Source of the DNA: Candidatus Kaiserbacteria bacterium CG_4_10_14_0_2_um_filter_50_16
Lineage (GTDB): Bacteria > Patescibacteriota > Minisyncoccia > Phycocordibacterales > Phycocordibacteraceae
Assembly: GCA_002793115.1 (NCBI GenBank)
Contig: PFPP01000059.1
Coordinates: forward strand, 1-32,965
Reading direction: 5' to 3'
DNA length: 32,965 bases
The translations under genes and the position numbers were made by a program. Shown here one piece after another: positions 1 to 32,965 of this stretch; position 1 is the stretch's first letter; each line of letters opens with the position of its first letter. The notes beneath the pieces were generated by a model that was given only the letters and a program-made list of their open reading frames with translations, did no database searches and was not told the DNA's origin.

Positions 1-444
1 TTGTCAGTCTGAATCTCGTCAATGATGAACGGACAGACCTCAATGACTTTGCGAAGGAAGTCGGCGACACTTGCAGACGAGTGGCTGGTATAGGCACCAG
101 CAAAAGCGAACCTCCGCGCCGGTATATGACTCCGATACTCTGTATCCATCTTCTTTAAGAAAAACCGCCAACTTCTTCTTGCCGAGACGTGGATGCGCCG
201 TGCGTTGTTCGATGATGAACGTTTCAACCTCTGGCAGGATGTTCCGTTTCCTCAGTGTCTTCGGTATCGTCTTCTGAGGATCAAGAGCATCAAGATGTCC
301 TTGCTGCTTCTCAAGCTTCGCCTGCCAGCGGAATGTTTCCCATTGTCCTGAAGCGTATCGTCCTTTCCCACATATACAACCAGCCCTTGGTGCCCCGAAA
401 CCTATTGAATTGCCGCATGTTTCCTCAGTTATGAGGAGTGCCAA
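1..444 (-). pseudogene. IS481-like (rve/DDE) transposase relic with an internal deletion or frameshift; runs off the left edge of the window
   Basis: The ORF 40..444 encodes an HTH-like N-terminal region typical of IS481-type transposases (SGQWETFRWQAKLEKQQGHLDALDP...PEVETFIIEQRTAHPRLGKKKLAVFLKEDGYRVSES). A different frame over about 1..150 reads ...RRFAFAGAYTSHSSASVADFLRKVIEVCPFIIDEIQTD, which resembles the stretch leading into the DDE 'TDNG' motif. The segment that should separate these two regions, including the first catalytic Asp, is missing. Confidence 0.45.
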
Positions 445-753
445 ATGTATCTGAACTTATGCATCCGCCAATGCGTCATAGACCATCATATCAGCATACA
501 AAAAATATTTCCCTCTCATTAAAAAAGAATTTATTCCAGTCTGCACCGTACGGGGCGTTTCTTACGATGGCACTGCTACAGGAGTTGACTCCCGAGGCAT
601 ATGTCGCTCCGATGGGTGAAAATCTTTTAAGTTTATTCCATCCATAACTTCATGCGTGGTGTAATTTTGCGATGCAGACATTTGCCAACATGTGCCGAAT
701 ATATCACAACCGTATGCATCATATGCATGCTATTATGTAAGGGTCATTCCCTT

Positions 754-1923
754 ATGGACTTTTCATTTTTAGTAAACATCATCGCACTGCTTTTTTCCTT
801 TTTCGTTGCTGGGGCGATTCTTGGTGCCGTCTTTTCGAAACCGATACGAAAGAAACTTGTAGCGCTCTTACGCTTAAAACGTTTCAAGTTCCTTATACTC
901 GATAAATCTCTCCACAATCCGATTATTAAACCTGGCACTAACCCGTGGACTGCAGAAGCGGTTCTCAATCCAGCGGCAGCAATCATCGACAACCGCACGC
1001 ATCTTATTTATCGCGCCATCGGCATGGATGGAGTTTCTCGACTCGGCTACGCCAGCAGTGCAGATGGTATTGTCTTCGACAAGCGGCTTCCCTATCCAGT
1101 TTATGTTGCGCAGAAACCGCGCAATCTCCCCGGCCGTGTGCGTCGCTATTCTCCTGTTCTATATCCATCTGGCGGCAGTTGGGGCGGTTGCGAAGATCCG
1201 CGCATGGTCGTCATAGAGGGACGCGTGTATGTCATTTTTAATATGTTCGATGGATGGGATTTCATCCGCGTTGCCGCAATTTCAATTGCTGAGAATGATT
1301 TCATGAAAGAACAATTCTGGAAATGGGACGGACCGCATATCCTGTCGCGACCGGGAGAAATTCACAAAAATTGGGTCCTGTTTCCGGAAAAGATCGATGG
1401 GAAATATGCCATCCTCCATAGTGTCACGCCAAAGATAGAAGTCGCCTATCGCTATTCTATTGAAGATATTGGTACTACTGAGCCATTTATCCAAAGCTGG
1501 GTCGGGTCTCGCAATGATCTCCCGGTGCGCGAAGATTCTTGGGACAGTTTCGTCCGAGGGGCCGGACCGCCGCCAGTAAGAACCGGCCGCGGCTGGCTCC
1601 TCTTCTATCACGCGATCGATGAACGTGACCCTGGTCGCTACAAGCTCGGTGCGATGTTGCTTGATCTCTCCGATCCGACGAAAGTACTCCATCGCTCATC
1701 GGCGCCCGTCCTCTCGCCAGACGAACACTACGAAAATAATGGGAAGCCTGGTATCGTCTACGCCTGCGGTGCCGTCGTACGAGGTGGGAAATTGTTCGTC
1801 TATTACGGTGGCGCTGACAAGGTTATCTGTGTTGCGACCGCGCCGCTCGATGCTTTTCTCGATGAACTCATCTCTGGTAGCCAACCGTCGCTTGCAACAA
1901 TGAATCCCGCGCAAACTGCTTGA
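754..1923 (+). CDS. GH130-family glycoside phosphorylase/glycosidase (DUF377, PH1107-type) with an N-terminal transmembrane anchor
   Basis: GH130-like blocks are present: NPAAAIIDNRTHLIYRAIG, GGCEDPRMV and GIVYACGAVVRGGKLFVYYGGADKV. I prefer the ATG at 754 (MDFSFLVNIIALLFSFFVAGAILGAVF = TM helix) over the ORF-track start at 652, whose extension is Cys-rich and unlike a protein. Confidence 0.8.
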   Translation: MDFSFLVNIIALLFSFFVAGAILGAVFSKPIRKKLVALLRLKRFKFLILDKSLHNPIIKPGTNPWTAEAVLNPAAAIIDNRTHLIYRAIGMDGVSRLGYASSADGIVFDKRLPYPVYVAQKPRNLPGRVRRYSPVLYPSGGSWGGCEDPRMVVIEGRVYVIFNMFDGWDFIRVAAISIAENDFMKEQFWKWDGPHILSRPGEIHKNWVLFPEKIDGKYAILHSVTPKIEVAYRYSIEDIGTTEPFIQSWVGSRNDLPVREDSWDSFVRGAGPPPVRTGRGWLLFYHAIDERDPGRYKLGAMLLDLSDPTKVLHRSSAPVLSPDEHYENNGKPGIVYACGAVVRGGKLFVYYGGADKVICVATAPLDAFLDELISGSQPSLATMNPAQTA

Positions 1924-1926
1924 TAC

Positions 1927-3843
1927 ATGTTCATCATCCGCCGAGAATCTCATAATCCTATCCTCTCGCCACGCCACGAGCACCATTGGGAAGCGGTCGC
2001 TACCTATAACCCGTCGGCGGTCAGTACCGAAGACGGCGTGCGTCTCTACTATCGCGCGCTCGGCTCTCCGAACTCTCTTCAGACACCCTATGTCGGTCTC
2101 TCGAGTATAGGGACCGCTTTCGCCGAAGACGGTATTAATTTCAATGGGCGACAACAGGTTATCGCCCCACAAGAATCGTGGGATATGTTCGGTTGTGAAG
2201 ATCCTCGCGTGTCTTTCTTTGAGGGTCGCTGGTACTGTTTCTATACTGCGCTTGGTGGCTACCCTTTCGGCCCAGATAATATCAAGGTAGCGCTCGCTGT
2301 CGGCGACGCTCCTGACCACTTCACAGAACGGCATCTCATTACGCCGTTTAACGCGAAAGCCGCGACTCTTTTCCCCGAACGCATCAACGGCGATGTCATA
2401 TTGCTCCTCACTGCACACACCGATTGGACAAAAGAATATCCACGACCGATCATCGCGCTCGCACGCGCGAAACGGATTGAGGACTTTTTTGATCCCGTCT
2501 ATTGGCAAACGTGGCATGCGAATCTCGCCGACTACGCACTTCCTGAACTGCGCCGAAGCGATGCCGATCATATCGAGGTCGGCGCCTCCCCTCTGCGAAC
2601 CGATGGTGGCTGGCTGCTCATCTATTCCTATATCCAGGATTATTACAACGAGCGGGAACGTATCTTCTCGATTGAGGCCGCGCTTCTCGAGCTTGATAAT
2701 CCGCAAAAGCTTATCTCACGCACCGAATCCATATTAGTCCCCGAAGAAATCTATGAACAATACGGTCTCGTTCCGCATATCGTCTTCCCGACGAGCACGA
2801 GCATCGGCAATAATGGAGAACTTGACATATGGTATGGCGCGGCCGACACCGTCTGCGCCAAGGCGAGTGTAAGGCTCCACGATCTTTTGCGCGCACTCGA
2901 TCCGAAGCGGCCCGCGCGCACCTTCCTACGCGCGCCGCAGAATCCAATTCTCGCGGCGCGAGGTGAAGAATTCGAGAGTCGCGACGTCTTTAATGCCGCC
3001 GCCATCGAACTGAACGGCTCGATCTATATCCTCTATCGCGCAATGGACAGGGCGAATACATCTACCATCGGACTCGCGGTTTCCGAAGACGGCGTCACAA
3101 TCAAAGAACGTCTGTCTGAGCCGATATACGCGCCACGCGCCGATTTCGAAGCGAAACGCGGGAGTCCGACCGGCAATTCCGGTTGCGAAGATCCTCGCAT
3201 CGTGCATATTGATGACGCGCTCTTGATGACCTATACCGCGTACGACGGCGTGCATCCGCCCGCCGGCGCTGTTTCGTCGATCAGCGTCGATGATTTCCTT
3301 GCGCGGCGATTCGAGATGTGGAGTGCGCCGTTCCTGCTGACACCAGACGGCGTCGACGACAAGGACCTTGTTCTGCTTCCCGAAAAAATACATGAAAATT
3401 ATTTACTCTATCATCGCATCAATAATAGAATCTGCGCCGATCTTCTTCCTGACATTGCCGCGGGGAAACGCGTGAGCCGTTGCATCGAGATCATGGCGCC
3501 ACGGCACGGTATGTGGGACGGATCGAAGGTCGGTAGCGCGGCGCCGCCGATCAAGGTCGGTAATAATTGGCTCATGATTTATCATGGCGTTTCGCGCCAC
3601 GCGACCTACCGTCTCGGTGCGGCGCTCCTCGATTCCTCCGGTACCTCGCTCTTGGCGCGCACCGCCGACCCGATTTTTGAACCTCTGGAGAAATATGAAA
3701 AAGAAGGAGAAATCTCGAACATCGTCTTCTCCTGTGGCGCCATCGTCCGTGGCGACACGCTCTTCATCTATTACGGAGCGGCCGACAAAGTCATTGGGGT
3801 CGCTACCGCATCGCTCGCGCACATAATTGAAGCTCTTTCATAA
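1927..3843 (+). CDS. Tandem-domain GH130 protein (two complete GH130/DUF377 modules fused)
   Basis: There are two internally homologous halves (aa 1 to about 325 and about 333 to 638). Each has YNPSA/FNAAA...LYYRA(L/M), GCEDPR (FGCEDPRVSF and SGCEDPRIVH) and C-terminal (I/L)(W/Y)YGAAD blocks. The gene starts 3 nt after the upstream GH130 stop. Confidence 0.85.
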   Translation: MFIIRRESHNPILSPRHEHHWEAVATYNPSAVSTEDGVRLYYRALGSPNSLQTPYVGLSSIGTAFAEDGINFNGRQQVIAPQESWDMFGCEDPRVSFFEGRWYCFYTALGGYPFGPDNIKVALAVGDAPDHFTERHLITPFNAKAATLFPERINGDVILLLTAHTDWTKEYPRPIIALARAKRIEDFFDPVYWQTWHANLADYALPELRRSDADHIEVGASPLRTDGGWLLIYSYIQDYYNERERIFSIEAALLELDNPQKLISRTESILVPEEIYEQYGLVPHIVFPTSTSIGNNGELDIWYGAADTVCAKASVRLHDLLRALDPKRPARTFLRAPQNPILAARGEEFESRDVFNAAAIELNGSIYILYRAMDRANTSTIGLAVSEDGVTIKERLSEPIYAPRADFEAKRGSPTGNSGCEDPRIVHIDDALLMTYTAYDGVHPPAGAVSSISVDDFLARRFEMWSAPFLLTPDGVDDKDLVLLPEKIHENYLLYHRINNRICADLLPDIAAGKRVSRCIEIMAPRHGMWDGSKVGSAAPPIKVGNNWLMIYHGVSRHATYRLGAALLDSSGTSLLARTADPIFEPLEKYEKEGEISNIVFSCGAIVRGDTLFIYYGAADKVIGVATASLAHIIEALS

Positions 3844-4610
3844 TGGCACCTCTTATTATTTTCGACCTTGACGGCACACTCGCAGAGAGCAAACAGTCGC
3901 TCACGAGTGAGATGGCGGATCTTCTTTCGCGTCTCATCGATCAGACGTGCGTCGCGGTTATTTCTGGCGGCGCATTGTCGCAATTTTTAAAACAGGTGGT
4001 GACACAGCTCCAAAACGGTGTAAATCTTTCAAACTTGTATCTCCTGCCGACCTCCGGCGCCGCATTTTATGAATTTCAAAATAGCGATTGGAAAAAAATA
4101 TATGAAGAACGCTTTTCAGAAAAAGAAGCACACACAATCGAAACTGCAATACGAGCCGCGGCAGAAGAAACCGATCTTATTGATTTCTCGAAGCCAGCAT
4201 GGGGAGAGCGCATTGAATATCGCGGTGGCCAGGTAACCCTCTCCGCGCTCGGACAGCAGGCACCGCCTTCTTTGAAAAAAGAATGGGACCCAGATCATAC
4301 GAAGCGCAAAATGCTCCAGGCGGAAATTGCAGAACGATTGCCGGAATTCTCTGTTGGCATCGGCGGCGCGACGAGTATCGACGTGACCAAGCGCGGCGTC
4401 GACAAGGCGTATGGTGTCCGGAAGCTCTGCGAACGACTTCATATAAGCGAGCCAGACGCGCTCTACGTCGGCGACGAGCTAGAATCTGGTGGCAATGATG
4501 AGGCGATATATAAAACCTCAGTGCAGACGCGAAGTGTCAAAGACCCTCTCGAAACCGCACAACTTATCGAATTACTACTTGCGCGCATAGCCCAAAAAGC
4601 CATATTTTAA
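3843..4610 (+). CDS. HAD-superfamily subfamily IIB hydrolase, phosphomannomutase-like
   Basis: HAD motif I is FDLDGTL at the N-terminus and the C-terminal motif is YVGDELESGGNDEA. Length is about 255 aa with a cap region, as in PMM-type HAD-IIB proteins. The start overlaps the upstream stop (TAATG). Confidence 0.65.
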   Translation: MAPLIIFDLDGTLAESKQSLTSEMADLLSRLIDQTCVAVISGGALSQFLKQVVTQLQNGVNLSNLYLLPTSGAAFYEFQNSDWKKIYEERFSEKEAHTIETAIRAAAEETDLIDFSKPAWGERIEYRGGQVTLSALGQQAPPSLKKEWDPDHTKRKMLQAEIAERLPEFSVGIGGATSIDVTKRGVDKAYGVRKLCERLHISEPDALYVGDELESGGNDEAIYKTSVQTRSVKDPLETAQLIELLLARIAQKAIF

Positions 4611-4863
4611 GCCATTTTTATAGAATTCGGACCCAGCTGGACTTGGAGTCTATCTTAACGACTTCATCGATGACGTGGTTAATACAATGCCGCAATGAGA
4701 GTACAACAAAGGCGAACGTCTTGTATTTCTCAGCCGCTATAAGTGTGAACATGGACCAGATCTGTGGTTCGCCGGTGTCTGCAAGTAACACCAAGGACTT
4801 TGATCTTTCATAAAGGAGGTGATTCACAACAGCACTCTGCACGAAGAGCTCTGTTTTTATTGT

Positions 4864-4890
4864 ATGGATTGAAGTCAGGCTTCAATCCAT
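4864..4890. repeat. REP-like palindrome, variant copy
   Basis: ATGGATTGAAGTCAGGCTTCAATCCAT is a 27-nt near-perfect palindrome. Its core GAAGTCAGGCTTC has one mismatch to the family core. Confidence 0.75.
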
Positions 4891-4891
4891 G

Positions 4892-5617
4892 TCAGTCTAG
4901 GTTTCCCAGTAAACATTTCCTCTCATCAAATGTCATCGATTCTATACTATTTCTGGCGAACTCCTTCATTTCATACGGATCAGGAAACGCCTCCCGAAAT
5001 AACTCGTCATTCCCTATCAATCTCTCCATATTTAAGTCAGACTTCAATACATAATACCTTAAGCTACTATATGGATACCTGATAGCGAAATCATAGGCCA
5101 TATCAAAATTTGCAACTGCTCGTTTTAAACCGCCTGGATACATTTCGAAAGCGTTCTTGATATGAAGATAGGAGAACAGGTATCTAAAATAATTATCGTC
5201 ATTAACCAACCGAGCTTTATATGCGCCTTGGAAGAGTCTCCCTGTTTCTCTGTGCCGTTTATTAAATCGATTAGTCATTCCCGTACCAAGTTTCTGCATC
5301 AGCCTTGCTATCCCTCCTTCTACCAATTCCTCCAAAACTAGATGATAATGATTGTCCTGCAAAATAAATGCGTGAAGATTCACCAGCTGTTTCCTCTCAG
5401 GCCATCCAATAGGCCAGATCAGTTTTGTATTGAAGTCAGACTTCAATACTTTCTTGAGAGTTTGCATTGGATTAAGCGGTGAATAATCGCTATTGAAGTA
5501 ATACAGCATCTGCAGGAAATTCCATCGATCCTTATTGTCACGTACGATCTCTTGCTTCCTATTCCCTCTATTAAAGACGTGTACAAAGGACCCTACACCG
5601 AATGATTCCTTCCTCAT
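4892..5617 (-). CDS. REP-associated tyrosine transposase (RAYT; IS200/IS605-like Y1 HUH transposase, COG1943-type)
   Basis: N-terminal VHVFNRGNRKQEI..D..DRWNFLQML is present, followed by the HUH motif in LQDNHYHLVLEE, the catalytic Tyr block FSYLHIKNA, and YPYSS. The gene is flanked by REP palindromes. Confidence 0.8.
   Translation of the reverse strand: MRKESFGVGSFVHVFNRGNRKQEIVRDNKDRWNFLQMLYYFNSDYSPLNPMQTLKKVLKSDFNTKLIWPIGWPERKQLVNLHAFILQDNHYHLVLEELVEGGIARLMQKLGTGMTNRFNKRHRETGRLFQGAYKARLVNDDNYFRYLFSYLHIKNAFEMYPGGLKRAVANFDMAYDFAIRYPYSSLRYYVLKSDLNMERLIGNDELFREAFPDPYEMKEFARNSIESMTFDERKCLLGNLD
5029..5049. repeat. REP-like palindrome inside the RAYT CDS (one mismatch)
   Basis: TATTTAAGTCAGACTTCAATA is read in frame as VLKSDLNM (aa 190-197 of the RAYT). 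Confidence 0.7.
5427..5449. repeat. REP palindrome (perfect) inside the RAYT CDS
   Basis: GTATTGAAGTCAGACTTCAATAC is a perfect 23-nt palindrome around a central A. It is read in frame as VLKSDFNT (aa 57-64). Confidence 0.8.
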
Positions 5618-5636
5618 TCATGTATTGTACCACGTG

Positions 5637-5680
5637 TGTATTGAAGGTATTGAAGTCTGACTTCAATACAACTTCAATTG
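5637..5680. repeat. Composite REP: a perfect 23-nt palindrome nested between two REP half-sites
   Basis: The sequence is TGTATTGAAG-GTATTGAAGTCTGACTTCAATAC-AACTTCAATTG. The inner copy at 5647..5669 has a central T, so it is inverted relative to the copy at 5427. It lies between the helicase stop (5674) and the RAYT start (5617) and may also act as the helicase terminator. Confidence 0.75.
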
Positions 5681-7365
5681 GAACGCATGAGGCGGACGAG
5701 GCGGATTGTTTCGAATGAATGGCGACCGCCGAGCGCATGAAAAACGGTAGAGAGGCGCTCGCTACCGTTTTCTGCGAGCGCTTCGTGAATTTCATCAATC
5801 ACAGTAATTGGTATAAGATGCGCGAAATCAACTCGAACAAGCTTTCCTATCTCTGCCAATTCTTCTAAATGCTTCACAATGGTCGAGACGGAGAGCGAAC
5901 GAGACTTCGCAGCGTCTTTTAGATTTTTCGCGTCTCGTACTGTCTGTAATGTTTCCGCTAACCGAATAGGGAGTCTAGCGCTACCGGACTTCCTGGTCGT
6001 CCCGAGCAAAGGCGAGGGATATGCTCCGCCCATCGCTTTAACAAATTTTTTTTGCATGCCGACCACTTCTGTCTCCGACATCTCGATACTGAATGCTTCA
6101 CGCGCCGCGTCAGACGCGGCGCGAAAATCCATATCCTTCTTTACAATCTCCGGATGCACTTCGAGCGCGCGGTCATTCAAACCAGTAAGATAGAGGCCCG
6201 AGAACCGCCGTACACGCGAGAGCGCAACATATCCCTGCCCATATTCAAACGCTTTGGAGAGATCTATAATCGCGGCATCCATACTCATCCCCTGGCTCTT
6301 GTGTACCGTCATGGCGTATGCGAGTCGGAGCGGTATCTGAGAGATACTTGCGCGCACTTTCCCTTGCTCCTCAAGTTGCCATTCCATGGACTCCGTAGTT
6401 ACGCGGAGCCCATGCCCAGAGCTCGTCGAAGGGCTGCTAATTTCAATAATCGGCAATCCATCGGCACCCCAACCGCTCACTTGCCCTAGCGTGCCGTTTA
6501 CAAATCTGCCCTGCGGAGAGTTCTTGGTAAACATGACTGCCGCACCTTCTTTCAGCTCTAGAATTTCTGGCGATAGACAGCCACGCTTCAGCCCTTCGAC
6601 GAGCGAATCTTTTCCCTTCGAACTCATGCGGAATTTCTTTGACTTCCCGGGAAGTCTCGCGAGCTCGTCGGCGTTGATGCGGTCAACGTCAATGTTATGT
6701 GAGAAAAGTTTCGGTACCTTGCTCATGCTCGGTATCTCAGTCGGAGACATCTGCCGCGCGGCAAGCTGTTCATGATGCATTTTTTCAATATGCCCAGAGC
6801 GCATCGCAGAAAGCACATCCAAAAAGTCGGTATCGTCTTGTCGATACTGTTCGGTGAGATAGCAGGTAATCGGGTTTAAATCGCGCCATACTTTTGATAC
6901 GTACGCGAACTCGACTGCATGGTTTCTTGAGACTGGAGGAAGTTGAAAGAAATCGCCGACGAGAGTGACGGTGAGCCCGCCAAATGGCTTGTCGACGCGG
7001 CGTACCTCGCGGCAGATCGCATCCGCCATCTCGAATGTTGTCGCTGAAAGCATTGAAATCTCCTCGATAATAAGCACTTTTGCTTTCTGTATCCGTTTCG
7101 CAATATGTTCTTTGCTGGCAATACGATCCACGTCGGCTCTAGAAAGCGACTCGCTGATGCCGATGCCACTCCAGGAGTGGAGTGTCATGCCGGAAATATG
7201 AGTCGCCGCGATGCCGGTCGCGGCAGTTACCGACGGCTCGATGCCTAAAGCGCGCAGCCAATCTATGAACTCGTTTATCAGGTGCGTCTTTCCGCTCCCC
7301 GGACTTCCAGTTAGATACACGTTCGCACCGGTCTTCAATATGGTAAGCGCCTCGCCTTGCGTCAT
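5674..7365 (-). CDS. PIF1/RecD-like SF1B DNA helicase with a C-terminal HTH domain
   Basis: Motifs seen are Walker A GSPGSGKTH, motif II LIIEEISML, the PIF1-type GDFFQLPPV and motif VI TVHKSQGMS. The C-terminal roughly 100 aa are HTH_40-like (SLSVSTIVKHLEELAEIG). Confidence 0.85.
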   Translation of the reverse strand: MTQGEALTILKTGANVYLTGSPGSGKTHLINEFIDWLRALGIEPSVTAATGIAATHISGMTLHSWSGIGISESLSRADVDRIASKEHIAKRIQKAKVLIIEEISMLSATTFEMADAICREVRRVDKPFGGLTVTLVGDFFQLPPVSRNHAVEFAYVSKVWRDLNPITCYLTEQYRQDDTDFLDVLSAMRSGHIEKMHHEQLAARQMSPTEIPSMSKVPKLFSHNIDVDRINADELARLPGKSKKFRMSSKGKDSLVEGLKRGCLSPEILELKEGAAVMFTKNSPQGRFVNGTLGQVSGWGADGLPIIEISSPSTSSGHGLRVTTESMEWQLEEQGKVRASISQIPLRLAYAMTVHKSQGMSMDAAIIDLSKAFEYGQGYVALSRVRRFSGLYLTGLNDRALEVHPEIVKKDMDFRAASDAAREAFSIEMSETEVVGMQKKFVKAMGGAYPSPLLGTTRKSGSARLPIRLAETLQTVRDAKNLKDAAKSRSLSVSTIVKHLEELAEIGKLVRVDFAHLIPITVIDEIHEALAENGSERLSTVFHALGGRHSFETIRLVRLMRSN

Positions 7366-7523
7366 TGGGACACTGTATCACGTTGATTCTGATATACTAG
7401 AACCATGAGACGAGCTCTGGCAATTACCATCGTCGTCTTGCTTGCTCTCGGTATGATCGGGATGTTTTTCCCCGCTCTCGTTTCCGGCATACGCTAATGA
7501 ACAATGCTATCCCCATCCCTCAC

Positions 7524-7552
7524 TTGTTTTTTATAGGCATTTCTGGCATACT
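7524..7552 (+). promoter_or_regulatory. Candidate sigma-70 promoter for the RRM gene
   Basis: TTGTTT, a 17-nt spacer, then CATACT. This would give a leader of about 120 nt. It is a pattern match only. Confidence 0.25.
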
Positions 7553-7676
7553 GTTTACACTCGCAGAGTATTCGAGCTTCGCTCGGCTCGTTCGAGTCTG
7601 AGACTCTCAGAGTCGATGACCAAAAACAGCCGCAAAGTGTTCAGTTTCGGCGAGGTTAATCGGCTAGATCTAATAC

Positions 7677-8048
7677 ATGGAGAATCAACAGCCAAAAGGT
7701 TCGGTGCAAGGAAATAAGTTGTATGTGGGCGGCATCCCTTATCGTTCGACTGAAGACGATTTGAAGAAGGTCTTTAGCGAGGCCGGGAATGTCGTGTCCA
7801 CGAGCATTATCAGCGATCGTATGACTGGCCGCTCGCGCGGCTTCGGTTTTGTCGAGATGGCTACTGAAGCGGAAGCTCAAGCGGCTATCGATCATTGGGA
7901 TGGGAAGGAGATGGATGGACGTACGCTTTCGGTCTCTTTCGCTCGCCCGCAGGGTGATCGCCCTCCGCGCCGCGAAGGCGGTTTCGGCGGTGATCGCGGC
8001 GGCTATGGCGGTGGTAATGTCGGCGGCTACGGTCGCGGCGGCTACTAA
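7677..8048 (+). CDS. RRM-type RNA-binding protein with a Gly/Arg-rich (RGG-like) C-terminal tail
   Basis: RNP2 is KLYVGGI and RNP1 is RGFGFVEM. The tail reads GDRPPRREGGFGGDRGGYGGGNVGGYGRGGY. Confidence 0.9.
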   Translation: MENQQPKGSVQGNKLYVGGIPYRSTEDDLKKVFSEAGNVVSTSIISDRMTGRSRGFGFVEMATEAEAQAAIDHWDGKEMDGRTLSVSFARPQGDRPPRREGGFGGDRGGYGGGNVGGYGRGGY

Positions 8049-8058
8049 TCAGTTCTAT

Positions 8059-8098
8059 AAAACAAAAACGTCCATCAATTGATGGACGTTTTTGTTTT
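8059..8098 (+). terminator. Rho-independent terminator (perfect 40-nt palindrome, symmetric A/T tracts)
   Basis: AAAACAAAAACGTCCATCAATTGATGGACGTTTTTGTTTT lies 11 nt after the RRM gene stop. The GC-containing stem is followed by a T-run. Confidence 0.8.
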
Positions 8099-8131
8099 CT
8101 GCCGGCAGATAGATGTGCTAGCGTTCTTCAT

Positions 8132-8887
8132 ATGACTAAAGACGAGCAGTGGCTCTTGGAGGAAAAATATGGCGGAAGAGAAACGCTCGAATACGAAGCC
8201 GACAAGAAGCGGCTCGCCAGAAGTGAGCCGCTCGCCTACGTCATTGGCTGGCAGCCGTTCCTCGACCTGAAAATCTTTCTCGACTCGAAACCGCTCATTC
8301 CGCGGCCTGAAACAGAGTGGTGGACAGAACAGCTTTTGGCGCATGTAGGACGTAGTACGTCCTACGGGCGATTTCTCGATTTATGTGCTGGCTCGGGTGC
8401 TATCGGCTGTGCGGCGCTCGCGAAACTACCGAACGCCCAAGTGTATTTCTGCGAGATCGATCCGGCGCATGAGGCGACTATTCTCAAAAATATACGCGAA
8501 AATGATTTGAACAAATCGCCTGTCTGCGCGGGCAAGCGTGCTGATATCCGTATCGGCGATCTCTTCAAACCATTTGGCGACATGCGGTTCGACATCATCG
8601 CCGCAAATCCGCCCTACATTCCCGCCGGCCGCACACTTCCCGCGAGCGTCGCCGACTATGAACCGGCAAGCGCCTTCTATGCCGGAGAAGACGGCCTCGC
8701 CAATATTCGCCGCATCGCGACGGAACTGCCACAACATCTTACTCGAGATGGTATTGCGTGGATTGAGTGTGACGATATGTACGCAGAAACCGCACGAATG
8801 TTGTTCGAGTCACACGGTTTTAATGCCGAGATACGCACAGACCAGTACGGCGCCCAGCGTAGTATCGTAGTATCATTCCCCCCATGA
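8132..8887 (+). CDS. prmC: Peptide chain release factor N5-glutamine methyltransferase (PrmC/HemK)
   Basis: The SAM-binding block FLDLCAGSGAIG and the catalytic IIAANPPYIP (NPPY) are present. Confidence 0.85.
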   Translation: MTKDEQWLLEEKYGGRETLEYEADKKRLARSEPLAYVIGWQPFLDLKIFLDSKPLIPRPETEWWTEQLLAHVGRSTSYGRFLDLCAGSGAIGCAALAKLPNAQVYFCEIDPAHEATILKNIRENDLNKSPVCAGKRADIRIGDLFKPFGDMRFDIIAANPPYIPAGRTLPASVADYEPASAFYAGEDGLANIRRIATELPQHLTRDGIAWIECDDMYAETARMLFESHGFNAEIRTDQYGAQRSIVVSFPP

Positions 8888-9144
8888 CTGACCAGCCGTT
8901 ACATCCATTTTATCCACCAGCATCTTTAATCGCGTTCCTACCGAACAGTATCTCGATCGGCACCTTGGTTCAATGGGCGCTGTATATCGTCTTCGCTTTT
9001 TGGGCGATTTATACGCTTGTTGCTATCTATCATTGGTTGAAGTATTCTCATGCGTCGTGGGTCGCCTTCCCCGCGATTGCGGCGCACCTCTTTATATCGT
9101 TCGCACTTATGGCATACGCGCTTTCGGGCACCATCAACGTATGA
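8884..9144 (+). CDS. Small integral membrane protein (hypothetical)
   Basis: The protein is 86 aa with two or three hydrophobic helices (LVQWALYIVFAFWAIYTLVAIY; AFPAIAAHLFISFALMAYAL). It has an ATGA overlap with the prmC stop and with the next gene. Confidence 0.55.
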   Translation: MTDQPLHPFYPPASLIAFLPNSISIGTLVQWALYIVFAFWAIYTLVAIYHWLKYSHASWVAFPAIAAHLFISFALMAYALSGTINV

Positions 9145-9677
9145 AAGAATTTGAACTTGAGCCTGGCGAACATGTCGTACTCGAAGCGAGGAAACATTGG
9201 TTCCTTTTTCTTGCCGAGCTCCTGCCCTATGCCATTCTCGCAGTCATTCCCTTCGCGCTTCCAAAACTCCTTGCACTCGTACCGCCTCTGGCGTCGTATG
9301 CAACAATTTTTGATTATCACACAACTCTCGCTCGTGCCATACTTGGCGTCTGGCTACTCATAATGTGGACAAGTGCATGGGGCGCCTGTACCAAATATTT
9401 CCTCAATGTATGGGTGCTTACCAGTCAGCGCATTGTGGATATTAAACAGTGCGGATTTTTCTCTCGCGAAGTTTCGAGTCTATTTCTCTCGCGCGTACAG
9501 GATGTAACAACCGAGGTGATAGGGGTACTTCCCTCTCTGCTCAATATCGGCACTATCAAGGTGCAGAGCGCCGGCGAAGATGTTGAATTTATTATGCATG
9601 GCATCTCGCGTCCTGAGCACATGCGCGATCTTATTCTTAAGTATGTCTCAGTCGAAACGAAAAGTACCGGTGTCTGA
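9141..9677 (+). CDS. Membrane protein with a bacterial PH (bPH_2, YdbS/YdbT-like) domain
   Basis: The layout is MKEFELEPGEHVVLEARKHW, then two TM helices, then VLTSQRIVDIKQCGFFSREVSSLFLSRVQDV...IGTIKVQSAG. I chose the ATG at 9141 (ATGA overlap) over the ORF-track start at 8973, which overlaps the previous gene. Confidence 0.7.
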   Translation: MKEFELEPGEHVVLEARKHWFLFLAELLPYAILAVIPFALPKLLALVPPLASYATIFDYHTTLARAILGVWLLIMWTSAWGACTKYFLNVWVLTSQRIVDIKQCGFFSREVSSLFLSRVQDVTTEVIGVLPSLLNIGTIKVQSAGEDVEFIMHGISRPEHMRDLILKYVSVETKSTGV

Positions 9678-9691
9678 TATAATCAAAATCT

Positions 9692-10936
9692 ATGTCCGAA
9701 CTTTCATCTGCAGACCCTTATAAGGGCGTCCGTGACTTTTATCCAACCGACTGGGCAAAGCAAGAGGCGATGTATGCGTGTATTCGACAGACGCTGGCGC
9801 TCTGGGGCTATGAAGAATACAACGCCTCTCCGCTCGAGCGCGCCGAACTCTACGAAGCGAAGACATCAGAAGAAATCGTCAACGAACAAACGTATACCTT
9901 CACCGATCGCGGTGATCGCCGCGTGACGCTACGGCCCGAAATGACGCCGACACTCGCGCGGATGGTGGCGGCCAAGCGTCGTGAGCTCATATATCCTTTG
10001 CGTTGGTTCTCTATCGGCAATCGTTTCCGTTATGAACGGCCACAGAAAGGCCGCTTGCGCGAGTTCTATCAGGCGGACATCGACCTTGTCGGTCTTCCCG
10101 AGGGTGAAGCGGACATCGAGATTGTTCGTCTCGCATCGGAGATATTGAAGGCGTTTGGGGCTACTGAAAAAGATTTCGTTATTCGCATAAATTCGCGCTC
10201 GCTTCTCAACGCCGCTTGCAAATCGGCAGGACTCAAGGGCGATGCTGTCCGACAATATTTACGCCTCCTTGATAAAAAGTCAAAAATGACATCGGAAGCT
10301 TTTACTGAAGCGCGAAATACTATTTCAGCAACAGACCCTTTGTCTTTTATTGAGCCGAAAGCAATGGAAACATTTATTACGATACTCAAAACACGCGGTG
10401 TTGGTACTGCTGTCTTCGATCCAAGCATTACGCGCGGCTTCGACTACTATACCGGTATGGTATTTGAAGTGTATGATACCAACTCGACAAATCCGCGGGC
10501 CCTTTTTGGCGGAGGGCGCTATGATAACCTGATTTCACTCTGGCCCTCCGGAGGTGGCGAACCGGTTCCCGCAGTCGGCTTCGCGCTCGGCGATGTAACG
10601 CTCGCAGATTTCCTCGAAACGCACGCGCTTATGCCGAACGTGAATGCAGGTACGTCGCAGCTCTATCTCGGCACGCCATCGCCAAATGATATTCCCTCAG
10701 CACAATCTTTCGCCGAAACACTTCGTAAAGAAGGAGCTCGGATCTTCGTCAATCTCACCGATCGCGCGCTTGGAGATCAAATCAAGGATGCAGTAAGACG
10801 CGGCATTCCGCTCTTCGTTGCCTATGGCGCGGATGAAGTTGCGAATACCGCCGTACGGCTGAAAACACTTGCAACCGGCGAAGAAGCTACTCTCCCTTCC
10901 TCTGAACTTCCACAACGACTTCGTTCAGGCCGTTAG
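9692..10936 (+). CDS. hisS: Histidine--tRNA ligase
   Basis: The class II motifs are present (RDFYP...; RVTLRPEMTPTLARMVA; RWFSIGNRFRYERPQKGRLREFYQADIDLVG; GGGRYD). A C-terminal anticodon-binding domain is also present. Confidence 0.9.
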   Translation: MSELSSADPYKGVRDFYPTDWAKQEAMYACIRQTLALWGYEEYNASPLERAELYEAKTSEEIVNEQTYTFTDRGDRRVTLRPEMTPTLARMVAAKRRELIYPLRWFSIGNRFRYERPQKGRLREFYQADIDLVGLPEGEADIEIVRLASEILKAFGATEKDFVIRINSRSLLNAACKSAGLKGDAVRQYLRLLDKKSKMTSEAFTEARNTISATDPLSFIEPKAMETFITILKTRGVGTAVFDPSITRGFDYYTGMVFEVYDTNSTNPRALFGGGRYDNLISLWPSGGGEPVPAVGFALGDVTLADFLETHALMPNVNAGTSQLYLGTPSPNDIPSAQSFAETLRKEGARIFVNLTDRALGDQIKDAVRRGIPLFVAYGADEVANTAVRLKTLATGEEATLPSSELPQRLRSGR

Positions 10937-10947
10937 GCATATTGGTT

Positions 10948-11529
10948 ATGCGTTACATCGTCTTCGACATTGAAACCGCGAATGTGTTCCCGAGTCTTGC
11001 GCGCGCCGATATTGAACATCTTGATCTCGCGCTGGTCGGTGCGTACAATTCAGAAACGAATTCCTACACGTCGTATGTAAAAGAAGAATTGCCGCGGCTC
11101 TGGCCGCTTCTCGAACATACCGATCTCCTCATTGGCTTTAACTCCGATACGTTCGATATCCCGCTCTTGAATCGCTACTATCCGGGCGATCTGACTTGCG
11201 TACAATCGCTTGATCTCTTGAGAGAAGTGCAAAAAGTCCTCGGTCGGCGCATTCGCCTCCAGTCTCTCGCCGAGGCGACGCTCGGCAAGGGGAAAAAGGG
11301 GGACGGCACAAAGGCGGTTATGTGGTGGCAGGATGGGCTTGTCGACAAAGTGCGCGAATATTGCATCGAGGACGTACGCCTGACGAAAGAGCTCTATGAC
11401 TATGCGCTGAAACACGGCGTACTCAAATACAAAGATCTTCGCGATATCCGCGATATCAAGCTCGACACCTCGCTCTGGGGCACAAAGACAACTGTTGCAC
11501 CTGCAATGACTCATATACTTCCTTTATGA
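10948..11529 (+). CDS. DEDDy-type 3'-5' exonuclease (RNase H-like fold, PolB-exo/YprB-like)
   Basis: Exo I is FDIET, Exo II is GFNSDTFDIPLL and Exo III is YCIEDVRLTKELY (Yx3D). I prefer the ATG at 10948 over the TTG at 10942. Confidence 0.7.
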   Translation: MRYIVFDIETANVFPSLARADIEHLDLALVGAYNSETNSYTSYVKEELPRLWPLLEHTDLLIGFNSDTFDIPLLNRYYPGDLTCVQSLDLLREVQKVLGRRIRLQSLAEATLGKGKKGDGTKAVMWWQDGLVDKVREYCIEDVRLTKELYDYALKHGVLKYKDLRDIRDIKLDTSLWGTKTTVAPAMTHILPL

Positions 11530-12203
11530 AATCTTCTCTCGTGGTTCCTGTCGCAATCGCGATCGGCGGCGTTATCGTCGCGGGTGCGATATACTTTTCG
11601 GTCGCGAAGAATCCTTCAGTGGGCTCACACACCGACAATCCATCTTTAGTGCGACCTGTTGGCAGTAACGATCACATCCTCGGGAACCCGGCCGCGAAAG
11701 TTGTCATCGTAGAATATTCCGACTTCGACTGCGGATTCTGCAAAGGTTTTCATGAGACCTTGCATCAGATTATCGCGAACGAGGGAGTGGGTGGCAATGT
11801 GGCATGGGTATTCCGCGAATTCCCGCTTATTGAAATTCATCCGAATGCGCTCTTTAACGCGCGAGCTGCTGAATGCGTCGCGCAGGTCGCAGGTAACGAC
11901 GCATTTTGGAAATTCGCAGATGTTCTCTTCGCGAACCAGCCGATTGATCTTCTGCGCTATGGAGAATTCGCACAGACGGCGGGGGTGTTGGGCACCGATG
12001 CCTTCGCTGTCTGCTTCGCTGGCGCCTCAACGACGATTGATGCGCGCGTGAGTGCTGATCGTCAGAATGCGCTCGATGTAGGGGCGCGCGGCACGCCCTA
12101 TTCGCTCATCCTCGTCGCAGGGAAATTGCCAGTTGTTATGGACGGTGCCTATTCCTACGATGCCGTAAAACAACTTATCGACCAAGCGCTCACAAATAAG
12201 TGA
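11526..12203 (+). CDS. DsbA-family thiol:disulfide oxidoreductase, membrane-anchored
   Basis: There is an N-terminal TM helix (VVPVAIAIGGVIVAGAIYF) and a CxxC active site in EYSDFDCGFCKGFH. The start overlaps the upstream stop (ATGA). Confidence 0.8.
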   Translation: MKSSLVVPVAIAIGGVIVAGAIYFSVAKNPSVGSHTDNPSLVRPVGSNDHILGNPAAKVVIVEYSDFDCGFCKGFHETLHQIIANEGVGGNVAWVFREFPLIEIHPNALFNARAAECVAQVAGNDAFWKFADVLFANQPIDLLRYGEFAQTAGVLGTDAFAVCFAGASTTIDARVSADRQNALDVGARGTPYSLILVAGKLPVVMDGAYSYDAVKQLIDQALTNK

Positions 12204-12234
12204 GCACTTGCTTTTTATTGCTTACTGGCGAATT

Positions 12235-13077
12235 TTACTCATCCACCAGACCGAGCCGATAGATGTCGAAAGAGTTTTCGCCCTCGAACATATCGGATGG
12301 ATTTGGCAGATAGATGCGTCGCCGAGAAATTTCCGTTGTCGCATCATTGATAAGGCGGTGGAAGACCGCAAAATCCTCTTTGCGATTGCAGAAATCTATT
12401 TCATACCGTCGCACTTGCGAACTACCGTCGGCATTCCTCGTTTTCTTGCATTCATACACGATGAAGCGCCGCACCGGCTTTCCGAAGAGTTCTTTGACGG
12501 TATAGTAATTGAAAATCGCTTGAATGACGAAGAGCGTTTTCGAGGCGCCCACTTTGCTGAACGACGCGACGAACTTATGGTCCACAATGTCTACCGAGCC
12601 CTTTTCAACGCGTGATGCTACCACGAGATCCGAAACAGCTTTGATGGGTAACGGGAGTCCTTCTACTTCTACGATACCTTTTACTTCAACACCAAGTACC
12701 GTGTGACGAGGTGGCCGCTTCAGGTAAAACGAAATTGCGCGCAGATATTCCTGTTCCATCATCTTTCGCTTTTTCTTTTTCGCACGGCGCGTTTTCGCCC
12801 TGCCGAAATCGATTTCGAAGTCTCCGATGTTACGGATATATTCCAGTCCTTTCCGTACGGCGATATCTTTGGGCGCACCATTGTAAAAATGCTCGAGCGC
12901 CCGGTGTCCGGCACTGCCGACAACAGTGGCGGGCGTCGTGGGCATATCGTATATCTCCTCGACATACCGCTTATACCAGGCGAGCGGATTACGCAGGTAC
13001 GCCATGAGCGAAGAATGGCTCCAGTGCTTGATGAGCGGCTTCACTCCCCTACTTGCCTGATTCTTCTGCCTTGCCAT
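12235..13077 (-). CDS. PD-(D/E)XK superfamily nuclease (RecB/Cas4-like fold, PDDEXK_1 type)
   Basis: The N-terminal block is WSHSSLMAYLRNPLAWYKRY...GSAGHRALEHFY. A VDIVDHKF (D..DxK) block and a QxxxY-like VIQAIFNYY are present. I saw no C-terminal Cys cluster. Confidence 0.6.
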   Translation of the reverse strand: MARQKNQASRGVKPLIKHWSHSSLMAYLRNPLAWYKRYVEEIYDMPTTPATVVGSAGHRALEHFYNGAPKDIAVRKGLEYIRNIGDFEIDFGRAKTRRAKKKKRKMMEQEYLRAISFYLKRPPRHTVLGVEVKGIVEVEGLPLPIKAVSDLVVASRVEKGSVDIVDHKFVASFSKVGASKTLFVIQAIFNYYTVKELFGKPVRRFIVYECKKTRNADGSSQVRRYEIDFCNRKEDFAVFHRLINDATTEISRRRIYLPNPSDMFEGENSFDIYRLGLVDE

Positions 13078-13132
13078 GAGGCCAGTATAGCGAAAAAGAA
13101 GATAAGGCGTCGGAACCTGATATGATGAGCGT

Positions 13133-13555
13133 ATGTTTAATTCGCCGCCAGGTCCTGAAAATTTAAAATCGAAAAAGGAGTCAATTGATGCAAGAATAGC
13201 TTTTTTGGAGAAATACGGGGCGAAAGTCGAACTAGATAAACCAACGGTAGATGCTTACAGACTTACATTTTCTTATGAAGATGCAGTCGTAACGATACGA
13301 ATTGCTCTGAATGATTATGGCGGTGCTGATGTGATCATAACAAACATGACAACGTTACCAGATAGCCAGAAAGATATGGGTTTTGGAAGTAAAGCTCTTC
13401 AGTCCGTTTTGTCATGGGCCGCAAATAATTTCAAAGATATACGTGCCGTCCAAGTGCAAGAACCAAGTGAGAATTTCTGGATTAAGAATGGATTTACTAA
13501 ATGCGAGGATCCGAACCCGACGAACGATTTCATTTACCGAACATCTGCAAAATAA
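13133..13555 (+). CDS. Hypothetical protein, possibly a minimal GNAT-like fold
   Basis: The ORF is 140 aa in an AT-rich patch. SQKDMGFGSKALQSVLSWA...FWIKNGF loosely resembles GNAT motif A and the C-terminal FY.K.GF block. I did not recognise any confident family. Confidence 0.35.
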   Translation: MFNSPPGPENLKSKKESIDARIAFLEKYGAKVELDKPTVDAYRLTFSYEDAVVTIRIALNDYGGADVIITNMTTLPDSQKDMGFGSKALQSVLSWAANNFKDIRAVQVQEPSENFWIKNGFTKCEDPNPTNDFIYRTSAK

Positions 13556-13810
13556 GTTTAAATATTTTCTGGCCTATATAGGGCAAAATTGCAATTGTTG
13601 ATTTGAAATGCTTAAGTAATGGCAGATCGAACTTGAGAGGGATGCACTATGACACCAGAAAAGATAATTGCTGTTATCGAGATGCTCATTTCCTATGCGA
13701 AGGCGTCAAGAAATACGCGCGGGATCCACAAAGACAGCGAAAAGCCGGAAGCCACTTAACCGTCGTTCAAATGTGGGACCCCGGCGATTAAATAAGACGG
13801 AATGACCTTA

Positions 13811-13843
13811 AAGAAGCCCATCGCGAGATGGGCCTCTTCTTTA
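13811..13843. terminator. Hairpin terminator between convergent units
   Basis: AAGAAGCCCATCgcgaGATGGGCCTCTTCTTT has a GCCCATC/GATGGGC stem with a GNRA-like loop, flanked by A-rich and T-rich runs on either side. Confidence 0.5.
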
Positions 13844-13951
13844 CTGGAGCAAAATGCTTAGAAAAATCCAGGAGAGAAGAATCGCCACTGTAACGCAGGC
13901 AAAGATTATCACGGTCGTTAGGAAGAGTTTCGTTGCTTCCTTTTGTTTGTT

Positions 13952-14152
13952 TTAAAAAAGGAGCTGGGCGGGCTGATAGAGGAAGAAATATCCCATCGTG
14001 GCGACGGAGAGGACAAATAAGGATAAAAAGACAATGGGGGCAATAATCCCGTCTATCGCGAAAGATTTCCCGGGGCCATAATACAACACCGAAGCAATAA
14101 CGGTGATGTACGCCATCGCCCCGAGCGCGTTTATAAGCGGGCTTTTGCTCAT
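13952..14152 (-). CDS. Small two-helix membrane protein (hypothetical)
   Basis: The protein is 66 aa (GAMAYITVIASVLYY...IIAPIVFLSLFVLSVATMGYFFLY). It lies 63 nt downstream of rpoD on the same strand. Confidence 0.5.
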   Translation of the reverse strand: MSKSPLINALGAMAYITVIASVLYYGPGKSFAIDGIIAPIVFLSLFVLSVATMGYFFLYQPAQLLF

Positions 14153-14215
14153 GTTGATTCTAACTTACGTATGTAACCGTTAAGTTACTTCCCAAGCGAC
14201 AGTCTTGGTTTCGAA

Positions 14216-15439
14216 CTAGTACGACTTCAAATGCCGGGCTTTATCGTGCGTGCGGATTTTCCCCAGCGCTTTCGCTTCGATTTGGCGTATGCGTTCGCGT
14301 GTTACGCCGAATCCCCTGCCCACTTCTTCAAGCGTGTGGTAGATGCCGTCCGTAAGACCGTGGCGCATCTCCAGAATCTTACGCTCTTTTGGCGAGAGGT
14401 CGCTCAGAATCGCGTGCACCTGCTCTGTGAGAATACGTTCAGAAGATTCTTGCACCGGCGACGGGATCTTATCATCAGGAATGAAATCGCCAAGAGTTGA
14501 TTTCTCGTCGTCGTCCGAACCGACTGGATTCTCTAGAGAGAGTGTATCCTGATTTATCTTCTCTATCTGATAAATTTTTTCCGGCTCGACGCCCATCTCT
14601 ACTGCGATTTCTTCTGCCTGCGGATCGCGGCCGAGTGCCTGTGAGAGACGGCGCGACACCTGCTTATATTTCGCGATGGTTTCTACCATATGAACTGGGA
14701 TGCGAATCGTGCGCGATTGATCGGCGAGCGCCCGCGTAATCGCTTGGCGAATCCACCATGTTGCATAGGTTGAAAACTTGTATCCCTTCTTCCAATCAAA
14801 CTTGTCTACCGCGCGAAAGAGGCCGAGATTCCCTTCTTGGATAAGATCAAGGAGTGTGAGATCGGGACTGCGGCCGACATATTTCTTCGCGATGGAAACG
14901 ACGAGGCGCAGATTGCTGCGCGCGAGGATATTGCGCGCTTCCGCGTCGCTCTTCTCGATGCGTTTCGCGAGCTCGCGTTCCTCGGCAGCAGTCAGGAGCG
15001 GATATTGTCCGATCTCGCGGAGATAAATCTGGATGGAGTCATAGCTGGTCGAATGGCGGTCTTTAATATTGCGCGTCGCGAGATATTCGTCGGCGGCATC
15101 CTCGAGCATGCCGCCTTCGAGCACGTCAACGCCGGCGATACTGAATCGCTCGTAGAGCGACTCGAGGAAATGTACATCATTTTCAACGTGCGGAAACGAT
15201 TTCAGGATTTCGTCATAGGTGACATATCCGCGCTCTTTCCCCTTTTCGATGAGCGTTTCAGCCGAAAGCGCTTTCTGCGAATTCGCCTTTGATTTCAACA
15301 CGCGCGCGGCGGTACGCACGATCTGTTTCTTCGTACGCTTTGGTTTTTTGCGTCCCGAATTCATTATCCGCTTTTTTGCGACGCGCCTCGAGCAGGGTCG
15401 AAGAGTTTTTTTCTTCTTTTTTGTAGTAGATAGTGCCAT
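14216..15439 (-). CDS. rpoD: RNA polymerase primary sigma factor (sigma-70 family)
   Basis: [34 protein letters not shown], region 2.4 [13 protein letters not shown] and region 4.2 [20 protein letters not shown] are all present. I chose the ATG at 15439 ([10 protein letters not shown]), which lies 11 nt after the dnaG stop. The ORF-track start at 15493 overlaps dnaG. Confidence 0.9.
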
Positions 15440-15450
15440 GTAAAAATAAA

Positions 15451-17163
15451 TCAGCTGCCGAATGTAGCGAGGCGCACAGAGAGTTTTGCGCACTGGTTTT
15501 GCGCACTAGCAACACGAGAGGCATCTTTCGAGGCCTCGGCTCTGCGTAAATTCGCTACTGCTTCTTGATACGCCTCGCGGATGACAGCTTCTTCAAAGGC
15601 GCGGAGAAGCTCGTCTCCCGCTCTCTCGTCCGGATCCTCACCGAATGTCTGTTCTATAGAGAACAAAACCGATTCCGGAAGCGCGACAGGCGGCAGTTCT
15701 TGAGCTTCAGTAATTCGATAATATTCCAATATGACGCGCTCCGCAAGTGGCGTATGGGGATACGCGTGGACAACAGCGAGAAGCTGTTCAGAGCGAATTT
15801 CCGACGGTGAGCGTGGCGACGCCGTCAGAATCGAACTCTTCTGCACGACTTCCCTGACAACTGGCTGTTTCGGCAGACGCCTAACCGATTCATGAATATC
15901 CTTGATGGGAACTTCCGGAAGATATCTGGCAGTTTTCTCTATAAAATACCCGCGCTCCGTCAAATTTGATATGGCGGCTAAGAGTGGGTATATTATTTCT
16001 TGAACAAGACGTTGGAACCGATGTTGGTCTCGTTCTAGCTCCGCGAACTCAGCTAGAAAGAATTCGACAATAGGTTTTGCGGCGGCAACGCGGAGCGAAA
16101 AATCTTTTGCATCCTCACTGATCAGGTCGGCCGGGTCCTTCCCCTTCGGGAGCCGGGCCGCCTTCACCCGGAGTCCTGCGTGGAAGGCGAGCACCGCAGA
16201 CCGCGCTGTCGCTTTCAGTCCGGCGGGGTCGGCATCAAGAACGAGCATGAGGTTCTCGCTGTAACGCTTCAGAAGCGCGAGATGGCGTTCGGAGAGCGCT
16301 GTGCCAGAAAGCGCCACTGCATTGGCGAAACCCGCCTGGTGCGCAAGAATTACGTCTATCTGCCCCTCGACGAGCATGGTGAACCCGCGCGTGCGAATCG
16401 CATTCTTCGCCCTATCTATACCGAACAGAATTTCTGATTTATGATACAGCTCGGTCTCCGGGCTATTGAGATATTTTGCTACTTCGACCGTGCCATCCTT
16501 CACTAAGGATTCGGAGGATACAATACGGCCGGTAAACGCGACAACACGACCGGCGGCGTCGCGTATTGGAAACAGCAGTCGATTGCGGAATCGATCGTAA
16601 TACGTGCCTGGTTTCCCGTCCGCTTCTTTTATCAATCCGGCGGCGAGGAGTTCATCTGTCGTAAACCCCTCGGCGGTCAGTGCTTCGAGAAGCCCCCGCC
16701 ACACGTCGGGCGCGTAGCCGAGACGCCACGATGTAATCGTTTCATCAGAAAGGCCGCGCTGTTTCGCATACGCCGCGGCAGGACTCCCAAGAAACTTGCC
16801 GGCGTACCATTCGCCCGCCCGGCTCATTGCCTCACGCAGTCGTTCTTTTTTTGACGTGTCCTCGTCGCGTCTGCCTTGAGCATACTCGACAGTAACACCA
16901 GCCATCTCGGCAAGAATCTTTAGAGCTCCTTTGAAATCCACTCCCTCTATTTTTTCAATAAAAGAGAATCCGTCTCCGCCGAGCCCACAACCGAAACAGT
17001 GCCACGCCCCGCGTTCCGGACTCACGTGAAAGGAGGGCGTCTTCTCTTTATGGAAGGGGCACAGTCCGCGCAAGGATTTCCCTGCTTTCGTGAGCTTCAC
17101 ATAAGGGCTGATGATGTCCTGAATGTTCAGGCGTTCTTTTATCTGCTGTACCGTGTCCGACAT
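15451..17163 (-). CDS. dnaG: DNA primase
   Basis: The CHC2 zinc finger is [26 protein letters not shown]. The TOPRIM motifs are LVEGQIDV and LVLDADPAG. Confidence 0.92.
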
Positions 17164-17209
17164 CGTTTGATTGTACCGCTTTTTGAAGTCTGGTCACCAC
17201 GGAATATTT

Positions 17210-20200
17210 TTAGATCGCGCGGGGAGAGCGTTGAGCGTATGTTGTTCGTGTGGACGATTGCGTCGGAGCAGGACGTTCTGCCTGAAGCTTCTTGATGCTC
17301 GCGTATTTCTTGCTTCCGGCGAAGCCGGTGCCGGCCGGAATGAGACGACCGAGAATAACGTTTTCTTTTAATCCGCGTAAATGATCAATACTTCCTCGAA
17401 GAGCTGTGTTGATGAGAACCTTCGTCGTTTGCTCAAAAGATGCCGCCGAGAGGAACGACCGGCGCGAGAGCGCGCTCTCTTTGATGCCGAGCACAATCTC
17501 TCGCGCCTTCGGCGCTATCTTATTGGCCGTTTCCATATCTGCGACCGCCTTGGCGAATTCCCAATCCTCCACGACATCGCCGACTGAATAATCGGTATCG
17601 CCAGCATCTGTAATCTTCACTCGCGAAAACATCTGCTTCACGATGACCTCGAGATGCTTGCGTGACACCGATGCTCCTTGCAGTTCATAAATCTTCGATG
17701 CCTCGGTAATAATATATTCCTGCACCGCCGCACGGCCGGCATATTCGAAGAGATCGTCGAGGTCGGCCGAACCGTCGGTGAGAATCTGGCCTTTTACGAC
17801 TGTATCACCTTCTTTTACCAAGGGAACGCGCGGATATGGTGCGAGATAGTCATATGACGAACCGTCCTTCTTCCCCTGTCCAGCTAAAGGTGCTATGACG
17901 ATTACTTTCTCGCGGCCTGCTTCTTTCATTTCAATAACAAGCCCGTCAGACTTCGATATGACTGCCGGATGCTTCGGCGAGCGCTTCTCGAACACTTCCT
18001 CAACGCGCGGAAGACCGCTCGTGATATCGCCGCCAATCGAGGCAACACCGCCTTGGTGGAAGGTGCGCATGGTGAGCTGCGTTCCAGGTTCGCCGATGGC
18101 TTGCGCGGCGACTGTGCCGACCGCCTCTCCTACATCGACGATCTCCTGGGTCGTGAAGTCCATGCCATAACAGGTCTGACAGATCCCATAGCGCGTCTCA
18201 CAGGACATCGGCGAGCGAACAACGACAGTGGAAACTGAAGATGCGGCAAGTACTCCGGCATCTTCCGCAGAAAGATATTGTCCTTTTTTGAAAAGAACGG
18301 TCTTTCCGATAGATACGTCTTCAACGAGCACGCGGCCGCGAAGGACTTCAGCATAATTGATGTGGATGCCGGATGCGCTTATGCGATGTATTTTCACGCC
18401 GCGATCGGTGCCGCAATCTTTCTCGGTTACGATGGAATCCTGTGCAACATCAAAAAGGCGGCGAGTCAGATAACCCGCTTTGGCGGTACCGAGTGCCGTA
18501 TCGGTAAGGCCTTTGCGCGCGCCGTGCGTCGACATAAAATACTCGATCGGATTTAATCCCTCGATCATCGAGGAAATAATAGGAACTTCAATCGTCACGC
18601 CGGACGTATCTTGAATGAGGCCTTTCATTCCAGCCATTTGTGTCAGGTTGCCGAGTGTACCGCGAGCGCCCGAGCGTACCATGTCAGCGACGGAACCCAT
18701 CGGGTCGAGTTCGAGAGCGACCTGCTCTTCGACCGCCTGTTTCGCGCCCTGCCACGTTTCAATAGCCATGCGTCGCTTCTCCTCCTCGGCGAGAAGGCCG
18801 TTTGTATAATCTTCTTGTATTTTGACGACCTTTGCTGCCGCTTCGGCGACAATGCGCGACTTCTGTTCAGGCACGGAGATGTCGTCAATAGCCCACGAGA
18901 TGCCTGATCGAGTCGCATAATCAAAACCGAAACGTTTTACCTTATTAACGATATCCGGTACCGCATCGATTCCATACCGTGTAATGCAGTCAGTAACGAT
19001 GCGCGCGAGCACCTTCTTCGTAATAGTTTCATTGATAAACGGATAGTCAGCGGGCAACACGGTGTTGAAGAAAAGCCTACCGACAGTCGTCTGGAACGGA
19101 TGTCCATCGAACGCCGCATACTTTTCTTTCTCGACGACCGGCAGAACATTTATTGTGGCGCGCAGATCGATAGCGCCGTACTCGGATGCGAGAATAGCCG
19201 CGTTCGGCGAAGAAAAATATCCTCCATCGCCATTGGCCCCGTCGATTGCTTTCGTGAGCCAGTAGACGCCTAGGATGATATCGAGCGGTTTCCCCGTGAG
19301 TACGATCATTTCGCCCGAACCCGGCTTTAGGATATTTTTGTTGGCGCTCATAATGTTCTCCGCTTCCCACTGCGCTTCTTCTGAAAGTGGCACGTGCACC
19401 GCCATTTGATCGCCATCGAAATCCGCATTGAATGCATTACAAACGAGCGGATGGAGTTGAATAGCATTGCCCTCGATAAGACGCGGGCGGAATGCCTGGA
19501 TGCCCTGACGGTGGAGGGTTGGCGCACGATTGAGGAGTACATATTTTCCTTTAATGGCTTCTTCAAGAAGCTCCCATACTTCCGGAACACCGTCTTCGAT
19601 GAGGCGCCCCGCACCGCGAATGTTGAACGCGAACTCACGCTCGAGAAGTCCGGCAATGACGAATGGACGGAAAAGTTCAAGCGCCATATGCTTCGGAAGA
19701 CCACATTCGTCAAGCTCCAAATCGGGACCGACGACAATGACCGAACGGCCTGAATAATCAACGCGCTTGCCGAGCAAATTCTGGCGGAAATACCCCCGCT
19801 TCCCTTTCAGGTAATCGGCGAGCGACTTGAGCGGCCGGCGCTGGGCGAGTGTCATGGCACCGGCGGCGGCACCGCTCTTCCTGATTGAATTGTCGAGGAG
19901 CGCATCAACAGCTTCTTGCAGAATGCGCTTCTCATTACGCAGGATGACTTCCGGAGCGTGGATATTGATGAGTTTTTTGAGACGATTATTGCGATTGATG
20001 ACGCGGCGATAGAGATCGTTCACGTCAGAAGTCGCATGACGGCCACCTTCAAGCGCAACCATGGGCCGAAGCGCCGGCGGAATGACTGGAATCCGCGTCA
20101 GGAAAAGCCACTCGGGACGTACGCCCGAGGCGATAAGCCCTGCGATGAGAGAGAGGCGTTTGACGAGCTTCTCGCGCTCGGCGGCGCCAGCGCGCTCATA

Positions 20201-20947
20201 GCGCGCGGAGAGCGTCTTCTCAAGCTCCTTAAGATCTATTTTGCAGAATATATCGTAAATGGCCTCGGCGCCGATGCGCGCCTCGAAGAGACCGCCATAC
20301 TTTACCGAGAAGCGATGATACTCGAGTTCGTCGAGAACCCTGCCGGCCACGATGCCGTCAATCTCGGACTTCATGAGTGTCATCTTCTCCTTGAGCGCAT
20401 CACGATCTTTGTCGCTTCCGAGCGATTTATATTTAGACTTATATTCACTCTCAAGTTCGGCGAAAAGGCGCTTTTTTTCATTGTCCGCAATTGTGGTGAT
20501 GATATAACCAGCGAAATACACAACCTTTTCTATGTCGGTTGCGGATGCGCCAAGGAGGAGCGCCATGCGCGACGGTACTGAACGAAGGAACCAGATGTGT
20601 GCGACTGGCGTGCAAAGCTCGATATGGCCCATGCGCTCGCGCCGAACGATGGAACGCGTTATTTCAACGCCGCACTTATCGCACACGATGCCTTTATACC
20701 GGATGCCTTTATATTTGCCGCAGTAACACTCGTAATCTTTCTCGGGACCAAAGATTTTTTCATCAAAGAGCCCGTGTTTTTCGCTCCTTTGAGTGCGGTA
20801 GTTGATGGTTTCTGGTTTGGTCACCTCGCCAGAAGACCATGCGAGGATGCGCTCTGGTGAAGCTATTGCCAGACGCAGACTATTCCAGGTATCTTGCTTG
20901 CCGGCAGGCAAACGCGAGGAGAAACTGTTGCGGGAAGTGAATGCCAT
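17210..20947 (-). CDS. rpoC: DNA-directed RNA polymerase subunit beta'
   Basis: The catalytic NADFDGDQMAVH and the zinc-binding CYCGKYKGIRYKGIVCDKCG are present. The protein is 1245 aa. Confidence 0.97.
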   Translation of the reverse strand: MAFTSRNSFSSRLPAGKQDTWNSLRLAIASPERILAWSSGEVTKPETINYRTQRSEKHGLFDEKIFGPEKDYECYCGKYKGIRYKGIVCDKCGVEITRSIVRRERMGHIELCTPVAHIWFLRSVPSRMALLLGASATDIEKVVYFAGYIITTIADNEKKRLFAELESEYKSKYKSLGSDKDRDALKEKMTLMKSEIDGIVAGRVLDELEYHRFSVKYGGLFEARIGAEAIYDIFCKIDLKELEKTLSARYERAGAAEREKLVKRLSLIAGLIASGVRPEWLFLTRIPVIPPALRPMVALEGGRHATSDVNDLYRRVINRNNRLKKLINIHAPEVILRNEKRILQEAVDALLDNSIRKSGAAAGAMTLAQRRPLKSLADYLKGKRGYFRQNLLGKRVDYSGRSVIVVGPDLELDECGLPKHMALELFRPFVIAGLLEREFAFNIRGAGRLIEDGVPEVWELLEEAIKGKYVLLNRAPTLHRQGIQAFRPRLIEGNAIQLHPLVCNAFNADFDGDQMAVHVPLSEEAQWEAENIMSANKNILKPGSGEMIVLTGKPLDIILGVYWLTKAIDGANGDGGYFSSPNAAILASEYGAIDLRATINVLPVVEKEKYAAFDGHPFQTTVGRLFFNTVLPADYPFINETITKKVLARIVTDCITRYGIDAVPDIVNKVKRFGFDYATRSGISWAIDDISVPEQKSRIVAEAAAKVVKIQEDYTNGLLAEEEKRRMAIETWQGAKQAVEEQVALELDPMGSVADMVRSGARGTLGNLTQMAGMKGLIQDTSGVTIEVPIISSMIEGLNPIEYFMSTHGARKGLTDTALGTAKAGYLTRRLFDVAQDSIVTEKDCGTDRGVKIHRISASGIHINYAEVLRGRVLVEDVSIGKTVLFKKGQYLSAEDAGVLAASSVSTVVVRSPMSCETRYGICQTCYGMDFTTQEIVDVGEAVGTVAAQAIGEPGTQLTMRTFHQGGVASIGGDITSGLPRVEEVFEKRSPKHPAVISKSDGLVIEMKEAGREKVIVIAPLAGQGKKDGSSYDYLAPYPRVPLVKEGDTVVKGQILTDGSADLDDLFEYAGRAAVQEYIITEASKIYELQGASVSRKHLEVIVKQMFSRVKITDAGDTDYSVGDVVEDWEFAKAVADMETANKIAPKAREIVLGIKESALSRRSFLSAASFEQTTKVLINTALRGSIDHLRGLKENVILGRLIPAGTGFAGSKKYASIKKLQAERPAPTQSSTRTTYAQRSPRAI

Positions 20948-20965
20948 ATATATTAATAATTAATC

Positions 20966-23900
20966 CTATTCCGAGAGTGGCGGCAAGTTCAAGGGTTCTA
21001 TGTCAAGTGCAAGGCCACGAATCTGGTTGGTAAGAACTGCGAAGGATGCGGGGGTGCCGGTGTGACTGATTGGTTCATTCTTCACAATCGCGTCGAAGGC
21101 GGCGGAACGACCTTGAATATCATCTGACTTAATGGTGAGCATCTCGCGCAATGTATAGGCGGCGCCATACCCGAGGAGCGCCCAGACTTCCATTTCGCCG
21201 AAGCGCTGGCCGCCATTTTGCGCTTTGCCGCCGAGCGGCTGCTGGGTAATGAGACTGTATGGGCCGATGGAACGCATATGGATCTTGTCTTCTACCATAT
21301 GATGCAGTTTGAGGACATACATGTAACCGACCGCAATCGTTTGTGCGAATGCATCACCCGAACGTCCGTCATAGAGCTGCATCTTACCAGTCTTTGAGAA
21401 ACCTGCCGCCTCAAGCTCGTTGCGGATTTCGTCTGCAGTCGCGCCTGCGAAGGGCGGAACGATTGCCTGATAGCCGAGCGTGTGCGCGGCGAGCCCGAGG
21501 TGCATTTCGAGAATCTGGCCGAGATTCATGCGGGAAGGAACGCCGAGCGGCGTGAGAATAAGATCGACTGGATTGCCGTCCTTGTCATACGGCATGTCGG
21601 CAACCGGCAGTACGCGGCTGATGACACCTTTGTTACCATGGCGTCCCGCGAGTTTATCGCCGACTGAAACATTACGCACTTGCGCGACAGTGACGACGAT
21701 CTTCTTAATGATGCCGCTTTCGAGCTGGTCGCCACGTTCGCGCAAGAAGATCCGGACGCCGATGACACGACCGCGCTTGCCTCCTTCCATGCGAAGCGAG
21801 GTATCCTTCACATCTTTCGCTTTATCGCCGAAAATGCTGCGTAAGAGACGTTCTTCCGGCGTCAGTTGCGTTTCGCCCTTCGGCGTCACCTTACCCACGA
21901 GAATATCGCCGGGGCGCACTTCCGCGCCGATGCGGATCACCCCTTCCTCATCGAGATTCTTCAAACGCAATTCACCGACATTCGGTATGTCATGTGTCGT
22001 TGTTTCTGGACCGAGCTTCGTATCGCGCACCATGCAATCGAAATCCTCGATATGCACCGTCGTGAACTTCGCTTCTTCGACAAGCCGCTCTGAGATGATG
22101 ATGGCATCTTCGTAATTCGCGCCATTCCAACTCATAAACGCGACGCGCACATTCTGGCCGAGAGCGAGCTGCCCTTGATCGGTGGATGAATTATCTGCGA
22201 GTATGTCTCCCTTCTTTACCTTATCACCGAGCATGACCGAGGGACGTTGCATAAACGCCGAGTTCTGATTGGTCTGAGTAAGTCTTTGGAGATGATATTC
22301 CATTGACTTCCCTTCTTTATTTTTCACCACAATCTTCCGCGCATCGACGTATACGACTTCACCTGCTTCGACAGCTAATACGAGGCGGCCGGTGCTGCGC
22401 GCCGCGTGCGCTTCGATACCTGTCGCGACGAGCGGAACTTCAGGGATGAGAACAGGAGTTGCCTGCTTCTGCATGTTCGAACCCATCAACGCGCGGTTCG
22501 CATCATCATGGTCGACGAAGGGAATCATGGAAGTTGCGATGGAAAACATCTGGTAGGTCGAAGCGTCCATGAGAGTGACGGCATCGCGCGGGATGATGAT
22601 CGGATCACCTTTATGGCGCGCCTCGACGAAATCAGGAATGATGCGGCCGTTCTCGTCGAGCTTGGTCGCGCCATGCGCCACCATTTCGAGTTCTTCATCA
22701 AGCGCGTTGAGATACACGATTTCGTTCGTCACTTTTCCATTCTTTATGCGGACGTACGGCGTTTCGATAACGCCGTAGTCATTAGTACGCGCGTGAATCG
22801 CGAGTCGTAGGATAAGTCCTATATTCTGCCCTTCCGGCGTGTGTATGGGACAAAGACGCCCGTAATGGCTCGGATGCACATCGCGCACCTCGAAGCCCGC
22901 TCGTTCCCGAGTGAGCCCACCGGGGCCGAGCGCCGAGAGCGTCCGCATATTTTCGAGCTCGGCGAGAGCATTCTGCTGTTCCATGAATTGCGAAAGCTGA
23001 TTGACGGTGAAGAATTCATGCACAGCGGCATAAAAAGGGCGCGAGTTGACGAGCGCCATCGGAAGCGTGGTTTCGCTCTCGATAGTCGACATGCGATCTT
23101 GAATATTCCGCTTCATCCGGCTCATGCCTACCCGCATGCGGGCTTGAAGCAATTCGCCGACAAAGCGCACGCGGCGGAATCCAAGATGATCGATGTCATC
23201 AGGGCGCGCCGAGGGATCGGCGTTCAGTTTCGTAATTTCCGAAATGATATGGACGAAATCCGCGAGTCCGAGCGTGCGTTTCTCGAGCGCCTTCTCGGTC
23301 ACCGGGAAACCAAAACGCGCGTTCAGGCGATGACGGCCAACCTTCCCGAGGTCATAGCGATCGGCTGAAAAAAGCGATTGTACGAAGTTTTTTGCATTCT
23401 CGGGCGTCGCGAGGTCGCCGTCACGCATGCGACGATGGATTTCGACATATGCTTCCTCAACGGACTTTGTTTCATCATGTGCGAGCGTCGCTTGTACCGC
23501 CGCGAGCGCGGGTGGATCCTTGGCAAAATGTTTTGCAACCGCCTCGCCCAAGCCACCACCAAAAACCGTCAGGAGCTGAGTGATGGGAAATTTCCGTTTC
23601 CTATCGATTTTCACAAAAATGGCGCCACTCGCTTCCGAATCGAATTCGATCCATACGCCGCGGAGAGGAATGATCTTAGCGCCGAAAAATGACTTGCCGC
23701 GCACGAGATCCGAGATGAAAAAAGCTCCGAAACTCCGCGCGAGCTGCGGAACGATGGCGCGCTCGACGCCCGAAACGATGAAAGAGCCGTGTGGCGTCAT
23801 CATCGGCATATCCGCGAGGAATATCTCCTGCGATTTTTCCGATCCGAACGTCTTGTTAATAAGCTTGACAGTTGCCTTTACCGGTGCCTCGTAGGTACGC

Positions 23901-24139
23901 ATATTCTCGCGCGCAAATTCCTCATCGCACTTCGGTTCGCCGACTTCAAAACTCTCGAATTGAAGTTCGAATTTCTTTCCGGAATAATCGGTGATTGGTG
24001 AGAATTCTTTAAAAAGCTCGGTGAGACCGTCTTTTAAGAGCCAGTCGAACGAACCGCGCTGATGCCCTACGAGGTCCGGAAATGGGACTGAAGGAGCCCG
24101 AAATGCACCGAAAGTCTTTTGGACGAGATTTTTGCGCAT
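20966..24139 (-). CDS. rpoB: DNA-directed RNA polymerase subunit beta
   Basis: Conserved blocks GRHGNKGVISRV, PSRMNLGQILE, RFGEMEVWAL and DDANRALMGSNMQKQA are present. I chose the ATG at 24139 (MRKNLVQ). The 17-aa ORF-track extension is not conserved-looking. Confidence 0.95.
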   Translation of the reverse strand: MRKNLVQKTFGAFRAPSVPFPDLVGHQRGSFDWLLKDGLTELFKEFSPITDYSGKKFELQFESFEVGEPKCDEEFARENMRTYEAPVKATVKLINKTFGSEKSQEIFLADMPMMTPHGSFIVSGVERAIVPQLARSFGAFFISDLVRGKSFFGAKIIPLRGVWIEFDSEASGAIFVKIDRKRKFPITQLLTVFGGGLGEAVAKHFAKDPPALAAVQATLAHDETKSVEEAYVEIHRRMRDGDLATPENAKNFVQSLFSADRYDLGKVGRHRLNARFGFPVTEKALEKRTLGLADFVHIISEITKLNADPSARPDDIDHLGFRRVRFVGELLQARMRVGMSRMKRNIQDRMSTIESETTLPMALVNSRPFYAAVHEFFTVNQLSQFMEQQNALAELENMRTLSALGPGGLTRERAGFEVRDVHPSHYGRLCPIHTPEGQNIGLILRLAIHARTNDYGVIETPYVRIKNGKVTNEIVYLNALDEELEMVAHGATKLDENGRIIPDFVEARHKGDPIIIPRDAVTLMDASTYQMFSIATSMIPFVDHDDANRALMGSNMQKQATPVLIPEVPLVATGIEAHAARSTGRLVLAVEAGEVVYVDARKIVVKNKEGKSMEYHLQRLTQTNQNSAFMQRPSVMLGDKVKKGDILADNSSTDQGQLALGQNVRVAFMSWNGANYEDAIIISERLVEEAKFTTVHIEDFDCMVRDTKLGPETTTHDIPNVGELRLKNLDEEGVIRIGAEVRPGDILVGKVTPKGETQLTPEERLLRSIFGDKAKDVKDTSLRMEGGKRGRVIGVRIFLRERGDQLESGIIKKIVVTVAQVRNVSVGDKLAGRHGNKGVISRVLPVADMPYDKDGNPVDLILTPLGVPSRMNLGQILEMHLGLAAHTLGYQAIVPPFAGATADEIRNELEAAGFSKTGKMQLYDGRSGDAFAQTIAVGYMYVLKLHHMVEDKIHMRSIGPYSLITQQPLGGKAQNGGQRFGEMEVWALLGYGAAYTLREMLTIKSDDIQGRSAAFDAIVKNEPISHTGTPASFAVLTNQIRGLALDIEPLNLPPLSE

Positions 24140-24287
24140 GTGATGTGGCGGTGAAGTAATAAAGGTCGGAATATGTAAACACGCAAACACACGCAGATTT
24201 GCTTCGCTTCGCTTTTGCGCTCTTCTTCAACTCACGTATGAATTTTTGCGCCCCGCACTCCATTACTCACTCGTATCTATACTCCTC

Positions 24288-24316
24288 TGTATATCAGACC
24301 GCCTGTTTTTGCGCAA
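24288..24316 (-). promoter_or_regulatory. Candidate promoter upstream of rpoB
   Basis: On the minus strand this reads TTGCGC, a 17-nt spacer, then TATACA. It lies in the 209-nt trmD-rpoB spacer. It is a pattern match only. Confidence 0.25.
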
Positions 24317-24348
24317 GAGGAGGTGTGGATAAAAAATAGAAGTGGAAA

Positions 24349-24999
24349 TTACTTACAAGAGCGCCACTTGTCAATATTTGCATGATGGCCAGTTTGAAGG
24401 ACTTTCGGGACGCGATATTTTTTACCTTTATATACAATAGTTTCGGGACGAGTGTAGACCATGTGGGAGGCGATGCGGCGCTCCTCGACTGACGCATCTT
24501 TACCGAGGACACCAGGTAAGCGACGCGTGACAGCATCAACAATTGCGAGCGCCGGAATTTCGCCACCCGTATAGATAGCTTCGCCAATAGCGAATTCTTT
24601 TACCGGTGCGAGTGTCTTGAGGATTTTCTTAGCGCGTTCATCAATGCCCTCATAGCGCCCACATATCAAGATGATATCTTGATATGTGGCGAGTATGTCG
24701 GCATCTTTGTTGGTAAATTGCTTGGCTGATGGAGAGAACCAGATGATTATTTTGTTCCTTCTCACAGTCCCTCGACAAGCTCGGGACACTGCCCGTATGA
24801 CTGGCTGTGCAGTCATTACCATTCCTGGGCCGCCGCCATACGGACGCTCGTCTACCTTGCCCCATTTATTTTCTGTAAAATCGCGTGGGTTCTGATACTT
24901 GACTTCAATTTTTTTTCCTTTTCGAGCGCGTCCGATAATCGACGCGCTTAGGTATGCGTCACAAGCTTCTTTAAAAAGTGTAATGAAATGAAATGTCAC
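24349..24999 (-). CDS. trmD: tRNA (guanine37-N1)-methyltransferase
   Basis: ITLFKEACDAYL...SIIGRA, DERPYGGGPGMVM and LICGRYEGIDER are present. The start codon is GTG. Confidence 0.92.
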   Translation of the reverse strand: MTFHFITLFKEACDAYLSASIIGRARKGKKIEVKYQNPRDFTENKWGKVDERPYGGGPGMVMTAQPVIRAVSRACRGTVRRNKIIIWFSPSAKQFTNKDADILATYQDIILICGRYEGIDERAKKILKTLAPVKEFAIGEAIYTGGEIPALAIVDAVTRRLPGVLGKDASVEERRIASHMVYTRPETIVYKGKKYRVPKVLQTGHHANIDKWRSCK

Positions 25000-25001
25000 T
25001 T

Positions 25002-25301
25002 TTATAATTCTTCAACTACCTGATCAACCGTCTTCATCTCCACATTCCTCTTCCCGCCGACCGGTTCATTTATTTTGAGATTCACGCGTGCGTTCCCCTT
25101 CATCCCCACCACACGCAGGAGAATTCGCAATGCCTCCGCGGTCTTGCCGCTTTTGCCGATAATCTTTCCCATGTCCTCCGGGTGGACGGTGAGCGTGAGC
25201 AGGACGCCCATCTGATCGATAGTGCGAGTCGTCTCAACCGATTCGGGGTGGTCGGCGAGCGCCTTCACTGTATATTCGAGAAAGGCTTGGTCCGGTTCCA
25301 T
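25002..25301 (-). CDS. KH-domain RNA-binding protein (YlqC/UPF0109-like)
   Basis: The motif is DMGKIIGKSGKTAEALRILLRV (GxxG KH motif). The gene sits in the usual position between rpsP and trmD. Confidence 0.8.
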   Translation of the reverse strand: MEPDQAFLEYTVKALADHPESVETTRTIDQMGVLLTLTVHPEDMGKIIGKSGKTAEALRILLRVVGMKGNARVNLKINEPVGGKRNVEMKTVDQVVEEL

Positions 25302-25322
25302 ATTATGGTGAGTCGTATCGAA

Positions 25323-25673
25323 CTATTGTGCCACCGGCGCGGGTTCCGGTTCCGCTTCTACCACTACATTTATTGTAGCATCTTTTTCGACTGATGTAAT
25401 CGGCGTTCGCCGCGGCAGCGCATTTACTTTCTTACCTGTAATGACGCCTTTATTAATAAGGAGATTGTGAATTGAATCGGTCGGCTGAGCACCTTTTGCG
25501 ATCCATTCTTTCACATGCTCTTCGTTAAGTGTGAGTGCCTTACTTCTCGGATTATAAGTACCGAGTAATTCGACGATGGAGCCGGCCTTCGCCGCACGTT
25601 CTTTCTCTAAAACAACAATGCGAAACGCCGGATCATTGATCCGGCCAATGCGCTGAAATCGAATCATCAACAT
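25323..25673 (-). CDS. rpsP: 30S ribosomal protein S16 (with a C-terminal extension)
   Basis: The N-terminal sequence is MIRFQRIGRINDPAFRIVV...GTYNP. Confidence 0.9.
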   Translation of the reverse strand: MLMIRFQRIGRINDPAFRIVVLEKERAAKAGSIVELLGTYNPRSKALTLNEEHVKEWIAKGAQPTDSIHNLLINKGVITGKKVNALPRRTPITSVEKDATINVVVEAEPEPAPVAQ

Positions 25674-25720
25674 ACGAACGACTATAGCAGAAGCCCGATA
25701 ATATTGCTAGAGTACGAAAA

Positions 25721-27682
25721 ATGACAAGGAACGCCACATATGAAGGCCCAATAACGATGACCCGGAAGGGTTTCGGTTTTTTTTCTATTGATGAAGACCA
25801 TGAGGATCTCCTCATTCCTCCAGAATGGACTAATCACGCGCTCTCGGGCGATATTGTAAAAGTCGTTTCGATCGGCAAGTATAGCGACACGTCTATTGGG
25901 AACATACCAGCGCGAGAAGCGGGAAAAGTCATCGAGATTGTTTCGCGCGCGCGCGAAACATTCGTCGGTACTCTTGTAGAGGAAAATGGCCTCACCTTTC
26001 TTGCTCCTGATTATAAAAAGATGTATGTGCCGATTGTCATACTGGATAGAGATAATACACCACTTGGTTATAAAGTCGTTGTGCGCCTCGTGAGTTGGGA
26101 CGCGGGAAAAGAATACCCTCTCGGCACCATAGAACAAGTTATCGGCAAGGCCGGCGTGCACGAGACCGAGATGCGCGCGCTCGCGCTCGGACAAGGGTTC
26201 TCGAGCGACTTCCCTCCTGGTGTCATTGCTGATGCGAAGAATCTTGAAAAGAACGGTGCCACAATGCTCGCCACGGAAGCTACACAATCCGTCAAGGCCG
26301 GACTGCGTCGTGATTTCAGAGAAGTCACAACCTTCACCATCGACCCATTCGATGCAAAAGATTTCGACGACGCTCTTTCGGTGCGCGCACTCGTCGACGG
26401 TATGATAGAAGTTGGCGTGCATATCGCTGATGTCTCCTTCTTCGTGAAGTCGGGTAGTGCGCTCGATAAGGAGGCCACTGCACGTGCGACAAGCGTGTAC
26501 CTTGTCGATCGTACTATCCCCATGCTCCCTGAAATTCTCTCGAACGACCTCTGTTCACTCAAACAGGGGGAAGACCGTCTTGCAGTTTCCGCCGTCTTCA
26601 CACTCGACTGCGAGGCGAATGTCAAAGATGTGTGGTTTGGCGAAACCGTCATCCATTCCAATACGCGCTTCACATATGAAAATGCGCAAGAGGTTCTTGA
26701 CATGGGTATCGGTACTCTGCACAAAGAACTTTCGCTCCTTTCCACACTTTCGAAGAAGATCCGTGCGCGCCGAACAGCGAAGGGCGCCATAGAATTCGAT
26801 ACGGCCGAAGTGAAGGTCGAGCTTGATCCGGTCGGCACGCCAATCGCCATTCATCTGAAAGAGCGTAAAGCCACCAATCTTCTCATCGAGGATTTTATGC
26901 TTCTTGCGAATGAAGCGGTAGCGAAGTATCTAGCACAGCTAACGAAAAACGGTGGGCCGCATTTTTATTCACTCTATCGTGTTCATGATGCACCGAATGC
27001 CGACCGCATTGAAAATCTGGCGAATCTTCTGCGCGTTATGGGCTATAATTTGAAAATTTCTGGGAACGGCAACGTTACTGGTGCGGAATTGAATACACTT
27101 CTTGAAGCGGTAAAGGGCAAGCCAGAGGAATATCTCGTGAAGATGGCGACTCTCCGCTCGATGAGTAAGGCTGTGTACGCAACGCACAATATAGGCCATT
27201 TCGGTCTTGCATTCGACTTTTATACCCACTTCACTTCCCCGATACGTCGTTATCCAGATCTCGTTATACATCGCCTCCTGAAAGCGCATTCTGGTGGCGA
27301 TCCAATTACGACGCAAGAGATGCAGACGTTTGACACCCTCGCGATTCATGCTTCAGAACGCGAAGTCGCGGCATCCGACGCCGAGCGCGACTCGATTAAG
27401 ATGAAGCAAGTCGAATTTTTGGCCGACAAAATCGGGCAAGAATTCGATGCTGTCATCTCTGGCGTTACCGAGCACGGTCTCTATGTTGAAGAAAAAACGA
27501 CGCATGCCGACGGTATGATTAACATACGTAATGCCGGCGATGACTATTTCGAGTACGACGAGAAGCATTATCGCCTCATTGGTCGTCGCACGCACAAGAC
27601 CTACCAGCTCGGTAACCCCATCCGCGTGAAATTAATCGCTGCCCGTATTCCAGAAAAAGAATTAGATTTTATTCCCGCATAA
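25721..27682 (+). CDS. rnr: Ribonuclease R / RNase II-family 3'-5' exoribonuclease
   Basis: The RNB domain blocks are TIDPFDAKDFDDALSV, SVYLVDRTIPMLP and HFGLAFDFYTHFTSPIRRYPDL. A C-terminal S1 domain is present (FDAVISGVTEHGLYVEE). Confidence 0.92.
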   Translation: MTRNATYEGPITMTRKGFGFFSIDEDHEDLLIPPEWTNHALSGDIVKVVSIGKYSDTSIGNIPAREAGKVIEIVSRARETFVGTLVEENGLTFLAPDYKKMYVPIVILDRDNTPLGYKVVVRLVSWDAGKEYPLGTIEQVIGKAGVHETEMRALALGQGFSSDFPPGVIADAKNLEKNGATMLATEATQSVKAGLRRDFREVTTFTIDPFDAKDFDDALSVRALVDGMIEVGVHIADVSFFVKSGSALDKEATARATSVYLVDRTIPMLPEILSNDLCSLKQGEDRLAVSAVFTLDCEANVKDVWFGETVIHSNTRFTYENAQEVLDMGIGTLHKELSLLSTLSKKIRARRTAKGAIEFDTAEVKVELDPVGTPIAIHLKERKATNLLIEDFMLLANEAVAKYLAQLTKNGGPHFYSLYRVHDAPNADRIENLANLLRVMGYNLKISGNGNVTGAELNTLLEAVKGKPEEYLVKMATLRSMSKAVYATHNIGHFGLAFDFYTHFTSPIRRYPDLVIHRLLKAHSGGDPITTQEMQTFDTLAIHASEREVAASDAERDSIKMKQVEFLADKIGQEFDAVISGVTEHGLYVEEKTTHADGMINIRNAGDDYFEYDEKHYRLIGRRTHKTYQLGNPIRVKLIAARIPEKELDFIPA

Positions 27683-27712
27683 TAATAAGTGGAAGTGTAA
27701 TCTCCGAGAAAT

Positions 27713-29935
27713 TTATTTCGCCACCACGATGGCTTCGTCGAATTTGACGGACAATAGCTTACTGACGCCGTCGCCGCCCATGGTAACACCGTATAAAATG
27801 TTTGTGCGACTCATGGTCTCGCGATTGTGGGTGATGACGATGAGCTGTGACTTCTTCGCGAGGTTTTTTATCATATCGCCGTAACGATGGCTATTTGCCT
27901 CGTCAAGCGCGGCATCGGTCTCGTCGAGAATAAGGAATGGTGGCGGGTTTACCTGACTCATCGCGAAGATGAGAGCAATTGAAGTAAGCGCTCGCTCGCC
28001 GCCAGAGAGCTGCATGAGTGAACGCACTTTTTTCTTCGGCAGATTGACCGCGATTTCTATACCGGGTCTTTGTTCTTCTTGTGGTACATTGTTCAACTTC
28101 TCACAATCTTCGGCTTCCTCTTCGTCGGTCTCGAGCTCTTCGAGTGCGAGACGCGCGCTCCCGCCGCCGAACATAAGCGCGAAATATTCGCCGAACGATG
28201 TGTTCACCTTTTCGAGTCCCTCAGAAAAGTGCTTCGCGAGTTCCGTGTCCAAGTCGCGGATGAGCGCTCCAAGACCCGCCGCCGACTTTGCAAGATCGTT
28301 GAGTTCGGTGGTAAGGAAAGCCTCGCGTTCGGAAACTTCTTTATGTTCCCTTCGTATATCTTCGCCAGTACCGCCCGCCTCTTCTAGGCGAATCTTTAAA
28401 CGTTCAAGTGTTCGGTGACGATCCTCTTGCATCTTGCGCTCTTCGTGTGGCGCCGCAGGAAGAGCTACGTAGGCCATGGCTTCTGTACCGCCCAGGACGA
28501 CAACTTCCTGCTTGTCGCGTTCAAGCGCTTCGACAAGAAGTGTGAGCTCGAATTCGCGAGCTTCCGCTTTCGTTCTCTCTCCCTCCTCATGCGCTTTTGC
28601 CTGAGCCACATCGAGGATACGCCGCCGAATTTCTCGGCTGGTTTCTTCGAGCGCTATCATATCTTCGCGCGAGCGCGCTCGTGCAGTTTCAGCCTTTTCG
28701 AGTCTCACAGAAACAGCTGTATATTTTTCAATAAGCGTGATGTGCTCCCTTTCGAGCTTGTGTGCGGCATCTTCTTCGTCAGAGAGGTATTCATCGTGCG
28801 GCATACTGTGCCGAGTAAAGAATATCTTTATCGCTGTATGGATGGCGGTGAGTGCGGCGCGGAGCGCTTCAATACTCCCGCCTGCAAGAATCTTGATTTG
28901 TGTCTCGACCTCGGTATGCAGCGCTTCGAGCTCTTCGCGCGGCACCTTCGCGTATGGCTCGCTCACGACCACAGAAGCGCGGCGCTGTACCTCGGCGAGT
29001 GCTCCTTCGATGCGGCCTATCTCACGCGAGAGCGCCGTCCGCATACCGGAGAGTTCATAAACTTCATGTTCTGCCTTTCGCAGGGCTTCGGTGCGTTGCA
29101 CTGTTCCGCGATCAGCTGATTTCGGGTCGGCAATCTGTTCAAGCTCGGTACTGACGACGACAAGTCGCTCCTCTGTCGCCCGTTTCTCTTCAACAATTTT
29201 CAGTTGTTCCTGCGTGATATACACATCCTCGATCGCGAAGTACGTTCGCGCGAGGTCGATGAGTTCGGTACGCAGAGCATCGGCGCGTTCAAGTTTCTTT
29301 ACCTGGCTTTCGAGGAAGCGCACATGCGGCGTCAATTCTCTCCTTAGAGCATTGACCTGCGCAATATTCTCTTCGGTCTTTTCGAGTTTCTTCGCCGCTT
29401 CATGTTTCTTGAATTCGTAGATCTGAAGCCCGAGGGCGTCCTCGAGCATCGCTCGGCGATCGCGTGGCGACGCGAGTAGTATACGATCCGCTTCCCCTTG
29501 GGAAATAATGTGGTGGCCCGTCTCGCCGATATTCGCTCCGGCAAGCAATTCGACAACGTCGCGCAGACGCACGCGCGAACCGTTGATCGAGTACTCGCTC
29601 GTTCCATCGCGGAAGACGGCGCGCTCGATCGCGACTTCGTCAAAGTCAATTTTGAAGGGACGCGATCCGCGCGCCGACAAATTATCGAATACGATGACAA
29701 CCGCCGCGCGAGAAGCGCGCGGGACCGAATGCGAACCGCCCCAGATGAGGTCCTCTGCGCGCTTGCCGCGCATGCTCTTCATCGACTGCTCGCCGAGCGC
29801 GAAACGGAACGCTTCGGCGACATTGCTTTTCCCCGAACCGTTCGGTCCGACAATCGCGGTGGTCGCGCTCGAAAAATCCAAGACTGTTTTCCTGGCGAAC
29901 GATTTAAACCCAACTATTTCTAGTCGCTTCAACAT
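27713..29935 (-). CDS. smc: SMC-family chromosome condensation ATPase, unusually short (about 740 aa), with no recognisable hinge
   Basis: The N-terminal head is LEIVGFKSF...IVGPNGSGKSNVAEAFRFALGEQS. The C-terminal head is LSGGERALTSIALIFA...PFLILDETDAALD...LIVITHNRETM..LYGVTM. The gene sits immediately downstream of rnc, as smc does in many bacteria. I chose the ATG at 29935 (MLKRLEI). Confidence 0.8.
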   Translation of the reverse strand: MLKRLEIVGFKSFARKTVLDFSSATTAIVGPNGSGKSNVAEAFRFALGEQSMKSMRGKRAEDLIWGGSHSVPRASRAAVVIVFDNLSARGSRPFKIDFDEVAIERAVFRDGTSEYSINGSRVRLRDVVELLAGANIGETGHHIISQGEADRILLASPRDRRAMLEDALGLQIYEFKKHEAAKKLEKTEENIAQVNALRRELTPHVRFLESQVKKLERADALRTELIDLARTYFAIEDVYITQEQLKIVEEKRATEERLVVVSTELEQIADPKSADRGTVQRTEALRKAEHEVYELSGMRTALSREIGRIEGALAEVQRRASVVVSEPYAKVPREELEALHTEVETQIKILAGGSIEALRAALTAIHTAIKIFFTRHSMPHDEYLSDEEDAAHKLEREHITLIEKYTAVSVRLEKAETARARSREDMIALEETSREIRRRILDVAQAKAHEEGERTKAEAREFELTLLVEALERDKQEVVVLGGTEAMAYVALPAAPHEERKMQEDRHRTLERLKIRLEEAGGTGEDIRREHKEVSEREAFLTTELNDLAKSAAGLGALIRDLDTELAKHFSEGLEKVNTSFGEYFALMFGGGSARLALEELETDEEEAEDCEKLNNVPQEEQRPGIEIAVNLPKKKVRSLMQLSGGERALTSIALIFAMSQVNPPPFLILDETDAALDEANSHRYGDMIKNLAKKSQLIVITHNRETMSRTNILYGVTMGGDGVSKLLSVKFDEAIVVAK

Positions 29936-29949
29936 TGGTATGTATTGTA

Positions 29950-30639
29950 TCACCACCGCATCGTCGTGAGCCCGGATTCGGCGGCTGCTTGTTCCGCTTC
30001 CTGCTTGCTCTGCCCTTCCCCTCGAGCTATTTCTTCAGTTCCGATGAACACGCCGACGGTAAAAAGTTTCTCGTGGTCGGGACCGACTTCGGATATCGTC
30101 TCATACGCTGGCGTTATGCCGCGCTTCTCCTGCGCAATTTCCTGGAAGCGGCTTTTTGCGTTTTGATAGGAACGCTTCGCGATGATGTCATCGATCTTGC
30201 CGTAAAGGTTCCGCGCAATAAATGTTTCAGCCGCTTCGAATCCCTTATCGAGATAGATTGCGCCGACGATCGCTTCAAAAGCGTCTGCGAGTATGACATC
30301 GCGTGCGCGGTCAGTGTCCTTCGCTTCGCCTTTTGAGAGCAATAGAAAATCGTTGATGTTGAGCGCTCGCGTACTTTCGGCAAGAGAGGCGGTGTTTACC
30401 AGAGCGGCGCGATAGCTGGTAAGTTCGCCCTCGGATGTGGCAGGAAACTTCTTGAAAAGGAAATTGGTGGTAGCGAGCTCGATGACAGCGTCGCCGAGAA
30501 ACTCGAGCCGTTCGTTATGTTTTCCCGCGTAGTCGCGATGTTCGTTGAGATAGGAGCGGTGCGTCAGGGCCTCGATAAAAAGATTAAGATTATTGAATGA
30601 GAGACCGAGTATGCGCGCACAATAAGAAAAATCAGGCAT
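29950..30639 (-). CDS. rnc: Ribonuclease III
   Basis: The signature is HNERLEFLGDAVIEL, and a C-terminal dsRBD is present (KSRFQEIAQEK...FTVGVFIG...GEGQSKQEAEQAAA). The start overlaps the upstream stop by 8 nt. Confidence 0.92.
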   Translation of the reverse strand: MPDFSYCARILGLSFNNLNLFIEALTHRSYLNEHRDYAGKHNERLEFLGDAVIELATTNFLFKKFPATSEGELTSYRAALVNTASLAESTRALNINDFLLLSKGEAKDTDRARDVILADAFEAIVGAIYLDKGFEAAETFIARNLYGKIDDIIAKRSYQNAKSRFQEIAQEKRGITPAYETISEVGPDHEKLFTVGVFIGTEEIARGEGQSKQEAEQAAAESGLTTMRW

Positions 30640-31522
30640 ATGCGTCGAGGAGTTTTTGAACGGCTACTGTAACGATAGGAAGCATATCATCATAAAAGTT
30701 GAGATCAATAATGTCTTGGAGACGGAACCATTTCGCATCATCAAGCCCGCCACTTTTCTTGAGTACGATTGGCTCGAAGCTACTTGAGGCGAGAAAGAAC
30801 CATACATGCTTACGCACCCTTCCCCTTTCCGGATGCGAAGCGACGTACTCGTTCTCGCCGACTTTGGTCCCTATAGTAGCAGTAAGACCGAGTTCTTCCT
30901 TGATAACGCGCGCGATGCCGACCTCCAGCGTCATATCCTCTTCGATGTGGCCTTTTGAGAGCGTCCAGTGGCCGAAAACATCGTGTACAAGTGCCAGATA
31001 ATACTGCCCGTTATGTGTGGCATATACGATCGCGCCTCCCATTTTTTCTACAGGCAAATCTTCACGCTTCGTCTTTTTTATCCCCTGTTCGTCTTTCCCT
31101 GGCTCGCCGAGCTCTTTATACACCGCGCCCAACACGCCGTTTATAAAACGACCCGAAGAATCGCCGCCAAAAGTCTTCGCGAGCTCGATGGCTTCATTAA
31201 TGGCAACCTTCGCCGGCACTTGCGCGCGATCGGCGAAGAGGAGTTCGTAAAGTCCGAGGCGCAGGATATTGCGATCGATCGGTGCGATGCGCTCGAGGGG
31301 CCACTCCGGTGCGGCCTTCTCGATAACGAGATCAATGTCGCTCCGTTTCGCGAGGACGCCAGAGAGGAGGTTGTCTATAAATGGCTGATCGGCATCGCCG
31401 CCGCCGAATTCAGCGATGTTGCGCGCGAGAATCGTTTGAGTATCCTTCTCACTCGCATGGGTAGTGTCCCATTCGAAGAGCGTCTGAAGAACAACGGAGC
31501 GCGCTAAATGTCGGTTCGCCAT
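30632..31522 (-). CDS. nusB: NusB antitermination factor fused to a C-terminal Nudix-fold domain
   Basis: The N-terminal roughly 140 aa are NusB (RSVVLQTLFEWD..., IDRNILRLGLYELLF, AINEAIELAKTFGGDSSGRFINGVLG). The C-terminal roughly 150 aa are Nudix-like (GHWTLSKGHIEEDMTLEVGIARVIKEELGL). I chose the ATG at 31522 (MANRHLARS). The ORF-track extension reads through a palindrome. Confidence 0.8.
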   Translation of the reverse strand: MANRHLARSVVLQTLFEWDTTHASEKDTQTILARNIAEFGGGDADQPFIDNLLSGVLAKRSDIDLVIEKAAPEWPLERIAPIDRNILRLGLYELLFADRAQVPAKVAINEAIELAKTFGGDSSGRFINGVLGAVYKELGEPGKDEQGIKKTKREDLPVEKMGGAIVYATHNGQYYLALVHDVFGHWTLSKGHIEEDMTLEVGIARVIKEELGLTATIGTKVGENEYVASHPERGRVRKHVWFFLASSSFEPIVLKKSGGLDDAKWFRLQDIIDLNFYDDMLPIVTVAVQKLLDAYA

Positions 31523-31588
31523 GGAAAGATCTGTGTGGAGTAAGTATATAACAGACCAAGTGACTGCGCAAACTGCGCATGTGCAAAA

Positions 31589-31637
31589 AACGTGGCGGTT
31601 CGACCGCCAAGTTGCTTGGCGGTCGAACCGCCACGTT
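31589..31637 (-). terminator. Rho-independent terminator downstream of rpmF (perfect 23-bp stem)
   Basis: The minus strand reads AACGTGGCGGTTCGACCGCCAAG-CAA-CTTGGCGGTCGAACCGCCACGTT followed by TTTTTTG. It lies 16 nt after the L32 stop. Confidence 0.7.
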
Positions 31638-31653
31638 AACCGCCACGTTAAAA

Positions 31654-32013
31654 TCAAACACCGCCGCCGAAACCGCTCCGAGCTTTCGGCCGGCCGCCGG
31701 TCGCGACCTTGCCAGAAATCCCTTTTGAACTTTCCGCTTCTGCGTTTGCATGAATTTCCTGTGCATGTTCATGCGCATGCTTTTCTGCAGGCGCAGTAGA
31801 AGGACCTTTTGCTTTTGATTCATGCTTGGTCTTCACTTTGGGCGTAAAAATCTGCTTGCCACGATACATGCCAGTTGCCTCATCGAGACGATGCGGGAGA
31901 CGGAGATTGCCGCTTTCTTTATCCTGTATCGCTTGAATGCCTTTAAGTGCATGATGCGACCGGCGATTACCGGTATGGCCTCTGGTATGACGCATGCGAA
32001 TTGACATAGACAC
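31654..32013 (-). CDS. rpmF: 50S ribosomal protein L32 (Cys-less form) with a long C-terminal extension
   Basis: MSIRMRHTRGHTGNRRSHHALKG...LRLPHRLDEATGMYRGKQIF matches the bL32 pattern (RR.HHAL, LPHR, G.Y.G). It is followed by a tail of about 60 aa rich in Lys, His, Ala and Gly. Confidence 0.8.
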   Translation of the reverse strand: MSMSIRMRHTRGHTGNRRSHHALKGIQAIQDKESGNLRLPHRLDEATGMYRGKQIFTPKVKTKHESKAKGPSTAPAEKHAHEHAQEIHANAEAESSKGISGKVATGGRPKARSGFGGGV

Positions 32014-32041
32014 TACCCTAGCATGCGGCTGACAAAATGAG

Positions 32042-32066
32042 AAGCGCCATCCTTTCGGTGGCGCTT
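32042..32066 (-). terminator. Possible terminator after rnhB
   Basis: The minus strand reads AAGCGCCA-ccgaaagga-TGGCGCTT followed by CTCATTTTG. The stem is 8 bp and the T-tract is weak. Confidence 0.4.
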
Positions 32067-32161
32067 GTGTTGTTTGTGGGGTTATTTACCTCTGGAAGCT
32101 ACAATCAGATGCCTCCACGGACGAAATCGGACCTTGTTGCTTACAACAAAGCGTTAAGGTG

Positions 32162-32773
32162 TTAACTCTTCAGGTGTATGAAAGAGTGGCGGTGGATAAC
32201 GCAAGGTCCGTACTTCTTGAGCGCTTCGTAATGCGCCATTGTACCGTACCCTTTATGTTTTTCGAAACCATAGAGTGGGTACTGCTCCGCCAGTTCAACC
32301 ATGAGTCTGTCGCGAGTTATCTTCGCCGCAATGGAAGCAAGCGAGATAACAGGGACTAGCCCGTCGCCATTGATGATGGTCTCTTGCATATATTCTTGTG
32401 GTGCGTGGAGCGCGCCGTCGAGCAAAATATGGAAGTCAGACTTCTGAAAATTCCTTGAAGTCTGACTTCCATATTTTACAAGCTTGTTCACGCCGCGCGA
32501 GAGCGCGCGGCGTATGGCAGGTACAATACCTTCCCTATCGATCATCTCGGCATCTTCGAGCTCAACTGTAAAACGCACGTCTCCAAAGGCGACGCGCGCT
32601 TCCAGCATTCTAAAAAGCCTTTCACGTTTTTTCTCCGAAAGTTTTTTAGAATCAGCAACACCCAGGAACTCCCGCGCCACATCAAACTCTTCAGGCACAG
32701 CAACCACCCCAACAGCGACTGGCCCCGCCAGAGGCCCCCGTCCCGCCTCATCCACTCCAAGCACGCATCGCAT
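32162..32773 (-). CDS. rnhB: Ribonuclease HII (carrying an in-frame palindromic insertion)
   Basis: GVDEAGRGPLAGPVAVGVV, ADSKKLSEKKRE, LLDG and SIAAKITRD are present. The ORF is intact. Confidence 0.9.
   Translation of the reverse strand: MRCVLGVDEAGRGPLAGPVAVGVVAVPEEFDVAREFLGVADSKKLSEKKRERLFRMLEARVAFGDVRFTVELEDAEMIDREGIVPAIRRALSRGVNKLVKYGSQTSRNFQKSDFHILLDGALHAPQEYMQETIINGDGLVPVISLASIAAKITRDRLMVELAEQYPLYGFEKHKGYGTMAHYEALKKYGPCVIHRHSFIHLKS
32424..32477. repeat. REPIN-like inverted REP doublet inside rnhB
   Basis: The arms are AAAATATGGAAGTCAGACTTC and GAAGTCTGACTTCCATATTTT, separated by the 12-nt spacer tgaaaattcctt. They form a perfect 21-nt inverted repeat, and each arm carries the 13-nt family core. 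Confidence 0.8.
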
Positions 32774-32779
32774 ATTTAG

Positions 32780-32965
32780 TTAAAATCGCGTTGAACAATC
32801 TTGATGGGCCCATGTGCCAGGAAACTGGTGATATGTACAAAAGTTGGCGCTTGATGGACCTACCCGAATATAGCAGCGGTCTGAACCACCCTTATCATCC
32901 TCCGTATTGACGGTGAGTACATATGAATCTGTTCCATCGCTACAGTAACAATAACCAGCACCATC
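32780..32965 (-). CDS. C-terminal end of an ORF that is open at the right edge of the window (possibly a PKD/Ig-like repeat surface protein)
   Basis: The minus-strand frame is open from 32965 to the TAA at 32780: DGAGYCYCSDGTDSYVLTVNTEDDKGGSDRCYIRVGPSS.... The Y.LTV...D..G.S block is PKD-like. The ORF is co-directional with rnhB and 6 nt upstream of it. It is not in the ORF track because it has no start codon in the window. Confidence 0.3.
   Translation of the reverse strand, partial: DGAGYCYCSDGTDSYVLTVNTEDDKGGSDRCYIRVGPSSANFCTYHQFPGTWAHQDCSTRF

Follow-up and report, generated by a model that had tools for sequence, protein, structure and literature searches.

The rnhB gene of the window (the whole stretch of DNA that was analysed, 32,965 nt in length) carries, in frame, a 54-nt palindromic doublet composed of the same hairpin that is found in and around a Y1/HUH transposase gene elsewhere in the window, and comparison of orthologous loci indicates that the codon position occupied by this doublet is a recurrent insertion hotspot, with different versions of the insert at the exact same position. 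The explanation that we consider probable is that the doublet is a REP dimer moved by its cognate Y1 enzyme into a permissive, probably targeted loop of RNase HII, where it is read through in frame while its arms are kept by turnover, template switching or both. The features of the window that are discussed here are listed in Table 1.

The doublet and the RNase HII protein

Direct reading of the sequence and a repeat finder agree that a perfect inverted repeat is present in frame within rnhB, as stated in the preliminary description of this DNA: the two 21-nt arms are 100% complementary across the 12-nt spacer, and each contains one copy of a 13-nt core, GAAGTC-N-GACTTC (hereafter, type A). 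The doublet has the REPIN architecture, that is, two inverted units that fold into one long hairpin; the mRNA is predicted to form a perfect 23-bp helix (-35.5 kcal/mol, z = -10.1), and the predicted fold of the DNA has an energy of -21.6 kcal/mol. On the minus strand, the region reads ...NKLVKYGSQTSRNFQKSDFHILLDG..., in frame, with the residues (V)KYGSQTSRNFQKSDFHI(L) encoded by the element, and rnhB stays open because the palindrome contains no stop codon in either of the two frames used (those that give GSQTS and KSDF). An identical doublet was recovered from near-identical strains in five independent assemblies (L083, L084, L085, L092 and L093; sources ENA, Logan and JGI); no empty-site allele of rnhB was found among these strains, in which the doublet is fixed. 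No direct repeat flanks the doublet, so that there is no target-site duplication of the kind that defines a MITE; instead, 27 nt of the target were replaced. A separate, GC-rich hairpin nearby (Table 1) is kept in nearly all rnhB orthologues, whether or not they carry an insert.

Table 1. Location and composition of the features of the window discussed in the text
Feature	Position	Strand	Description
Degenerate REP hairpin	4864..4890		ATGGATTGAAGtcaggCTTCAATCCAT; just 3' of the stop codon of the transposase
Y1/HUH (IS200-like, RAYT-like) transposase gene	4892..5617	(-)	241 aa; NHYHLVL motif and Y..H motif
REP copy with one mismatch	5028..5050		ATATTTAAGTCAGACTTCAATAC; inside the transposase ORF, read VLKSDLNM
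REP hairpin	5427..5449		GTATTGAAGTCaGACTTCAATAC; inside the transposase ORF, read VLKSDFNT
REP hairpin	5647..5669		GTATTGAAGTCtGACTTCAATAC; just upstream of the transposase gene
rnhB (RNase HII), host gene of the doublet	32162..32773	(-)	203 aa; Pfam RNase_HII
REPIN-like doublet, 54 nt	32424..32477	(-)	arms 2 x 21 nt and 12-nt spacer
Left arm	32424-32444		AAAATATGGAAGTCAGACTTC; 13-nt core at 32432-32444
Doublet spacer, 12 nt	32445-32456		
Right arm	32457-32477		GAAGTCTGACTTCCATATTTT; 13-nt core at 32457-32469
GC-rich hairpin	32490..32513		ACGCCGCGCG-agag-CGCGCGGCGT; encodes RRALSRG; 13 nt from the doublet

The host protein matches the Pfam RNase_HII family over its whole length (residues 5-199; 1.5e-35, 123 bits), and 27 aligned sequences show no variation at the catalytic positions D8, E9, D119 and D137, which correspond to those of the E. 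coli RNase HII (7UWE). At the position of the doublet, the alignment with 7UWE contains an 11-residue gap-insert, and there are 9 extra residues compared to short-form orthologues (see below). In the AlphaFold model (pTM 0.81), residues 100-110 (KYGSQTSRNFQ) form a loop with a mean pLDDT of 58, located between the helix 83-99 and the strand 111-119 (KSDFHILLD) that bears the catalytic Asp119. Judging from this model, the first core together with the spacer encodes an 11-residue surface loop, and the second core re-codes the beginning of the beta-strand. The model and the alignment thus bear out the earlier proposal that the doublet is translated directly before the strand with the catalytic Asp, and the insert behaves in structure prediction as a surface loop of low confidence. 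With the ORF open and the catalytic residues conserved, the in-frame element occupies a position that the fold tolerates. The RNase HII with the insert is presumably still active; rnhB, called essential in the preliminary description, is dispensable in E. coli.

The Y1 transposase and its repeats

With at most one mismatch, the core GAAGTCNGACTTC has six matches in the window compared to 0.08 expected, and none of 100 shuffles reached six. Exact copies are located at 5432, 5652, 32432 and 32457, and copies with one mismatch at 4871 and 5033, that is, in two loci of the 33 kb, rnhB and the transposase region, 27 kb apart. The core is thus repeated beyond chance in the window, and among the odd palindromes of related loci (817 kb) it is the most frequent, with 34 copies. 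Repeats that flank a Y1 gene (the REPtron arrangement) were found in the window as well as in L172, L104 and L090. These observations, namely, core enrichment and the copies around the Y1 gene, uphold the initial view of the rnhB element as a REPIN-like doublet of a hairpin family linked to a Y1 transposase gene; the accompanying statement that the core flanks this gene holds for the two outermost copies but not for the other two, which lie inside the ORF (Table 1).

The internal copies could have been taken for REP insertions within the transposase gene of the window, an interpretation that the alignment of the subfamily rejects for the first of them: this core underlies the motif (L/I/V)LKSDF(N/Y), which is conserved in the Y1 subfamily down to about 50% identity, and hence is a subfamily motif rather than a recent insertion. 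The C-terminal LKSDFN motif is confined to closer Y1 relatives. In L172, where the Y1 protein is 57% identical to that of the window, two type-A hairpins are located upstream of the gene, a third lies exactly on the LLKSDFNT codons, and a fourth is at the 3' end of the ORF. L173 (48% identity) has LFKTGPNK in place of the motif and no type-A core in 20 kb. A second Y1 subfamily is associated with flanking hairpins of its own, AAGTTAGGACATC-N-GATGTCCTAACTT in L104 and TTAGGACAC-NNN-GTGTCCTAA in L090.

The Y1 protein of the window has 267 homologues, mostly of 237-245 aa, and all those with a named source come from Patescibacteria. The HUH (HYH) and Tyr motifs are present, as seen in the alignment with two 33%-identical homologues, and no solved structure was matched by sequence. 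The scores of this protein are below the cut-offs of both Pfam Y1_Tnp (21.9 bits, cut-off 23) and the NCBIfam RAYT model NF047646 (23.7 bits, cut-off 80); its relatives in L104 and L090 are above the former and below the latter, and the Y1 proteins score 24-40 bits on the NCBIfam RAYT model against the cut-off of 80. The GTAG/CGTC foot tag is lacking in the copies of the window, which read GTATTGAAGTC and ATATGGAAGTC, and GTAG is seen in some related elements only (L154, GTAGGACATC; L089, GTAGGGAAGTC; position 8345 of the window, GTAGGACGTA).

To judge from these sequence comparisons, the type-A hairpin and the Y1 gene constitute a REP-RAYT arrangement. What is shared with the known REP/REPIN-RAYT systems includes the short hairpins, often in inverted pairs that fold into a longer hairpin; the copies that flank a Y1/HUH gene, with most of the other copies located downstream of genes; and the presence of some copies in frame in replication and repair ORFs, where they encode about 20 residues. 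The differences are that the host belongs to Patescibacteria and the core is unrelated to the described families; that the copies of the window carry no consistent GTAG/CGTC tag; that the transposase of the window is far below the curated RAYT threshold and forms a subfamily of its own; that one copy of the repeat is a conserved part of the transposase ORF (the KSDF motif); and that one rnhB codon position has been colonised repeatedly by different cores.

The insertion site in orthologues

The comparison set consisted of 120 close RnhB homologues (70-98% identity), the source names of which are Patescibacteria, Paceibacterota, Minisyncoccota or Kaiserbacteria. The DNA of the site was read in about 85 loci, retrieved through exact-protein look-ups and a metagenome scan with a clade-specific RnhB segment; a scan of genome contigs with the full RnhB alignment, which was swamped by Firmicutes through the universal motifs YGFEKHKG and DSKKLSEK, yielded the core in 0 of 80 loci. 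About 48 of the 120 orthologues possess the canonical short loop (PDSALVHIQLDG; ...LAPDSALVHIQLDG), which is also found in outgroups and in E. coli, and the others have a longer, highly variable segment at the same place. At the DNA level, 27 nt of the short form, encoding PDSALVxxQ, correspond to 54 nt of the long form. Thus, the element is indeed an insertion relative to the canonical RNase HII that leaves the ORF open, but the 18 codons reported initially overstate it: 54 nt replaced 27 nt, for a net gain of 9 residues. Nor is the insertion lineage-specific, a possibility raised at the outset, given that a hairpin-derived insert is present at the same rnhB site in about 60% of the 120 close orthologues, with at least four different cores.

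Doublets of type A, which share the core and a spacer length of 12 nt, are present in the lineage of the window and in L081/L110, L086, L087, L088, L101 and L117. At the same codon boundary, L113 contains a different perfect inverted repeat, CAAAATGTGGACACCCGGTGTC-12 nt-GACACCGGGTGTCCACATTTTG, and L146 yet another one, AATTCGCAGGTCAGACCTGCGCA-10 nt-TGCGCAGGTCTGACCTGCGAATT, with similar repeats in L123, L136 and L150; single hairpins occupy this boundary in L094/L095, L122, L165, L115 and L089, those of L094, L122 and L165 again being different perfect inverted repeats. The short-form alleles contain no inverted repeat at the site. The preliminary description had named an orthologous loop of the same length and similar sequence, free of the core, as evidence against an insertion; no loop of this kind emerged, since the L113 loop, equal in length to that of the window, is coded by another palindrome and L087 appears to be a case of decay. 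In the latter lineage, the same peptide is kept whereas two synonymous G>A changes break both cores, so that the sequence looks like a decayed version of the same element. This pattern hints at constraint acting there on the protein rather than on the DNA, which counts against the preferred explanation.

The neighbor-joining tree of RnhB alone was too poorly resolved, and a bootstrapped DnaE tree (1,010 ungapped columns, 200 bootstraps) was used instead. In this tree, the insert-bearing L087 groups with L169 (83%) and L106 (99%); L081 and L088, both with the insert, group with L108 (96%); L095, also with the insert, lies inside a clade that otherwise consists of short forms (100%); and the insert-bearing L113 groups with L124 and L126 (100%). 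Altogether, insert-bearing lineages are nested among short-form ones at least four times. Because the canonical loop matches those of the outgroups and of E. coli and could not be regenerated by deletion, this distribution implies at least four independent acquisitions or else local gene conversion. Whole-allele horizontal transfer of a ready-made long rnhB was considered and rejected: outside the insert, the identity of the long-form genes to any other sequence does not exceed 73-86%, a short form is often the nearest neighbour, and the flanks are closest to short-form alleles. Gene conversion of a patch at the rnhB site is still conceivable.

A comparable hotspot exists in DnaE (DNA polymerase III alpha). 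In-frame doublets are located just before the A(I/V)RFG motif in L154 (GISDIGCPTSDVGHPMSYMG) and L104 (VGRPTSDVGRPTSYMG), and further hairpin-encoded insertions in DnaE were detected in L108, L113 and L115. In-frame residence in replication genes is thus general in this clade.

Origin and persistence of the inserts

Under the scenario that we favour, a subfamily of Y1/HUH transposases specific to Patescibacteria would have the type-A hairpin as its cognate repeat, and one of its members is encoded 27 kb away from the doublet. By analogy with the IS200/IS605 and RAYT enzymes, the Y1 transposase would recognise the hairpin on single-stranded DNA and move or copy it. One such event would have put the dimer in the segment of rnhB that codes for the loop between the helix 83-99 and the Asp119 strand, replacing 27 nt, and inserts with other cores, single or dimeric, would have reached this codon boundary in related lineages on several independent occasions. 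The anatomy of the doublet, its link to the transposase, the loss of the canonical loop, the recurrence on the tree and the conservation of the arms are shown by the data, and the mobility mediated by the transposase, the retained activity of the enzyme and the cause of the hotspot are inferred. The IS200/IS605 elements, such as IS608 and ISDra2, employ a Y1/HUH enzyme that acts on subterminal hairpins of single-stranded DNA, produce no target-site duplication and insert into site-specific targets, a mode that would fit a hotspot with fixed boundaries and no flanking direct repeat; unlike these elements, the rnhB doublet contains neither a transposase nor asymmetric left and right ends. Counting against transposition are the lack of an empty-site allele among the near-identical strains, the presence of the core at just two loci of the window, the scores of the Y1 protein below the curated thresholds and the difficulty of explaining, short of strong target specificity, why independent insertions should all delete the same 27 nt with the same boundaries and frame.

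A further reading, which we regard as unlikely, is that the rnhB and dnaE loops are true homing sites of a family of REP dimers, to which the Y1 enzyme (or the replication fork, at these hairpin-prone sites) repeatedly delivers in-frame, stop-free hairpins, each time at the same codon. The hairpins would then be retained at the nucleotide level because they have acquired a function in the locus, for instance, binding or processing that links the repeat system to replication and repair genes. Should this be the case, the doublet would be selfish, site-specific, translated and not spliced out, and something other than neutrality would maintain it.

Conservation of the arms at the nucleotide level bears on how the insert persists. 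Among six type-A lineages, identity is 92-93% in the cores and 83-89% in the outer arms, compared to 73% in the rest of rnhB, and falls to 32%, which is nearly random, in the spacer. At identical residues, third codon positions match in 86% of the cases (103/120) in the core codons vs 52% elsewhere. The outer arms vary by lineage yet remain complementary: ATATG/CATAT in the window, ATGTG/CACAT in L081 and TACG/CGTAT in L089. The type-A arms, then, are either under active maintenance or young, having been delivered again and again from a conserved population of repeats, and the perfection of the arms around a drifting spacer likely reflects turnover from the repeats of the genome, intrastrand template switching from one arm to the other, or a combination of the two.

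The same data can be read, in what is the main rival explanation although an unlikely one, as signs of selection on a cis-acting structure of the rnhB transcript or DNA, such as a site for RNase III, mRNA stability, pausing or protein binding, in which case the resemblance to repeats would stem from co-option or from a shared binding protein, and structure rather than mobility would explain persistence. Arms whose synonymous sites are much better conserved than those elsewhere in the gene, next to a loop that is free to vary, complementarity that is kept while the outer arms differ between lineages, and the same position and frame across lineages would all be expected of such a structure; furthermore, a perfect 23-bp RNA helix is a plausible substrate of RNase III, and rnc is located three genes downstream. 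However, about 40% of the close orthologues, including sister lineages, have no structure at this place, repeats that match the cores are found around the Y1 genes and at other places of the same contigs, both cores have decayed in L087, and the whole window gave no match to an Rfam family. Between rpmF and the genes nusB and rnc, moreover, the window has a strong terminator, which weakens the case for a link through the operon and for autoregulation of RNase III through co-transcription with rnc.

Palindromes can also arise in place, and one in this genome apparently did. In trmD, also in the window, a perfect 14-bp inverted repeat spans the conserved ILICGRYEG motif; the right arm is conserved, whereas the left arm has been changed into its reverse complement, with K>T and D>Q as the price in the protein; the length is unchanged compared to 16 orthologues, so that this hairpin is not an insertion. 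Some palindromes in this genome thus form in place, which counts against the preferred explanation. A hairpin in prmC could not be established as a clear insertion either, the product being just 2 residues longer than E. coli HemK. Formation of the rnhB palindrome itself by intrastrand template switching (quasipalindrome correction) during replication, with the DNA of the loop turned step by step into an inverted repeat and no transposition involved, is in our assessment quite improbable. The trmD hairpin looks like an event of this type, which characteristically yields perfect inverted repeats with arms that change together, and the right outer arm of the doublet, CCACATTC, resembles the ancestral V-H-I-L codons of some short forms. 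Template switching, however, imports no 13-nt core common to distant loci, and it can explain neither the identity of the core to the hairpins of the Y1 gene 27 kb off and to intergenic copies in other genomes nor the 27 nt gained on balance. For the maintenance of perfect arms after an insertion, it is a good candidate.

It is very unlikely that the core serves as a DNA-uptake signal or as a generic terminator motif that genes happen to tolerate. Several type-A hairpins (in L081, L088, L089 and L115) do occupy convergent intergenic regions, where they are framed by an A-tract and a T-tract in the manner of bidirectional terminators. Known DNA-uptake signals, by comparison, occur about once per kb, whereas the core is sparse, with two loci in the 33 kb of the window and one to three copies in each 20-kb locus, and its association with Y1 genes is tight; a scan of 2.9 million viral contigs gave 23 isolated single sites of the hairpin, estimated to be at about the chance level, and so offered no sign of a viral origin. 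Finally, an assembly or chimera artefact, the other objection anticipated at the outset, is for all practical purposes excluded because the identical doublet was recovered in the five independent assemblies from three sources, with homologous elements present in dozens of other contigs.

In-frame palindromic elements have precedents in other bacteria. The Rickettsia palindromic elements (Ogata et al. 2000), of about 100-150 bp, are the classic in-frame case according to the accounts given in PMC10969869 and PMC3733652. They resemble the rnhB doublet in being selfish-looking palindromes that reside in frame in conserved housekeeping genes, are translated, are compatible with the protein fold and are common to related species; they differ in size (about 100-150 bp vs 54 nt), in their unrelated sequence, in the host (Rickettsia vs Patescibacteria) and in lacking a linked dedicated transposase, in contrast to the cognate Y1 gene described here, and by size and sequence the doublet does not belong among them. 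These elements had been named as the only parallel, which overlooked the REPs: GTAG and CGTC REPs inside ORFs were described by Di Nocera et al. 2013, many of them in replication and repair genes, and over half of these intragenic REPs are dimers of 20-30 residues (PMC3733652). Thus, the general phenomenon of in-frame REPs in replication and repair genes has been known since 2013, and this precedent supports the explanation that we favour. In the library searched, no relevant paper connects RAYT or palindromic in-frame elements with the Candidate Phyla Radiation or Patescibacteria. Three things appear to be new, namely, the occurrence of such a family in Patescibacteria, the divergent Y1 subfamily with the repeat embedded as a motif of the ORF, and the recurrence of inserts with different cores at the same codon.

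The most informative aspect of these findings is the same-codon hotspot in rnhB, with a parallel in dnaE, across lineages. The loop region of RnhB is homoplastic, and annotation and phylogenetic analysis of these genomes should therefore treat it with caution. The genomes of Patescibacteria are very small and contain little intergenic space, so where selfish repeats survive in them matters, and the inserts in rnhB and dnaE amount to a natural experiment on insertion-tolerant protein loops. The hotspot offers a possible target rule for RAYT-like enzymes, the mobility of which has rarely been caught. The extension of the preference of intragenic REPs for replication and repair genes to a distant phylum suggests that the link between the two is mechanistic rather than accidental.

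Inverted repeats in trmD and between rpmF and nusB

Within trmD, a perfect 14-bp inverted repeat overlaps the sequence coding for the conserved TrmD motif ILICGRYEG (see the table for coordinates). The length of the protein at this position is unchanged compared to 16 orthologues, with LAKYDDVVLVCG converted to LATYQDIILICG; the right arm is conserved, and the left arm looks to have been rewritten as its reverse complement, in the manner of a template-switch mutation. Between rpmF and nusB, the palindrome GGCGGTTCGACCGCC occurs twice to form the perfect inverted repeat, and on the minus strand a U-run comes after it. At -46.8 kcal/mol this doublet is strong and resembles a terminator; it may be a member of a second repeat family. 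In this clade, NusB carries a fused NUDIX domain, an arrangement that is kept in the syntenic loci L081-L090.

Features of the contig and of the related locus L154, with their positions
Feature	Position	Strand
PIF1-like helicase ORF, adjoining the transposase gene	5674-7365	minus
Two perfect in-frame hairpins in the helicase gene	5741-5771 and 6101-6123	
40-nt palindrome upstream of the prmC-like gene	8059-8098	
prmC/hemK-like ORF	8132-8887	plus
GTAG-tagged palindrome GTAGGACGTAgTACGTCCTAC inside the prmC/hemK-like ORF	8345-8365	
trmD	24349-24999	minus
Perfect 14-bp inverted repeat CCACATATCAAGAT-gat-ATCTTGATATGTGG in trmD	24659-24689	
NusB-NUDIX fusion	30632-31657	
Perfect 23-bp inverted repeat, 3-nt loop, between rpmF and nusB	31589-31637	
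RRALSRG-coding hairpin in rnhB	32490-32513	
DnaE in-frame doublet	L154 5094-5134	

In-frame palindromes in the prmC/hemK-like, dnaE and helicase genes

The palindrome inside the prmC/hemK-like ORF is read in frame as VGRSTSY, directly before the SAM-binding motif DLCAGSG, and closely resembles the DnaE insert of the related locus L104; the loop of E. coli HemK is only two residues shorter. Upstream of the prmC-like gene, the intergenic region contains the spacerless perfect palindrome AAAACAAAAACGTCCATCAA|TTGATGGACGTTTTTGTTTT.

In the DNA polymerase III alpha gene, the hotspot of in-frame hairpins lies directly N-terminal to the A(I/V)RFG motif, and the doublet in L154 differs from that in L104. 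A hairpin-encoded segment, ARTEQF(P/L)SKEIAYPK, is common to the DnaE proteins of L108 and L113, and in L115 a 13-bp hairpin encodes SARGGSASGG. By its length (1,514 aa) and sequence, inspected by eye, the L154 protein also seems to carry an insertion resembling an intein.

The two further hairpins, in the PIF1-like helicase gene, are AAAACGGTAG-11 nt-CTACCGTTTT and CGCGCCGCGTCaGACGCGGCGCG.

Variants and surroundings of the rnhB insert

Several rnhB inserts (RnhB homologues P0034, P0040, P0068 and P0018, and locus L117) look nested or duplicated, as in ECGSQFPRSQTS...KSDFDFH, a pattern suggesting that a resident element took a second hit or underwent slippage. The peptide RRALSRG is encoded by a GC-rich hairpin, ACGCCGCGCG-agag-CGCGCGGCGT, at a distance of 13 nt from the insertion site; most rnhB loci have it at this position, and it is conserved whether or not an orthologue carries the insert. 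This hairpin could reflect coincidental codon usage or could bear on why the rnhB site is a hotspot.
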